DNA of 64,000 nucleotides from Sulfuricurvum sp. (GCA_050178755.1 JBFXFU010000014.1:661-64660); one strand, 5' to 3'; shown: positions 1-64,000, counted from the stretch's first letter. Notes: generated by a model from the letters alone, not told the origin. Translations and numbers: made by a program.

Positions 1-272
1 CCCTGAAATTCCATCCAGCCCTCTTTAAACGTTCCCCCGCATGCAAGAGACTTTTTCAACATAGCCAACGATTTTTGTGCATCGTCGCCGCTAAGGGAAA
101 AAGGGCCTACCAGCGTCACGGGTTTCCCTTTGCGCTTCTCTTTCCGAAACACGAGCTGGTGCCTGGACGGATCAATCGGCACCAGTAAAATCTCTTTAGG
201 CTCGGTTTCCAGACTCCAGCCTTCTCCCCAGGAACCGGTAAAATCCAAAGAGAGTTTTTCTCCCCTACCCAT
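1..272 (-). CDS. yciH: SUI1/YciH-family translation initiation factor (3' end runs off the window)
   Basis: Not in the ORF track; translated by hand from ATG at 272: MGRGEKLSLDF...HQLVFRKEKRKGKPVTLVGPF...LAMLKKSLACGGTFKEGWMEFQG. The EKRKGKxVT and LKKxLACGGT...xQG motifs are typical of SUI1. Confidence 0.85.
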   Translation of the reverse strand, partial: MGRGEKLSLDFTGSWGEGWSLETEPKEILLVPIDPSRHQLVFRKEKRKGKPVTLVGPFSLSGDDAQKSLAMLKKSLACGGTFKEGWMEFQ

Positions 273-477
273 TGTTCAAATCCCGGCAATATTCAAATCG
301 TTTCATCCCGTTGGACAAGGTTTCTTCAAACATTGCCAGCGGCCGCACCCATAGGCCCCGTTCTCCGTATAACGCACGATAGACAACTACTTCTTCCCCC
401 GTTTCGGAGTTTTTGGCAACGCCGATAACCTCGTAATGTTTCCCCTTATAATGGCGATACAGACCGTTTTTAAGCAC
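265..477 (-). CDS. DUF1653-domain protein
   Basis: GLYRHYKGKHYEVIGVAKNSETGEEVVVYRALYGERGLWVRPLAMFEE is the DUF1653 signature. A GTG start at 477 overlaps the upstream stop codon. Confidence 0.85.
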   Translation of the reverse strand: MLKNGLYRHYKGKHYEVIGVAKNSETGEEVVVYRALYGERGLWVRPLAMFEETLSNGMKRFEYCRDLNNG

Positions 478-1306
478 GTACGACCTTTTGAACCAATACG
501 CTGACCCCTTCTTTGCCGGAAAGTTCACCTTTATTGGCCATAGAGAGGATCGGATTCATACAATACAGATTGTTGTCGTAAACCACGATAATCACCTCAT
601 CCCCTTCTTTAAGAAAATGGGTCTCTCCAAAATGGGTATAGCGGGTTGCCCCGATACTGATAATCGCATGCGTCGGATTTTCGGCCTCGCCGATGTAGTC
701 TCCGATCGCTTCAAGCGGACCGAAATCGACTTGGGAATTGATCTGCTGTTGCAACCAATTGAGTAATTTCTCATGGAAATAACTGTATCCGATCAATTCA
801 ACGTCTTCCCCATAGCGCATCAACATCCCGTCACGACGCAAAAAAGAAGCGATACGGTAACGGTCCATAACCCCTCCCTGCTCAAAGCGGTCAATCGTTA
901 TCAGCGTATCCGAGAGCCCTTTACTGGCACTTCCCCAGTTTTTCTTGACGCTGATTTTGGGTGCCCCTTCTTTACGAAGCGAACAGTCGTTATAAGCGCC
1001 AAACCATTTTGGAACAATCTTGGCGATCTTTCCGTTCTCATCGTATTCAAGGTCACAGATCAATGCGACTTCCGGTTCCGGCTGAACATTGCATTCTTCT
1101 TCCGGGAGGATGATCGTATCCGAACTGATCGGATAGACCCCGAGCGCTCCGGCCCGACCGGGAACATAGAACGGAAACATCCCTTTCGGACCGTTAGGAT
1201 CTTCGGTCAGGATATCTTTAAAATCGGCGCTCTCACCGGCCTGTTCCAGATGCAGTGCGAAGTTCCCGGCGACACCGAGCCCGACGTAATCGTTATAGTT
1301 GCCCAT
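470..1306 (-). CDS. DUF5718-like conserved protein (possible fumarylacetoacetate-hydrolase-like fold)
   Basis: Start taken at MGNYNDYVGLGVAGNFALHLEQAGE, since the track's upstream extension overlaps the ABC-F gene. Contains QPEPEVALI and GAYNDCSLR motifs. Confidence 0.65.
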   Translation of the reverse strand: MGNYNDYVGLGVAGNFALHLEQAGESADFKDILTEDPNGPKGMFPFYVPGRAGALGVYPISSDTIILPEEECNVQPEPEVALICDLEYDENGKIAKIVPKWFGAYNDCSLRKEGAPKISVKKNWGSASKGLSDTLITIDRFEQGGVMDRYRIASFLRRDGMLMRYGEDVELIGYSYFHEKLLNWLQQQINSQVDFGPLEAIGDYIGEAENPTHAIISIGATRYTHFGETHFLKEGDEVIIVVYDNNLYCMNPILSMANKGELSGKEGVSVLVQKVVRA

Positions 1307-2897
1307 TCGCTTTCGCCTCGGCAAACTCTTCATACGTACCGACAAAGTCGATGTAGCTGCCATCGGCGTGGAGCTCGATGATCCGCCCGGCAAACGCGTC
1401 GAGAAGTTCGCGGTCATGGCTGACGCAGATGACGTTTCCGTCAAACTCGTACAGTGCTTCGCCCAACGCGATGATCGCCTCGAGGTCGAGGTGGTTGGTC
1501 GGTTCGTCCAGGACAAGGAAGTTCCCGCCTTCGAGCATCATCTTGGAGAGCATCATCCGGTGTTTTTCACCCCCGGAAATTTTCTCGATGCTTTTTTCCT
1601 GTTGCTCGCCGTTGAAGAGCATCCGTCCAAGACAGTTTCGGATTTCGCTGATATCCCGTTTGGGATCAAACGCCCGAAGCCAGTCATAAAGAGTCTCCAT
1701 CCCTTTGATCCGGTCGGTCGTATCCTGCGGGAAATAGCTCGGTTCGATCGTCGCTCCCCATTTGACACTTCCCGCACTCGGCTTGAGCTCTTCCATGATG
1801 ATTTTTAACAAAGTCGATTTACCCACACCGTTGGCACCGATGACAGCGATTTTCTCACCCGGAACAATTTTAAGATCAATATTTTTAAGCACTTCCAAGT
1901 CATCGTAATTATGAGAAACGCCGATAACGTCAAGCGCTTCATCCCCCATTTGACGTTTGGCTTTAAATACGATGCTCGGGTCACGTCGGCTGGAAGGTTT
2001 GATATCGTCGATAACCAGTTTGTCCAATTGTTTCTGACGCGATGTCGCCTGCTTCGCTTTTGACGCATTGGCCGAGAAACGGCGGACAAACGCTTCAAGC
2101 TGCTCTTTCTCTTTGAGCTTTTTATCCCGTTCCAACTGTGCCTGATTCGCCATAACAGTCGCTGCAAGGTACCAGTCGTCATAATTTCCGGTAAATTCGC
2201 GGATCTTTTGGAAATCGACGTCAAGAATGTTGGTGACAACCGCATTGATAAAGTGACGGTCGTGCGAAATAACGACCATCGTCCCCTCATGGCGTTGTAA
2301 TTCGTGTTCGAGCCAGCCGATCGTATCGATATCGAGGTTGTTGGTCGGCTCATCAAGGAACAATACGTCCGGTTTCGGATAGAGAACCTGTGCCAACAGG
2401 ACTTTGAACTTGTCTGATGAAGGAAGGCTCGACATCAGATCCTGATGATTTTCAGCCGGAATTCCGACATTTTCAAGGATTTTGGCAATCTGCACGTCGT
2501 ATTCATACGTCGGATCTTCCTCGACACAAACCATTTCAAGTTCGGCAAGACGGTTATTCACCGCATCGTCTTCAAAATCACCGCTCATGTAGAGTTCTTC
2601 TTTCTCTTTGATCGCATCGTAGAGACGTTTGTTCCCGTACAAAACCGCATCGGCAATCGTAAAATCTTCGAATGCGAACTGGTTTTGTCCCAAGACACCC
2701 ACTTTTAATCCCGGTTCGATGGAGATATCCCCTTCATACTCTTTGATTTCGCCGCTAAGGATTTTCAAAAACGTTGTTTTTCCCGCTCCATTGGCCCCGA
2801 TCAGACCGTAGCGCTTATTACGGTCGAGTTTGAGATTGATCCCCTCAAACAATACGCGGCTTCCAAAACGCATCGTCAATTTTGTTACTTGTACCAT
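1293..2897 (-). CDS. ABC-F family ATP-binding protein (YbiT-like, ribosome-associated)
   Basis: Two ABC domains (GANGAGKT, LDEPTNNLD; GANGVGKS, SGGEKHR, LDEPTNHLD) and no transmembrane segments. Confidence 0.92.
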   Translation of the reverse strand: MVQVTKLTMRFGSRVLFEGINLKLDRNKRYGLIGANGAGKTTFLKILSGEIKEYEGDISIEPGLKVGVLGQNQFAFEDFTIADAVLYGNKRLYDAIKEKEELYMSGDFEDDAVNNRLAELEMVCVEEDPTYEYDVQIAKILENVGIPAENHQDLMSSLPSSDKFKVLLAQVLYPKPDVLFLDEPTNNLDIDTIGWLEHELQRHEGTMVVISHDRHFINAVVTNILDVDFQKIREFTGNYDDWYLAATVMANQAQLERDKKLKEKEQLEAFVRRFSANASKAKQATSRQKQLDKLVIDDIKPSSRRDPSIVFKAKRQMGDEALDVIGVSHNYDDLEVLKNIDLKIVPGEKIAVIGANGVGKSTLLKIIMEELKPSAGSVKWGATIEPSYFPQDTTDRIKGMETLYDWLRAFDPKRDISEIRNCLGRMLFNGEQQEKSIEKISGGEKHRMMLSKMMLEGGNFLVLDEPTNHLDLEAIIALGEALYEFDGNVICVSHDRELLDAFAGRIIELHADGSYIDFVGTYEEFAEAKANGQL

Positions 2898-2964
2898 TGT
2901 CTGCCTGTCTTTCAATTATTTATTATCCGCGATTATACCCAAATTTGAACAATACCAAAAAGCA

Positions 2965-3101
2965 TTTCTAGGTACGCCTGGGACATTGACGGCATCCCAT
3001 ACCCCTGGTTCTCAGGCTTAAATATCTATGTTCCAGACATAAGTCATCCCCCCGAACCAAAAGGGATAGCTTAATCCGGAAAAGTCCATTTTTACGGATA
3101 A
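2965..3101. ncRNA. Structured intergenic element, ncRNA candidate (possibly the Campylobacterota 6S/'purD motif' RNA)
   Basis: GC-richer island within an AT-rich intergenic region, with several hairpins: ggga..tccc, cctg-gttct-cagg, tatgt-tccag-acata, atccc..gggat. Family assignment not verified. Confidence 0.35.
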
Positions 3102-3250
3102 AACGTGCAATATCGAAACGAATTGTCTGGTATTGGCAGACTAATAACATTTTCACAATATTTTTTAACATTGCCGTAAGAATCTAAGCGATAAAATGAA
3201 CCCAAGAATTATCAGCATCAGTATAGTTCGATTTTTTCACGGAGCACAAT

Positions 3251-3523
3251 GTGACACAGATTTATGTCGGGAATATTCCCTACGGCAAAAAAGAAGACGA
3301 TCTTGCGGATCTCTTCGGACAATACGGACAGGTTAGTTCAGTTAAATTCGTAAATGACAAAGAAACAGGTCGTTTCCGAGGGTTTGGATTTGTAGAAATG
3401 GCGAACAAAGATGAAGCCGCTAAAGCGATCACTGCCCTCGAAGGCAACGAATTCGGAGGACGTACTCTTCGCGTCAACGAAGCCCGTCCACGCGCTCCAC
3501 GCCCACCACGCGAACGCTGGTAA
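3251..3523 (+). CDS. RRM-domain RNA-binding protein
   Basis: RNP2 IYVGNI, RNP1 RGFGFVEM, C-terminal RTLRVNEARPR. Confidence 0.95.
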   Translation: MTQIYVGNIPYGKKEDDLADLFGQYGQVSSVKFVNDKETGRFRGFGFVEMANKDEAAKAITALEGNEFGGRTLRVNEARPRAPRPPRERW

Positions 3524-3532
3524 TTTCTAATT

Positions 3533-3556
3533 CGGAAGCTTATTTCTAAGCTTCCG
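3533..3556 (+). terminator. Hairpin downstream of the RRM gene
   Basis: Perfect 10-bp stem cggaagctta-tttc-taagcttccg; weak U-tract. Confidence 0.55.
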
Positions 3557-3608
3557 CCTCTACGTAGTCAATCTTAATCCCTAAGCATTTCACATCGAAA
3601 GAATCGAC

Positions 3609-3812
3609 ATGACCTATCAACTTGATGAAGACTACATCGAACTATTTAAGTTACTCAAAATCCTCGATCTGGTCGATACGGGCGGACAGGCAAAATTGCT
3701 GATAGCTAACGGACACGTCTACCGCAACGGAGAAGTAGAACTTCGTAAACGGGCCAAAATCGTCAAAAATGACCTTCTGACCATCGGAGACGTCGTCATC
3801 AGAATTGTCTGA
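3609..3812 (+). CDS. S4-domain RNA-binding protein (YbcJ/YaaA-like)
   Basis: YIELFKLLK...TGGQAKLLIANGHVYRNGEVELRKRAKI. Confidence 0.9.
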   Translation: MTYQLDEDYIELFKLLKILDLVDTGGQAKLLIANGHVYRNGEVELRKRAKIVKNDLLTIGDVVIRIV

Positions 3813-3860
3813 TTTTCCATTGTTATTTAATGGAGTTTTGACTATAATCCGCATATTTAA

Positions 3861-3983
3861 ATGAATCCCTATGCGGCTTGTCCTGACGAAGAACCGAATA
3901 GCCACCGCGAAGGAAGTTCTCCCAAGTACCAACAAGGGTTGTGTTTCGACGTATTAAAAGCGACACGCCCCATATTTACGTAA
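3861..3983 (+). other. Putative 40-aa upstream ORF in the ctpA-pur operon leader
   Basis: ATG lies 13 nt after TATAAT (3843-3848); the stop ends 2 nt before the ctpA ATG at 3986. No homology evidence. Confidence 0.25.
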
Positions 3984-3985
3984 AG

Positions 3986-5323
3986 ATGTCAACCAAAATG
4001 AAAAACAGAAAAATGATGCTTTTCGGCTTTATCAGTGCGGTTTCGGTAAGCGTTGCCCTATCTACGTCGTTACTGGCCAAAAGCGAAGTTTCTCAAACAC
4101 AAGCCAGCCCTTCGACAGAAGAATCCCGTCTTCAGTCTCTTGCCAAATTCACCAAAGTTCTCAGTATTGTCGAACAGTACAACGTTGACAATCTGACCAT
4201 AGACCAGCTGATCGATAAAGCATTGCAGGGGCTCCTCTCTAATCTTGACGCCCATTCGACCTATCTGGATAAAAAAAGCTATGACAACCTCAAAACCCAG
4301 ACCGACGGAGAATTCGGAGGATTGGGGATCACGGTCGGAATGCGGGACAATGCCCTTACCGTCATCTCTCCGATCGAAGGGACACCTGCCGATAAAGCCG
4401 GTATGAAAGCCGGGGATATTATCCTAAAAATCAACGAACAATCGACCTTGAGCATGACGATAGACGATGCGGTAGGCCTGATGCGCGGCGCCCCAAAAAC
4501 CCCGATCGATCTTACCGTCGTCCGAAAAGGGGCAGCCGATCCGCTGAAGTTTCATATCATTCGCGACATCATCACCGTACAATCCGTTTACACCCGTACG
4601 ATTGATGGCAATATCGTCTATATCCGCGTTACCAATTTCGATAAAAAAGTGGCTGCTGACGTTAAAGCCGCCATCAAAAAACACGCTTCCAAATCAAAAG
4701 GGATCATCCTTGATTTGCGTAACAACCCGGGCGGATTGCTCGATCAGGCGGTAGAACTCACCGATCTTTTCGTCAATGAAGGGGTGATCGTCTCCCAAAA
4801 AGGTCGTAATAAAGAAGATGATGTCTCCTACAGCGCGACCAAAAGTGCAACCATCACCGATCTTCCTCTGGTCGTTTTGGTAAACGAAGGATCGGCCAGT
4901 GCGTCGGAAATCGTCAGCGGTGCCCTTCAAGACCTTAAACGGGGCGTGATCGTCGGAGAACGGACGTTCGGTAAAGGTTCGGTTCAAGTCGTCATGCCGA
5001 TCAACGATACCGAAGCGATCAAGCTGACCGTTGCCCGCTATTATTTGCCAAGCGGCCGTACGATTCAGGCGGTGGGAGTTTCTCCGGACATCGAAGTGGC
5101 TTCCGGCGAGATCAAAAATAACGACAAACAGTTCAATATCAAAGAAGCCGATCTTAAAAAGCATCTGGAAAGCGAACTGGACAAAACCGAAGGGATGGTC
5201 GACGTAACCGAGACCAATACCACCAACAAAACGACGATCACTACCGAACAGCTCAATAAGGACATTCAACTTAAAGAAGGTGTCGACATCATCAAAGCCC
5301 TAATCATAGTCAAAGGAAAGTAA
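3986..5323 (+). CDS. ctpA: Carboxyl-terminal processing protease (S41 family)
   Basis: Signal/anchor, PDZ domain (GGLGI), [25 protein letters not shown]. Start is 3986 or 3998. Confidence 0.93.
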
Positions 5324-5325
5324 TT

Positions 5326-6036
5326 ATGGAAAAACGCGAATTAATGTACGAAGGAAAAGCCAAACGTCTTTTCACAACCGACGATCCCAATTTGGTCATT
5401 GCCGAATTCAAAGATGATCTGACTGCTTTCAACGGTGCAAAAAAAGCCAGTGAAGACGGTAAAGGGGCATTGAATAACAAGATTTCGACCGAACTGTTCA
5501 AAATGTTGGCAAAAAACGGCGTCGAATCCCATTTTGTCGAGATGCTCGACGATAATCATATGCTTTGCAAAAAAGTAGACATTATTCTGATCGAAGTAAT
5601 CGTACGTAATATCGCAACCGGAAGCCTGAGCAAAAACCTTGGTATCGAAGATGGAAAAGTACTTCCGTTTACCCTGGTCGAATTCGATTACAAAAACGAT
5701 GCACTGGGTGACCCGAAACTCAATGACCAACACTGTCTGATTCTCGAACTGGTCCGCAACGAAGCCGAACTTGATCAGTTACGCGCAATGGCTCGTCAGG
5801 TCAACGACATTCTTCGTCCTTATTTCGCCGAGAAAGGGCTTAACCTTGTCGATTTCAAACTCGAATTCGGCCGCGATCAAGAGGGCAAAATCATTCTTGC
5901 GGACGAAATCAGCCCCGACAACTGCCGTTTCTGGGACCTTGCAACCGGTGAGAAAATGGATAAGGACCGTTTCCGTCAAGGATTGGGAGGGCTAAAAGTA
6001 GCCTACGAAGAAGTACTTAACCGTATTCTCGGTTAA
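5326..6036 (+). CDS. purC: SAICAR synthetase
   Basis: [45 protein letters not shown]. Confidence 0.97.
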
Positions 6037-6055
6037 CATCAACAAAGGAACAGAG

Positions 6056-6298
6056 ATGAAAGCTATCGTAAACGTATTTCTAAAAAACGGAGTCCTGGAC
6101 TCTCAAGGTAAAGCAGTTCAACATGCGTTGACACACCACGGATTCGAAAGCGTCAATGACGTACGCGTAGGGAAACAAATCATCGTTGACATGAATGAAA
6201 GCGATGCGGATACAGCCAAAGCCAAAGTTGCACAGATGTGCGAAGATCTTCTGGCCAATACCGTCATTGAAGACTATACGATCGAGATTGAAGCATGA
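6056..6298 (+). CDS. purS: Phosphoribosylformylglycinamidine synthase subunit PurS
   Basis: LKNGVLDSQG...VRVGK...LLANTVIEDY; located between purC and purQ. Confidence 0.95.
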   Translation: MKAIVNVFLKNGVLDSQGKAVQHALTHHGFESVNDVRVGKQIIVDMNESDADTAKAKVAQMCEDLLANTVIEDYTIEIEA

Positions 6299-6969
6299 AA
6301 GTAGGAATCATCCAGTTTCCGGGAACCAACTGCGAATACGATACCCAATATGCGTTTTCAATGCTTGGGTGTGAAACCCAGATTCTCTGGCATAAAGAGA
6401 GTACGATTCCCGACGGGACCGACCTGGTCGTCGTAGCCGGAGGATTCAGCTATGGAGACTATCTTCGCAGCGGAGCCATTGCCAAAATGTCTCCGATCGT
6501 CAAAGCGCTCAAAAGCTACGCCGAAGCGGGCGGAAAAGTTATCGGAATCTGTAACGGATTTCAGGTTCTAACCGAAACCGGCCTTCTCCCCGGTGCACTC
6601 AAACGCAATGAAGGGCTCCATTTCATTTCACGCCATCACCATTTAAAAGTCGTCGACAACAACAACACCTTTCTTCGCCAATGCACTATCGGGGATGTCG
6701 TCAACATTCCGATTGCTCACCATGACGGAAACTACTACATCGATGCAGATGGGTTGAAAGATCTCTATGAGAACGACCAGGTATTATTGCAATACACGGA
6801 TGCCAATGGAAACCTCGACAATCCAAACGGTTCGGTCGATTCGATAGCGGGAATCTGCAACAAAGCCAAAAACGTTTTCGGTCTGATGCCTCACCCCGAA
6901 CGTGCTATGGATTCACTGCTCGGTTCGGATGATGGGCGTCGCATGCTCGAAGGGTTCTTACACGCTTGA
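6295..6969 (+). CDS. purQ: FGAM synthase glutaminase subunit
   Basis: FPGTNC, GGFSYGDYLRSGA, GICNGFQ, GLMPHPER. Confidence 0.97.
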   Translation: MKVGIIQFPGTNCEYDTQYAFSMLGCETQILWHKESTIPDGTDLVVVAGGFSYGDYLRSGAIAKMSPIVKALKSYAEAGGKVIGICNGFQVLTETGLLPGALKRNEGLHFISRHHHLKVVDNNNTFLRQCTIGDVVNIPIAHHDGNYYIDADGLKDLYENDQVLLQYTDANGNLDNPNGSVDSIAGICNKAKNVFGLMPHPERAMDSLLGSDDGRRMLEGFLHA

Positions 6970-8126
6970 AAAAACTGATCTTCATTTTCTTCATCGTACT
7001 CAATATTCTTCATGCCGAACCTTCGGTACTTACCGATGAAGCCACCAGCGGAGACGTTGCGGCGGAGTCGACCGATACCCAAGCCGCAAAATCGTCTAAC
7101 GGATCCGACATCAACACTCTCTTTTCCAATGTCGATACGGCGTTGGACATCTCTTTTGTCAATCCTCCAAGTCGTGCGTATATGGGCGAAATTATCGCGT
7201 TAAGCGTTAAATTGACCCCTGTCGATCTTGCGTCGGGCAACATTGAATATACTTTGCAAAACGAAGAAGGGCTGCGGATATTCAGTGATACGCCGCGCCG
7301 CAGTGTCAAATCGGATGGCGTATACGATACGTTTTATTTTCTCGTTCAGGCACCGACGGTTCGCCTTCCCGATATCACCGCGACACTCACCTCGACGGGA
7401 GCCGTCTCGAAAACCCTTAACGGCACCTCGGTTGCCGTGTCGTCTTTAAACCCGCCACCGACGTATGCCAACGTCCTTGCCGACAGTTTTGAAATCATCA
7501 ACTACAAAACGACCCCTTATGACGGAGAGAATAACGTTGTCATTTTTACCGCCAAGGCGTCTCGTTGTAACATCGCCGATTTTTCCATCAACAATGCCGT
7601 CAAACAAGGGTTCGAAAGCAAGTTGGCCAACGTCAACCAGTCCCAAATCACCTATTACGTCATTATCCCGAAATCGGAACAAAGCCTCAACTTCTCCTAT
7701 TTCAATTTGAAAAAGCAGCGTTTCGAATCGTTGATGGTCCCTATCGTCGTCGATGATGACACGGTTTCCACCCAGAGTGATCTTACACCGACGGATGACC
7801 GCCATACCGATCTCAAAGCTTCTGCCGCGGGAATCGCTATTCTTCTCTTAAGTGCAATGTTTTATTGGCGAAAACAAAAATGGTATCTCTATCTGACGGC
7901 ACTTCCGGTTTTCTACCTGATCGTCATTTTTATGCCGAATGAAAAAGTATGCGTCAAAAAAGATGCCCCAATCTATCTGCTTCCGATCAATCACGGTACC
8001 ATCTTTGAGATGACCACGGAAGAAGAGAGCCTTGAAAGCGAAAAACAGGTAGGCGATTTTTTCAAAGTCCATTTGAAACAAGACCGTGTAGGTTGGGTAA
8101 ACAAACGTGATCTTTGCTCGAATTAA
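6966..8126 (+). CDS. Conserved exported/membrane protein with C-terminal SH3-like domain
   Basis: Signal peptide, beta-rich body, two TM segments near the C-terminus, final GWV motif. Occupies the same position after purQ as in C. jejuni. Confidence 0.7.
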   Translation: MKKLIFIFFIVLNILHAEPSVLTDEATSGDVAAESTDTQAAKSSNGSDINTLFSNVDTALDISFVNPPSRAYMGEIIALSVKLTPVDLASGNIEYTLQNEEGLRIFSDTPRRSVKSDGVYDTFYFLVQAPTVRLPDITATLTSTGAVSKTLNGTSVAVSSLNPPPTYANVLADSFEIINYKTTPYDGENNVVIFTAKASRCNIADFSINNAVKQGFESKLANVNQSQITYYVIIPKSEQSLNFSYFNLKKQRFESLMVPIVVDDDTVSTQSDLTPTDDRHTDLKASAAGIAILLLSAMFYWRKQKWYLYLTALPVFYLIVIFMPNEKVCVKKDAPIYLLPINHGTIFEMTTEEESLESEKQVGDFFKVHLKQDRVGWVNKRDLCSN

Positions 8127-8802
8127 ATGGCTTTACGCCGTTCTCGTGATTTTCACGGGAATGACGTTGATGATTGCCATCTTCTATCTCTTTCCCAAAC
8201 CGTATCCGCAAAAAATCGCGGCATGGTTCATTCGCCTCTTAGTCTGGTTGCCGGTACGTACCGTCGGAAAACCCGATCCGGATGCTCAAATGTTCCTAAT
8301 CAACCATCAAAGCGATATCGACATCGGAATCATGGAAACGGTCACCTCCCATGATCTCGCCTGGGTAGCCAAAAAGGAGCTGTTTAACGTCCCTTTTTTC
8401 GGTCTTGTCGTCCGATTGCCCAAAGACATACCCCTTGAACGTGAAAGCAAGACGGCGCTCGTCAAACTGATCAAAGAGTGCAAAAACCGCCTCGATCACG
8501 GCCGTGTGATTACCATTTTTCCAGAGGGGACCCGGACCGAAACGGGTAAAATGAAGCCCTTTAAACAGGGGGCAAAAATTGTTGCGGACAAATACAATCT
8601 AAAAGTCCAACCGGTCGTCCTCATCGCTACCGCATGGCATTTTAGCAACAAGCGCAAAGATTTCCGCCCCGGAACCGTGACTGCGGTATTTATGGAACCG
8701 TTTATCGCCGACAAAAGCGATCCCGAATGGCTCCACAATCTCCATACAAAAATGCAGCACGTCTATGACAATGAGTTATCAAACCATCCTCGCTATCGGT
8801 AG
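8107..8802 (+). CDS. plsC: 1-acyl-sn-glycerol-3-phosphate acyltransferase
   Basis: NHQSDID (HX4D) and IFPEGTR motifs. Confidence 0.92.
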   Translation: MIFARIKWLYAVLVIFTGMTLMIAIFYLFPKPYPQKIAAWFIRLLVWLPVRTVGKPDPDAQMFLINHQSDIDIGIMETVTSHDLAWVAKKELFNVPFFGLVVRLPKDIPLERESKTALVKLIKECKNRLDHGRVITIFPEGTRTETGKMKPFKQGAKIVADKYNLKVQPVVLIATAWHFSNKRKDFRPGTVTAVFMEPFIADKSDPEWLHNLHTKMQHVYDNELSNHPRYR

Positions 8803-9157
8803 CGGAGGTTTTCTGGGCGCAATCGCCCGCTCCTGGATCAACGGACAAATCAACCATCACCTTCCCCATACGCTACCCTTCGGCACCCTTGGGGTCAATC
8901 TTCTCGGCAGCCTCGTCATCGGTATATTGTTCGCCTATTTCAGCTTCACCCCTCAACTCAGCGTCCACGTAAAATCGTTTCTTACCACGGGGTTTTTAGG
9001 CGCTTTGACAACCTACTCTACTTTTGCGATGGAAACGGTCTTCTTACTCGGCGGAGGCCAATTTCTCCTTGGAATGGCGAATATGGCGCTCAACCTTTTC
9101 GGCAGTGTTTTGATGGCATCGACGGGTTATTACGCCGTCAAACATTTCCTATCGTAA
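8771..9157 (+). CDS. crcB: Fluoride efflux channel Fluc/CrcB
   Basis: GGFLGAIAR, GTLGVNLLG, GFLGALTTYSTF. Confidence 0.95.
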   Translation: MSYQTILAIGSGGFLGAIARSWINGQINHHLPHTLPFGTLGVNLLGSLVIGILFAYFSFTPQLSVHVKSFLTTGFLGALTTYSTFAMETVFLLGGGQFLLGMANMALNLFGSVLMASTGYYAVKHFLS

Positions 9158-9716
9158 TCGTCTGATCGCTACACCACTGTGCCAATCCGGCGTCGTGCGT
9201 TATCAGTAAAATCCCCATATCCTCAAGCTGTTCGACCATGAGTTTCATAATGTCCAGCTGATTAAGATTATCAAGTGCCGAAGTAGGTTCATCCAGTAAC
9301 AGCAAATCCGGTTTCATCAAAAGAGCCCGTAAAATCGAGCACCGCTGCAACTGTCCACCCGAAAGCTGATGGGGCAGGCGGTCCAGGTACGATTCTTCCA
9401 TCCCCATTCTCATCAACAACGGTTCATACCCCTTTAATTCCGCGACATCCGATATCTGATTGCGTATCGTGTACGAGGGGTGAAACGAGCTGTAGGGGTC
9501 TTGAAACACCTGTGAGAGAGATTCAACCCGGATGGTTCCGGAATGGGGTTTTAGCTCTCCGAGAATCAATGAAAACAGGGTCGATTTGCCCGCCCCGCTG
9601 GGACCGACAATCGATTTCAGTTCCCCTTTTTTCAATGATAGAGAAAAGTTTTGCAGCAACAACGTATCTTTTTTATATCCGAAAGATATATTTTCGATAT
9701 CCAATACCGTATTCAA
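9138..9716 (-). CDS. ABC transporter ATP-binding protein (short, peptide/nickel-type)
   Basis: GPSGAGKS, FQDPYSSF, LSGGQLQR, LDEPTSALD. Confidence 0.88.
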   Translation of the reverse strand: MNTVLDIENISFGYKKDTLLLQNFSLSLKKGELKSIVGPSGAGKSTLFSLILGELKPHSGTIRVESLSQVFQDPYSSFHPSYTIRNQISDVAELKGYEPLLMRMGMEESYLDRLPHQLSGGQLQRCSILRALLMKPDLLLLDEPTSALDNLNQLDIMKLMVEQLEDMGILLITHDAGLAQWCSDQTITIGNV

Positions 9717-10945
9717 CGGATTTGGCCTTTGCCGTAGATTTTATATTTGTACGTTGTCAGTCCTTCGACTCCCATCGGTCCTCTGGCGTGAAGTTTATTC
9801 GTACTGATCCCCACTTCCGCACCGAATCCGAAAACCCCTCCGTCGGTAAAACGGGTCGATGCATTGACGTAAACGGCCGCCGCATCCACGGCATCCAAAA
9901 AGCGTTCGGCCGTTTTGATGTTTTCGCTCAGGATTGCCTCACTGTGCCCGGAACCGTAACGGGCGATGTGTTCAATCGCCTCTTCTACCCCATCGACTAC
10001 CCGGATATTCAAAATATTGGCCAGATATTCGGTATCGAAATCCTCGTCGCCTGCCGATTCAACGTCGATAAGGGCACGGGTATTTTCACACCCTTTTAAC
10101 TGCGTATGCGCCGCATCGAACGCCTCTTTGAGTCTTGGCAGAGCTTCGGCGGCAATGGCACGATCGACCAGCAGGGTTTCCATCGCGTTGCACACTCCGG
10201 GGCGCTGAACCTTTGCGTTAATGGCGATTTTAACCGCACCTTCCAGATCGGCATCTTTATCGATGTAGGTATGGCACAACCCCTTGTCGTGTTTGACGAC
10301 CGGAACCGTCGCATTGGCGCTGACGTAACGGATTAACCCTTCTCCTCCGCGCGGAACGATCAAATCGACGTATTTGTCCATCTTGATTAATTGCGCCACC
10401 CCTTCACGCGATGAATCGGGAAGAAGGGCAATCAGTTCGGGCTGAAGTGAATTACGGACCAAAACCCCTTGTAAAACGGAAGCGATCGCTTTGTTGGACT
10501 CTTCGGCTTCTTTTCCGCCTTTGAGAACGCAGCCGTTGGAACTCTTAAAACAAAGCGCCGCCGTATCGGACGTAACGTTCGGACGGGATTCGTAGATAAT
10601 GCCGACTACCCCGATGGGGATCGTGACTTTTTCGATTTTCAGTCCCGCTTCGGTCACCCATCCGTCCAGAACCCGTCCTACCGGGTCTTTGAGAGCGGCG
10701 ATCTCTTCGACGGCTACCGCCATCGCTTCGATCCGTTTTTCATCCAGCAAGAGCCGTTCTTTCATCGACGGAGACAACGCGTTCATCTCGGCATTACGCA
10801 TATCGAGTGCATTCGCCTCCATAATGTTCATCGTGTTCGAACGTAACGCTTCGGCCATTTCGCGCAATATACGATTACGTTCGCTCCCGCTGAGCGTGGC
10901 AAGCGTCCGGCTTGCCGATTTTGCGTTTGCTAAAAATTGTTCCAT
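9713..10945 (-). CDS. proA: Gamma-glutamyl phosphate reductase
   Basis: IGVVGIIYESRPNVT, LKGGKEA, CNAMETLL, NASTRFTDG, ISTNKLHARGPMG. Confidence 0.97.
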   Translation of the reverse strand: MEQFLANAKSASRTLATLSGSERNRILREMAEALRSNTMNIMEANALDMRNAEMNALSPSMKERLLLDEKRIEAMAVAVEEIAALKDPVGRVLDGWVTEAGLKIEKVTIPIGVVGIIYESRPNVTSDTAALCFKSSNGCVLKGGKEAEESNKAIASVLQGVLVRNSLQPELIALLPDSSREGVAQLIKMDKYVDLIVPRGGEGLIRYVSANATVPVVKHDKGLCHTYIDKDADLEGAVKIAINAKVQRPGVCNAMETLLVDRAIAAEALPRLKEAFDAAHTQLKGCENTRALIDVESAGDEDFDTEYLANILNIRVVDGVEEAIEHIARYGSGHSEAILSENIKTAERFLDAVDAAAVYVNASTRFTDGGVFGFGAEVGISTNKLHARGPMGVEGLTTYKYKIYGKGQIR

Positions 10946-10971
10946 TGTTTGCCTTTTGTCGTAAATTTGTA

Positions 10972-11940
10972 TTATTCCGCTTCGCGACGGATGATTGCCG
11001 AAAGAACGTCGAAAGTCTTGGCATCAATCAGGGCATCCATACGCTCCAAAACGGCGCTGTGTCGGTAATTCTTCTGATACCGCTTGATTTCATCCATCAG
11101 ATCGCGGCACTGCTTGGCCTCTTTGTTGTCCGAGGCGTATTGAAGCTCCTGAATCAACGTTCTGAACGAAATGTTTTTAATCAGTTGATAAAACGGATCG
11201 TTCCCGCTTACCGGCTCTTCCGGAGAGTCCTGTTGGACGGTATCCTCTCTCTCTTGCAAAACCGGAGTCTCTTCTTGCGTCGTACGGATCTTGAATTCCG
11301 GTTCCTGAAACGCATCGACAACCGACAGCCGCAACAATTGCTCTTTTAACGCGGCTATCGTTCTGCGTTGTCGCAGCATTCCGTATCCCATACCGATAAA
11401 CACTACCAGCAAACCAAACAGGAGGTAATAGGTCAATCCGTTATCTTCGGATGGAACTTTTTGAACCGGTTCGATCACCGGTTTTAAGGCGGGTTCCGGC
11501 GCCACCGCGGGTTCATCCGTTAGGGTCGGTGCTTCGTTTTCTGCTGATGGAGGAACCGTCGGCAATGAAGATGGTGTTTCTGTAGCCGATAAAAAATAGC
11601 TCCCTTCCGTCGGACCGTAGTATTTGTTGATATAGGCATCGGCATAGGAACGTTTATAATGTTTCAGAATCTTCTGCGCTTCCTCTTTTGATCCGATCGG
11701 CTCAATCCCTACCAAAAACGCTTTACCCGAAGGGCGTGCTACGTATTCAAACCCGCATTCTTCTTTCAATCGCTCATCTTCCGCGCCCAAATGGGGTTTA
11801 AGCTCTTCGAGGACCGATTTTGCCTCTTTGAACGTCTTAAACGACGCCAACACTACTTTGTACGACTCTTGAGCCTCTACAATCGTTGCTGCGAAGACAA
11901 ATAGCGTGATTACGATCCATTTGATTCTTGTTACGGTCAT
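10972..11940 (-). CDS. Membrane protein: signal peptide, SPOR-like N-terminal domain, Pro-rich linker, one TM helix, cytoplasmic helical domain
   Basis: YKVVLASFKTFKEAK...YADAYI resembles SPOR; PSSLPTVPP...EPAVAPEP linker; TM segment YYLLFGLLVVFIGMGYGML. Confidence 0.55.
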   Translation of the reverse strand: MTVTRIKWIVITLFVFAATIVEAQESYKVVLASFKTFKEAKSVLEELKPHLGAEDERLKEECGFEYVARPSGKAFLVGIEPIGSKEEAQKILKHYKRSYADAYINKYYGPTEGSYFLSATETPSSLPTVPPSAENEAPTLTDEPAVAPEPALKPVIEPVQKVPSEDNGLTYYLLFGLLVVFIGMGYGMLRQRRTIAALKEQLLRLSVVDAFQEPEFKIRTTQEETPVLQEREDTVQQDSPEEPVSGNDPFYQLIKNISFRTLIQELQYASDNKEAKQCRDLMDEIKRYQKNYRHSAVLERMDALIDAKTFDVLSAIIRREAE

Positions 11941-13172
11941 CGTTCCATCTCTTTTTCCATTTGATTGACTTTTTGCATGGCCGCGATAACAACGGGTTCG
12001 ATGTCGCTGTAGTCGAAACGCGTCTTGCCCAGATAATGGCGGATTGATTCCATGTCGTTTAGTTCGATGGATCGGACCAGATCAAGCAGTCCGCCCAGAT
12101 ACCCTTTCGAATGAAGCAACGCTTCCTCGACCTCTTTGGAAATATTCAGTTTTGAGAGGATCTCCTGCTGAGGCATATGAAACAATAAATGGACCAAAGA
12201 GAGCATACCGACAAAATAGGCTGTCGCCTTTTCAGCTTTGGTTGCCGATGAGTTGAGCTTTTCGATCAATCCGTGCATCAGTTCCGTACGGTTGATGACC
12301 ATCAACAGCAATGGAACCCGTCTGGACTCTTTTTGGTCCTCGTCAGCAAACATCATCAACATAATCCAACGCGATATCGGGTCCCGTCCCATCAACGTCA
12401 GCACATGGGCAATCGAAGATACCGGGGATCGAAGTGAAAACGCTGCGGAGTTGATGAACTGTAATAATTTCATGCTGACGACATGGTTTTGTTCAAAAGC
12501 ATTGACCAATGTCGGCATTTCCGCATCACTTTGGAGCATATTCCACAATTGGATGATAGCCTGCTGCTCTGCGGAAAATCCCGCATGGGTGATGACGTTC
12601 GGCTGCGAAATGAAATATCCCTGAAAATAGTCAAATCCCATCGATCGGCACAGATTGTAAGCATCATGGGTCTCGATCTTCGCACCGATCAGGGTTACGC
12701 CATAACGTTTGATGGCATTGATCTCCTGCCCCAGCAATCGCAGATCACTTCGTGAAACGTCAATTTTCATAAAGGAGAGAAGCGGATAGAGACGGGATGT
12801 TTTCGTCATGAAAGCGCCATCGAATACCGAATCGTTCAGAGCGAAACTGTACCCTTCTTTCTTTAACTCCCTCAATCGCGTCAATAGCGTTTCATCGACT
12901 TCAATCTCAGGAAGCAAGGCATAAACTATTTTTTCGCGCGGCAATGAATGGATCAAATCGTAATTTAAAAAATCCCGGTTAATACGGATAAATCCGAAAT
13001 GTTTCCCCAGAATCGTGTCGATTCCAATCGTCCCCATTAAATTACTGATTACCGACGCGGTGATCGCATTATCATCATCGCCATGTCCGGTTTCTCGATA
13101 AAGAAGATCGTATGCCGCGATTTTTGCCCGTGTGTCAATGATCGGTTGACGTCCGATGTGCCGTTCGCCCAT
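11937..13172 (-). CDS. EAL-HDOD (YuxH/CdgJ-like) protein with degenerate EAL motifs
   Basis: GRQPII...AYDLLYR, MKID, FQGYFISQP, then HDOD (KLLQFINSAAF). Start moved to 13172 because TATAAT (13205-13210) lies too close to the ATG at 13202. Confidence 0.85.
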   Translation of the reverse strand: MGERHIGRQPIIDTRAKIAAYDLLYRETGHGDDDNAITASVISNLMGTIGIDTILGKHFGFIRINRDFLNYDLIHSLPREKIVYALLPEIEVDETLLTRLRELKKEGYSFALNDSVFDGAFMTKTSRLYPLLSFMKIDVSRSDLRLLGQEINAIKRYGVTLIGAKIETHDAYNLCRSMGFDYFQGYFISQPNVITHAGFSAEQQAIIQLWNMLQSDAEMPTLVNAFEQNHVVSMKLLQFINSAAFSLRSPVSSIAHVLTLMGRDPISRWIMLMMFADEDQKESRRVPLLLMVINRTELMHGLIEKLNSSATKAEKATAYFVGMLSLVHLLFHMPQQEILSKLNISKEVEEALLHSKGYLGGLLDLVRSIELNDMESIRHYLGKTRFDYSDIEPVVIAAMQKVNQMEKEMER

Positions 13173-13244
13173 GATTTTGAACCCACCCATCTTTTTTGAC
13201 ATCTATTATAACAGGGAAGCAATGAAAGAAGATTGATAGAAGTA

Positions 13245-13262
13245 TCTCCGCCAAAGCGGAGA
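13245..13262 (-). terminator. Terminator hairpin after dnaK
   Basis: tctccgc-caaa-gcggaga immediately past the dnaK stop. Confidence 0.6.
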
Positions 13263-13272
13263 GAAGAGAAGA

Positions 13273-15150
13273 TTACTCGATTTCGGCGTCGATAACGTCG
13301 TCGTCTTTTTTCGCCGAAGAGGCTTGCTGTGCGCCGCCTTCGTTTTGTTTGTACATCTGCTCTGCCATTTTGTGGCTAGCATCCGCCAGTTTTTTGGTAG
13401 CTGCTTCGATCTCTTCTTTGCTAGCGTCGGTATTTTTGAGTACCGCTTTCAACTCTTCAAGTGCCGATTCGATAGAGGCTTTTTCGGAAGCGTCAATTTT
13501 GTCTTCCATCTCTTTGAGCGATTTTTCGGTTTGGCTTGCCAAAGCGTCCGCCTGGTTGCGCAGATCGACGATCTCTTTGCGTTTCGCATCTTCGGCTTTG
13601 TGTTTCTCAGCGTCTTGTACCATACGGTTGATCTCGTCTTCGGAGAGCCCTGAACTTCCCGTGATTTTGATCTCTTGCGATTTACCCGTACCTTTGTCGG
13701 AAGCCGATACCGTCAGGATACCGTTCGCATCGATATCGAAGGTAACTTCGATCTGAGGTACACCGCGCGGTGCCGCCGGAATACCGTTGAGTTCGAAAAG
13801 ACCGAGCGATTTGTTATCGCGGGCAAATTCACGCTCACCCTGAACAACGCTGATGCTAACTGCCGGCTGATTGTCTTCCGCCGTTGAGAACACTTGCGAT
13901 TTTTTGACCGGAATAGTGGTCCCTTTTTCGATAATTTTGGTCGCTACGCCACCCAATGTCTCGATACCGAGTGAAAGAGGTGTAACGTCGAGCAACAATA
14001 CGTCTTTAACGTCACCGCGCAAAACCCCACCTTGGATCGCCGCACCGGCCGCAACGACCTCATCCGGGTTTACCCCTTTGTTGAGTGTTTTACCGCCGAA
14101 TACGTCGGAAACCATTTTTTGCGCCAACGGAACACGCGTCGATCCACCGACCATGATGATCTCGTTGATCTCATTTTTGCCCATTCCGGCTTCTTTCATC
14201 GCCGTGTTGATGTGCGCGATCGTCTCTTTGATCAGATCGTCGATCATCCCTTCGAATTTTGCACGGGTCAGTTTGATGACCAAGTGTTTAGGCCCTGTAG
14301 CATCTGCCGTGATAAACGGAAGGTTGATCTCGGTTTCTTCTGCCGATGAGAGCTCTTTTTTCGCGTTTTCAGCCGCGTCTTTTAGACGTTGAAGCGCCAT
14401 TTTATCGGCTTTCAAATCGATACCGTGGTCAGATTTGAATTCAGATGCGAGGAAATCAACGATTTTATTATCGAAGTCGTCCCCACCGAGGAATGCATTC
14501 CCGTCCGTTGAAAGAACTTCAAACGTACCTTCGGAAATTTCAAGAACCGTTACGTCGAACGTTCCGCCCCCAAGATCGTAAACGAGAACTTTTTCATCCC
14601 CTTTGGATTCAAGACCGTACGCCAGTGCGGAAGCCGTCGGCTCGTTGATGATACGAAGGACGTTAAGCCCTGCGATCGTTCCCGCTTCTTTTGTCGCTTT
14701 ACGTTGAGCATCATTGAAGTATGCCGGAACGGTGATAACCGCATCGGTTACCGCTTGACCGAGATAACTTTCCGCATCCGCTTTGAGTTTTGAGAGGATT
14801 TTTGCCGAGATCTCTTGCGGCGTATACACTTTACCCGCTACGTCAACCGCAGCCATACCGTTTTTATCGACGATTTTATAGGTAACTTTGTCGTGTGCTT
14901 CTTTCGCTTTTTCCTCGTTCATCATCAAACCCATAATACGTTTGACCGAGTAGATCGTTTTATCCGGATTGGTGATTGCCTGACGTTTTGCCGGGTCACC
15001 GACAAGGATTTCCCCTTTGTCCGTAAACGCTACAACGGAAGGAGTCGTATTTTTTCCCTCTTTGTTCGGGATGATTTTTGCTTCGCCGCCTTCATAGACA
15101 GCAACACATGAGTTGGTTGTTCCAAGGTCGATACCAATAACTTTTGACAT
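13273..15150 (-). CDS. dnaK: Molecular chaperone DnaK
   Basis: [35 protein letters not shown]-terminal DDVIDAE. Confidence 0.99.
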
Positions 15151-15190
15151 TTTGTTCTCCTGTTTCAGTGAATAATTATTTATTAGATAG

Positions 15191-15274
15191 CGCCGATGCC
15201 GAAAGCATCGGTGTACTTTAGCGGCTTAGCGCCCAGCGTAGGATATCGGGGCTATGCTCCGATATCCGTTCAAA
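15191..15274 (+). repeat. Palindrome-rich intergenic element between grpE and dnaK (REP-like; related copy at 25380-25417)
   Basis: Hairpins ccgatgc-cgaaa/gcatcgg and ggatatcgg..ccgatatcc. Blocks ttagcggc, agcgtag, gctwtgctccgat and cgttcaaa are shared with the second copy. Confidence 0.5.
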
Positions 15275-15814
15275 TTAATTTGCAATAACGACCATTGCGT
15301 CACGCAATGTTCGCTCTTTATATCGAAACCCTTTTTGGAAAGTGTTTACGATTGCTCCGCTTTCATGATCCGGGCTGTCCACACGCTGTACCGCGTTGTG
15401 GATATTCGGGTCAAACGGCTCTGATTCATCCACCGGAGTGACTCCGTGTTTTTCGAGAACACCGAGAAGCTGTTTCATCGTGAGTTCAACACCCTCTTTG
15501 AGTTTCTCCAAAAGAACCGCAGGCTCCGCTTCGATCTCCGCCGCACCGATCGCCATGGAAAGCGAATCGACCACCGGGATCAAATCCTTAGCAAATTTTT
15601 CGTTTGCGTACTCAAGCGCCTGGTATTTCTCCCGCTCAAGACGTTTTTTGATATTGTCGAAATCGGCGTGTACACGTGCGTACTTATCTTTAAAAGATGC
15701 CAATTCGGCTTGAATAGTTTCTAATTCGTTCATGCTTTCAACGATTTCGCTTTCACCCTCTTGTGTGACAGTCTGCTCGTCGCTGATCACGTCTTCATTT
15801 ATTTCGTTAGACAT
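15275..15814 (-). CDS. grpE: Nucleotide exchange factor GrpE
   Basis: ARVHADFDNIKKR, FDPNIHNAV, QKGFRYKERTLRDAMV. Confidence 0.97.
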   Translation of the reverse strand: MSNEINEDVISDEQTVTQEGESEIVESMNELETIQAELASFKDKYARVHADFDNIKKRLEREKYQALEYANEKFAKDLIPVVDSLSMAIGAAEIEAEPAVLLEKLKEGVELTMKQLLGVLEKHGVTPVDESEPFDPNIHNAVQRVDSPDHESGAIVNTFQKGFRYKERTLRDAMVVIAN

Positions 15815-15848
15815 AAGTTATACGACTCCTTATTTGAAATCCAGCGTT

Positions 15849-15879
15849 ATTATAATGCATTGAGTCAAGTGTTGTCAAG
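15849..15879 (-). promoter_or_regulatory. Sigma70 promoter of grpE-dnaK (TTGACA-N18-TATAAT) overlapped by a HAIR-like HspR site
   Basis: Minus strand has TTGACA at 15878-15873 and TATAAT at 15854-15849. ATTGAGT-N7-TGTCAAG (15859-15879) matches the HAIR consensus CTTGAGT-N7-ACTCAAG at 11/14 positions. Confidence 0.65.
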
Positions 15880-15979
15880 AGTAAAGTAAATATTTTTACT
15901 AAATAAAGTTGAGTCCATATATATAAATGTTTGTCACTATAGAGATTTGGGCTATAATATACAAAAAAAAAGTGACGCA

Positions 15980-17377
15980 ATGTTTACCAAACGGGTATTT
16001 TTACTGATCGGGCTGATGGTTTTTTCCCTCATCGTCTGGCAAACGCCGCCGCCGTTGGGAATCGAGTCGGCGGCATGGAAACTGTTCGCCGTCTTCTTGA
16101 GCACCATTTTGTCGATCCTGCTCAACCTCCTTCCTATATTGACCGCTTCGTTGATGGCTCTGGCCGTTTCGGTCCTTGGCGGCATCATCGATCCGGCCAA
16201 AGCCTACGCCGGTTTTTCGGAAAGTTTCATTCTGCTCATCGTCGCCGCTTTTCTCGTATCGCAAGCCGTCCACAAATCGGGACTTGGAAAACGTCTCTCA
16301 CTCCACATCATCCGCCGATTCGGAAGCTCGACGCTGGGTTTGGGATACAGCCTGATCCTCTCGGATATGATCATTGCCCCCGCCTTTCCAAGCAACACGG
16401 CCCGTTCCGGAGTACTCTATCCGATCGTCTACGGGCTCGCCCACGACTGCGGGTCCAAAGTGGGCGACGGTACCCGGAAAAAAGCGGGAAGCTATCTCAT
16501 GATGGTCTCAATGGCCGGACTGACCCTCTCTTCGGGGCTTTGGCTCACGGCGATGGCCGTCAATCCCGTCGGCGTCGAGGTCGCTGCCAAAATGGGAATT
16601 TCCATCACTTTCGGAAGTTGGCTCTCGTACGCATTTCTCCCCACGCTCGCTGCTTTTATCCTGATCCCGCTTTTTTTGTACCGTATTTATCCTCCGGAAC
16701 TTAAAAGTACCCCAGAAGCGCCGCATAAAGCCTCCGAAGCTCTTGTAGCGATGGGACCGATCAGCAAAAACGAATGGATCACGGCCGGAGTTTTCGTCTC
16801 GATGCTCTCTTTATGGTCGTTGTCCGGGATATTCGGCATCGACAAAACGGCCGTCGCCTTTGGCGGCTTGGGTATCCTTTTGTCCAGTCGGGTCTTTAGC
16901 GTGGAGGATTTCAAAACCCAGGGAGAGGCCCTCTCGACCTTAATCTGGTTTGCCATTTTGTTCGGGATATCATCCCAACTGGCCGAAATGGGATTCATGA
17001 ATGCCGTGGCCGAACATTTTACAGGCTATCTCAACGCAATGACGTGGTGGTCGGTTTATCTGATTTTGATTGTCCTGTACGTTTTGATCCACTATTTGTT
17101 TGTGTCGCAGAGTGCCCATTTGCTCGCCTTGTACGGAATTTTTCTCTCGATCGGCCTTTCGGCAGGAGTTCCTGGCCCTTTAATGGCCATGATGCTGCTA
17201 TTCGCTACCAATTTCAACGCCACGATAACGCCGCAGGGATCATCGTGTAACGCCATCTATCTGAGTTCGGGATACATTACGGCCCGGGAAATCTATTTCT
17301 ACGGCGGGGCGGTGACCTTGCTGAATCTGATCGTATTTTTAACGGTGGGAACCCCATGGATTTTAGCCATTTCCTGA
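15980..17377 (+). CDS. DASS-family divalent anion/Na+ symporter
   Basis: Multiple TM segments; PAFPSNTARSG, LWLTAMAVNP and FVSQSAH motifs; TATAAT at 15953-15958. Confidence 0.92.
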   Translation: MFTKRVFLLIGLMVFSLIVWQTPPPLGIESAAWKLFAVFLSTILSILLNLLPILTASLMALAVSVLGGIIDPAKAYAGFSESFILLIVAAFLVSQAVHKSGLGKRLSLHIIRRFGSSTLGLGYSLILSDMIIAPAFPSNTARSGVLYPIVYGLAHDCGSKVGDGTRKKAGSYLMMVSMAGLTLSSGLWLTAMAVNPVGVEVAAKMGISITFGSWLSYAFLPTLAAFILIPLFLYRIYPPELKSTPEAPHKASEALVAMGPISKNEWITAGVFVSMLSLWSLSGIFGIDKTAVAFGGLGILLSSRVFSVEDFKTQGEALSTLIWFAILFGISSQLAEMGFMNAVAEHFTGYLNAMTWWSVYLILIVLYVLIHYLFVSQSAHLLALYGIFLSIGLSAGVPGPLMAMMLLFATNFNATITPQGSSCNAIYLSSGYITAREIYFYGGAVTLLNLIVFLTVGTPWILAIS

Positions 17378-18624
17378 TCTATTGGCGAAAAGCCTATCGG
17401 ACCCGAAGCGGACGGTGGGGGATTCGCATCGGCGGATTGATCGTGCTCCTTTACCTCTTGCTGTTTTCTTCGCCCGGAAATCGCATCATGGGATCGCTCA
17501 TCGAGCTCATCGTCCAATCGACGCTCAATCCCAGCGTCGAAATCGATTCTTTCCGTCTGCGCCATAACAAAATCGCACTCAGTGCCCATGACCGATTTGC
17601 CAATACCTTTTCACTGCAGGGGGAATATTCGCTGATGACCGTGCAGATGTATGCCTACTACCGACTGCACGCTCCGACCGGTGGCGGGATGAATCCGCTG
17701 AAAAGCGATCTGAATGCTACAGGGATTCTCAAAGGGGGCTTCGTCGCTTTTGAGATTCTGGGTGAAGCCGATGCCTTTCACGGCACCCTCCGCTATGACA
17801 TTCAACTTCAGCGGATGAAGTTTTCCAATCTCCAATTGAGCGTGACCGATCTCGCGTACGCTCCGCTGATGCACGAATTCGGATATCCGTCCAAAACCGA
17901 TACGCGCATCAACGCAGAGGCCGCATTAAGCGGTTTTGAACGCAGGGACGTCGCGGGATCGCTCCGTCTCGAATCCGCTACGGAGCGTTTTACCCCGACT
18001 CCGATTCTTCCGGATGATAACGAAACGATCGATTTACACTCGTTATTGGCCGACGAAAACGGGATCGTCCCACCCTTTCGCATCCATCTGTCGGCCGACG
18101 TAGCTATCGCCCATTCCGGGATACTGGAACAATTTGTCAAAATTCCCATGAATGGTCCGTTAAACGCCAAAGCGACCGTATCCGGGAATGAAAAAGATCT
18201 TCGGCTTCAGATACGCTCCGACGTTGCCCAAAGCGATTCGGAAGGGTTGATCCATTTTCGCGATCTCGAACCGGATGCACTTACCTTTTCGGTCCGAGAT
18301 GCCGACGTCGCCAAACTCTTTTCACTGTTTGACCTCAAAGCGCCCGTCAATGCCAAAGGGACTTTTAACGCGCATCTCAATACAAAGGGGGGAACACTCT
18401 CCGTCGATCTCAAAAACGGCTCGACGTTTCCCGCCGTATTGAAAAGCGAGTACGGCCTCAGCCAGCCTCCGCTCCGATTCGACGGCAATATCACCGCCCG
18501 TATCGATCCCGACGGGGTACGTTATCACGGAACGTTACGAACCGACCTTATCAGAATGGAATTTGACCGTAACGCAACGCATGATTCGATGCTTCGGGAA
18601 CTATTAAATACCCTGAAGGGATAA
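17356..18624 (+). CDS. Uncharacterised membrane-anchored beta-rich protein (AsmA-like)
   Basis: N-terminal TM anchor followed by alternating hydrophobic beta-type segments; no firm family motif. Confidence 0.55.
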   Translation: MDFSHFLIYWRKAYRTRSGRWGIRIGGLIVLLYLLLFSSPGNRIMGSLIELIVQSTLNPSVEIDSFRLRHNKIALSAHDRFANTFSLQGEYSLMTVQMYAYYRLHAPTGGGMNPLKSDLNATGILKGGFVAFEILGEADAFHGTLRYDIQLQRMKFSNLQLSVTDLAYAPLMHEFGYPSKTDTRINAEAALSGFERRDVAGSLRLESATERFTPTPILPDDNETIDLHSLLADENGIVPPFRIHLSADVAIAHSGILEQFVKIPMNGPLNAKATVSGNEKDLRLQIRSDVAQSDSEGLIHFRDLEPDALTFSVRDADVAKLFSLFDLKAPVNAKGTFNAHLNTKGGTLSVDLKNGSTFPAVLKSEYGLSQPPLRFDGNITARIDPDGVRYHGTLRTDLIRMEFDRNATHDSMLRELLNTLKG

Positions 18625-18668
18625 AAACCAAAAGGTGAAATTCAACCTTTTTCCATGACAATCGCGGC

Positions 18669-20186
18669 ATGGAAACTCTAAACGAAGTACTCGACTATCA
18701 CGAGCGTACCAAACACCGCCCTTCACGATATGCCGCCAGTCTGGGGTACATGGACTGGTCTACCCAACCCAATCCTTTTCGTTATTACTCCGGATGCGAC
18801 CGGATAGTTTTAACCCACGACACTTTAAGCGTCCCCTATTCAGCTCTATTTTCCCCGCAAACCCTTCCCAAAGCTCCCCTGTGTCTGGAATCGATCTCCC
18901 ATCTGCTGCGTTATTCGCTTGGACTGGCGGCATGGAAACATTACGGCCCCTCCCGCTGGGCGCTGCGCTGCAACGCCAGCAGCGGAAATCTCCACCCGAG
19001 CGAATGTTATCTGATCACCCCTTCTTTCGGATCGGGAGAATTTCCGGCCGCTTTGATGCATTACGCACCCCGGGAACATGTTCTGGAAGTCCTCCATTCC
19101 CTTGAAACAAGCGACACGGGAGACGAATCAAAGGGTTTCTATCTTATCTTAAACTCCGTACTCTGGCGTGAAGCGTGGAAATACGGCGAACGTTCCTGGC
19201 GATACTGCCAGCTCGATGCCGGACATGCGTATGAAGCAATTCGCCTTAGTGCCGCTTCTCTTGGATGGCATTGCCGCATCCTTCCGGTCGATAGCGATAC
19301 AATCGCCCATGCTTGCGGAACGGATCAATGCCAACGGTTTCATCCCGAGGAGTGTGAATCACCCGACATGATTTTATGGATCTCTTCTGAAACAGACCGG
19401 CCGACGTTTGAGCTGCCGAAACTGCCGGTTCTCGCTTCTCAGGCCAACCGGCTCAGTCCGTCGCACCACTCCTGGCCAATTTTAGAACAAATCGATCGTG
19501 CGACGAGAGGACTCTATCCGCCGCACAGACCTTTAGGGCGCAACCGAAAAACTCCCCCATCCACCGCTCCCTCTTCTGAGGTGATTCTCAAACGCCGGAG
19601 TGCCCAAATGATGGATCAAAGCGGAATCGACGAAGCCTCTTTTCGCCGATTGCTGGATGCTTCGCTCTTCTGTGATACAAGCGGCGACGTCCATTTCATC
19701 CTTTTTGTCCATCGGGTCGAAGGATTGGAAAAAGGGATGTATCTGTTTATCCGAAATCCACAAGACGAAACGCTTTTACGCAACTCCCTTCAAGCGGATT
19801 TTCTCTGGAAAGACTGCGGTGAGGGGTTCTATCTTTTACGTTCCGGAGATTGCCGAGGACAGGCACAATATATCTCCTGCAATCAGGAAATTGCCCGTGA
19901 CGGAGCCTTTAGTTTCGGTATGTTGTGCCGTTTTTCATCGGTATTGGAAGAAGAGGGAGCGATCGGATACAAAGCGCTCTATCATCAATGCGGTGCCATA
20001 GGGCAGACGATGTATCTGGAAGCGACGTCGATGGGACTTTCAGCGACGGGGATCGGATGTTTTCTGGACGACGAAATACATGCCTTGCTCGGCATCTCTT
20101 CCGAACGGCCATTTCAATCACTCTACCATTTCACGATCGGACGGGCGGTTGTCGATACCCGTATCGCAACCGGTCCGCCTTATTAA
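18669..20186 (+). CDS. SagB/ThcOx-family flavin dehydrogenase (two nitroreductase-like domains)
   Basis: YHERTKH, QPNPFRYY, LRCNASSGNLHPSE, KYGERSWRY...DAGH, CNQEIARDGAF, GLSATGIGCF. Confidence 0.88.
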   Translation: METLNEVLDYHERTKHRPSRYAASLGYMDWSTQPNPFRYYSGCDRIVLTHDTLSVPYSALFSPQTLPKAPLCLESISHLLRYSLGLAAWKHYGPSRWALRCNASSGNLHPSECYLITPSFGSGEFPAALMHYAPREHVLEVLHSLETSDTGDESKGFYLILNSVLWREAWKYGERSWRYCQLDAGHAYEAIRLSAASLGWHCRILPVDSDTIAHACGTDQCQRFHPEECESPDMILWISSETDRPTFELPKLPVLASQANRLSPSHHSWPILEQIDRATRGLYPPHRPLGRNRKTPPSTAPSSEVILKRRSAQMMDQSGIDEASFRRLLDASLFCDTSGDVHFILFVHRVEGLEKGMYLFIRNPQDETLLRNSLQADFLWKDCGEGFYLLRSGDCRGQAQYISCNQEIARDGAFSFGMLCRFSSVLEEEGAIGYKALYHQCGAIGQTMYLEATSMGLSATGIGCFLDDEIHALLGISSERPFQSLYHFTIGRAVVDTRIATGPPY

Positions 20187-20194
20187 AAAAACCG

Positions 20195-21259
20195 TTATTG
20201 TCCCGCTTTGAGACGGGCAATCATCGATTTTTGCGTTTCGTCGATGAGTTTATCGGCCAGTTGCAGATACGTTTTCTCATCAGCCGATACTTTGAATTCC
20301 TGCTTGTTGGCCGTCCCTCCGAAGGTACTTCCCATCAGATTCGACGCAACGTTTCCGAGCATCGAAAGGGCATTTCCGACGTTGGTATCGGTCGTATTCG
20401 CGTTCGAAGGCGTTTCGACGGCAAAACCGGCACCGGCGGATACCCGCTCTTTCAACCGGATAAAGGCATTTCCATCCTGCGACGGAGAACTCTCATTGCT
20501 CCAATGAAACGACGATGTATCCGGTACCCGTAACGAAAATCGGGTATCGTCCGTCGCAAGATACAATTCGCTCGTAACCGCTTGTCCATGACTGATAGAG
20601 CCCGCACCATCAGAGACGCTGGCTTTTGCATCACCGAATCCGACGACGTAATATACTTTTAACAACGTTGCGTTCAACGAATTGGCCAGATCGGCTTCGA
20701 TATCTTTATGCGGTCCTCTATTGGCAAAAACTTCCGACATTCCCTCTTGCCCCGTGTCAAATCCTACAAACCGTCCGGCAACTTCCCCCGCCGATTCGGT
20801 ATGGTAGGGCAATGCCGCCGGAGAACAGACAACCGCTTCCGATTTTGACCAACCTTTGGATTTGTTATACGTAAACGACACATCGTGCATCGTTTCGGCA
20901 CTTCGCTTGAGTTTGGCATATTCTTCATGCTTTTTGATCTCATCCAAAGGCACCACTTCTATCCCCGATGCCGCAAGGTCTTTGAGAAACTGTTGATACA
21001 TTTTTTCCGTATCTTTTTCCATCGCTGCTTTGGTAACCCCAAGAAGGCTAAACTCAGTCGTCGATGAAGAGGTTGAACCAAATCGCGATGCCGTTTTGAC
21101 CAATTTCGTCTGGTATTCCACCGCGAAATTGACTACCGCGACCCGTCGGTTTTTAGCGAAATTATCGGCTTTGTCAAATTCCAATACCGGCTCGGCATGC
21201 AAGGCCGCCACCGCAGCCACCATAAACCCTACAACAACACGTACAGCAGCGTTACGCAT
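20195..21259 (-). CDS. Uncharacterised secreted protein
   Basis: Cleavable signal peptide (MRNAAVRVVVGFMVAAVAALHA/EPV); 354 aa; Gly/Ser/Asn-rich segment near the C-terminus. Confidence 0.75.
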   Translation of the reverse strand: MRNAAVRVVVGFMVAAVAALHAEPVLEFDKADNFAKNRRVAVVNFAVEYQTKLVKTASRFGSTSSSTTEFSLLGVTKAAMEKDTEKMYQQFLKDLAASGIEVVPLDEIKKHEEYAKLKRSAETMHDVSFTYNKSKGWSKSEAVVCSPAALPYHTESAGEVAGRFVGFDTGQEGMSEVFANRGPHKDIEADLANSLNATLLKVYYVVGFGDAKASVSDGAGSISHGQAVTSELYLATDDTRFSLRVPDTSSFHWSNESSPSQDGNAFIRLKERVSAGAGFAVETPSNANTTDTNVGNALSMLGNVASNLMGSTFGGTANKQEFKVSADEKTYLQLADKLIDETQKSMIARLKAGQ

Positions 21260-21280
21260 GTTCCCCTCTTTGTATGCGCA

Positions 21281-21294
21281 AAATATGCATATTT
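21281..21294. promoter_or_regulatory. Perfect 14-bp palindrome AAATATGCATATTT, candidate operator
   Basis: Lies 22 bp upstream of the secreted-protein ATG, in the divergent region shared with the histidine kinase. Confidence 0.4.
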
Positions 21295-21474
21295 CATACT
21301 AATATATAACTTCTATTAATATGAATACGCATTCGCATTGTAAAACGCTCAATCTTAAATCCTGCTATTCAACTTCTCTTTCGCAGATGGGACAAAAGAT
21401 CATCATACCGCCTCCTTATCAAGGTTAAAGTATCTCTTACTTATAATTTTTTATTCTGGGTAAGGGGTACTTCG

Positions 21475-22884
21475 ATGAATCTCCACCATAACCTTTTTAT
21501 GAAAGAGACAGATACCCTCTTTAGCGCGCTTCCGCTCCCGCTATTCGCCTCCTGGTTCAATTCAATGTTCCTGGCCTGGATGCTTATCGGCCAGATCGAT
21601 TCTTCCGTCTTGATCATGTGGATCGGAGCCAATACCGTTTTGACCCTTCTTCGCTATGGAATCTACTTTTATTATCGACGTAACCGCGCATTTCACCCGG
21701 TACGGACCTTTTATCTCCTCTATTTTGGAGGGATGGCCATGTCATCCCTTTTGTGGGGTTCCACGGCCCTTTTCTTATTCCCTGAATCCTTGATCTATGC
21801 CGTTCTCGTCGTTTTCATCGCCGGCGGAATGACGGCCGGAGCCCTTGGGTCCGTTGCCTACCGGTTTGAAACCTATCTTATTTACAACCTTACGATCATG
21901 CTTCCGTTCATCATCGTTTTGCATCGCCATTCCGCACACGAGTTTCATATCATGGGCTTCATTCTGATCCTTTTTAGCGCTATGCTGATCATTTCCGGCA
22001 AAAAGTTTCATTCCCATTTCCTAGATGCCCTGACCTTGCAATTTGAACAACAGGCTCTCTCCGACTCCCTGCAATCGGAAAAAAAGAATATTGAAAAACT
22101 CAACAGCGAACTTTATGACAAAATCATCGAAAACGAATCCATCCAGGCTTCCCTTCGCAATGCGCTGGAAGAAGCCGAACAAGCCTCCAAAGCCAAAGAT
22201 GCCTTCTTCGCGACCATGAGCCATGAACTTCGGACCCCGCTGAACGCCATACTCGGATTTTCGCAAATTCTCTTCCGAAAAAACGAATTCCCGCCCCAAT
22301 TCAAAGATTTCATCGAAAAAATCTTTATCTCCGGTAACCATTTGCTCGAACTCGTCAATAGTATTCTCGACTTTTCAAAGATGCGGGCCGGAAAAATGAC
22401 CCCTCTGATCGATTCCATCCACCTGGCCGATCTTATGACCGATCTTAAGGCCATTACCGAACCGCTCGCGCACAAGAAGGCCATTTCGATCCTTTTTCCG
22501 GACAATCCGGATCTCGTTCTCAGAGCCGACCGTAAAATGCTTCATCAAATCCTGTTGAATCTCCTCAGCAATGCGATCAAGTTTTCTCCGCCGGAATCCA
22601 CCGTGACCCTGACGTATCATAATCACAATGAACACTTGCTCTGCGTCTGCGATGAAGGCTCAGGGATCGCCTCCGAGAATCTCCTCGCCATTTTCGACCC
22701 GTTTGTCCAGGTCAAACGAAACCTTATCGAGCAGCAGGGAACCGGCCTCGGTTTAGCGATTGTCAAAGAGATGGTTCAGGCACACGGAGGGGAAATCTGG
22801 GTAGAGAGTACCGAGGGAAAAGGGAGCTGCTTTTACGTTGCCTTGCCGTTAAATGGGCAATCACCGATCACTGCCGCAGAATAA
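21475..22884 (+). CDS. Membrane sensor histidine kinase without receiver domain (orphan)
   Basis: Several TM helices; H-box MSHELRTPLN, N-box NLLSNAIKF, G1 DEGSGI, G2 GTGLGL. TATAAT at 21442-21447. Confidence 0.93.
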   Translation: MNLHHNLFMKETDTLFSALPLPLFASWFNSMFLAWMLIGQIDSSVLIMWIGANTVLTLLRYGIYFYYRRNRAFHPVRTFYLLYFGGMAMSSLLWGSTALFLFPESLIYAVLVVFIAGGMTAGALGSVAYRFETYLIYNLTIMLPFIIVLHRHSAHEFHIMGFILILFSAMLIISGKKFHSHFLDALTLQFEQQALSDSLQSEKKNIEKLNSELYDKIIENESIQASLRNALEEAEQASKAKDAFFATMSHELRTPLNAILGFSQILFRKNEFPPQFKDFIEKIFISGNHLLELVNSILDFSKMRAGKMTPLIDSIHLADLMTDLKAITEPLAHKKAISILFPDNPDLVLRADRKMLHQILLNLLSNAIKFSPPESTVTLTYHNHNEHLLCVCDEGSGIASENLLAIFDPFVQVKRNLIEQQGTGLGLAIVKEMVQAHGGEIWVESTEGKGSCFYVALPLNGQSPITAAE

Positions 22885-22900
22885 AAACGTCTCATACCGC

Positions 22901-23476
22901 TTAACGGGTTTCCGCGTCCGAAAGAGTCAGGCATAAAATCACCTTTTTACCGTTTGCGTGCAGCGTTTCGGCCGCTTCGCTCAATGTAGCACCGGTTGTG
23001 ATGACATCGTCCACCAAGATCACTTCATCGTATTCAAACGGACGATAGTGAAATTCTCTCGGGTTTTGGAGTCGTTCTTGGACACTTTTTCCGGCGTAGG
23101 TAAAATCGTTCCCGGCACGCATTTTCCCAAACACCGGTTTGATATGGCGGGATTTCAGGGCACGGTTCAAGAGTGCCGTATGGCTGTAGCCGTTTTTGAC
23201 ATGATCATCAATACAGACCGATGCCACCGGATAATCGTATCGCCACTCTTGCGCAAACGCTTTCATCGCCTGTTGTGCAAGGATCGAATAGACGTAATAC
23301 CCCAGATCGGTATGTTTGCTGAGCAGCAACGGTTCGATCTCGCTGTAAGGGAAAAAAGAGTAGACGGGGATGGAACCGAGAATTTTACGTTTGTGTAAGA
23401 CGGGGGTAAGATGGGTTATGCGACAGTTGCGGCAAATATGTGAAAGGGAAAACCGTTCACACATCAAACAGCGCAT
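22901..23476 (-). CDS. comF: ComF-family amidophosphoribosyltransferase-like competence protein
   Basis: N-terminal CLMC..CRNC zinc finger and ILVDDVITTGATL PRT motif. Confidence 0.88.
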   Translation of the reverse strand: MRCLMCERFSLSHICRNCRITHLTPVLHKRKILGSIPVYSFFPYSEIEPLLLSKHTDLGYYVYSILAQQAMKAFAQEWRYDYPVASVCIDDHVKNGYSHTALLNRALKSRHIKPVFGKMRAGNDFTYAGKSVQERLQNPREFHYRPFEYDEVILVDDVITTGATLSEAAETLHANGKKVILCLTLSDAETR

Positions 23477-23477
23477 G

Positions 23478-25268
23478 TCAGTCCATTTTGAGAACCGACA
23501 TGAAAGCTTCCTGCGGAAGTTGGACTTTCCCGATCGCTTTCATCCGTTTTTTACCCTCTTTTTGTTTTTCGAGGAGTTTACGTTTACGGGAGATATCCCC
23601 GCCGTAACATTTGGCGGTGACGTTTTTACCCATCGATTTGACCGTTTCACGGGCGATAACGCGGTTTCCGATCGAGGCCTGGATCGCCACTTCAAACAGT
23701 TGTCTCGGAACGATCTCTTTCATATTCGTTACAAGTGCCCGTCCGCGGGATTCCGCACTACTTCGCGGAACGATGACGCTCAACGCATCGACGACGTCTC
23801 CGGCTACGCGGACATCAAGTTTAACGAGGTCGCCCTGACGGAATTCGATCGGATCGTAATCGAAACTCGCGTACCCTTTGGAGGTTGATTTGAGTTTATC
23901 GTAGAAATCAACGACGATCTCATTCATCGGCATCACATAGATGAGCATGACCCGCGTCTCGTTGAGATACTCCATCTTTTCCTGCATCCCCCGCTTCGCG
24001 GTCAAAAGAGTGATGATATTCCCCAAGTAGTCTGTCGGGACAATGACCGTTGCCCGAACGTACGGTTCTTCGATCCGCTCGATATTCTGCGGCTCGGGAA
24101 GTTCACTCGGGTTTTGGACTTCCACCATCGACCCGTCCGTCTTATAGACTTTGTAGACAACAGAAGGTGCGGTCGCGATCAGATCGAGATTAAACTCTCT
24201 CTCCAACCGCTCTTTGACCACCTCCATGTGAAGCATCCCCAAGAACCCAACACGGAAACCGAATCCCAACGCAATAGAGGTTTCCGGCTCGTAGCTGAGG
24301 CTGCTATCGTTGAGTTTGAGTTTATCGAGCGCGTCCCGCACCGACTCAAATTCATCGGTATCGATCGGATAGATCCCCGCAAATACGAACGGTTTTGCCG
24401 GAGCATACTCACCGACAGGCTCTTTGGCAGGATTACGCGCATCGGTGATCGTATCGCCGACGCGGATACTGCCGACCTCTTTAACACCCAAGATCACGAT
24501 CCCGATCTCTCCGGCTTTGATCGTTTGCGTTTTCTGGCGGCGCAGCGGATGAGGATACAACAACTCTAGAACCTGATGGTTTTCATTGTTGTGCATCAAT
24601 TTAACCATCTGCCCTGTTTTAATCTCTCCGTCAAACACACGCACAAGCGCCATAGCCCCTTGATACGAATCGAACCATGAGTCATAAATGATTGCTTTGG
24701 TCGTCGCACTCGGGTCCCCTACGGGTGCAGGGATACGATCGACAATCGCATCAATCAATGTCCGAATCCCAATCCCGGTTTTTGCCGAGATCATCACCGC
24801 ATCGGTCGCATCGATCCCGATGGTCGTTTCGATCTCTTCGGCAACTCGTTCCGGCTCTGCCGCAGGAAGATCGATTTTATTGATTACAGGGATGAGGGTT
24901 AGATCATTCTCCATCGCCATATAGACGTTGGCAATCGTTTGCGCTTCAACCCCCTGCGCCGCATCTACAATGAGCAGTGCACCGTCCGAAGATGCGAGCG
25001 ATTTGGAAACTTCGTAGCTGAAATCGACGTGGCCCGGAGTATCGATCAGGTTTAGGATATAGTGCTTACCGTCTTTGACGTAATCAAGACGAACGCTCTG
25101 CGCTTTAATCGTAATCCCGCGCTCTTGCTCGATGTCCATTGTATCCATCATCTGCTTGGTGAGTTCACGATCACTGACCGCTCCGCACTCTTGAATAATA
25201 CGGTCAGCTAACGTACTTTTTCCGTGGTCGATATGGGCAATGATTGAAAAGTTGCGTATATTATCCAT
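23478..25268 (-). CDS. lepA: Elongation factor 4
   Basis: [51 protein letters not shown]. Confidence 0.99.
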
Positions 25269-25379
25269 TAGATTGATTACTCGTATGTTTTAATTAGGGG
25301 AATTATAGCAAAAGGTTGCTTAGGGGGGTGCGGGTACAAACGACCCGCGATTCATCAGAGTTCTTTCATGACTCTATTT

Positions 25380-25417
25380 TTTGAACGCCATCGGAGCAAA
25401 GCTACGCTTGCCGCTAA
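25380..25417 (-). repeat. Shorter copy of the REP-like intergenic element (between prs and lepA)
   Basis: Minus strand ttagcggc-a-agcgtag-ctttgctccgat-gg-cgttcaaa aligns block for block with 15218-15274. Confidence 0.5.
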
Positions 25418-25483
25418 GGCACTTAAAGCTTGCCTTTTGAGGTAGAGGACTTCTTGCAAAACAAGGTTATGCAAGATGTTTAT

Positions 25484-26413
25484 TCAGCTAAAGAGGCTAT
25501 TGACGCTTTCGTTGTGGTACACGCGGCGGATCACTTCGGCAAACAACGGAGCGACGCTAAGGACTTTGATTTTATCGCTTTTCCCTTTGAGATCAAGCGT
25601 ATTGGAGATAACCAGTTCGTCGAGTTCTCCGCTATTGAGATTATCGTATGCCTTACCGCTCAATACGCCGTGCGTTGCACACGCCATAACCGATGTCGCA
25701 CCGTTTTTCTTCAAAGCCGCAGCCGCTTTGACCATCGTACCGGCCGTATCAACCATGTCATCGATCATAATGACGTCTTTTCCCTTGACGTCACCGATGA
25801 TGTTCATCACTTCGCTTTCGTTCGCTTTTTCGCGGCGTTTATCGACGATGACCATCTCAAGACCGAGTTTCTCGGCAAAATAACGGGCACGTGCCACCCC
25901 GCCGATATCCGGAGACGCGATGATCGGATTGGAAAGATTTTTTGTTTTGATGTACTCCTGAAACAGGATCGCCCCGTACAGATTGTCAACAGGGATGTTG
26001 AAAAAGCCCTGAATCTGCCCGGCATGAAGATCGATCGTAACGACACGGTCGATTCCCGCCGTTTCAAACATATCGGCTACGAGTTTTGCCGTGATGGGAA
26101 CGCGCGGAGCCGCTTTACGGTCCTGACGCGCGTACCCGAAATACGGTACGACCGCCGTGATCGAGCTGGCCGAACTGCGGCGCAATGCGTCGGTCATAAT
26201 CAAAAGTTCCATCAAATTGTCATTGGACGGAGCCCCGGTACTTTGGATGATAAAGACGTCCCGTCCCCGAACGCTTTCGGCAATCTGAACGTTGATTTCG
26301 CCGTCACTGAACCGTTTAACCTGAGCTTTTGAGAGGGGAACGTCAAGAGTTTTGCACACCTCTGCCGCAAATTCCGTACATGAAGAACCACTAAAAATTT
26401 TGTATCCGCGCAT
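25484..26413 (-). CDS. prs: Ribose-phosphate pyrophosphokinase
   Basis: FSDGEI, PYFGYARQDRK, DLHAGQIQGFF, SPDIGGVARAR, IDDMVDTAGT; start MRGYKIF. Confidence 0.98.
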   Translation of the reverse strand: MRGYKIFSGSSCTEFAAEVCKTLDVPLSKAQVKRFSDGEINVQIAESVRGRDVFIIQSTGAPSNDNLMELLIMTDALRRSSASSITAVVPYFGYARQDRKAAPRVPITAKLVADMFETAGIDRVVTIDLHAGQIQGFFNIPVDNLYGAILFQEYIKTKNLSNPIIASPDIGGVARARYFAEKLGLEMVIVDKRREKANESEVMNIIGDVKGKDVIMIDDMVDTAGTMVKAAAALKKNGATSVMACATHGVLSGKAYDNLNSGELDELVISNTLDLKGKSDKIKVLSVAPLFAEVIRRVYHNESVNSLFS

Positions 26414-26486
26414 TCTGGCATCCCTGATTACGATAGTGTAATAATAAAATTTCGGGATTATAGCGTGATGAGACTTAGCACTTTCT

Positions 26487-26501
26487 AATGAACCGTTCAT
26501 T
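26487..26501. promoter_or_regulatory. 7-1-7 inverted repeat AATGAAC-C-GTTCATT between the divergent prs and cheR promoters
   Basis: Perfect inverted repeat. The prs -10 lies at about 26457-26462 (minus) and the cheR extended -10 TGCTACAAT at 26521-26529. Confidence 0.35.
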
Positions 26502-26583
26502 GCCGAATCGGCCGAAAATCTGCTACAATTGACGGCGAAAACAAACACTGTTTTTTGCCATTACTGCGCGTCACAAGGACACC

Positions 26584-27441
26584 ATGCTTAAAATTAACCG
26601 TTCCGATATACGTTTGGCCCGGGAACTCAACAAAAAATTTTTCGGCAACTCGATCGGAGAGCAAAAAGAGTTGTTAATACGAAACAGGCTGAAAAAACTG
26701 TATCGGAATTACGGCGGCCCCCTCTCGCTGACGCAAATGCTCGAAGAGATTTCACACGGAAAAAACGTTCAAGCCTTCATCAACGCTTTTACGACCAACA
26801 AAACCTCTTTTTTCCGGGAACCGCTCCAATTTGAGGATTTGATGAATCGCGTTTTTCCGGACCATTTTGCCCATTCCAGAGAGATCAAAATCTATTCGTG
26901 CGCTTCCTCGACCGGAGAAGAACCCTATTCGATCGGGATCACCCTGCTCACTTATCTTGAACAAAACACCCTGCCGATGAGTAGCCGCGTGTATGCAACG
27001 GATATCGACACCGACGTTCTCAAAACGGCACAAAACGGCATTTACCGATTTGATACGGAACATTCCCCTTTTCCGAATTGGGTACGTCCTCAGAATTTTT
27101 TTCAACGGCGTATTGTTGACGGTGTCCACTACGTGCTGATCCGGGCCAACGATAAACTTCGCCATCTTCTTTCGTTCAGCCAATACAATCTTCTTGATCC
27201 CGAACCGGCTTTTGCCCCGATGAAATTCGACGTTATCTTTTGCCGGAACGTGTTGATCTATTTCAATAACCACGATCAGGAGAAAGTTTTGAACAAACTC
27301 TTCGACCAGCTCAAGATAGGGGGGACTCTTTATACAGGGCATTCCGAGACTCCGTTTTCTCTCTACTCCTATATCGAAAAAATCGGGCCGTCTATTTTTA
27401 AAAAACATTCCGAACGAAAAGGCGTAGCATGTACCGTGTGA
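26584..27441 (+). CDS. cheR: Chemotaxis methyltransferase CheR
   Basis: TTNKTSFFRE, CASSTGEEPYS, ATDID, DVIFCRNVLIYF. Confidence 0.96.
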   Translation: MLKINRSDIRLARELNKKFFGNSIGEQKELLIRNRLKKLYRNYGGPLSLTQMLEEISHGKNVQAFINAFTTNKTSFFREPLQFEDLMNRVFPDHFAHSREIKIYSCASSTGEEPYSIGITLLTYLEQNTLPMSSRVYATDIDTDVLKTAQNGIYRFDTEHSPFPNWVRPQNFFQRRIVDGVHYVLIRANDKLRHLLSFSQYNLLDPEPAFAPMKFDVIFCRNVLIYFNNHDQEKVLNKLFDQLKIGGTLYTGHSETPFSLYSYIEKIGPSIFKKHSERKGVACTV

Positions 27442-28520
27442 TTGTTATCGACGATTCCGATTTTTATCGACGCTTTCTTGAACAGGTCATCAACAGTTTT
27501 GAGGACTTCGAAGTGGTTGCTACGGCCGAAGACGCCTATGACGCCCGTGAAAAAATCAAACAATTCAAACCCGACCTCGTCACCATCGATATCAATATGC
27601 CCAAAATGGACGGCATCGTATTTCTCAAAAATCTGATGAGACTCCATCCCATGCCCTCTTTTATTGTCTCTTCGGAAGCCGCACGTCACAAAGAAGCCTA
27701 CGAAGACGGAGCTCTCGGGTTTGTCGAAAAAACCCGTGCGGACGAAAATCCCCAGGAATTTATCCATCGCCTCAAAACCATGCTGCTCAACTTTACCTAT
27801 CTGTATGACCGGTACCGGCAAAAAAACCGTCCTTCCGGTCCTGCAGCGGAGGACGGGGGACAAAAACTCTCTCCGGACGTCATGCTGCTCTCCAAACCGG
27901 CTCTTGGAAATTCCATGCATGCCGTTGCCATCGCCGCGAGCACCGGCGGAATCGAGGCCATCCATACCCTTGTTTCAGCCCTCCCCGAGCATACCCCTCC
28001 TATCTTTATCGTCCAACATATTCCGCATGGATTCGCACGCAGTTTCATCCAACGCCTCCGTTCCCTGACGAAACTGAATGTCGTGGAGGTGACCGAATCG
28101 GTAGCGATTGAAGCCGATACCCTTTACCTCTCGGGAGGAACCGGTCACCTGTTGGTTTCTCCTTCGGGAAAACCTTCCCACCCCGGTTTCGTCACGATGG
28201 CCGAAGGTCCGCGGATCAGCCGCCACCTCCCCAGTGCCGACATTCTCTTCCGCTCGGTCAATAACACCTTCGGCAAACAGACGCTCGGAGTCATTCTGAC
28301 CGGAATGGGGGACGACGGGGTCATCGGGCTCAAAGAGCTCTACGTCAACGGCGCCTGGACCCTCGCGCAGGATGAAGCGAGTTGCGTCGTGTTCGGAATG
28401 CCGCGCAAAGCTATCGAGGTCGGAGCGATCAGCGAAATTCTCTCATTACAGGAAATTTCACGCAAAATAGCCAATTTTTGTGTTAAACACGCTAAGATTT
28501 CTCCTCTAATGAAAATATGA
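27429..28520 (+). CDS. cheB: Chemotaxis methylesterase CheB (REC + methylesterase)
   Basis: Receiver domain (DINMPKMDG) plus catalytic triad motifs ASTGG, VQHIP, LTGMGDDG. Confidence 0.96.
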   Translation: MYRVIVIDDSDFYRRFLEQVINSFEDFEVVATAEDAYDAREKIKQFKPDLVTIDINMPKMDGIVFLKNLMRLHPMPSFIVSSEAARHKEAYEDGALGFVEKTRADENPQEFIHRLKTMLLNFTYLYDRYRQKNRPSGPAAEDGGQKLSPDVMLLSKPALGNSMHAVAIAASTGGIEAIHTLVSALPEHTPPIFIVQHIPHGFARSFIQRLRSLTKLNVVEVTESVAIEADTLYLSGGTGHLLVSPSGKPSHPGFVTMAEGPRISRHLPSADILFRSVNNTFGKQTLGVILTGMGDDGVIGLKELYVNGAWTLAQDEASCVVFGMPRKAIEVGAISEILSLQEISRKIANFCVKHAKISPLMKI

Positions 28521-28570
28521 TCTCTTGTTGCCGCAAACAAAACATTAACTTTTATGAACAAAGGTAGGTT

Positions 28571-30568
28571 ATGAAAAATCTCTCAATCAAAATCAAATTT
28601 TTATTCCTCTCGTCCATGGTCGTGCTTATGACCCTCATCATGGGTATCACTGCCGAAATCAAATCCGAAGCCATTTTATCCGACTACGACAAAAGCGCTT
28701 CCATCGCCAAAAATCATGAAAAACTGCTCAACATCGTCGCCGAGTCGCTTCAGATCGGTCAGGCGCTTCGGAACATTTATATCGATTCCGACGATGCAAC
28801 CGCTATCGGCAATCTCGGAAACGCCATCGAGCATCTTCAGACCCTCATGGATGAGTTGCAAAAAGCGGATCTGCCGATCTACCAATCTTTGCAAAAAGAT
28901 TACGGCACATTTTTGGAAAACACCCAAAATCTCTACAAACAGTCTTTATCCGGGCATCCCCTTGAGCGTCAGCAGCTACTTGGCAATACCGAGACATGGC
29001 GTTCGTTCAAAAAACTGCTTTTGCAGAATACCTCCGAACAGACTTTGGCAGCACACCAAAGCGAAGAAGCGTTCCTGGCTTTAATCCAAAGCACAAAAAG
29101 TCAAATGATTTTCATCCAGATTCTTGCCCTTGCAATCATCATGATAATTTTTTATCTGGTCAACCACCAAATTATCCGTTCGGTCAAAATGACGCGGGAC
29201 GGATTGATCCACTTTTTCGACTACCTCAACGGTAAAACGAAAAGCGCCGAACCGATTGCACTCGACGGTGAAGATGAACTGGCACAAATGGCCAAAACCA
29301 TCGATGTCAACATTAAAGAAATTCAAAACGGCCTCGTCAAAGATGAGATCATGATCCAAAATACCCTCAACGTCGCCCAAAGGATCAAAGAGGGGTATCT
29401 GGATGACAAACTGACGGCCACCCCGAGCAATCCTCAACTGCTTGAATTGCAAATAGCCTTCAACGACATGCTCGAATCTCTGAGCAAAGACATCAATGCC
29501 GTCTTGCATACGATCCGAAGCTACACGCAAAACGATTTCACCGGCCGAATCGAAGACCGTGGATTGAAAGGGGAGATGGAGTTTCTTCTTGCCGGAGTCA
29601 ATTCCCTCGGAGAAGCGATGGACAAAACCCTCGCGCAAAATTTTGAAAACGGTTTGAATCTCAAACATCAGGCGATGATTCTTAAAAATTTTGTTGCCCA
29701 GCTCTCCCATGCCAGTAACGAACAAGCCGCAAGTCTGGAAGAGACCAGCGCCGCACTCGAAGAGATCACCAGTAACATCGGCTCCAACACCGAAAAAGCG
29801 GCCACAATGGCCATCCGCGCCAACGAAGCCCGAAATGCGACCCAGGAGGGTGAACAACTCGCCACCCAAACCGTCCGTTCAATGGAGGAGATCGTCGAGT
29901 CGACAAACTCCATCAACGAAGCCGTCGCCATCATCGAAAATATTGCGTTTCAAACCAATATTCTTTCTCTCAACGCCGCCGTTGAAGCGGCAACGGCCGG
30001 TGAAGCCGGAAAAGGGTTTGCCGTCGTCGCCCAGGAGGTACGTTCTCTTGCCAATAAAAGCGCCGAAGCGGCCAAAACGATCAAACAACTGACGCATGAA
30101 GCCAAAAACAAAGCGCATAATGGTTCGGAAATTTCCGGAAAAATGATTGAAGGGTTCCGTAAAATCGCCCACAGAATCAATGAAACCACCGATTTGGTCA
30201 ACGATGTTGCCTATGCCAATAAAGAACAGATGCACGGCATCGAACAGATCAACGACGCCATCGTCCAGCTCGACCAGATGACTCAGGAAAATGCCGATAT
30301 GTCCAACGATACGGACGCCATTTCCGCACAAGTGAGCGCACTGGCGCAAAGCCTCAGCGATGACGCCATGCAAAAAAGATTTACCAATAAAGAGACGATC
30401 CACCGAAGCTATCAGCAACGCGAAAATGAGACCTCTTTTCATGCAACCAAACGCGCGCAGCCTCACAAATTGTTGCTCCACCGTCCGGTTACTCAAAAAT
30501 CTCTCAAAAATCCGCAATCCTCTCTGCCCAAACGGATTGACGCACACGAAGAGTGGGAATCTTTCTGA
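28571..30568 (+). CDS. Methyl-accepting chemotaxis protein with C-terminal pentapeptide EWESF
   Basis: Two TM helices around a helical periplasmic domain, HAMP region, IAFQTNILSLNAAVEAA..GEAGKGFAVVA signalling tip. Confidence 0.96.
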   Translation: MKNLSIKIKFLFLSSMVVLMTLIMGITAEIKSEAILSDYDKSASIAKNHEKLLNIVAESLQIGQALRNIYIDSDDATAIGNLGNAIEHLQTLMDELQKADLPIYQSLQKDYGTFLENTQNLYKQSLSGHPLERQQLLGNTETWRSFKKLLLQNTSEQTLAAHQSEEAFLALIQSTKSQMIFIQILALAIIMIIFYLVNHQIIRSVKMTRDGLIHFFDYLNGKTKSAEPIALDGEDELAQMAKTIDVNIKEIQNGLVKDEIMIQNTLNVAQRIKEGYLDDKLTATPSNPQLLELQIAFNDMLESLSKDINAVLHTIRSYTQNDFTGRIEDRGLKGEMEFLLAGVNSLGEAMDKTLAQNFENGLNLKHQAMILKNFVAQLSHASNEQAASLEETSAALEEITSNIGSNTEKAATMAIRANEARNATQEGEQLATQTVRSMEEIVESTNSINEAVAIIENIAFQTNILSLNAAVEAATAGEAGKGFAVVAQEVRSLANKSAEAAKTIKQLTHEAKNKAHNGSEISGKMIEGFRKIAHRINETTDLVNDVAYANKEQMHGIEQINDAIVQLDQMTQENADMSNDTDAISAQVSALAQSLSDDAMQKRFTNKETIHRSYQQRENETSFHATKRAQPHKLLLHRPVTQKSLKNPQSSLPKRIDAHEEWESF

Positions 30569-30945
30569 TGGCGGCATCTATCCTTGTGGTCGATGATTCC
30601 AGAATGATGCGGGATATGGTCATTTTCGCGCTGAACGAAGCCGGTTACAGTGATATCGACCAAGCGGAGGACGGTGTGGAGGCATTACAAAAAATTGCCC
30701 AATCCGAACCGTACAGAATGATCATTACGGATATCAACATGCCAAATATGGATGGTCTGGAACTGTGCTCACTCCTCAGAAAGCGCAGCGGATACGAAAA
30801 AACGCCCGTCATCATCCTGACAACCGAATCAAGTCAGGAAATGCGAACCAAAGGAAAAGAAGCCGGCGCCTCGGCGTGGCTCGTCAAACCCTTTGTTCCC
30901 AATGACCTGTTGTACGTTGTCAATACTCTTTTTCCCGGGCGCTAG
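30568..30945 (+). CDS. cheY: Chemotaxis response regulator CheY
   Basis: Stand-alone receiver: VVDDS, ITDINMPNMDG, LTT, WLVKPF. Confidence 0.93.
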   Translation: MAASILVVDDSRMMRDMVIFALNEAGYSDIDQAEDGVEALQKIAQSEPYRMIITDINMPNMDGLELCSLLRKRSGYEKTPVIILTTESSQEMRTKGKEAGASAWLVKPFVPNDLLYVVNTLFPGR

Positions 30946-30949
30946 TTGA

Positions 30950-32722
30950 ATGTTTGCTTCTTTTAATATGAACCGTTTTATCGATTTGTTTATTGATGAA
31001 GCCAAAGAGATTCTTGAAAGCATCGAAAAACTTCTACTGGAAATCGAACAGAACGGTACCGGCACTACCGAACAAATCAACGATTTATTCCGCTATCTCC
31101 ATACCCTTAAAGGGAACTCATCATCGATCGGATTTCAATACTTCTCAAAATTAGCCCACCAACTTGAAAATTTTCTCGATTCAATACGTCAAAACCGTTT
31201 TTCTCTCTCCTCTCAAGCCATTGGCGTTTTAATCGAAGGGTACGAACTTCTCAACACCGTTTTAACCTACGAAATCGACAAAACGGCCGATGAAACCCTG
31301 TTTCGTAATTTTTGTACCCCCTTTATCGCCAATCTGGAAACTTTAGGCAAAACGCTGGAATCGGAACGAAATAATCCGGAACCGCCGCCCCCAGATTCCA
31401 AAGCTGCAGAAAACGAACGTTTTGGATTTTTCATCGATCCTCAGGAGGATTCCGATTCGGCACCGCCGGTCATTGCCAAGGAAGCGACAACGCCCAATAC
31501 GCATCTCATCAAAGATACGCATGCGATCGCCGCGGCCTCCATTCGCGTCAATCTCGAAAAAATCGACAGCTTGATGAACGGGATCGGTGAATTGGTGATC
31601 GCAATGTCCATGCTCGAAGAGTATGCCGAAGTGATCAGCGACTCAAAGCTTAAAAACGGTTTCAGCGAACGGATCGGCTTCCTGCGGCAAACCGTCCGTG
31701 ACCTCCAAGACTCGGTTATGAGCACACGGATGGTTCCGATGGAACAGGTGTACGCCAAATTTCCGAAAACGGTCCGCGACCTGGCCAAAAATCTGAATAA
31801 AGAGATTTATTTCAAAACGACCGGCAACGACGTCGAAATCGATAAAGCAATGATCGAAGGGCTTACGGATCCTCTGATGCATATCATACGCAATGCCTGC
31901 GACCACGGTATTGAATCGCCCCATGAACGTTTAAAAGCCGGAAAAGGGACCGAAGGGACGATCGCGATCGAAGCGACTCAGGCCAATGAACAGATTTTTA
32001 TCCATATCCGTGATGACGGGAAAGGGATCGATCCCGAGAAAATCGTTCAAAAAGCCATTCAAGTCGGTTTAATCACCGAAGAGAGAGGGCGATTACTTTC
32101 GGATAAAGAAAAAATCAGTCTGATTTTTGAACCGGGCTTCACTACGGCTCAAACCATTACGGATATTTCCGGACGCGGCGTAGGGATGGACGTCGTCCGC
32201 TCCAACATCAATCAACTCGGCGGTACGATACACATCGAAAGCGTCCCCGGAGAAGGAAGCACCTTTAGCCTCATGCTCCCCTTGACGCTCGCCATTGTCG
32301 ATGTACTGACGGTTTCCATCGGATCGTCCCATTTTTTCCTCCCCCTTTCGGTCATTGTAGAATCGCTTCAGCCCGATACGGCAATGATCCAATCGATGGG
32401 AAATCACCGGAACGAAGCCCTGATTCTGCGCGAAGAGATCATTCCGGTCATACGATTGCACGAACTCTTTTCCATCCCCTCACCCATCACCGATTTAACC
32501 GATGGGATTTTAATCATTACCCGTTACGGTACGGCTAAAGTGGCACTATTCGTCGACATGTTTGCCAATCAGCAGCAAGTTGTTATCAAGGCAATCGACA
32601 AGCATTTCAAATCGATCGACGGATTCAGCGGAGCTTCGATCCGGGGAGACGGCAGCATCGGACTGATCCTGGATGCCGGAGCCATAGTCAAAATGCATCA
32701 GCGTATCAAAGGGGCTTCTTAA
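30950..32722 (+). CDS. cheA: Chemotaxis histidine kinase CheA (no fused receiver, short P2 region)
   Basis: Hpt HTLKG, dimerisation IRVNLEKID, HIIRNACDHGIE, DDGKGI, SGRGVGMDVV, CheW-like P5. Confidence 0.97.
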   Translation: MFASFNMNRFIDLFIDEAKEILESIEKLLLEIEQNGTGTTEQINDLFRYLHTLKGNSSSIGFQYFSKLAHQLENFLDSIRQNRFSLSSQAIGVLIEGYELLNTVLTYEIDKTADETLFRNFCTPFIANLETLGKTLESERNNPEPPPPDSKAAENERFGFFIDPQEDSDSAPPVIAKEATTPNTHLIKDTHAIAAASIRVNLEKIDSLMNGIGELVIAMSMLEEYAEVISDSKLKNGFSERIGFLRQTVRDLQDSVMSTRMVPMEQVYAKFPKTVRDLAKNLNKEIYFKTTGNDVEIDKAMIEGLTDPLMHIIRNACDHGIESPHERLKAGKGTEGTIAIEATQANEQIFIHIRDDGKGIDPEKIVQKAIQVGLITEERGRLLSDKEKISLIFEPGFTTAQTITDISGRGVGMDVVRSNINQLGGTIHIESVPGEGSTFSLMLPLTLAIVDVLTVSIGSSHFFLPLSVIVESLQPDTAMIQSMGNHRNEALILREEIIPVIRLHELFSIPSPITDLTDGILIITRYGTAKVALFVDMFANQQQVVIKAIDKHFKSIDGFSGASIRGDGSIGLILDAGAIVKMHQRIKGAS

Positions 32723-33183
32723 TGTCGGTTCAAATGATGATATTTACCGTCGGCGATCAACGGTATGCCGTAGAACTTTCCTTTATCCGTGAGATCATCA
32801 CCTACCGCAGTATTACTCGGATGCCCGATTCTCCTCCATGGGTCATCGGCATCGTCGAAACACGGTTGCAGGCGATGCCGATCATCGACCTGCGTATCCG
32901 GTTTCAAACCGATTTGACTCCCGTATACCATGATAAAACCGTCATCATCGCCACCAAACTCACCGACGGAAAACTTCTCGGCCTTGTCGTCGACTCGGTT
33001 GAAGACATCGGTTCGTTTTCCGATCAGGAAATCATTTCCGGAGAAAAAATCGAAACCCGGATCAAAAGTTCCGTTGTCAAAGGTTATATCGAACAGCCTG
33101 CGAACTCCATTCTTATTCTGGATCATCTGTGCTTTGCCGAATTCAATGCCATTCCTTCTCTTGTGGAGAATGCCCATGAATGA
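32722..33183 (+). CDS. cheW: CheW coupling protein
   Basis: YAVELSFIREII, GIVETRLQAMPIIDLR, GLVVDSV. Confidence 0.9.
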   Translation: MSVQMMIFTVGDQRYAVELSFIREIITYRSITRMPDSPPWVIGIVETRLQAMPIIDLRIRFQTDLTPVYHDKTVIIATKLTDGKLLGLVVDSVEDIGSFSDQEIISGEKIETRIKSSVVKGYIEQPANSILILDHLCFAEFNAIPSLVENAHE

Positions 33184-33616
33184 ACTCATCGTCTTTCGCT
33201 TATCGGGAGAATATTACGGAATCGAAGTAACCCGGGTACGTGAAATCAAAACGTACGAAACTCCTACGCATCTTCCCGGGACCAAACCGTTTGTACTGGG
33301 GGTCATCAATATACGGGGAGAAATCGTCCCGGTGATCGACCTCACACTCCGGTTTGACGATCAGGCCGTTCGGCGCTACTGCGAAACGACTTTGATTGTA
33401 ACGACCAAAACCTCCGATAACCGCATGGTCGCGGTGGTTGTCGACGCCATCGAAACCCTTGCCTATTTTTCACCTAACGACATTATCGGGCTCGGGGAAG
33501 AGATGTTTATGATCAATCATCAATTCCTTGCCGGATTGGTTGATATCGAACACCATTACGTTTCGATTATTAATGTCGATACTTTATTTTCCCAAGAAGA
33601 GATCAACCATTACTGA
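33176..33616 (+). CDS. cheW: Second CheW coupling protein
   Basis: YGIEVTRVREI, GVINIRGEIVPVIDL, VVVDAI; start MNELIVF. Confidence 0.92.
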   Translation: MNELIVFRLSGEYYGIEVTRVREIKTYETPTHLPGTKPFVLGVINIRGEIVPVIDLTLRFDDQAVRRYCETTLIVTTKTSDNRMVAVVVDAIETLAYFSPNDIIGLGEEMFMINHQFLAGLVDIEHHYVSIINVDTLFSQEEINHY

Positions 33617-33637
33617 TATTGAAAGAAGGAGGTATCC

Positions 33638-34897
33638 ATGACCAAAAAAATTCTATTGATCGAAGACAGCATCGCCATGCTGACCTACGAACTGGAAGCA
33701 TTGCAGATGCGGTTTAATTTTCCCGTTGTGACGGCAAAATCCCTGGCCGAAGCCAAACAGGCCATCGATGCCTATCAAGGGGATTTTTTTGTCGCCCTCG
33801 CCGATCTTGTTCTTCCGGACGCACAGCAAGGCGAAGTCATCGATCTTTTAATCAACGAACGGATCCCGACCATTGTTTTTACCGGACAATACAACGAAGA
33901 GCTCCGGGAATTCATTATGAGCAAACCGATCGTCGATTACATTCTCAAAAACAACCTCAACAATTTCCAATATGCGTTGCGGTTGATTGCCGGTTTATAC
34001 GAGAACCAGTTTATCCGCGCCATGGTCGTCGACGATTCCGAATTTGCCCGGACCAAACTCGAATTCAGTCTTAAACGTCTTCAACTCGACGTTGTTCACG
34101 CGGAAAATGCCGATCAAGCGATGGAACTGCTCAACGTGAATGAAGATATCCGGCTGGTTTTGGTCGATTATCATATGGGAGGGAAAAACGGTATCGACCT
34201 TACCGCGAACATCCGGCAAAAATACGGTATCGAATCGATGACGATCATCGGATATTCCGGTGATGACAAACAATCGCTCCCGGTCGAATTTTTAAAAAAA
34301 GGGGCCAACGACTATATCCCTTACAAATACAGCGAAGAGGAGTTTACGTTACGTATCCTGAGCAATATGGAGCTTATGGCCCATCTGCGGCTCGCACGCG
34401 AAATGGCCATAAAAGATTTCCTGACCGGCCTCTACAACCGACATTATCTTTTCGAAAGTGCCAAGCAAATTTTTCCGCAAATCGCCCGAAAAACCCTATC
34501 TTTGGGAGTGGCGATGCTTGATATCGACTTTTTCAAAAAAATCAACGATGAATACGGTCATGATGTCGGAGACAGGGTTCTCAAACATATTGCGTCGATT
34601 CTCGGAGACAACCTCCGCAAAAGTGATCTCCTAACCCGTTTCGGCGGAGAAGAGTTTTGCATTCTCGTTCTTCAGGTCGACGATTCCAAAATGGTGCAGA
34701 TCATGGAGTTGCTCCGGCAGAAAGTGGAACAATCACTCTTGCACATCGAACAGGAAAACAGATGCTTTTCGATTTCAGCAACCCTCTCCTGCGGATTTAC
34801 GACCAAACCGTTCCCCTCGATCGATGAAGCGATCAAAGAAGCCGACCGCTATCTTTACGAGGCGAAAAACGGAGGGAGAAACCGGGTCTGCTACTAA
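33638..34897 (+). CDS. PleD-like REC-REC-GGDEF diguanylate cyclase
   Basis: Two receiver domains (ADLVLPD; VDYHMG), DFLTGLYNR, DIDFFKKINDEYGH, I-site RKSD, RFGGEEF. Confidence 0.93.
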   Translation: MTKKILLIEDSIAMLTYELEALQMRFNFPVVTAKSLAEAKQAIDAYQGDFFVALADLVLPDAQQGEVIDLLINERIPTIVFTGQYNEELREFIMSKPIVDYILKNNLNNFQYALRLIAGLYENQFIRAMVVDDSEFARTKLEFSLKRLQLDVVHAENADQAMELLNVNEDIRLVLVDYHMGGKNGIDLTANIRQKYGIESMTIIGYSGDDKQSLPVEFLKKGANDYIPYKYSEEEFTLRILSNMELMAHLRLAREMAIKDFLTGLYNRHYLFESAKQIFPQIARKTLSLGVAMLDIDFFKKINDEYGHDVGDRVLKHIASILGDNLRKSDLLTRFGGEEFCILVLQVDDSKMVQIMELLRQKVEQSLLHIEQENRCFSISATLSCGFTTKPFPSIDEAIKEADRYLYEAKNGGRNRVCY

Positions 34898-34994
34898 CCG
34901 GTCTGGTACAAATCGTAGATTGTCGAGCGGAAAAAGAGCCTTTTCCCAAAAGAGACAAGAAAGAGGAGAAGGATCAGAGAGGTATTTTTCCGGT

Positions 34995-35023
34995 CGCTTT
35001 TCGGGTCTTTCTCCCGAAAAGCG
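34995..35023. terminator. Bidirectional terminator between the che operon and argJ
   Basis: Perfect 11-bp stem cgcttttcggg-tctttct-cccgaaaagcg between convergent genes. Confidence 0.7.
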
Positions 35024-35043
35024 GGGAATTTCCGTTTCAAAAA

Positions 35044-36231
35044 TCAGGTCCGGTAATCGGCATTGATTTTCACATATTCGTGCCCAAGATCGCATCCGTA
35101 CGCGGTAAATTCTCCACTCTGAAGACCGATATCACAATGGATCGTAAAGGCGCTTTTTTGCATTACGGCCGCAGCAATCGGCTCGATTTGGTCGTTAAAG
35201 AGAAGCTCACCTTTTTTGTAGACGCAAACGTCATCAAACCAGATACTCAAAAAAGCCTCGTCACACATCACTCCGCTGGCTCCTACCGTTGAGGCGATAC
35301 GTCCCCAGTTCGGATCCTGCCCGAACAGCGCCGTTTTGACCAATAACGAATTGGAAAGAGCTTTGGCGGCAACTTCGGCCTCTTTGTCGTTTACGGCACC
35401 CGTCACTTTATAGGTCACCAGCTTGGTCGCCCCTTCGCCGTCCCGTACCATTTCCTTGGCCAAAAACAGCATGATCGATTCAAGCGCCTCTTTAAACGCC
35501 TCTTTGTGAAACGTTCCCGAACGACCGTTTGCCATAACCAATACCGTATCGTTGGTCGAGGTATCCCCATCCACGCTGGCGGCATTGAAGGTGGTATGGG
35601 TACACTCATCCAGAATTTCCTGCATGGTCAAACGGTCCACTGCGGCATCGGTTGTGATAAAACACAACATGGTTGCCATCGCCGGATTGATCATCCCCGC
35701 ACCTTTGGCCATCGCCCCGATACGGAACCGTTTTCCATCCTCAAGTTCTACTTCAAACGCAATCCGTTTGGCAAACGTATCGGTTGTCATAATCGCTTCG
35801 GATGCGCTTACCCCATCACGGTGCGAAAGATCGAATTGCATCGCCCCCTCAATGATTTTGGCTTTGGGAAGACGTACGCCGATTACCCCCGTTGAACTCA
35901 TCACCGGATGCTGGACCTGAGGAAACTTCTCCTGCAGGGCATTGAGGACTTCATCGATATCGTCTATCCCGGCTTGCCCGGTCATGGCGTTGGCATTTTT
36001 TGAGTTGACCAACACAAAATTCCCTTTGAAATCCCCTTTAGCACGAAAATGACGGATCGGAGCCGCCGTCATTTTATTGGTCGTAAAGACCGATGCGATT
36101 GCGCAGAGTGTATCGGAATAGACGAATGCAAGATCTTTTGCCCCCTCTTTTTTCAACCCGATATGAATTCCGTCGGCATAAAATCCTTCCGCCGCACAAA
36201 CTCCCCCTTCTACTGGATGCAACTTATACAT
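35044..36231 (-). CDS. argJ: Ornithine acetyltransferase / N-acetylglutamate synthase
   Basis: NSKNANAMTG, SSTGVIG, AKGAGMINP, DGDTSTND, RDGEGATK, DPNWGRI. Confidence 0.97.
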   Translation of the reverse strand: MYKLHPVEGGVCAAEGFYADGIHIGLKKEGAKDLAFVYSDTLCAIASVFTTNKMTAAPIRHFRAKGDFKGNFVLVNSKNANAMTGQAGIDDIDEVLNALQEKFPQVQHPVMSSTGVIGVRLPKAKIIEGAMQFDLSHRDGVSASEAIMTTDTFAKRIAFEVELEDGKRFRIGAMAKGAGMINPAMATMLCFITTDAAVDRLTMQEILDECTHTTFNAASVDGDTSTNDTVLVMANGRSGTFHKEAFKEALESIMLFLAKEMVRDGEGATKLVTYKVTGAVNDKEAEVAAKALSNSLLVKTALFGQDPNWGRIASTVGASGVMCDEAFLSIWFDDVCVYKKGELLFNDQIEPIAAAVMQKSAFTIHCDIGLQSGEFTAYGCDLGHEYVKINADYRT

Positions 36232-37360
36232 ATTTCAATTCCTCCGGTTTTTCATGTTTTTTTACCAATCCTTTGGTGTACAAAATCCCTTTTTGCGTTC
36301 CGATAACCAAGAGTTTGCATTCGCTCATTACAAGTACGTCTCCTTTGGGCATAGGTTGAAATTTTCCGTCTTTCTTAGTGATTCCAATCACCGAAACGTT
36401 GGCGATATCCCGCAAATGGGTCTCTTTGAGTTTTTTGAAAACCATCCAGCTCGTTTTAGGGACAAATACCTCTTCCATATCCAGAGGCGTATCGCTTTTA
36501 TACAAAAACTGCTCGAGCAAATTTTCCATATCGGGGCGTGCCGCCATGGCGCTAACCCGCTGGGCGGTAAGCTTGGTCGGCGATACGACCGTATCGGCTC
36601 CCAGTTTTTTGAGTTTGCCGATATCCTCAACATCTTCCGTCGCACTGATAATGTAATAGGGCATCGGGATCAAATGCTCTTTTTCAAACAATCGAACCGT
36701 TGCAATCAGCGCAATATTGTCGGCAATCGAATCGGAGAGGGTAATGACCCCTTTAGCGGAACTGATATGCGCTTTTAACATCGCCTCTTCACTGTGGGGC
36801 TGTGCACGGATAAAATAAGGATATTTATACTGCAACGCGATTGTTTCGATGTCTTCGCGCGGATCAATAACGACAAACGGTATATGATTTGCCCGCAATT
36901 GCTTCGTTACCTGTATGGCATACTCGTTATGATAACAAATAACGAAATGTTTTTTGAGACGCGCTATACGATACAACATTTTACGCTCCTTCAGGATTCG
37001 TTTGAGTTCCCCTTTATTGATAACATCAATGATAACCCCGAGTGCAAAGATAAATACCGCGTATCCAAAAATGATCAGGGTGATCGTGAACAACTTTCCC
37101 ATGGGGGAAAACTCCCCCTCCCCCAACGAACCGAATCCTACGGTCGTTATCGTATATCCGGTCTGAAAAATCGCATTGATCAGCGAATGATCTTCAATTT
37201 GCATATAACCGATGGTTCCGAAAAGCATACACAGCTGAATAAGGATAAGGGGAGTTCTAAAGGGGAGAAGCTGAGCGTATAACTCAGCATTCAGGGTGAT
37301 ATCAGGCTTGGGAGAAGGCTCCCAGTTGAGCGTTTTCTGAATTTTTTGCAGAAGATTCAA
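36224..37360 (-). CDS. Potassium channel with TrkA-N/TrkA-C (RCK) domains
   Basis: Pore signature TITTVGFG followed by RCK domains. Confidence 0.9.
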   Translation of the reverse strand: MNLLQKIQKTLNWEPSPKPDITLNAELYAQLLPFRTPLILIQLCMLFGTIGYMQIEDHSLINAIFQTGYTITTVGFGSLGEGEFSPMGKLFTITLIIFGYAVFIFALGVIIDVINKGELKRILKERKMLYRIARLKKHFVICYHNEYAIQVTKQLRANHIPFVVIDPREDIETIALQYKYPYFIRAQPHSEEAMLKAHISSAKGVITLSDSIADNIALIATVRLFEKEHLIPMPYYIISATEDVEDIGKLKKLGADTVVSPTKLTAQRVSAMAARPDMENLLEQFLYKSDTPLDMEEVFVPKTSWMVFKKLKETHLRDIANVSVIGITKKDGKFQPMPKGDVLVMSECKLLVIGTQKGILYTKGLVKKHEKPEELKYV

Positions 37361-37381
37361 CGTGAACCCTTTTACGGGACG

Positions 37382-37570
37382 TTACGAATCTTTTTTCAGA
37401 GTACGAAGCTCAGAAGCAGCAATTTTAAGTTTTTTCGTTGTACCGTCTTCCAACGTAACACGGACGGTACGTAGGTTCGGTAAAAAACGGCGCTTTGTTC
37501 TGTTTTTCGCGTGGGAAACGTTGTTCCCGCTCATTGGGCCTTTACCACTAATAGCACATTTTCTTGCCAT
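37382..37570 (-). CDS. rpmB: 50S ribosomal protein L28
   Basis: [33 protein letters not shown]. Confidence 0.98.
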
Positions 37571-37745
37571 TTCGAGGCTCCTTGCGTAAATTTTGGTTGC
37601 GAATTCTACCAAAAAAAAACCTAAGCATTCCTTAAAATTAAAAACTCAGCCGCCCGTGTAATCGATTCGTCCCCCCCCATAAAGTTATTTTCAACGTTGA
37701 AAGACTACAATAAGGGACTAATCCGCAAAGGTACGGTCTACATTC

Positions 37746-38555
37746 GTGGTTACACCAGAAGATATTTCCCGCTACATAGAACAAGTTCCTACAGCTCCGC
37801 TGGTTATCAAAGATGTTTTGAACAGCGTCCAAGAGGGAGAGCTGACCAAAGCTGCCAAACGAGCGGAAGAAGATCCCGCATTAAAACACTATTTGCGTAC
37901 GCTGGTCAACCGTCCTATTTACGGTTTTCGCAATGAAGTTCACGATCTCTCCCAAATCTTCGGTATTCTCGGGACATCGACGGCTCAGCAAATTCTTTAT
38001 AATTATCTGATGACCCTTCTATTGCCTAAAAAATGGGGGCTTTTCGATCTGAACAATCAAGCTTTTTTCGATCTACAGGCCTCGCTTGGACGCAAATGGG
38101 AAGCTATTCTCAAACATATCGGTCTGCACAATCGCGATATCGAAAGCGCCATTACTCTTCTTCCGGCCAGCATTGTCGTCTGTGACGCTCTCTTTGCCGA
38201 ACACAAACAGGAAGTGACACAGTTGCGGAGTGTCAAATCTCTTGACTACAATACCATCTTGCTCCGCTTGAACAAAGAAAGCCTCTTTGACCTGTGCGTC
38301 GTCATTGCCCAAAAATGGGAAATGCCCAAACCCGTACTGAGCATTGTCCATGCCGCGTCCGGAACGGATAAAGAGATCGAGGGAAAACGTAAAATTCTGG
38401 CCCAATGGATGCATTTGCTCCTTTTTTACGAGCTTTCGCAGCCCGTTTACGTCGAGGCCGGGCTCAATGAATTCATCGATTTTCAAATCGATTTCGTCCA
38501 GGATATATATGAAACATTCATGGAAGTGGTAGGCAACGATGCGGGCAACAGTTAA
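37746..38555 (+). CDS. HDOD-domain protein
   Basis: DPALKHYLRTLVNRPIYGFRNEVHDLSQIFGILG is the HDOD N-terminal pattern. Confidence 0.85.
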   Translation: MVTPEDISRYIEQVPTAPLVIKDVLNSVQEGELTKAAKRAEEDPALKHYLRTLVNRPIYGFRNEVHDLSQIFGILGTSTAQQILYNYLMTLLLPKKWGLFDLNNQAFFDLQASLGRKWEAILKHIGLHNRDIESAITLLPASIVVCDALFAEHKQEVTQLRSVKSLDYNTILLRLNKESLFDLCVVIAQKWEMPKPVLSIVHAASGTDKEIEGKRKILAQWMHLLLFYELSQPVYVEAGLNEFIDFQIDFVQDIYETFMEVVGNDAGNS

Positions 38556-39933
38556 AGGTCGGGTAGGCATTTTCTATCCGCAGGGTTTTTTGGATGGGAA
38601 TAATGCGCCCTCTTTTTTGAGCATTGACGATATCAAAGCTACCGAATCGCTACAAGTCGATATGTTGCTCGTATCGTTGAAAAAGGTGATTTTTTTCAAC
38701 AAAAACGGTCTTGATTTCTTCATTAACGTCCTGCTTGGCATACGCAATCGGCACCATATCTCCATCGGCCTGTGCGATTACGATCACACAAAATTCAAGA
38801 CCATCAACACCTTTTACGGCCATACTCTTAATTTCTCGTTGTTTCGAACCGAAAAAATCGCCGAATTGTTCGCCCCGACCAACAAGGGTGATTCACGTAC
38901 CGTCTTGCTGTATAACGAGGACCCTTCCCAGCGTTCAGCGATGGCGATCGAACTTTTTGATTACGGACACAATCCGATCATTGCCCAAAGCAAAAAGGAG
39001 TTCGAAGAAAAAAAGAAAAACCCCGATCTGTATTACGCCATCATCGAAGATTCGTTTTTGGGACTGTTCGGACATAAAATCGCGACTCGGGTAACCGGCA
39101 ATGCCGTCATCTATACGATAGCCAATTTTTTGGATGCCGAAATAGGAAATACCTTCAACATCTCCTATCATAACAACTCTTTAAACGTTGGTTTCCGCTT
39201 GTTTATCTTCGATGCGTATAAAGTTGTATCGATGAATATCCACGCACTCAATTTCTTTACCAAACTCGCCTCCGCCGGAGCCGAATACAACGCGACGATT
39301 TGTTTTGTCGGAATGACGTTTGAAAAAACCCCCGAAACCTTCAAACACGATCTTGAAGATGCCGGTATCCTTTTTTACAATCATATGGACGATATTCTGA
39401 AAAACCGCGAATTGCTCGAAGAGTTAGGGGGAAGTACGGCAACGACCACCAAAAATATCCGTTCCATCAACAAAGCGCTGGTGAACGAACTCTCCTCTTT
39501 TATCGATGCAACCGTCTCAACCATCAGCATGATGACCAACGCCCAACCCGTTAAACGCGGCGTCAATATTCAAACACTCTCCGTCCCTACACGCGAAGAG
39601 CAATTTGCCAGCTCGATAGGATTTTACGGCGATGTGGATGGAATGATCATCCTCATTTTTCCAAAATACATCGCACAAAAAACCTGTGAACTCCTGATCG
39701 GAGAAGGGGTCGGCGATGAAGAGGCTATTCTCGACTCCCTCGCCGAATTCGTCAACATTATCGGCGGACGCGCCAAAGCTCTCCTTGCCGATAAAAAAGA
39801 ACGGGTCGACATCACCCTTCCGCGCACCTATAAAGACGTTTCTTCCCTTATGGAAATGGCACAGCATAAAAAAGGGGTTCAGGTTAACCTCGATTTTGAA
39901 GGAAGTCAATTCATTTTCTTTTTAACGCGATAA
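38539..39933 (+). CDS. Multidomain CheX-like phosphatase (STAS-like, degenerate receiver, STAS-like, CheX)
   Basis: C-terminal IGFYGDVDG...DSLAEFVNIIGG (CheC/CheX ExxN motif); two FLD..xx..V STAS-like segments. Confidence 0.75.
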   Translation: MRATVKGRVGIFYPQGFLDGNNAPSFLSIDDIKATESLQVDMLLVSLKKVIFFNKNGLDFFINVLLGIRNRHHISIGLCDYDHTKFKTINTFYGHTLNFSLFRTEKIAELFAPTNKGDSRTVLLYNEDPSQRSAMAIELFDYGHNPIIAQSKKEFEEKKKNPDLYYAIIEDSFLGLFGHKIATRVTGNAVIYTIANFLDAEIGNTFNISYHNNSLNVGFRLFIFDAYKVVSMNIHALNFFTKLASAGAEYNATICFVGMTFEKTPETFKHDLEDAGILFYNHMDDILKNRELLEELGGSTATTTKNIRSINKALVNELSSFIDATVSTISMMTNAQPVKRGVNIQTLSVPTREEQFASSIGFYGDVDGMIILIFPKYIAQKTCELLIGEGVGDEEAILDSLAEFVNIIGGRAKALLADKKERVDITLPRTYKDVSSLMEMAQHKKGVQVNLDFEGSQFIFFLTR

Positions 39934-40015
39934 GGTGTAACCCTATTGATCCTGCTTCAAAAGCTCGATGCAAATCTTTTTCGCTAAAATAGCGTTAAAA
40001 ATTCGAAGGTTCCTT

Positions 40016-40657
40016 ATGCTTGTTGCTCCCAGTGTACTCTCCGCCGATTTCGGCAATCTGGCACGTGACGTCAAAGCGATCTGCGATGCCGGATGCGATC
40101 TGGTCCATGTAGACGTTATGGACGGCCATTTCGTACCGAATCTCACGATCGGGCCGGTCGTCGTCGACGCCATTGCCAAAGCCGCCACAAAACCGCTGGA
40201 TATCCACCTAATGGTTCAGAACAATACGTTTTTCGTCGATTTGTTCGCACCGTTGAAACCTGAATACATCACCTTTCATATCGAGGAAGAAAAACATCCC
40301 CATCGTCTTGTCCATTATATCCGCTCACTTGGAATCAAGCCGGGTATCGTCCTCAATCCGCACACTCCGGCGGAAACGGTTGAATACCTGCTGTCCGACG
40401 TTGATATGGTTTTGGTCATGAGCGTCAACCCCGGCTTTGGGGGGCAGAAATTCATTCCGACCGTCATCGAAAAAATACGCCGTCTAAAAGTGCTTCGAGA
40501 TCGCATCAATCCCAATTGTCTTATCGAAATTGACGGTGGTGTCGGAAGCAAAAACATACACGACCTCAAAGATGCCGGAGTAGACGTTTGCGTTGCCGGA
40601 AGCTACGTCTTCGGTCAAGACGATTATAAAGCCGCCATCGACAGTCTGAAAATCTGA
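40016..40657 (+). CDS. rpe: Ribulose-phosphate 3-epimerase
   Basis: APSVLSADF, HVDVMDGHFVPN, MSVNPGFGGQKF, IDGG. Confidence 0.97.
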   Translation: MLVAPSVLSADFGNLARDVKAICDAGCDLVHVDVMDGHFVPNLTIGPVVVDAIAKAATKPLDIHLMVQNNTFFVDLFAPLKPEYITFHIEEEKHPHRLVHYIRSLGIKPGIVLNPHTPAETVEYLLSDVDMVLVMSVNPGFGGQKFIPTVIEKIRRLKVLRDRINPNCLIEIDGGVGSKNIHDLKDAGVDVCVAGSYVFGQDDYKAAIDSLKI

Positions 40658-40658
40658 T

Positions 40659-41246
40659 ATGCGCGTTAAAATCTGCGGTATTACCAACCTTGAGGATGCC
40701 ATACACGCCATTGAGTCGGGTGCCGACGCTCTCGGATTCGTTTTCTATCCCGAGTCCCCTCGCTTTGTGAACGTCGAAACCGCTAAAACGATTATTTCTC
40801 AACTCCCTCCGTTTGTCGAAAAGGTTGCCCTTTTCGTCAATGAAACTCCGGAAACCATCCGTTCCGTCTGTCTGGAAAGCGGATGTACCCTCGCCCAAAT
40901 CCACTTTGACGTAGAAGACGATTTTTTTCAAGATGTGAAATATCCGACGCTAAGAGTCATTCGTGCCCAAAAACGGGAAGATGTTGTCGAGTATGCGAAC
41001 GAATACCGTTTGGTTGACGCTTATTGCGAAGCGTACGGCGGAAGCGGTAAAAGGCTCAATATCGAATGGTTTAAAGACCTAGACTGCTCCAAAATCATTC
41101 TAGCCGGCGGTCTTGATCCTGATAACGTCGCTTCCCTGCGTCCCTATGGTTTTTACGGCGTAGACGTCAGCAGCGGCGTCGAAGCCTCCAAAGGAAAAAA
41201 AGATTTCCTCAAAGTAGAAACCTTTATAAAGCAGGCCAAATCGTGA
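40659..41246 (+). CDS. trpF: Phosphoribosylanthranilate isomerase
   Basis: VKICGIT, GFVFYPESPR, LAGGL, DVSSGVE. Confidence 0.95.
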   Translation: MRVKICGITNLEDAIHAIESGADALGFVFYPESPRFVNVETAKTIISQLPPFVEKVALFVNETPETIRSVCLESGCTLAQIHFDVEDDFFQDVKYPTLRVIRAQKREDVVEYANEYRLVDAYCEAYGGSGKRLNIEWFKDLDCSKIILAGGLDPDNVASLRPYGFYGVDVSSGVEASKGKKDFLKVETFIKQAKS

Positions 41247-42046
41247 ATCCGCTTGATCCGAAAATAATCGAAAAACTTGCTCGCGGAGGGATGCCGATTC
41301 AAGAATTTGAAACGTGGGCCGGTTCCGATCTGGAAATCGAGATACTGAAGGCTTCCGGTATGAATCTGATCATTGACAACGACCGCTACCGCTTTGAAAG
41401 TGCCATTCTACCCTTAGATGAAGCGGTTTACTGTATCGTGGATATCGAAACCAACGGTTCCAAACCCTCCCAGCACCAGATTATCGAAATCGGCGCAATT
41501 AAAGTCCAATCCGGTTCGGTCATTGACACGTATGAGACATTGGTGTATTGCACCGAGATTTCCGAGCAAATTCAGGCGATAACCGGAATCACACCCGATC
41601 TTACACGCGATGCCCCCGCTTTGACCAAAGTCATGCGCGAGTTTCGGGTTTTTCTAGGCGATGCCATCTTCGTCGGACACGATGCTAAATTTGATTATTC
41701 CTTTATCTCATCAATGATGGAACGAGTCGGTCTTTCAAGGCTTCTCAACCGTTCTTTATGCACGATTGATCTTGCCGAGCGAACCATACAATCGGAACGA
41801 TACGGTCTGGCCTATCTTAATTCTCAACTTCAACTCTACAAAGACGCCACCCATCACCGCGCTTTTTCCGATGCCATGACCACGACCAAACTTCTCAAAC
41901 GAACCCTAAAACTTCTTCCACCTACCATTCATACCGTCGAAGAGGTTATCGCATTTTCGAAAGAAGCAAAACGGCTAAAAAAACCAAAAACCGTCGTTGA
42001 AAATAAACAAGAAAACAAAGAAGAAAATATTAAAAAAGAGTCATAA
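41243..42046 (+). CDS. DEDDh 3'-5' exonuclease (DnaQ-like)
   Basis: VDIETNG, GHDAKFD, HHRAFSDA. Confidence 0.9.
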   Translation: MNPLDPKIIEKLARGGMPIQEFETWAGSDLEIEILKASGMNLIIDNDRYRFESAILPLDEAVYCIVDIETNGSKPSQHQIIEIGAIKVQSGSVIDTYETLVYCTEISEQIQAITGITPDLTRDAPALTKVMREFRVFLGDAIFVGHDAKFDYSFISSMMERVGLSRLLNRSLCTIDLAERTIQSERYGLAYLNSQLQLYKDATHHRAFSDAMTTTKLLKRTLKLLPPTIHTVEEVIAFSKEAKRLKKPKTVVENKQENKEENIKKES

Positions 42047-42050
42047 TCCC

Positions 42051-42074
42051 TTTCTGCCCTTTTGTGAGCAGAAA
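42051..42074. terminator. Hairpin between the convergent exonuclease and accA genes
   Basis: tttctgc..gcagaaa stem. Confidence 0.5.
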
Positions 42075-42089
42075 AGAGAGGAAAAAAGA

Positions 42090-43025
42090 TTATTCGGAGA
42101 AACGTCCCATGCCCGTTAAACGTTCATAACGTTTTTGTAAACGCTCGGTATTGGAAAGAGTATTCAATTCATTCAGCTTGGCAAGGAAGTACTCTTTGAT
42201 CGCCACAGCTGCCCCTTCTTTATCCCGATGTGCACCGATAAGAGGCTCTTCAATCACATCATCGATCAAATCGAGTTCTTTAAGATCCGAACTCGTGATT
42301 TTCAGCGCTTTGGTCGCTGCATCCACTTTGGCCGGATCGTTCCATAAAATTGCGGAGCATCCTTCCGGTGAGATAACGCTGAATACGGAATAGCGCATCA
42401 TGGCCAAACGGTCGGCAACGCCGATAGCCAGCGCACCGCCGCTTCCTCCTTCGCCAATGACGACGGAAACGGTAACCGTATCCAGGTTCGACAATTCAAG
42501 CAAATTACGGGCAATCGCTTCACTTTGGTTCCGTTCTTCGGCACCCAGTCCCGGATAAGCACCCGGAGTGTCGATCAGCATTAATACTGGAATATTGAAT
42601 TTTTCCGCCATTTTTGCAGCACGCAGAGCTTTTCGATACCCTTCGGGATGAGGCATACCAAAATTGCGTTTCAATTTGTTTTTTGTACCGCGCCCTTTTT
42701 GCTCACCGATGACCATAACCCGTTCTTCACCGATATAACCGAGGTAACAGACGATTGAAAGATCATCACGGAAATGTCGGTCCCCGTGAATCTCATATTT
42801 TTTATCGAGAATAAGGTTAATGTAATCAAGCGCATATGGACGATCTTGATGGCGTGCCAACTGCAATTCTTGATACGGCGAAAGATTCGAGTAGGTTTTT
42901 TCGACTTCTTTGGCCAAATCCTGCTTGAGGATTTCAACCGCATGATGATCGTATCGTACCTCTGCGGCAATAATCTCTTCTTGAATGTGACGAATCGTTT
43001 GTTCGAAATCTAAATAGGTTGCCAA
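42090..43025 (-). CDS. accA: Acetyl-CoA carboxylase carboxyltransferase alpha subunit
   Basis: [43 protein letters not shown]. Confidence 0.98.
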
Positions 43026-43037
43026 TGGCCGGCCCTC

Positions 43038-44255
43038 TTACATTTTTCTGAAAATGACGACACCGTTCGTACCACCGAAACCGAATGAATTACTCATAAC
43101 GATGTTCAGCTCCGCTTTACGGGCTTCATTAGGTACGATATCCAAATCACAATCAGGATCCGGATTAACGTAGTTGATCGTTGGCGGAATGATACCGTCG
43201 CGCATCGCCATAATACTGATGACCGCTTCGATTCCCCCGGCAGCACCCAGACAGTGTCCCGTTTGCCCTTTTGTTGAACTGACCGGCGGACAGTTCTCTT
43301 TTCCGCCAAATGCCTGCTTGAGTGCCGCGGTTTCGTTTTTATCGTTGGTCGGCGTACTCGTACCGTGCGCATTGACGTAATCGATTTTCGGATTTCCGGC
43401 CATTTTGAGCGCTGCTTTCATAGCGCGCAGCGGTCCTTCAAGGCTTGGAGACGTGATGTGGCTCGCATCCCCGCTTTCTCCGAATCCGATGAGTTCTGCA
43501 TAGATATGTGCACCACGGGCTTTGGCACTTTCGTATTCTTCAAGTACCAATGCCGCCGCACCTTCTCCCATGACAAAACCATCCCGTTCCGCATCGAACG
43601 GACGTGAAGCGTGCAACGGATCGTCATTACGGGTTGAAAGTGCTTTCATCGAGGCAAATCCACCGATTCCGACGCCGGAAATAGCCGATTCTGCCGCAAC
43701 GACCAACATTTGGTCCGCACCGCCGCAGATAATTGTTTTTGCTGCCTCACTGATTCCGTGTGTACCGGCCGCACATGCCGTTACGGATGAAAGATTCGGC
43801 CCTTGCAGACCATGATCGATCGTGATGAAACCACCCAGCATATTGACAAGCGCACCGGGAATGAAAAACGGAGAAATACGGCGCGGTCCTTTCGTCTCAA
43901 GAACGATCGAGTTTCTCTCGATCGACGGCAGTCCACCGATCCCGGAAGCCGCATCGATTCCGAAACGCTCTTTATCAAACCCTTCCGGAAATGCAGCGTC
44001 GGCCATTGCTTCTTGCGCCGCTTTGATACCCAACTGGATAAAACGGTCCGCTTTTTTAACCTCTTTCGGGTCCATTACCGTTTCAGGTTTGAAATCTTTT
44101 ACTTCCCCTGCAATTTGCGCACTTTGTGCTGAAGCGTCGAAAATGGTGATCATGCCGATCCCGCATTGCCCTTCGCAAATCGCTTTAAATGAACTCTCTT
44201 TATCATGACCGAGGGCATTGATCATTCCCAATCCGGTTACTACTACTCTTCTCAC
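43038..44255 (-). CDS. fabF: 3-oxoacyl-ACP synthase II
   Basis: VVVTGLG, TACAAG, NAHGTST, SNSFGFGGTN. Confidence 0.97.
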   Translation of the reverse strand: MRRVVVTGLGMINALGHDKESSFKAICEGQCGIGMITIFDASAQSAQIAGEVKDFKPETVMDPKEVKKADRFIQLGIKAAQEAMADAAFPEGFDKERFGIDAASGIGGLPSIERNSIVLETKGPRRISPFFIPGALVNMLGGFITIDHGLQGPNLSSVTACAAGTHGISEAAKTIICGGADQMLVVAAESAISGVGIGGFASMKALSTRNDDPLHASRPFDAERDGFVMGEGAAALVLEEYESAKARGAHIYAELIGFGESGDASHITSPSLEGPLRAMKAALKMAGNPKIDYVNAHGTSTPTNDKNETAALKQAFGGKENCPPVSSTKGQTGHCLGAAGGIEAVISIMAMRDGIIPPTINYVNPDPDCDLDIVPNEARKAELNIVMSNSFGFGGTNGVVIFRKM

Positions 44256-44316
44256 ACTTTCTCCTGATGTGGATGGTCTGAAATCGCGGCTCCGAAAAAG
44301 CCACTATCTCAAATCA

Positions 44317-44344
44317 TTCCTTCCGGGATGATACCCCGGAGGAA
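44317..44344 (-). terminator. Hairpin downstream of acpP
   Basis: ttccttccggg-atgatac-cccggaggaa. Confidence 0.5.
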
Positions 44345-44360
44345 GAATCAGGATACGTTT

Positions 44361-44591
44361 TTAGTTTTTGCTTTCGATGTAGTTGATTACATCTTGTACC
44401 GTTTGGATTTTTTCCGCTTCGTCGTCAGGGATTTCGATATCGAATTTCTCTTCAAGAGCCATTACCAATTCGACTACGTCAAGGCTGTCCGCGCCAAGAT
44501 CTTCTACGAATTTAGAATCCTCTTTAACTTCGTCAGGGTTTACGCTAAGTTGTTCAACCACTACTTCTTTAATATCGTCCAAAAGTGCCAT
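44361..44591 (-). CDS. acpP: Acyl carrier protein
   Basis: [20 protein letters not shown]; own extended -10 TGCTATAAT at about 44625-44633. Confidence 0.98.
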
Positions 44592-44673
44592 AATAGCTCC
44601 TGTCCTTATGAATAAAATCATCGCATTATAGCATATTTAACTTAAGAGGGAAATCCCCCTGTTTAAGAAAAGG

Positions 44674-45417
44674 TTACATAAACATTCCGCCGTTGACTTT
44701 AAGCGTTTCTCCCGTGATATAACTCGCATGATCGCTGAGTAAAAATGCCGTCGCTTCTGCGACCTCGCTTGCGTTTCCGAAACGCCCCATCGGAATTTTC
44801 GACGTGAACGAAGTTTTGATCTCATCACTGAGGACATCGGTCATATCGGTCGCGATAAAACCGGGAGTAACGGTGTTGTATCGAATACCGCTGGACGCCG
44901 CTTCCTGCGCAAAACTCTTCGTCATCGCGATGACGCCCCCTTTTGATGCGGCATAGTTTGTTTGACCCGCATTGCCTGTCTCTCCGACAATCGATGCGAT
45001 ATTGACCACTGCACCGAATTTTTTCTTCCGCATCGCTTTAAACGACTCCCGGCATCCGACAAACGCCGACAATAAATTGGCATTGATAACTGCCATGAAA
45101 TCGTCGCTTTTCATCCGTAATGCCAGTCCGTCTTTGGTAATTCCGGCATTGTTCACCAGATAGGAAAGTTCTCCGTCTGCGTCAACAATCGTTTTGATAG
45201 CATCCGTAAAAGCGGCTTCGTCCGCGACGTCAAATCCGATAACGGCTGACTGACCGCCTGCCGCTTCGATCGCGGCTTTGACCTCATCGGCTGCCGCCGC
45301 ACCGCTACGATAGTTAATCCAGACTTTCAAACCGTATCCGGCAAGTACTTTTGCGACTTCGGCGCCGATCCCGCGGCTAGATCCCGTTACCAAAACATTT
45401 TTACCCGTAAATCTCAT
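44674..45417 (-). CDS. fabG: 3-oxoacyl-ACP reductase
   Basis: TGSSRGIG, NNAGIT, YAASKGG, PGFIATDMT. Confidence 0.97.
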   Translation of the reverse strand: MRFTGKNVLVTGSSRGIGAEVAKVLAGYGLKVWINYRSGAAAADEVKAAIEAAGGQSAVIGFDVADEAAFTDAIKTIVDADGELSYLVNNAGITKDGLALRMKSDDFMAVINANLLSAFVGCRESFKAMRKKKFGAVVNIASIVGETGNAGQTNYAASKGGVIAMTKSFAQEAASSGIRYNTVTPGFIATDMTDVLSDEIKTSFTSKIPMGRFGNASEVAEATAFLLSDHASYITGETLKVNGGMFM

Positions 45418-45458
45418 CCCATATATCCTTTATAAAACTTTTGTTTTCCGGCAAACCG

Positions 45459-46934
45459 TCAAATCAACGGCATATCCATTTCGGCGGGTTTTTCCAGTCC
45501 CATTAATTTGAGTACGGTCGGCGCGACGTTATTCAAAGCGCCCGGGTGTACCTGGTCTATCCCCTCAGCCATTACAAAACACCAAACTTTACCGACGGTA
45601 TGATTCGTCAAAACATTTCCCATCTCATCACGCATCTCTTCGCAGTTACCGTGATCCGATGTCAAAACCATGGCATAATCGTTTCGTTCAGCCGCTTCGA
45701 CGATGCGACCGAGCTGTTCGTCTACCGCTTCCACCCCTTTGATAGCCGCCTCGTAGTTACCGGTATGTCCGACCATATCGCCGTTCGCGAAATTGACGAT
45801 GACCAGATCGGTCCCCTCGTCCATCGCTTTGACAACGACATCACCGACGGCCGCGGCACTCATCTCCGGTTGCATATCGTAGGTTTTGACCTGCGGACTC
45901 GGAATCAGTACTCGGGTCTCATTTTCATACGGTTCTTCGACCCCTCCGTTAAAAAAGAAGGTTACGTGCGCGTACTTTTCGGTCTCGGCCGTATGCAATT
46001 GTCGCAATCCGGCCTTCGAAACGATTTCGGCAAGGGTGTTTTTCGGTGTCTCTTTTGGAAACAACACCGGATAAGGGAAATTTTTGTCATATTCGGTCAT
46101 TGTTGCCAAATGGGTCGGTACAAATGTCCGTGCAAACCCGCTAAATGAAGGATCGCCGATAGCTGCGGTAATTTCACGCATACGGTCGCTTCGGAAATTG
46201 AGCATCAATACCGCATCGCCGTCTCGAAAACCGTCATATCCGTGAAAGGCGGTCGGAGTAATGAACTCGTCCGTTTCTCCTGAAGCATAGGCATTCTCAA
46301 TATAATCCGCAACGCTCTGTTCGCTTTTCGGTTCAGCTCGGACGATGGCATCGTACCCTTTTTCCACCCGTTCCCAGCGGTTGTCACGGTCCATCGCGAA
46401 AAAACGTCCGCCGAGTGATCCGATTTTAATATTGGGATATCCGTGTGCGTTGACCGTGTTAAGAAAAAGTTTGGCCGATTTCGGAGATACGTCCCGTCCA
46501 TCGGTAATGAGATGCAGCCACACCTCTTTTCCGGCTTCGGCAGCCAATTCGGCCACTCCCATAATGTGGTTGAGATGGGAATGGACGCCACCGTCACTCA
46601 TCAAACCTATCAGATGAAGACGTTTGGAAGTTTTCATCAATCCGGAAAAAACCGCATTGCCGGCAAATGAGCCTTCTTCAAGTGCCAATGAGATTTTTAC
46701 CAGATCCTGATACAACACCCGACCGCTTCCGATGGTCATATGTCCCACTTCGGAATTGCCCATCTGCCCTTCGGGAAGCCCGACGCTCAGTCCGAACGTA
46801 TCGATCAACGAATGCGGCACCTCTTTAAAAAGACGGTCATAAACGGGTTTATTCGCAGCATGAAACGCATTAAATTCGTGTTTCGGAGAATAACCGATCC
46901 CGTCTGTGATGACCAAAACGGTTTTTTTGCTCAA
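45459..46934 (-). CDS. gpmI: 2,3-bisphosphoglycerate-independent phosphoglycerate mutase
   Basis: GQMGNSEVGH, HLITDGRD, AETEKYAHVTFF, NGDMVGHTG, SDHGN. Confidence 0.97.
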   Translation of the reverse strand: MSKKTVLVITDGIGYSPKHEFNAFHAANKPVYDRLFKEVPHSLIDTFGLSVGLPEGQMGNSEVGHMTIGSGRVLYQDLVKISLALEEGSFAGNAVFSGLMKTSKRLHLIGLMSDGGVHSHLNHIMGVAELAAEAGKEVWLHLITDGRDVSPKSAKLFLNTVNAHGYPNIKIGSLGGRFFAMDRDNRWERVEKGYDAIVRAEPKSEQSVADYIENAYASGETDEFITPTAFHGYDGFRDGDAVLMLNFRSDRMREITAAIGDPSFSGFARTFVPTHLATMTEYDKNFPYPVLFPKETPKNTLAEIVSKAGLRQLHTAETEKYAHVTFFFNGGVEEPYENETRVLIPSPQVKTYDMQPEMSAAAVGDVVVKAMDEGTDLVIVNFANGDMVGHTGNYEAAIKGVEAVDEQLGRIVEAAERNDYAMVLTSDHGNCEEMRDEMGNVLTNHTVGKVWCFVMAEGIDQVHPGALNNVAPTVLKLMGLEKPAEMDMPLI

Positions 46935-47028
46935 GTTGGCTCCTTGATTAATCAAACTTTGGGAGGATTATATTAAAATGTCACTTTTGCATTGCTTTCA
47001 TATTCCAACGATTAAAAGAGTTTCATAA

Positions 47029-48087
47029 ATGTTATATTGGCTTCACCACGTCTTGGGAATCAACTTATTCCAGTACATTACGTTTCGCGCTGGCTTCGCT
47101 TTTTTTGCCGGATTATTCCTCACCCTTTTCCTGATGCCCCGTTTCATCGCCTGGGCACAGCGTTCCAGCCGGGTGCAGCCTATCAACGAATACGTTGCCG
47201 CCCATCAGGGGAAAGCCAAAACGCCGACGATGGGAGGGATCGTTTTTGTCTCGGCCACCATTCTGGCTTCCCTCTTAAGCGCCAATCTGATGAATCCGTT
47301 CGTCATCGGCGGACTCCTCACCCTCGTTTTTTACGCCTACATCGGATTTACCGACGACTGGGGGAAAATTCGCGGCGGACATAACCTCGCCGGTCTCACT
47401 GCCCGTGCCAAAATGGCGCTTCAGCTCGTTTTCGGTCTGGCCATCGGAGTCTTTCTCATCCATATCGCCCATCTGGAAACCGGTTTTTACGTCCCATTCG
47501 TCAAAGCCAGCCTTTTCGACATGGGCTATTTCAGCATCGTTTTTTGGGTTCTGGTCATAATCGCCACCTCCAATGCGGTCAATCTTACCGACGGACTCGA
47601 CGGTCTGGCTACCGTCCCCTCTATTTTTGCCCTTCTCTCCCTGAGTGTCATCGTCTACATCGTCGGGAACGCATCGCTTGCCCATTACCTTCTGATGCCG
47701 AAAATTCCGGCCGGTGAGGTTGTCATCATTTCGATGGCACTGATGGGGTCTTTACTGGGCTTTTTATGGTTCAACTGCCATCCGGCGCAAGTTTTCATGG
47801 GCGACAGCGGCTCGCTTACGCTCGGAGCGTTTATCGCCTATATGGCCATCATCGGCAAAAGCGAAATCCTTTTGATCCTAATCGGGCTGATTTTCGTTAT
47901 CGAAACCGTATCGGTCATTTTGCAGGTCGGAAGCTATAAACTCCGTAAAAAACGGGTTTTCCTGATGGCACCGATCCATCACCATTTTGAGATGAAACAG
48001 TGGGCCGAAAACAAAATTATCGTCCGTTTCTGGATCATTTCGCTTTTATCGAACATTCTCGCCTTAATTACCCTCAAAATCCGCTAA
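47029..48087 (+). CDS. mraY: Phospho-N-acetylmuramoyl-pentapeptide transferase
   Basis: [34 protein letters not shown]. Confidence 0.98.
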
Positions 48088-48099
48088 ACGAGATACACT

Positions 48100-49302
48100 A
48101 TGGAACGACGCATCGCCTGTTTCGGGTACGGGAAAACAACCCGTGCCATCGCTAAAAAATTCGGCCCGTGCACTTTTTTTGACGACAAAGTGACTAAACC
48201 TTTTATCGATGAAGAGGGGAATCACCTCAAACCGGTCAACGAGTTTGATACCCGCCTCTTCACCCATGAAATCCCCTCGCCCGGGATGCCCCCTTATCAC
48301 CCTCTGATCCAAAATGCTTCCCATCTGATCAGCGAATACGATTTCTTCGCTCCGCAAATACCGTTTTCCATCTGGATCAGCGGCACCAACGGCAAAACGA
48401 CGACCACCCAAATGGTTGAGCACCTGCTTGGAGATAAAGGGGCGGTAAGCGGCGGCAATATCGGGACCCCTCTGGCCGATTTATCCCCGCAATCACCCAT
48501 CTGGATTTTGGAAACGAGCTCGTTTAGCATGCACTACAATACGGTTGCCGTTCCCAATATCTATGCCCTTCTTCCCATAACTCCCGACCACGTTGACTGG
48601 CATGGAAGCATGGAAGAGTACTACAAGGCAAAACTAAAACCTCTTGCACAGATGCAGGAGGGCGAAGCGGTGATACTCCCCAAAGCCTTTGCCGATACTC
48701 CGACCAAAGCATTCGTCATCCCGTATGAAACGGAAAACGATCTGGCCGAATATTTTGGAATCGATGTTTCCAAAATCAAGTTTAAAGGGGCGTTTTTGAT
48801 GGATGCACTGATTGCCATGGGGATTGATAAAATTCTCTATGACCGGATCGATTACGAGAAAATCAATGCCTTCATCCTCGATCCCCACCGACAAGAAGAG
48901 GTACGTGACTCCCAGGGGCGTTTATGGATCAACGATTCCAAAGCCACCAATATCGATGCGACGCTCGCAGCCTTGCGAACCTTTGGGGATATGCCGATCC
49001 ACCTGATCCTCGGAGGAGACGACAAGGGAGTTGATTTGGAAGAGCTCTTCCTTCCAATGAAAAACTACAAAGTATCCATTTACGCGATCGGATCCAACGC
49101 AGCGCGTCTGGAAACATTGTGCGCACGCTATTCGATCCCCTGCATTGTGTGTAATACTCTTGACGTTGCCGTGACACAGATCGCCCGGGTTCATACCCCT
49201 GAAACCGTCGCTATGCTTTCACCCGCCGCAGCGAGTCTCGATCAATTTACTTCATACGCACAGCGGGGAAATCTGTTTAAAGAACTCGCCAAGAACACTT
49301 AA
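48100..49302 (+). CDS. murD: UDP-MurNAc-L-Ala-D-glutamate ligase
   Basis: GTNGKTTT, GGNIG, LETSSF, NDSKATN, GGDDKG, LSPAAASLDQF. Confidence 0.97.
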   Translation: MERRIACFGYGKTTRAIAKKFGPCTFFDDKVTKPFIDEEGNHLKPVNEFDTRLFTHEIPSPGMPPYHPLIQNASHLISEYDFFAPQIPFSIWISGTNGKTTTTQMVEHLLGDKGAVSGGNIGTPLADLSPQSPIWILETSSFSMHYNTVAVPNIYALLPITPDHVDWHGSMEEYYKAKLKPLAQMQEGEAVILPKAFADTPTKAFVIPYETENDLAEYFGIDVSKIKFKGAFLMDALIAMGIDKILYDRIDYEKINAFILDPHRQEEVRDSQGRLWINDSKATNIDATLAALRTFGDMPIHLILGGDDKGVDLEELFLPMKNYKVSIYAIGSNAARLETLCARYSIPCIVCNTLDVAVTQIARVHTPETVAMLSPAAASLDQFTSYAQRGNLFKELAKNT

Positions 49303-49352
49303 GCTGTTTTTAATGTAAAGGCCGTTATAATTTCGGCCTCACAAGCAATTGT

Positions 49353-49428
49353 GGCCAATTAGCTCAGTCGGTAGAGCAAATGACTGAAAATCATTGTGTC
49401 CTTGGTTCGATTCCGAGATTGGCCACCA
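49353..49428 (+). tRNA. tRNA-Phe (GAA)
   Basis: GGCCAAT/ATTGGCC acceptor stem, D arm GCTC..GAGC, anticodon loop CTGAAAA, TTCGATT T-loop, encoded CCA; TATAAT at 49326-49331. Confidence 0.97.
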
Positions 49429-49643
49429 CCTTATAAAAAATCACTCAACACTAAATTATTTCATTCCGCTTTCTATACCGTTTGTATCGTAATCAGTATA
49501 ATGTACCTATTTATGTACTTCATCGATATATTTGGATGGGTTCTAATACTGTTTAAAATCGCAGTCAGATAGCAATCTGCCGCGAGTCCTACAACTCTCC
49601 AGCAGTCTGAATACAATAGATAAACCTCTTGCCCTCTACGTCC

Positions 49644-51775
49644 TTAAAAACGTTTGGTGAAACTTAAAAAGAAGTTTCTGCCTTCCCGCAGGATCCCTCC
49701 GGCCGTATTATAATAGTAGCTGGGTTGACGGATATCGGCATCCAACAGATTTTTAACACTCAAACGCATTTCAGTCGAAGGAGAGAATCTGTACGTAACG
49801 GTTTCATCGACAATATGCTGAGGAGCTACGGTCGTATCCGTCCCATCGTCCGTGATCCAGCTCAATTTTGACTGCGTGGTTCGGGAATAATACTGCCAGG
49901 TGGTTCCAAAAGAGAGGCTGTCAGTAGGTTTATATATGTACATCCCTTTGAGCATCACTTTTGAAATATCGGGCATCGATTGATTGAGCGATACGGAACC
50001 CTCTTCCGGAGGAGTCGTATAATCAGTGTTGATGTAGGATGCGTTTAGATAAAGGTCATGCGCCGATTCCGTCCGAAAGTTGTATTCGAATTCGATCCCC
50101 TTGCTCTTTCGATCGGGATAATTCTGATATCCCGGGATCGTCGAATAATACTCTTCAAGATCGATGACGTTTTTAAGGTCCGAGTAGAAAAAATCAACGC
50201 TGAATTTATGATTGAAGTTCGGCGTATACACGGCAATGGCTTCGTATGTGTCGGTCTCTTCGGGTTTGATCGACGCGACGCCCGCACGGTAATTGATATG
50301 ACCGTTTGCGTAGGCTTCGGTAAACGTCGGAGCTCGAAATGCCGATCCGTACAGAAGCTTCAGAACGGTCGTCTCGTTTGCCCGGTATACGAGCGCCGCC
50401 CGCTTGCTCCACTGAGCTCCGATGTCCGAATAATGGTCCAGTCGTGTTCCCAAAATCAGATCCACATCGGCCCCCAGAGAGATCAGATCCTGAACGTAGC
50501 CGTATCCGATTGTCCGGCTCTGTCCCGACTGGATGAAACTGGTCGTCGGATTAGCCCAATAGGCAGGTTCCCTGGCTTCACGAAATCGAAACGAAGGATA
50601 TCCCGGACTCGCAAGAATAGTTGAGAGGTTGCTGCTGATGGCGTTTTCAACGCTGTTATAATAATTGTCTTTTGGCAAACGCACGTCCCGTCCCCCGATT
50701 CCGGCAACAATATCATTGGAACGCCATTTGGGAAAGCTGAGTACCGTTTCGGCTTCGACGTTTCGTTCCTTCATTTTTTCAGTGAAATAAAACCCCTCTT
50801 GCATATCGACTCCGACAACGGCGAACCGTCTCGCTACCGTCGACATGTCCGAGATATTTGCCCCTTCCTCCAATATACGTTCCGAAACGTTTATCTTGGA
50901 CTCTACACCGATATCGTTTAATCGGGTTTTGTACGAAATCTGCGAAAAAAGATAGCTGTTGATATGTTCTTTGGGAGAAACCGGTATGGGATCGAGGTCC
51001 TCTTCAAACCCGTAAAAATTTCCGTATACACTCCGTTTGTAGCGGGCCAACAGTTCCAACCCCTCTTTGCGGGCTTTGAATCCTACCGATAGGTCACGCA
51101 TCGATTCATCCGTTTCCTCGTTTCGTCCTTCCACCGGTAACGATTTGGAATTTCGTGCCAGATAGCCGTCCGAAAACAGTTTCCATCCTCCGGCCGTCGT
51201 GTGGACATTCATCCCGGCATTCAATAAACCGTAACTACCGGTCCCCAGAAAGACCGGTTTTCCTCTTTTGCATTTCCGAGACGGGTAATCACGTTGACCG
51301 TGCCGTAAAAAGCACCGGACCCCTGCATCGTCGAATTCGGTCCGCGCAACACTTCGATCCTCTCGACGAGCTGCAAGGGAAAATCCATATAAAAATCGCT
51401 CGATCCCGACACTTCGTTATTGATCGCTACACCATCAATCAAAATTTTGATTTTATCGGAGAGGTACGCGTTTGGATTTTTCAATCCTCTTACCGTCGGC
51501 ATGACATATCCCATCGGACTAAGCTGCATTTGAAAACCGGGAAGCATCCCCAATGCCTCCCCTACATTCTGAATCCCCGCATCCAGATAGGTCTGCGCAT
51601 CGATAATACTGACGGCTGAAGGAAGATAATCGACATTGAGAGACTTTTTGGTAGCCAACGCACTGGCATTTTCCAATATTGCCTCGAAATCTCCGATATC
51701 TGTGGTGTTCGCCCCATACAACGATCCATATACCAATAAAATCAGCATAGACCCGAATCCCATACGTTTTGCCAT
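49644..51775 (-). pseudogene. TonB-dependent outer-membrane receptor, split by a 1-nt frameshift at about 51250-51265
   Basis: The N-terminal ORF has plug motifs (LPSAVSII, VRGL, ERIEVLRGPNS..GSGAFYGTVNVIT). The C-terminal ORF is a beta-barrel (NLLD..., ends GRNFFLSFTKRF). Adding one base fuses them into about 710 aa. Confidence 0.85.
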
Positions 51776-51890
51776 TGCTAAAGCATTTCCCCCTGCTTCT
51801 AGATATAACGGTCAATTATACATTTTTTTATTATTTCTCCGATAATATGACAATCTGTTCCGTTGCAACTTCTAGAAAAGGGTACCGTTA

Positions 51891-52448
51891 GTGACAAAAA
51901 AGATAATTCGGTATGGATTGATTTTTGTCTTTTTCGGATATTCGGCCTGCGCCGAATCGTACGATGATTCCGTTTTGGAAATCGTCTCAAAAATTCTCCC
52001 TCGCCTTGTCCTGATGAGTTCTCAAAAAAATACCATAGACAATCGAATCGGTATCTGCGTAGCCCATGAACCCTCCGATACGGAGGAAGCGGATACGCTC
52101 ATTCGGAAAATCCGCACCAATTATCCCACCGGAATCAAAGGGTATCCTCTGGTACTCAGCAGTTATGAGTATAAAAACGTCGCCGCATGCCAGAAAAATC
52201 AAATTGCTTTCTTGTTTGATTCCAATGGAGAAACCATCAAAAAAGCGGTACGTATCTTGCATAAAAACGGAGTACTCTCGATGTCCTACGATCCGATCTA
52301 TCTGGAAAACGGCGTCGAATCTTCTTTGTTTATCGGCAGAAAAGTTACTCCGTATATCCACTTCGACGTACTTCAGCAAAACGGCATTGAAATCGACAAT
52401 GCCCTTTTGCAGATTTCAAAAATCTATTCGCAGCGAGACGGCAAATGA
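51891..52448 (+). CDS. YfiR/HmsC-like (DUF4154) periplasmic protein
   Basis: Signal peptide, two Cys, C-terminal PYIHFDVLQQNGIEIDNALLQISKI similar to the YfiR family; 4-nt overlap with the cyclase gene. Confidence 0.7.
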   Translation: MTKKIIRYGLIFVFFGYSACAESYDDSVLEIVSKILPRLVLMSSQKNTIDNRIGICVAHEPSDTEEADTLIRKIRTNYPTGIKGYPLVLSSYEYKNVAACQKNQIAFLFDSNGETIKKAVRILHKNGVLSMSYDPIYLENGVESSLFIGRKVTPYIHFDVLQQNGIEIDNALLQISKIYSQRDGK

Positions 52449-53716
52449 TTCGTAACATCAGTATTGAACTCAAAATGATTCTCGGTGCCATCTTGTTTGT
52501 ACTGCTGTTAAGCGGGTTTGAACGCTACGAATTTACCCAAAATATCCTCTCTCAGTTTGCAGAGTCGAAAAAAGCCAAAAATACTCTTCTGGTCAATACG
52601 ATCTCACCGATCGTGGGGCTCAATATTTCGCTTGGACTTGACGATGCGAATCACGAATATCTGGATCAGATTGTTCGTCAAAATCATGATTTAACCCATT
52701 TCCTCCTCACCGATGCCGACAATCGGGTATTATATCGCTATACCAAAAATGTTCCTCCCATATCCCATACGGCCAAAGACGGAGTACATTCTATCCATCG
52801 CCCTATACTCGATCCCGTTACCCAAGAACGTATCGGCGAAGTAACGTTGCGGTTTGACGACCATGAATACCGGCAGCTTCTGGAAAAAAACCATGAAACG
52901 GGTTTGCGAATCTACCTGATTACGTTTTTTGCGTTACTGTTGTTCGTCGCGTATATCCGGCAGGAGTTTCGTTTTCTCAAACAACTGAGCCGTCACGTAC
53001 ATAACTATGATCCGCGCATCAATAATTTTTCCCTGCAATCGACCGAACGTAAAGACGAAGTGGGAATTATTCATAATGCCATCGTATCGATGGTTGATCG
53101 GATACGCAGCCATACGGTACTCTTGGATGATATGAACCGTTCTTTAGCCCAAAAAGTAGAGGAAAGGACCAAAGAGCTTCAAGACGCGAACGTCCGTTTA
53201 CTAGAGCTCTCCACGACCGATCCTCTGACCCTTTTGCCGAACCGGAGATATCTGGAAGATCATTTGCATAATATCTGGGAACTGGCCAAACGTCAGAACG
53301 TCAGCGTGTCGGTCATTATGTGTGATATTGACCACTTTAAACGGATCAACGATACCTACGGACATATCATTGGCGATTTCGTTCTCAAAGACATCGCGCT
53401 GTTGCTAAAAACAGTACTCAAACGCAATACCGATTTTATCGCCCGTTTCGGGGGTGAAGAGTTCATTGTCATTCTTTATGACACTGGTGTGGACGATGCC
53501 AAAAACGTTTGTCAATCGATGCAGGCTGCCATCAGCAGTAAAAAACGGTTTGAATATCAAGGGATTTCTCTGGAAACGGTCACTTTGAGTTTCGGTATTG
53601 CATCGGTAATTCCTCATACCGACAGCCAGTACTACGATCTCATAAACCTTGCCGATATGGCATTGTATCGGGCAAAACAAGAAGGCCGGAGCCGTTTTGT
53701 CTCTATTGGAAATTAA
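52445..53716 (+). CDS. Membrane diguanylate cyclase (periplasmic domain, HAMP, GGDEF; YfiN-like)
   Basis: Two TM segments, HAMP-like DEVGIIHNAI, DPLTLLPNRR, DIDHFKRINDTYGH, I-site RNTD, RFGGEEF. Confidence 0.93.
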   Translation: MIRNISIELKMILGAILFVLLLSGFERYEFTQNILSQFAESKKAKNTLLVNTISPIVGLNISLGLDDANHEYLDQIVRQNHDLTHFLLTDADNRVLYRYTKNVPPISHTAKDGVHSIHRPILDPVTQERIGEVTLRFDDHEYRQLLEKNHETGLRIYLITFFALLLFVAYIRQEFRFLKQLSRHVHNYDPRINNFSLQSTERKDEVGIIHNAIVSMVDRIRSHTVLLDDMNRSLAQKVEERTKELQDANVRLLELSTTDPLTLLPNRRYLEDHLHNIWELAKRQNVSVSVIMCDIDHFKRINDTYGHIIGDFVLKDIALLLKTVLKRNTDFIARFGGEEFIVILYDTGVDDAKNVCQSMQAAISSKKRFEYQGISLETVTLSFGIASVIPHTDSQYYDLINLADMALYRAKQEGRSRFVSIGN

Positions 53717-53736
53717 TCTTATTCGAAAGAGTTTTT

Positions 53737-54201
53737 ATGATTCATACCGTTTTATGCGATTTTAACGATCCTGATCATGTCAGGGCATTTCTCGACCTTT
53801 TACGCCATTATATGGACGATCCGATGGGAAGCAGTACGCCCCATTCTATGGAAAAAGAGGCCGAACTCATCGAAGCACTCTCCTCCATGCCTCACGCATT
53901 CGTCATGCTGGCACACGATACCGATACCTATGTCGGAATGGCGACGTGTTTTGTGTCGTATTCAACTTTTGCCGTTGCTCCGGTCGTCAATATCCACGAT
54001 ATCGTCGTTTTGTCCCAAGAAAGGGGGAAAGGGATCGGTCGGGAGCTGCTTCGCAGTATCAGTGCCGTAGCCGACGAGCTTGGGTGTTCCAAAATCACGC
54101 TGGAAGTACGGATCGACAACCCCGTTGCGCAAGCTCTGTACCGCTCCGAAGGGTTCGAAGATTGTGAACCTCCGATGATGTTTTGGCGTAAACCGCTCTA
54201 A
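53737..54201 (+). CDS. GNAT-family N-acetyltransferase
   Basis: IHDIVV...RGKGIGRELL...ITLEVRIDNPVAQALYRSEGF. Confidence 0.92.
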   Translation: MIHTVLCDFNDPDHVRAFLDLLRHYMDDPMGSSTPHSMEKEAELIEALSSMPHAFVMLAHDTDTYVGMATCFVSYSTFAVAPVVNIHDIVVLSQERGKGIGRELLRSISAVADELGCSKITLEVRIDNPVAQALYRSEGFEDCEPPMMFWRKPL

Positions 54202-54419
54202 AGCAGTCCGTCCCGCTGCATCCGTTCTTGCAGCGCGATGAGTATATAGGCGCTGAGTGTTCCGCCATGAAGTTTCCGAATTTTTTCTTCCCATTCGACG
54301 GGAATCGTGATGAGCTTTTTTTTCTTCTCTTTTTCCCCGGGTTCACCGGTTTCACGCTCGCTCATTGCCGCTGAATTTTTCACTTTTTCTATGTTTTGCA
54401 AAAAGTTTTTTTTAGCCAT
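54198..54419 (-). CDS. Small ribbon-helix-helix-like protein (ParG/CopG-like partner of ParA)
   Basis: Basic flexible N-terminus, then strand LITIP and helices VEWEEKIRKL / TLSAYILIALQERM; directly downstream of parA. Confidence 0.55.
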   Translation of the reverse strand: MAKKNFLQNIEKVKNSAAMSERETGEPGEKEKKKKLITIPVEWEEKIRKLHGGTLSAYILIALQERMQRDGLL

Positions 54420-54451
54420 ATTATATCCCTTATATATATTTTATATATTGT

Positions 54452-55093
54452 TTAAATATTCAGAAGTCCTTTAACCTCATCAAAAAGTGCATCCATTTCC
54501 TGATCGGCTTTACTGAAAATACGGTACTCTTTAATGCTCTTTCCCTCACCCACCGAATGGGCCAGATCGACGCGCTGCCGTAATACGGATACCATCAGGT
54601 CGAAATGTTCGGACATACAGATGAAATCGATCAATTCCCCAAACCGTTTCATTGCCGGATTGATGTTGTTAAACAATACGCGGGTTTTCAAAGTCTCCCC
54701 CTGAATTTTAGAAAGGCTTTGCAGTATCTCTTCGTATTTTTGCAATCCCATCAAATCAAACGGTTTGTCGCTGATCGGAGTGATCAGCACATCCGAAGCG
54801 ACAATGGCAACCCGGTTAAACGCACTGTCAAATCCCCCCGAATCGATAATCGTTAACCGATCGGCTGAATCGTTGCGGGCATAATCGGCCAGTTCTTCGG
54901 CCGTATCGAAATGAAGCATGCGTATCGGCAATAGATTCTGCCCTTCTCGCAAGGCATTGGTTACGGTCAATGAACGCTGCGTATCGAGATCAATAATGGA
55001 CGTTTCAATGATTTTTGAAAAATTTACGGCGAGATTCCAGGCTACGGTCGATTTGCCGACTCCGCCTTTCTGATGCGACAGTGTGAGGATCAT
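54452..55093 (-). CDS. parA: ParA-family ATPase (short, no N-terminal HTH; type Ib-like)
   Basis: Deviant Walker A KGGVGKST, IDLDTQ, IIDSGG; about 213 aa. Confidence 0.9.
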   Translation of the reverse strand: MILTLSHQKGGVGKSTVAWNLAVNFSKIIETSIIDLDTQRSLTVTNALREGQNLLPIRMLHFDTAEELADYARNDSADRLTIIDSGGFDSAFNRVAIVASDVLITPISDKPFDLMGLQKYEEILQSLSKIQGETLKTRVLFNNINPAMKRFGELIDFICMSEHFDLMVSVLRQRVDLAHSVGEGKSIKEYRIFSKADQEMDALFDEVKGLLNI

Positions 55094-55242
55094 AATAACC
55101 TTCAATACGTTTAAGATATCGAAAGTATATATTTTAAATACTTAATTCATATCCAGAGCCTTACTCACTCCTACGGACACCTTTCCTCAGGGAACAGGTT
55201 AACCAACGTTCTATCCGTTCCCCACTCCACAATCGGCAAATG

Positions 55243-55653
55243 TTAATGAAACACCACCCCTTCATACCGGTCAAAGACCCACTCCGCAACCGCCTGACGT
55301 TCTTTATCGCTTAGTTTCCCTTTGAGTGAGGGCATGGTGCCGAATTTTTCCAACGCCATCGGATGGCACATGCTGTACTGGACGCTCGGATTTTCAATGT
55401 AGTCTTTGATAAAGGCGGTAATGACGCGTCGTTTGACATCGTTATCGTCGTCGGCAATTTGGACGTTTTCCTTGAGCCGTCCGGAAACTTCGACCATCGG
55501 AGGCGCTTTGAGCGACGGAAGGTGCTTGACCACTTCGGATTTTTCCATCATCTCCACGTGACATTTCATGCAATGCTTTTTATAGACGGCGTATCCGTCT
55601 ACCGCCGATACACAGAGCGGTACAATCATCAAAAGCGATAGGGTAAGTTTCAT
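55243..55653 (-). CDS. Mono-heme c-type cytochrome (exported)
   Basis: Signal peptide, CMKCH heme motif, candidate Met ligands (APPM, GTMP). Confidence 0.88.
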   Translation of the reverse strand: MKLTLSLLMIVPLCVSAVDGYAVYKKHCMKCHVEMMEKSEVVKHLPSLKAPPMVEVSGRLKENVQIADDDNDVKRRVITAFIKDYIENPSVQYSMCHPMALEKFGTMPSLKGKLSDKERQAVAEWVFDRYEGVVFH

Positions 55654-56300
55654 ACGGTTTCCTTTATTGTGTTTGACAAAACAGGGTTGAGATCATTATC
55701 ATGGAATTCCAAAAGTCCCGGATAGTCGGCATAACTTGTCAAAATCTTCCAAACCCGATCCTGCCAGGCTTCGCCGAATGCGCGGCGTTCCTCTTCGTTT
55801 GCACTGTTATTTGTGATTTTTTTCATCCACTCAAACGTTCTAGGGTCAGCTGATACCATTGCCGGATTGTAACGTACACCGATTTTTTTTCGGGTATCGA
55901 GACGTTCAAAAACCATATCGTCGCTCATCTGTGCATCGAAATGAAGCAATCCTCGTCGATCATACATCCCGTTTAGTCCTTGAAAGCCCCCGATATCGGC
56001 AGCCCCCGTAATCATTGAAGCAACATTCGCTACCACACCGACGGTCCCCTCTCCCAAACGTCCCCGAATCCAGACCGCAATCTCTCCTCGTACCGGTATC
56101 GAATCGGGATACAACCGAGCCAGAGCCTCACGCACCATCAAAAATACACCCGCTACCGTCGGACACGAATGACCGGCAAGCTTGAGCATATCCTTGTATT
56201 CGTAGGTGAGGACCCCCTCGCTTGAAACACCAAGCGTCTCAAGAAGAGGATCCATCATCACAACCGGGTTTACCGATCGAAAACGTTCCAAACCATCCAT
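55650..56300 (-). CDS. FmdE-family protein
   Basis: LAGHSCPTVAGVF resembles the FmdE HGHxCP motif; 4-nt overlap with the cytochrome c gene. Confidence 0.7.
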   Translation of the reverse strand: MDGLERFRSVNPVVMMDPLLETLGVSSEGVLTYEYKDMLKLAGHSCPTVAGVFLMVREALARLYPDSIPVRGEIAVWIRGRLGEGTVGVVANVASMITGAADIGGFQGLNGMYDRRGLLHFDAQMSDDMVFERLDTRKKIGVRYNPAMVSADPRTFEWMKKITNNSANEEERRAFGEAWQDRVWKILTSYADYPGLLEFHDNDLNPVLSNTIKETV

Positions 56301-56343
56301 ATTACCCCTTTTTTACCATTGCTCTTGTCGACGACGTTCCGGC

Positions 56344-56385
56344 ATTATAGAAAAAACCCACGCCGATCGAATTGACCGATATCAA
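56344..56385 (-). promoter_or_regulatory. Class II Crp/Fnr-type promoter: TTGAC-CGAT-ATCAA centred at -41.5
   Basis: Box at 56372-56385. Minus-strand TATAAT at 56349-56344 gives +1 at about 56337, putting the box centre (56378.5) at -41.5. Confidence 0.65.
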
Positions 56386-56465
56386 TGCAAACGGCAGAGA
56401 AGGAGAAGATTAAGAATTGTTTCGTTACACTCCATACCTATCGAAACCGTTTAAGAGGAATCATT

Positions 56466-56867
56466 ATGGAAGGTGGAACGCTTACCCTATTTGTCGGTAT
56501 TATTGCCGCATGTATGGTGATTATAACGCTTGTCGTCATCGTCATCGGAATTCAATTGTTCAAAACCGTCCAACGAATCCATGAGTTCATTGCCATCGCC
56601 CAAAACGAACTGAGTTTTATTTCCAGTAAGGCCGTCGTCACCTTGCACGACGTCAGTGAGCTACTGAGTCATTTGAAAGAAGAGAGTACTTCAATCGGAG
56701 ATAAAACACGCCTTGCCCTCCATGAAGTTCGCGATCTGATCGCCTATATTCACACCGAAACGCAGGGACTCGCCCTCAAAGCTTCCAACGGCATTGCCAA
56801 AGTAACCGTCGGAACCCTTGCTATCGGTGCGCTTTCCCAGATTTTTCGCAAAAAACCAAAAGCATAA
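56466..56867 (+). CDS. DUF948 (YtxG-like) membrane-anchored coiled-coil protein
   Basis: One N-terminal TM helix followed by helical repeats. Confidence 0.55.
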   Translation: MEGGTLTLFVGIIAACMVIITLVVIVIGIQLFKTVQRIHEFIAIAQNELSFISSKAVVTLHDVSELLSHLKEESTSIGDKTRLALHEVRDLIAYIHTETQGLALKASNGIAKVTVGTLAIGALSQIFRKKPKA

Positions 56868-56876
56868 GGAGCATTC

Positions 56877-57197
56877 ATGAATCAAAACAATCTAGCCTCG
56901 TTTATTTTAGGAGCAGTCGCCGGTGGAGCTGCGGCCTATTATCTCTGTAAACATCAAGACGAAATCGTCGAAAAAATCCACGAACTCGAAGAAAACCTCC
57001 ACCTTGATCGGCATGAACTGATCGAAAGAGCCAAAGCGCAACTCGAAAAACTGACCCATACGTTTCAAAACACAATCGAACGCTACCATCAGCACACCGA
57101 CACCAGCGATGCGGCCAAAGAGAGCGAAGTAAGTCACATCATCGAAGAGCTCAATCGTCTCCGTGATGAAGTACAGGCTCTAAACGCCAATTCCTGA
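56877..57197 (+). CDS. YtxH-like protein
   Basis: FILGAVAGGAAAYYL N-terminus followed by an acidic coiled coil. Confidence 0.6.
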   Translation: MNQNNLASFILGAVAGGAAAYYLCKHQDEIVEKIHELEENLHLDRHELIERAKAQLEKLTHTFQNTIERYHQHTDTSDAAKESEVSHIIEELNRLRDEVQALNANS

Positions 57198-57206
57198 TCC
57201 CTATTC

Positions 57207-58274
57207 TCAAGGGACCGGCATACGATTCAGACGGCGTTGGATACGCAGCGTCGTCACCCCGAAGGCTACAACGGCCGGTCCTAAAATAAATCCCCAGAAT
57301 CCGAACGTCGCCAATCCTCCCACGATCGCAAAAAAGATGACAAACTCGTTGATGCGGCTTTTTCCGCTGCTGAGACTGCGATTGACAAAATTGAGAATGA
57401 CCAACTTAACGATATTGTCGATGAAAAAAGCCATCATCGCCCAAGAATAGAGTGAAATCACCACGGCATTGAAAATATGCCCTTCCATGTATTCGTTGAC
57501 CGCAACAGGGACCCATACCAATGCCGTTCCGACGACGGGTATGATTGCCGAAATACCCGTCAAGAATCCAAGCATGAGGGGATTATACCCTTCAAAAAAA
57601 GCGATAAAAATCCCAAATGCCAACCCTTGCGCGATCATAACTCCCATAAACGTAAAAAAGACGACGGCCGTAGTCGTCATCATATCTCCGAGAAATTCCC
57701 GTTTGATGGTTCTCGATACGGGAACGATCGGTAACAAAAACAAGATGATGGAACGACCGTACCAGCTCAAAAAAAAGAACCAGACGATTACCATCGCCAT
57801 TTCACCAAGCATCGCCATGAACGTCGTCAGACCGTTACCGAACCATTGAGCCACATAGGCGATGATGCTCTCTTGATGAAGCCGGGCCTGATGCATCATC
57901 GTATCGAGAGGAATCTGCAGCCATGAGAGGTACGAAGGGAGATACGCTGCAATATTTTCCAGACGGTTGACCGCCGAGCGGATCATGTTCATCGTATCGC
58001 CCGGATGGTCGAAGAGCTGAAACAAAAAAACGCTTAACGGTAAAAAGATGATCAAGGAGAGTGCTGCAGAGACCAATCCCGCCGCAATAAACGGAGACAA
58101 TGATGACAGCCATCCGATACGCGACAATTTTCGTTCCATCGAACGGTGGATCGGCGAAGTGGCCATGGCCAATAATACCGCCACAAAAAAACTTTTAAGA
58201 AACGGGAAAAACATCCAGCCGATCAAACCCATCGCCAAGATGGTCATCCACTGTAAAAATCGGCTCTGATTCAT
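57207..58274 (-). CDS. AI-2E family transporter
   Basis: Multi-TM protein; IPVVGTALVWVP, IDNIVK, GGLATFGFWGFILGP. Confidence 0.92.
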   Translation of the reverse strand: MNQSRFLQWMTILAMGLIGWMFFPFLKSFFVAVLLAMATSPIHRSMERKLSRIGWLSSLSPFIAAGLVSAALSLIIFLPLSVFLFQLFDHPGDTMNMIRSAVNRLENIAAYLPSYLSWLQIPLDTMMHQARLHQESIIAYVAQWFGNGLTTFMAMLGEMAMVIVWFFFLSWYGRSIILFLLPIVPVSRTIKREFLGDMMTTTAVVFFTFMGVMIAQGLAFGIFIAFFEGYNPLMLGFLTGISAIIPVVGTALVWVPVAVNEYMEGHIFNAVVISLYSWAMMAFFIDNIVKLVILNFVNRSLSSGKSRINEFVIFFAIVGGLATFGFWGFILGPAVVAFGVTTLRIQRRLNRMPVP

Positions 58275-58318
58275 CTATTCCTTTCTTTATTCTGTAGAGG
58301 TTTTGAGGTAATTGTACA

Positions 58319-60082
58319 CTAATGCTGGGCGTTTACAAACGAATGAAAACTCCCTTCCAGACGTTCGAGTTCTTCACGGGTCCCCTCTTCAAGCACAAAA
58401 CCGTTTTCAAGGACGTAGATATAATCGGCTTTTGTAATGGTACTGAGACGGTGGGCAATGATCAAAACCGTCTTCCCTTCCAGAAACGATTCCAACCCTT
58501 CGAACAAAGCCGATTCGGTATGTACATCCAGTGCCGACGTCGATTCATCGAAGATAACCACTTTCGGATTCGATAAAACCATTCGGGCGATCGAAAGACG
58601 CTGACGCTGCCCCCCTGAGAGGCGTATGCCGAATTTTCCTACCTGAGTCTCAAGCCCTGCCGGCAGGGAACGGACAAAGGTTTCGAGCTGAGCTATTCCA
58701 AGGGCGTTCCAGATCGCTTCATCCGCTATCGCATCCCCCATCGTCAGATTGAATCGCAAGGTATCGTTAAACATCAGCGGCTGCTGCAATACCACAAACA
58801 CCTCATCACGGATTTTCGAATACCCGATCTCTTTGACGCTGATGCCGTTGTAAAAAATTTCCCCCGAACTCGGAGGATAAAATCCGACCAGCAGTTGCGC
58901 CAGAGTACTTTTCCCGCTTCCGCTAGCCCCAATGATCGCGACTTTGTGCCCTGCGGAGATGTTCAGATTCACCCCTTTTAACACCGCCTCTTCCGGGGAA
59001 TACCCAAATTTCAATCCCTCCGTCCGAATCGCAATCCCCTGCGCATTACCAAAAGGATCACGCCGCGAAACGTACTGCGGCTCTTTTTCCAATTCCAACA
59101 ATTCGTTGAGCCGGGCGAGGGCGTTTTTGGCATTGGCGTAGCTGTATTGGAGTGAGAGCAGTTCCTGAACCGGCGTCATCATAAACCATAAATATCCGAA
59201 AATTCCGAACATCAGCCCGATCGAGAGATCCGAATACAAAACCATCACCAGTCCCATCGCCCGAAAAATCTCGAATCCGCTGAGAAACAGGGTATACGAA
59301 TACCGCTCACCCGAGAGCGCCTGAATCCCGTATAACGCCGCACTCTCTTTGAGTTCATGTGCCTGCTGAACCGTACGGGCGATAAAACGCTCCTCTTTAT
59401 TGCTGGAGCGGATCTGTCCGAACAGATCTAGCATCTGCGAAAGGGTATCGGAAAGTTCCGCGATTTTACGGTTCTGCTCTTTTTTCAACAATCCGACGCG
59501 CCCCGAAATACGACGGGTTACGATCATAATCAACGGCTGAAAAACCAAGATCAAAATTCCGAACAACGGATTGATCCAGATCAGCACCACCGCTACCCCG
59601 ACCAGCGTCGCGACGGAGACGACCAGTTTACTCAGAAAATTTCCTAAAAACTGTTCAATCGTTTCAATATCGCTGACGAGGTTTGTGATGACTTTTCCGC
59701 TCCCAAGCCGCTCATACGCGCTCATTGAAACGGTTTTGAGGTGTTCTAGCGCCTTGACACGGAGAATATAGCTGAGTTCCTGGGAAAGGCGTATGAAGTA
59801 TTTCTGCGATACGACGCTCAATCCGAAGAAAAGAAACCGCAGGGAAACGGTCACGCACAAGGCAACGGCGATATAGAGCAACGGCTCGTGATACGGAAAA
59901 AGTCCATCGATGCCCCGGGTAATCCATCCCCCTTTTTTCAGCAACACTTCATCAACCAACAAAGGGATCAATAAAGGGATCGGAATCGACACCAGCGTTG
60001 CCGCAAGGGCAAGGATATTTCCGATCATCAGAGGGCGTCGATGGTGAAGCATCATACGATAGAGGGTTTTAAAGGTTATCAT
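58319..60082 (-). CDS. Type IV ABC exporter (fused TMD-NBD, MsbA/multidrug-like)
   Basis: Six-TM domain, GASGSGKS, LSGGQRQR, FDESTSALD, IAHRLST. Confidence 0.93.
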   Translation of the reverse strand: MITFKTLYRMMLHHRRPLMIGNILALAATLVSIPIPLLIPLLVDEVLLKKGGWITRGIDGLFPYHEPLLYIAVALCVTVSLRFLFFGLSVVSQKYFIRLSQELSYILRVKALEHLKTVSMSAYERLGSGKVITNLVSDIETIEQFLGNFLSKLVVSVATLVGVAVVLIWINPLFGILILVFQPLIMIVTRRISGRVGLLKKEQNRKIAELSDTLSQMLDLFGQIRSSNKEERFIARTVQQAHELKESAALYGIQALSGERYSYTLFLSGFEIFRAMGLVMVLYSDLSIGLMFGIFGYLWFMMTPVQELLSLQYSYANAKNALARLNELLELEKEPQYVSRRDPFGNAQGIAIRTEGLKFGYSPEEAVLKGVNLNISAGHKVAIIGASGSGKSTLAQLLVGFYPPSSGEIFYNGISVKEIGYSKIRDEVFVVLQQPLMFNDTLRFNLTMGDAIADEAIWNALGIAQLETFVRSLPAGLETQVGKFGIRLSGGQRQRLSIARMVLSNPKVVIFDESTSALDVHTESALFEGLESFLEGKTVLIIAHRLSTITKADYIYVLENGFVLEEGTREELERLEGSFHSFVNAQH

Positions 60083-60242
60083 GACGCTAATTATAGTCCA
60101 ATCCGTATCAGGCTGCAATTACCGTTCTAAATAATAAAAATTTTCCTTTAGAACAAAAAGTTACTTTCCTGTAATTCAGATGCATTAAAGTTCATGTGTT
60201 ACAATTTCTGCACGTCAACCAAAACAAACAAAGGAAACTCTC

Positions 60243-60839
60243 ATGCTCGTCACTAAAAAAGCTCCCGATTTTACCGCTACTACCGTTCTTGGTAATAACC
60301 AGATCGTAGACAACTTCAACCTTTACGAAAACTTCGGACCAAAAGGTGCGGTTCTTTTCTTCTATCCACTCGACTTTACATTCGTATGTCCGTCTGAAAT
60401 CATCGCGTTCGACCACCGCCTTGATGAATTCACTGCACGCGGAATCAACGTCATCGGTGTATCGGTAGACTCTCAGTTCAGCCACTTTGCATGGAAAAAC
60501 ACTCCGGTAAACCAAGGCGGTATCGAACAAGTCCGTTACCCACTCGTTGCTGACCTTAACAAACAAATTTCACGCGATTACGACGTATTGTTCGGCGAAT
60601 CGGTAGCACTTCGCGGTTCATTCTTGATCGATGCAGACGGTACCGTTCGTCACGCCGTTATCAACGACCTTCCACTCGGACGTAACATCGATGAAATGCT
60701 CCGTATGATCGACGCGATGCTTTTCACAAACGAGCACGGTGAAGTATGTCCTGCGGGATGGGCAAAAGGTGATGCCGGTATGAAAGCAAGTACCGAAGGT
60801 GTCGCTGAATATCTTGCAGCGCACGCTGAAGAGCTCTAA
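60243..60839 (+). CDS. ahpC: Typical 2-Cys peroxiredoxin (AhpC/TsaA)
   Basis: FYPLDFTFVCPSE and EVCPAGW; extended -10 TGTTACAAT upstream. Confidence 0.96.
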   Translation: MLVTKKAPDFTATTVLGNNQIVDNFNLYENFGPKGAVLFFYPLDFTFVCPSEIIAFDHRLDEFTARGINVIGVSVDSQFSHFAWKNTPVNQGGIEQVRYPLVADLNKQISRDYDVLFGESVALRGSFLIDADGTVRHAVINDLPLGRNIDEMLRMIDAMLFTNEHGEVCPAGWAKGDAGMKASTEGVAEYLAAHAEEL

Positions 60840-60846
60840 TTCTTCT

Positions 60847-60864
60847 TCCTCTCTAAGGAGAGGA
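60847..60864. terminator. Hairpin between the convergent ahpC and lipoprotein genes
   Basis: tcctct-ctaagg-agagga. Confidence 0.5.
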
Positions 60865-60868
60865 TTAT

Positions 60869-61993
60869 CTAACAATTAAACGGCAAAATCTCCATATCAA
60901 ACGGTTTTAAAAATATTTTGATTGGTTTAAAATCAAATTTTTTCCCATTAATCATGATCGACGGGAGAAGAATAGCTATCTCTTTGCTTTGCAGATTTTC
61001 TATCGAACCATTGATATAAACATCTGAGTATTCTGCAGCTTTATTAGATAACACCTGTATCGGAGTGGTTATAGGCACCGTATAGCTTCCACACTCAAAT
61101 GTAATATTCTTTTGTTCCGGATTCCCATAATACTTTTTCCCACTTGTTTTGTCTATTATATTTATCACAGGCACCGGCAACCTAAACGATTCGGCAGAAA
61201 AGATATTCACTTCATTCCTTACATATATATACGAACCAACTTCAGAAGTTCTAACTTTTCCTGACATGTTAAAATGATCATTAGAAACGGCATATCCTTT
61301 TTGCAGCCATAATGAATGACCGTATTCTTTACACTCTTTGATTTCACTATGAATTGCACACTCTTCAAATATCTTTTTGAACGCAGGGATATAGTAATGT
61401 CTATTTTGGTTAATTTGTTTTGAATTTAAAAATAAGGGATTGAATGAAACAATCTTTTTATCAATCGTAATCGGTTGAAATAATAATTCAAGCTGATTAG
61501 GGAAATCATTTTTATACTCCCCAAACTTAACGCTGTAATTAAATGATGCATGGATCTGCTGAGAGTTTTTTTCTATCGTTTTTGAATCGATAGGACAAAG
61601 TTTATCAAAATCAAACACCATATCAGATTCAGCACCGAAATGTTTAGATTCGACACGCAATCTATTCTCAATCGCAACCTTGGAATACGTAGAATTATTC
61701 TCCACACGTATCGTATCATCGACAAATTGGAAACTAACTCCTCTTGGAATTTTGAAGTGGATGATAATCGGGTTTTGTGCCGATGTATTAGCCAATGCGT
61801 TGTCCGTTCTAACTTCGACTTGCACGTTATCAGGCATATCAAAAAAGACTTTTGTTTTTGGCCCTACACATCCGGGACTTCGTGTTTTTGCATCGTGATA
61901 AGTTGGCATATAGTACGATGAATACACTGCAGGAATTGGTATACAACCATTCATCATGAAAGCCAGAATACCGAATGTTACCACTAATTTCAT
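60869..61993 (-). CDS. Uncharacterised lipoprotein, paralog A (AT-rich)
   Basis: Lipobox MNG/C followed by IPIP..YYMPTY; ends LPFNC. Confidence 0.8.
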   Translation of the reverse strand: MKLVVTFGILAFMMNGCIPIPAVYSSYYMPTYHDAKTRSPGCVGPKTKVFFDMPDNVQVEVRTDNALANTSAQNPIIIHFKIPRGVSFQFVDDTIRVENNSTYSKVAIENRLRVESKHFGAESDMVFDFDKLCPIDSKTIEKNSQQIHASFNYSVKFGEYKNDFPNQLELLFQPITIDKKIVSFNPLFLNSKQINQNRHYYIPAFKKIFEECAIHSEIKECKEYGHSLWLQKGYAVSNDHFNMSGKVRTSEVGSYIYVRNEVNIFSAESFRLPVPVINIIDKTSGKKYYGNPEQKNITFECGSYTVPITTPIQVLSNKAAEYSDVYINGSIENLQSKEIAILLPSIMINGKKFDFKPIKIFLKPFDMEILPFNC

Positions 61994-62166
61994 ATTCAAT
62001 CACTTATTTTAAATACTCTCTAATTATTATTACATTTTTTATAAAAGAATTTTGAAAAATATAACACTTATTTTTGTCTCGCATAAAATGACTTTCTTTG
62101 GGAAAGGGAGAACATCAAATTCTTTTTCCTTCTTTGGTACTATACAAGTTAATCATTTCGTATCTT

Positions 62167-63297
62167 CTAGCAATTAAAAGGCGGGAAACCTCCGTCCAAG
62201 AGTCTTAGCTCCAATAATAACGGCTGAAAATCAAACCGTTTACCGTTAATCATCAACGAAGGGATACGTACGATTATTTTTGATTGCGACGGAAGATCTT
62301 GAACCATCCCATTAAAGAAAACCAGAGAATTTCCCTTCACGTATCCGACCGGTGTCTGAAGAGGCGTTCGAAACGGAACCGTACACGGGCCGCAATGGGT
62401 GTATACCTTTGAGAGATTTCTTCTTTGAATCTCGCCGGACGCGACGTCTTTCAATACAATTTCAGGTGAAAGATACTGCCACGGTTTATCCGTCAATACC
62501 TTCATCTCATTCACTCCGACGCCGATTGAATTTCCCCATCCACCGGCACTCCCTGTAATGTCAAATTCGCCGTTTTCGATACGAAATCCCTCCTGATAAA
62601 CCTCTAAAATATTCTTGCAATGCAATTGGGGGGTATTTTTCACGCACGCTTCATATCTTTCATCTCTCTCCTTCTCCATCTTCGATGTTCGGTAAGAGAG
62701 ATTGTCTTTTCGTTTTTCCAGTTTCAACTGTAGGGGTTCCATCCTAACCGGGCGGTTGTCGACAACCATGGAAGGGAGCTGAAGTTCAAGCCGGCTTGGG
62801 ACGAACCCGGCATAAGTTCCCTCTTTGCTCCAGTACCAAAGACCGTAGAATGGGTTGATTTTCTCCCGCTCCAGCACCTCATCCGAAACCGGGCATAACG
62901 CTCCTCGAACAAACGTTGCGTTGGTATCGGCAGACGCAAACGAAGATACCTGAAGCGTCGGGACGGGAAGATTCACGCTCTGTCCGTCACTTTCAAAGAC
63001 GATTTGATCCGAAAGAAATTCGGTTGTGACTCCGGCAGGAATATCCATCGCAATATAAAGATGCTGACGATGATCCGCATAAGAAGAACCCGAAGTTTTC
63101 ACCGTAACGTCGATACCTCCCTCAATTTTAAACCCCACGCCGATGGCTTCTCCGGATTGACCGTGACAATCCTTGCGGATAACCGTTGCCGAAGGATCCG
63201 GATAGGTTGGTTGGTAATAAGGCCCATACGGTACCGGAATCGGGATGCAGCCTTGCACAAACAGGATCAAGGTTAAAAAAATCGGATACTTTGTCAC
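62167..63297 (-). CDS. Uncharacterised lipoprotein, paralog B
   Basis: GTG start with GGAGAAGG-type RBS; lipobox VQG/C followed by IPIP..YYQPTY; ends PPFNC. Confidence 0.8.
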   Translation of the reverse strand: MTKYPIFLTLILFVQGCIPIPVPYGPYYQPTYPDPSATVIRKDCHGQSGEAIGVGFKIEGGIDVTVKTSGSSYADHRQHLYIAMDIPAGVTTEFLSDQIVFESDGQSVNLPVPTLQVSSFASADTNATFVRGALCPVSDEVLEREKINPFYGLWYWSKEGTYAGFVPSRLELQLPSMVVDNRPVRMEPLQLKLEKRKDNLSYRTSKMEKERDERYEACVKNTPQLHCKNILEVYQEGFRIENGEFDITGSAGGWGNSIGVGVNEMKVLTDKPWQYLSPEIVLKDVASGEIQRRNLSKVYTHCGPCTVPFRTPLQTPVGYVKGNSLVFFNGMVQDLPSQSKIIVRIPSLMINGKRFDFQPLLLELRLLDGGFPPFNC

Positions 63298-63360
63298 GTC
63301 CTTCTCCCTTTTATCATCTTCATGATATTGTACCTTACCACAAGAGAGCAGGTCATTTCG

Positions 63361-64000
63361 ATGCAATATTCTTTTCTCGCTTCATACGTTTTGATACTTT
63401 TCGCACTATGGTATTCACGCCGCGAACAATTCGGGCTGGAAAAAAAGATTCTCACCAATTCGATCCTGGCCATGGTGCAGTTAGGTGTTCTGGGATACGC
63501 CCTCGTCTATCTGTTTAAGATGCAACACCCCGCCTTACTCTTTTTTGTCTTACTGGGAATGGTGCTTTTCGGTGCCTATACCGCGCGCAAACGGACCCCA
63601 TTGGGGGATCAGGGGTTCAAAATTGCCTTCTATTCGTTGGGAGCGTCCTCGGCCATCGTCTTTTTATCGATGATGGCATTCGGTGTGATCCACATGGTAC
63701 CGCACGAAATGATCCCCATCGGGGGGATGATCATCGGCAATGCCCTCAACGTCTATACCCAGAGTACGGAACGGTTTCGCGGCGAGGTCAAGAATACGAT
63801 TGAAATCATCGAGGGGATGGTTGCACTGGGCGCACCGCTCCAGGAGGCTCTGAAATTGGCGTCCAAAGCCGCCGTCAAAGCGTCGATGATCCCGACGCTC
63901 AACATGCTCCAGACGGTAGGAATCATCCATATTCCCGGCATCACTACCGGAATGCTCCTTGCCGGGGCCGATCCGCTTAAAGCGATCTCGTATCAGCTTG
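63361..64000 (+). CDS. fetB: FetB/UPF0014 ABC transporter permease (3' end runs off the window)
   Basis: Not in the ORF track; translated by hand: MQYSFLASY...AMVQLGVLGY...MIPIGGMIIGNA...SMIPTLNMLQTVGIIHIPGITTGMLLAGADPLKAISYQL. Confidence 0.88.
   Translation, partial: MQYSFLASYVLILFALWYSRREQFGLEKKILTNSILAMVQLGVLGYALVYLFKMQHPALLFFVLLGMVLFGAYTARKRTPLGDQGFKIAFYSLGASSAIVFLSMMAFGVIHMVPHEMIPIGGMIIGNALNVYTQSTERFRGEVKNTIEIIEGMVALGAPLQEALKLASKAAVKASMIPTLNMLQTVGIIHIPGITTGMLLAGADPLKAISYQL

Follow-up and report, generated by a model that had tools for sequence, protein, structure and literature searches.

The locus at positions 49644-53716 of the window, the 64,000-nucleotide stretch of a Sulfuricurvum sp. 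contig that was analysed, probably represents a divergent branch, within the Campylobacterales, of a widespread envelope sensor with three parts, in which a YfiR-like protein docks on a TonB-dependent receptor that acts in the manner of YfiB, and which has become uncoupled in this organism. The sensor would have a receptor of the TonB-dependent type in the outer membrane, an adaptor with the YfiR fold in the periplasm and, in the inner membrane, a sensor protein with a YfiN-like input region (TM-periplasmic-TM-HAMP) and, at the window locus, a GGDEF cyclase as output. The architecture is widespread and already catalogued in NCBIfam, and no paper on it was found. Literature searches for DUF4154 in combination with TonB-dependent, or for 'YfiR-like', retrieved no paper, those for YfiR with TonB-dependent receptor gave incidental co-mentions only, and papers on CHASE8 and a 2022 review of c-di-GMP sensing make no mention of a receptor link.

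Organisation of the locus

The genes and their parts are listed in Table 1. The preliminary description had a TonB-dependent receptor gene diverging, across a 115-bp gap, from a coupled yfiR-like/cyclase pair, with no YfiB/OmpA lipoprotein gene present. The gap and the orientation are as described, and the genes for the YfiR-like protein and the cyclase share an ATGA overlap, indicative of translational coupling. No OmpA/YfiB gene was found in the locus with Pfam, the gene downstream of the cyclase coding for a GNAT acetyltransferase. The receptor is recognisable by its plug and barrel domains, but it is encoded in two ORFs rather than in one gene. Genes for (ECF) sigma or anti-sigma factors were found neither near the locus nor near orthologous loci, and comparison of orthologous neighbourhoods revealed no ABC importer conserved beside the module. 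The flanking genes vary among the orthologous loci and the matches of the receptor family are generic; neither points to a ligand of the receptor.

Table 1. Features of the receptor/YfiR-like/cyclase locus, in positions of the whole window
Feature	Position	Strand	Evidence
Receptor 3' ORF (beta-barrel), 526 aa	49644-51224	-	Pfam TonB_dep_Rec_b-barrel, 123.3 bits; translation
Receptor 5' ORF, 184 aa	51221-51775	-	Pfam Plug, 73.7 bits; translation; alignment with intact orthologues
Receptor frameshift site, 1-nt deletion	51250-51260	-	Three-frame translation compared with orthologues
Receptor N-terminal segment, module-specific, conserved	51617-51709	-	Comparison of 44 module receptors
Divergent intergenic region, 115 bp	51776-51890	.	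Promoter scan; alignment of six orthologous spacers
YfiR-like periplasmic protein, 185 aa	51891-52448	+	AF2 model; fold search; relatives matching DUF4154
Membrane diguanylate cyclase, 423 aa	52445-53716	+	Pfam GGDEF, 160.7 bits; NCBIfam DgcN/YfiN alignment; AF2 model

The YfiR-like protein and the cyclase

The signal peptide of the YfiR-like protein would be cleaved between GYSACA and ESYDD, and the mature part contains one conserved cysteine pair, Cys56 and Cys100. The best 14 PDB fold matches of its AF2 model (pLDDT 90.3) are all crystal structures of YfiR (TM by target 0.76-0.82, E about 3e-8), showing that the protein has the YfiR fold. Further fold matches are to the periplasmic substrate-binding proteins 3lkv, 3lft, 6k1x and 6hnj, a class of proteins which YfiR likewise resembles (PMC4655355). 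The yfiR-like assignment in the preliminary description can be retained on the strength of the predicted fold and of the relatives, 32 of 41 of which match DUF4154 (E<=0.001), because the score of the sequence itself (21.4 bits) falls below the Pfam cut-off of 24.9. BLASTP against E. coli YfiR showed no similarity (E=10), and a PDB sequence search with the profile of the YfiR-like family returned no YfiR match.

The cyclase comprises a first transmembrane helix (residues ~10-26), a periplasmic alpha/beta domain (~27-154), a second transmembrane helix (~155-172), HAMP-like helices and a GGDEF domain (257-417). The GGEEF signature occupies residues 336-340 (nt 53450-53464), and the I-site RNTD (RxxD; residues 327-330, nt 53423-53434) lies five residues upstream of it; as previously described, both the catalytic and the I-site motifs are intact. 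Of the HAMP-GGDEF architecture proposed earlier, the GGDEF part is confirmed by its domain match, but this protein has no Pfam match to HAMP or CHASE8, and HAMP-like helices are visible only in the AF2 model (pLDDT 91.7) and in relatives. The NCBIfam DgcN/YfiN model aligns across residues 46-411, and DgcN and TpbB rank second to fourth among the Swiss-Prot fold matches, which PdeK, BaeS and WalK-type sensors equal in quality. The sensor region is homologous to those of the other module sensors (hhalign 99.8%, E 4e-30) and is matched by neither the NF053592 nor the DgcN model. Among 54 module sensors, the N-terminal region of the NCBIfam DgcN model is matched by 11, the window protein not being one of them, and CHASE8 is found by Pfam in a single protein.

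Distribution and linkage of the module

A homologue of the YfiR-like protein is encoded in 65 of 301 Campylobacterales genomes surveyed (about a fifth). A TonB-dependent receptor gene lies within 400 bp, the distance taken as adjacency, in 57 of 68 cases, and both a receptor and a homologous membrane sensor are encoded beside the YfiR-like gene in 50 of the 68. The sensors of these 50 complete modules comprise 34 cyclases, 15 kinases and one protein with an unclassified output. In the genome under study all four YfiR-like genes (contigs C14, C28, C38 and C3) adjoin a receptor gene, among about 10 receptors and about 4,900 ORFs of at least 100 aa. A search of a collection of genome contigs for related loci, with a single protein as query, gave no match. 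The co-occurrence of receptors with YfiR homologues, which had been put forward as a test of the proposed system, is thus borne out both across the order and within the genome.

The divergent unit of receptor and YfiR-like/cyclase genes is kept despite differing flanks. In genome G206 a close orthologue of the gene pair has no immediately adjacent receptor, and a receptor bearing the N-terminal motif described below is encoded ~5.6 kb away. The pairwise distances of the YfiR-like proteins and receptors are correlated (Spearman 0.76, a value inflated by shared ancestry), and the nearest neighbours of the two proteins agree in 22 of 40 modules, compared to 1.4 expected by permutation. The three genes are inherited together. 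No yfiB was found near any YfiR-like gene of the genome. A query with E. coli YfiB did, however, retrieve six OmpA-domain ORFs elsewhere in it, three coding for lipoproteins, one for a porin-like protein and two for MotB-like proteins. The preliminary description had named a yfiB elsewhere as a potential refutation; none is linked to the YfiR-like genes, but a distant OmpA lipoprotein might still serve as a YfiB-like partner.

The receptor N-terminus and its predicted docking partner

About 30 residues precede the plug domain of the receptor, and a conserved segment spanning approximately residues 23-53 (...DFEAILENASALATKKSLNVDYLP...) lies at the position of the TonB box. The module receptors combine a conserved N-terminal helix with the motif A-T-x-T-K-x-N-x-D-Y-x-P; in 44 module receptors A40 is conserved in 38, N46 in 43 and P51 in 42, and positions 29, 33 and 39 are hydrophobic. 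A regular expression for the motif matches module receptors only. None of the six non-module receptors of the genome has the motif; four of them show a TonB box of the LDxIxVxA type, whereas the window receptor has ...ILENASALATKK... at this position. Pfam detects no STN signalling domain in the plug ORF.

Complex prediction for an intact orthologous receptor and its YfiR-like partner gave a score of 0.69, compared to 0.00 for the best of three controls; this score is a model confidence rather than a measurement. Of 80 solved complexes 58 attained it, and of 110 mismatched pairs two did, counts that apply only approximately because self-built alignments were used. The predicted interface comprises receptor residues 26-50, residues of the plug and periplasmic turns of the barrel. 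The docking on the periplasmic face that the preliminary description had suggested should be modelled is thus predicted for the orthologous pair.

Disruption of the receptor gene

The receptor gene of the window is broken at the plug/barrel junction. Signal peptide, conserved N-terminal motif and plug domain are all encoded in the plug ORF, which terminates out of frame with ...ENRSFWGPVVTVY*, while the barrel ORF codes for no signal peptide; both domains are present, but in two frames, and they do not form a single exported polypeptide. A one-nucleotide deletion is located within ...GAAAACCGGTCTTTC..., and the frame of the downstream barrel is shifted by -1 with respect to that of the plug. 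Where orthologues read KKENQLFxGxGSY, three-frame translation gives KEENR followed by sfw in the plug frame and KPVFLGTGSY in the barrel frame. The identical lesion is found in a strain that is 1.3% divergent, and contigs from three metagenome studies carry the same deletion with no indel variation at the site. Assembly or sequencing error can be ruled out as the cause of the split, because the deletion recurs in the divergent strain and in the contigs of the three studies.

Orthologous receptors are intact (704-722 aa) in five other genomes or contigs with flanks unlike those of the window, as are the receptors of all other members of the subfamily. The barrel-coding regions of the two strains differ by 16 synonymous and four non-synonymous substitutions. 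This ratio was rejected as evidence of function through ongoing selection, because a near-identical block of 3 kb (50623-53688), which has probably spread recently, encompasses the lesion. As the lesion consists of a single base, no further stops have accumulated and the differences and the block are as described, the inactivation is considered recent and the module functional until lately. The barrel cannot be exported, and the module of Sulfuricurvum sp. is most likely cut off from outer-membrane input. The switching of c-di-GMP synthesis by an extracellular ligand, as originally envisaged for this locus, is therefore probably not working in this genome, since the frame is broken by a real deletion.

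Relation to known systems and proposed mechanism

In the textbook system YfiBNR, an outer-membrane protein titrates a periplasmic repressor and thereby switches c-di-GMP synthesis. According to the established model, YfiR contacts YfiB and YfiN through the same conserved surface, and it is YfiB that holds YfiR sequestered at the outer membrane (PMC4655355). The window locus resembles YfiBNR (TpbB/DgcN-YfiR-YfiB of P. aeruginosa and E. coli) and HmsCDE of Yersinia in that a YfiR-fold gene is located directly upstream of, and coupled to, the gene for a TM-sensor-TM-HAMP-GGDEF cyclase with GGEEF and I-site, and in the proposal that YfiR is bound by a protein of the outer membrane. It differs from them in the absence of the OmpA/Pal-like lipoprotein YfiB, in whose place there is a divergently encoded, 22-strand-type TonB-dependent receptor. 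In comparison with YfiBNR, the YfiR-like protein also seems to keep only one of the two cysteine pairs of YfiR and has no pairwise similarity to the E. coli protein, and the cyclase has no CHASE8 detectable by Pfam.

Neighbouring genes for a receptor, a YfiR-like protein and a membrane sensor, as in the window, are also covered by a trio of NCBIfam entries, which supply names and no mechanism: NF053590 (TOL_0244 family TonB-dependent receptor), NF053591 (TOL_0243 family YfiR-like periplasmic protein) and NF053592 (YfiR-like protein-associated sensor histidine kinase). The contig C3 locus fits this trio, with scores of 195.3 bits for the kinase (cut-off 194) and 100.7 bits for the YfiR-like protein (cut-off 125). 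The window receptor reaches 87.5 bits with NF053590 (cut-off 645) when its two frames are joined across the break, and the YfiR-like protein and sensor of the window match neither NF053591 nor NF053592. Among the relatives, NF053591 is matched weakly by four of 41 proteins and NF053590 by all 44 receptors, no better than generic receptor models. In contrast to the trio, the output of the window locus is a cyclase, not a kinase, and its receptor gene is divergent instead of standing first in the operon. With its divergent receptor gene, its cyclase output and scores below all curated cut-offs, the locus is a divergent branch of a catalogued architecture, and that architecture is no local rarity.

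A likeness to FecA-FecR-FecI lies in the proposal that an N-terminal periplasmic segment of the receptor signals to a protein which is exposed to the periplasm and is the partner of a regulator in the inner membrane. The module receptor, by comparison, has no STN domain and no anti-sigma/ECF sigma genes nearby; the partner here is soluble and has the YfiR fold, and c-di-GMP or a two-component kinase forms the output.

In the proposed mechanism the YfiR-like protein would dock via the N-terminal motif onto the periplasmic face of the receptor, and the receptor would therefore have the role that YfiB has in YfiBNR. Ligand-dependent exposure of the receptor N-terminus may then lead to capture or release of the YfiR-like protein and so set the activity of the cyclase. 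Replacement of YfiB by the receptor is plausible in view of the gene linkage, the N-terminal motif and the complex model; a direction of signalling and a YfiB-like sequestration would follow by analogy with YfiBNR. If the analogy holds, the cyclase of the window would remain under the control of the YfiR-like protein, and thus repressed. A ligand-gated receptor in YfiB's place would connect a specific molecule outside the cell directly to decisions on biofilm and motility or to cascades of kinases. Such a connection, if true, would be common: a YfiR-like homologue is encoded in about one in five of the Campylobacterales genomes sampled, four modules are found in this genome, and other phyla have provided curated models. 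The N-terminal motif, being conserved, and the interface predicted for it offer a concrete, mutable target, and the naturally broken receptor of Sulfuricurvum sp. a ready comparison with its intact relatives. A possible, if doubtful, extension is that the TonB box of module receptors has been swapped for a docking helix that binds a YfiR-fold adaptor, constituting, beside FecA/FecR and YfiB/YfiR, a third kind of cell-surface signalling from a ligand to c-di-GMP or kinases, possibly TonB-free or in competition with TonB. The plug-only fragment, secreted and still bearing the docking motif, could then be a constitutive decoy for the YfiR-like protein in this organism, leaving the switch locked.

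Alternative explanations

The receptor may instead be an ordinary TonB-driven importer, with the YfiR-like protein binding the imported substrate and modulating the cyclase, in which case contact with the receptor would be unnecessary. The receptor retains complete plug and barrel domains, like a transporter, four TonB_C proteins are encoded in the genome, and the YfiR-like protein, with half of a type-I binding-protein fold, resembles substrate-binding proteins as YfiR does (PMC4655355). This explanation is nevertheless rather unlikely, given that the canonical TonB box is replaced by a helix and motif exclusive to module receptors, that in the complex prediction the YfiR-like protein sits precisely on this motif while every control scores 0.00, and that no ABC importer accompanies the module. 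That an unrelated receptor adjoins a YfiR/YfiN-type pair by chance is hardly credible: the receptor gene is on the opposite strand and the subfamily misses the curated family cut-offs, but the neighbourhood counts, both order-wide and for the four loci among about 10 receptors of this genome, refute it, as does conservation of the divergent unit where flanks have changed.

If the receptor is a decaying pseudogene, the YfiR-like/cyclase pair could work alone, sensing for instance redox state or envelope stress in the periplasm, and outer-membrane input would be irrelevant here. The frameshift is real and common to strains in three studies, the barrel ORF lacks a signal peptide, the two other frames are intact and translationally coupled, and the G206 pair has no adjacent receptor. 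The YfiR-like protein has its conserved pair C56/C100, and the cysteines of YfiR have reportedly been proposed to sense redox or envelope stress. Every other subfamily member, however, has an intact receptor, and the single-base lesion without other stops, the preponderance of synonymous differences in the barrel and the near-identical block spanning the lesion also weigh against such decay, making it improbable. Very improbable is a bypass of the lesion by -1 ribosomal or transcriptional slippage, by which some receptor would be made and the lesion would act as a tuning device. The required shift is indeed -1, a 9-bp hairpin begins right at the site, and the lesion sequence is retained in three data sets. 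There are only A4 runs, however, and no X-XXY-YYZ heptamer, and the hairpin is unexceptional (z-score -1.85; nine of 200 shuffles fold equally well); programmed frameshifting was rejected on these grounds. The orthologues are, furthermore, all in frame, and there is therefore no conserved recoding site.

The intergenic spacer

The spacer between the divergent genes contains a promoter-like site at 51817-51846 (+), identified as a consensus match in the promoter scan. An ATGA-A block resembling a -10 element, likewise a consensus match, is kept in the orthologous spacers of the six-sequence alignment.

Organisation of the receptor/YfiR-like/cyclase locus

The module of TonB-dependent receptor, YfiR-like protein and membrane sensor is real and represents a divergent variant of a kind already catalogued but unstudied; to judge from its sequence, this genome carries a naturally broken receptor. 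ORF calls and domain searches recovered the divergent receptor gene, the 115-bp gap to the YfiR-like gene and the coupled YfiR-like/GGDEF pair of the preliminary description, the latter two genes sharing an ATGA overlap. The GGEEF (residues 336-340) and I-site ascribed to the cyclase are also present, with RNTD (RxxD) five residues before GGEEF. The genes mraY and murD are located upstream of the locus and a GNAT acetyltransferase and a ParA-like ATPase are encoded downstream. No OmpA-type gene occurs among the genes of the locus and E. coli YfiB as query matched only OmpA-domain proteins unlinked to the module, in agreement with the claimed absence of a YfiB/OmpA lipoprotein.

Features of the locus and of the three further modules in the same genome
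Feature	Position	Strand	Description
TonB-dependent receptor (both ORFs)		minus	Pfam Plug 73.7 bits, barrel 123.3 bits
Receptor plug ORF	51221-51775	minus	184 aa; ends at an out-of-frame stop codon
Receptor barrel ORF	49644-51224	minus	526 aa; -1 frame, without signal peptide
YfiR-like protein	51891-52448	plus	185 aa; signal peptide
GGDEF protein	52445-53716	plus	423 aa; Pfam GGDEF 160.7 bits
Own-genome module	C28:1565-6724 (L003)		receptor > YfiR-like > sensor; 888-aa kinase; receptor intact
Own-genome module	C38:1013-6543 (L003)		receptor > YfiR-like > sensor; 650-aa cyclase; receptor intact
Own-genome module	C3:118142-123797 (L003)		receptor > YfiR-like > sensor; 1031-aa CHASE8 hybrid kinase, then RR-HD-GYP protein; receptor intact

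Distribution of the module

YfiR-like homologues are encoded in 65 of the 301 genomes of the order (20/89 genera). Among 68 YfiR-like genes in 60 fetched loci, where neighbours were classed by HMMs seeded with Pfam-verified proteins, a receptor lies no more than 400 bp from 57, of which 50 also have a homologous sensor, bearing out the proposed co-occurrence. Most of the exceptions occur where a contig ends or where one more gene separates the receptor from the YfiR-like gene. The order receptor > YfiR-like is followed by a cyclase in 28 of the 68 and by a kinase in 15, while the divergent arrangement (6/68) corresponds to the subfamily in the window. The unit is found again in five other genomes or contigs, with an intact receptor gene that is divergent from the YfiR-like gene and roughly 100-135 bp away from it, and with a cyclase of 419-427 aa. 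Their flanks differ from those in the window; in the four metagenome/MAG loci they encode a MacB efflux system and a DTW protein. An NCBI-labelled Sulfuricurvum MAG belongs to the same genus as the window. All four YfiR-like genes of the own genome (C14, C28, C38 and C3) adjoin a receptor, of roughly ten encoded, and a homologous sensor. YfiR-like distances track receptor distances (Spearman 0.76) and in 22 of 40 modules the nearest neighbours coincide, versus 1.4 by permutation, both values being inflated by shared ancestry.

For a genome of 2.6 Mb the c-di-GMP network is unusually large, with about 70 ORFs matching a GGDEF profile. In a variant locus (L007:6573-6764, and L008) the order is YfiR-like > 63-aa ORF > receptor > kinase; this ORF resembles the N-terminus of the module sensor (...GLERYE..ILEQF...LINTLVPIVSLNLSL...) and probably represents what is left of a displaced sensor gene.

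The YfiR-like protein and the cyclase

The 185-aa protein falls below the Pfam cut-off for DUF4154 (21.4 versus 24.9 bits), matches no NCBIfam model and its family profile reached no PDB sequence; 32 of its 41 relatives match DUF4154. The 14 PDB entries most similar to its AlphaFold model (pLDDT 90.3) are all crystal structures of YfiR (TM by target 0.76-0.82, E about 3e-8), followed by binding-protein half-domains, the same resemblance reported for YfiR (PMC4655355). Close homologues are found in Sulfuricurvum and other Campylobacterota metagenome bins.

The model of cyclase residues 1-230 (pLDDT 91.7) comprises a small alpha/beta periplasmic domain between two TM helices, followed by HAMP-like helices. 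Of the described HAMP-GGDEF architecture the GGDEF domain is confirmed, whereas neither HAMP nor CHASE8 was detected by Pfam. The four best Swiss-Prot fold matches of the model include E. coli DgcN and P. aeruginosa TpbB, although many other sensors score alike. The cyclase subfamily is linked to the other module sensors by hhalign (99.8%, E 4e-30), of which 14/54 match NF053592 and 11/54 the DgcN model.

Relation to known systems

The module would work like YfiBNR by analogy, but is not a member, since the defining YfiB lipoprotein is absent. Nor is it a FecA-type transducer, as it lacks both the STN domain and the sigma/anti-sigma pair. The NCBIfam models NF053590, NF053591 and NF053592 already catalogue the receptor/YfiR-like/sensor architecture, which the C3 locus fits, whereas the proteins in the window fall below every cut-off. 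Full-text literature searches did not turn up a paper on a link between receptor and YfiR.

Predicted contact and proposed mechanism

Immediately ahead of the plug, module receptors contain an amphipathic helix and then A-T-x-T-K-x-N-x-D-Y-x-P (A40 in 38/44, N46 in 43/44 and P51 in 42/44), in the position of the ordinary LDxIxVxA TonB box of four of the six non-module receptors in this genome. The motif regex matches module receptors only, the exception to the motif being the C3 receptor, whose box looks canonical. Modelling of the YfiR-like protein with the receptor's periplasmic face, as earlier proposed, used the intact orthologous pair of a Sulfuricurvum MAG (receptor residues 21-709, YfiR-like 22-184) and predicted a contact scoring 0.69, against 0.00 for the best of three controls. 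This mark was attained by 58/80 solved complexes and 2/110 mismatched pairs, counts that are rough because own alignments were used. On the receptor side the predicted interface is formed by the motif (residues 26-50), some of the plug, and barrel residues through the C-terminal residue, whose regular spacing indicates the periplasmic rim. On the YfiR-like side it involves the N-terminal helix and residues 59-71, 133-139 and 147-152, which include or flank nearly invariant positions. The prediction lends support to binding between the YfiR-like protein and the receptor.

Among the orthologue pairs lacking an adjoining receptor, that of L044 (G206:C9:39110-53628) is the closest at species level. 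A motif-bearing receptor occurs about 5.6 kb from it, divergent from a paralogous sensor kinase, so that the module is rearranged there.

The TonB-box regions of other receptors are exposed or hidden by ligand occupancy, and the N-terminal segment of the module receptor may behave likewise. In YfiBNR, one conserved YfiR surface serves both YfiB and YfiN, and the outer membrane is where YfiR becomes sequestered (PMC4655355). By analogy, the segment would capture or release the YfiR-like protein, which in turn would control the cyclase. Four TonB_C genes are present in the genome.

Frameshift in the receptor gene

The receptor was originally described as one gene; both plug and barrel domains are present, but split across two frames. 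Orthologous receptors are intact (704-709 aa) and have ...KKENQLFxGxGSY... at the junction; in the window the plug frame gives KEENR|SFW... and the barrel frame ...KPVFLGTGSY..., exactly one base being missing near 51250-51260. An artefact is rejected as the cause: the same split (184 + 522 aa) occurs in two Logan assemblies of other runs, one of which (L012) comes from another strain that shares 98.7% identity over 6.6 kb and has 20 substitutions, no indel and an identical junction in the receptor gene, and the site is indel-free in contigs from one landfill and two wastewater studies. Recoding is likewise rejected, as no canonical slippery heptamer was found at the site and the hairpin there is unremarkable. 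The split is read here as a recent inactivation. The lesion lies in a 3-kb block (50623-53688; 5' half of the receptor, YfiR-like gene and cyclase) that differs by one base between the strains, against 1-2% in its flanks, which suggests recent transfer or a sweep of the frameshifted allele. Synonymous to non-synonymous differences in the barrel are 16:4, a pattern probably older than the lesion, given the latter's position inside the near-identical block.

As predicted from its reading frame, the barrel is not exportable in this species and the module thus probably no longer receives its input. If the analogy with YfiB holds, the cyclase would remain repressed; a secreted plug fragment retaining the motif could instead be a decoy.

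The sequence ACCGGT-N10-ACCGGT is located at the frameshift site (51237-51258), its two self-complementary hexamers forming a 9-bp hairpin. Between murD and the receptor gene, the related strain has 2.4 kb of inserted DNA (L012:1-2490 versus 49406-49430) that is missing from the window and includes a 235-aa ORF as well as an rve/HTH_38 transposase.
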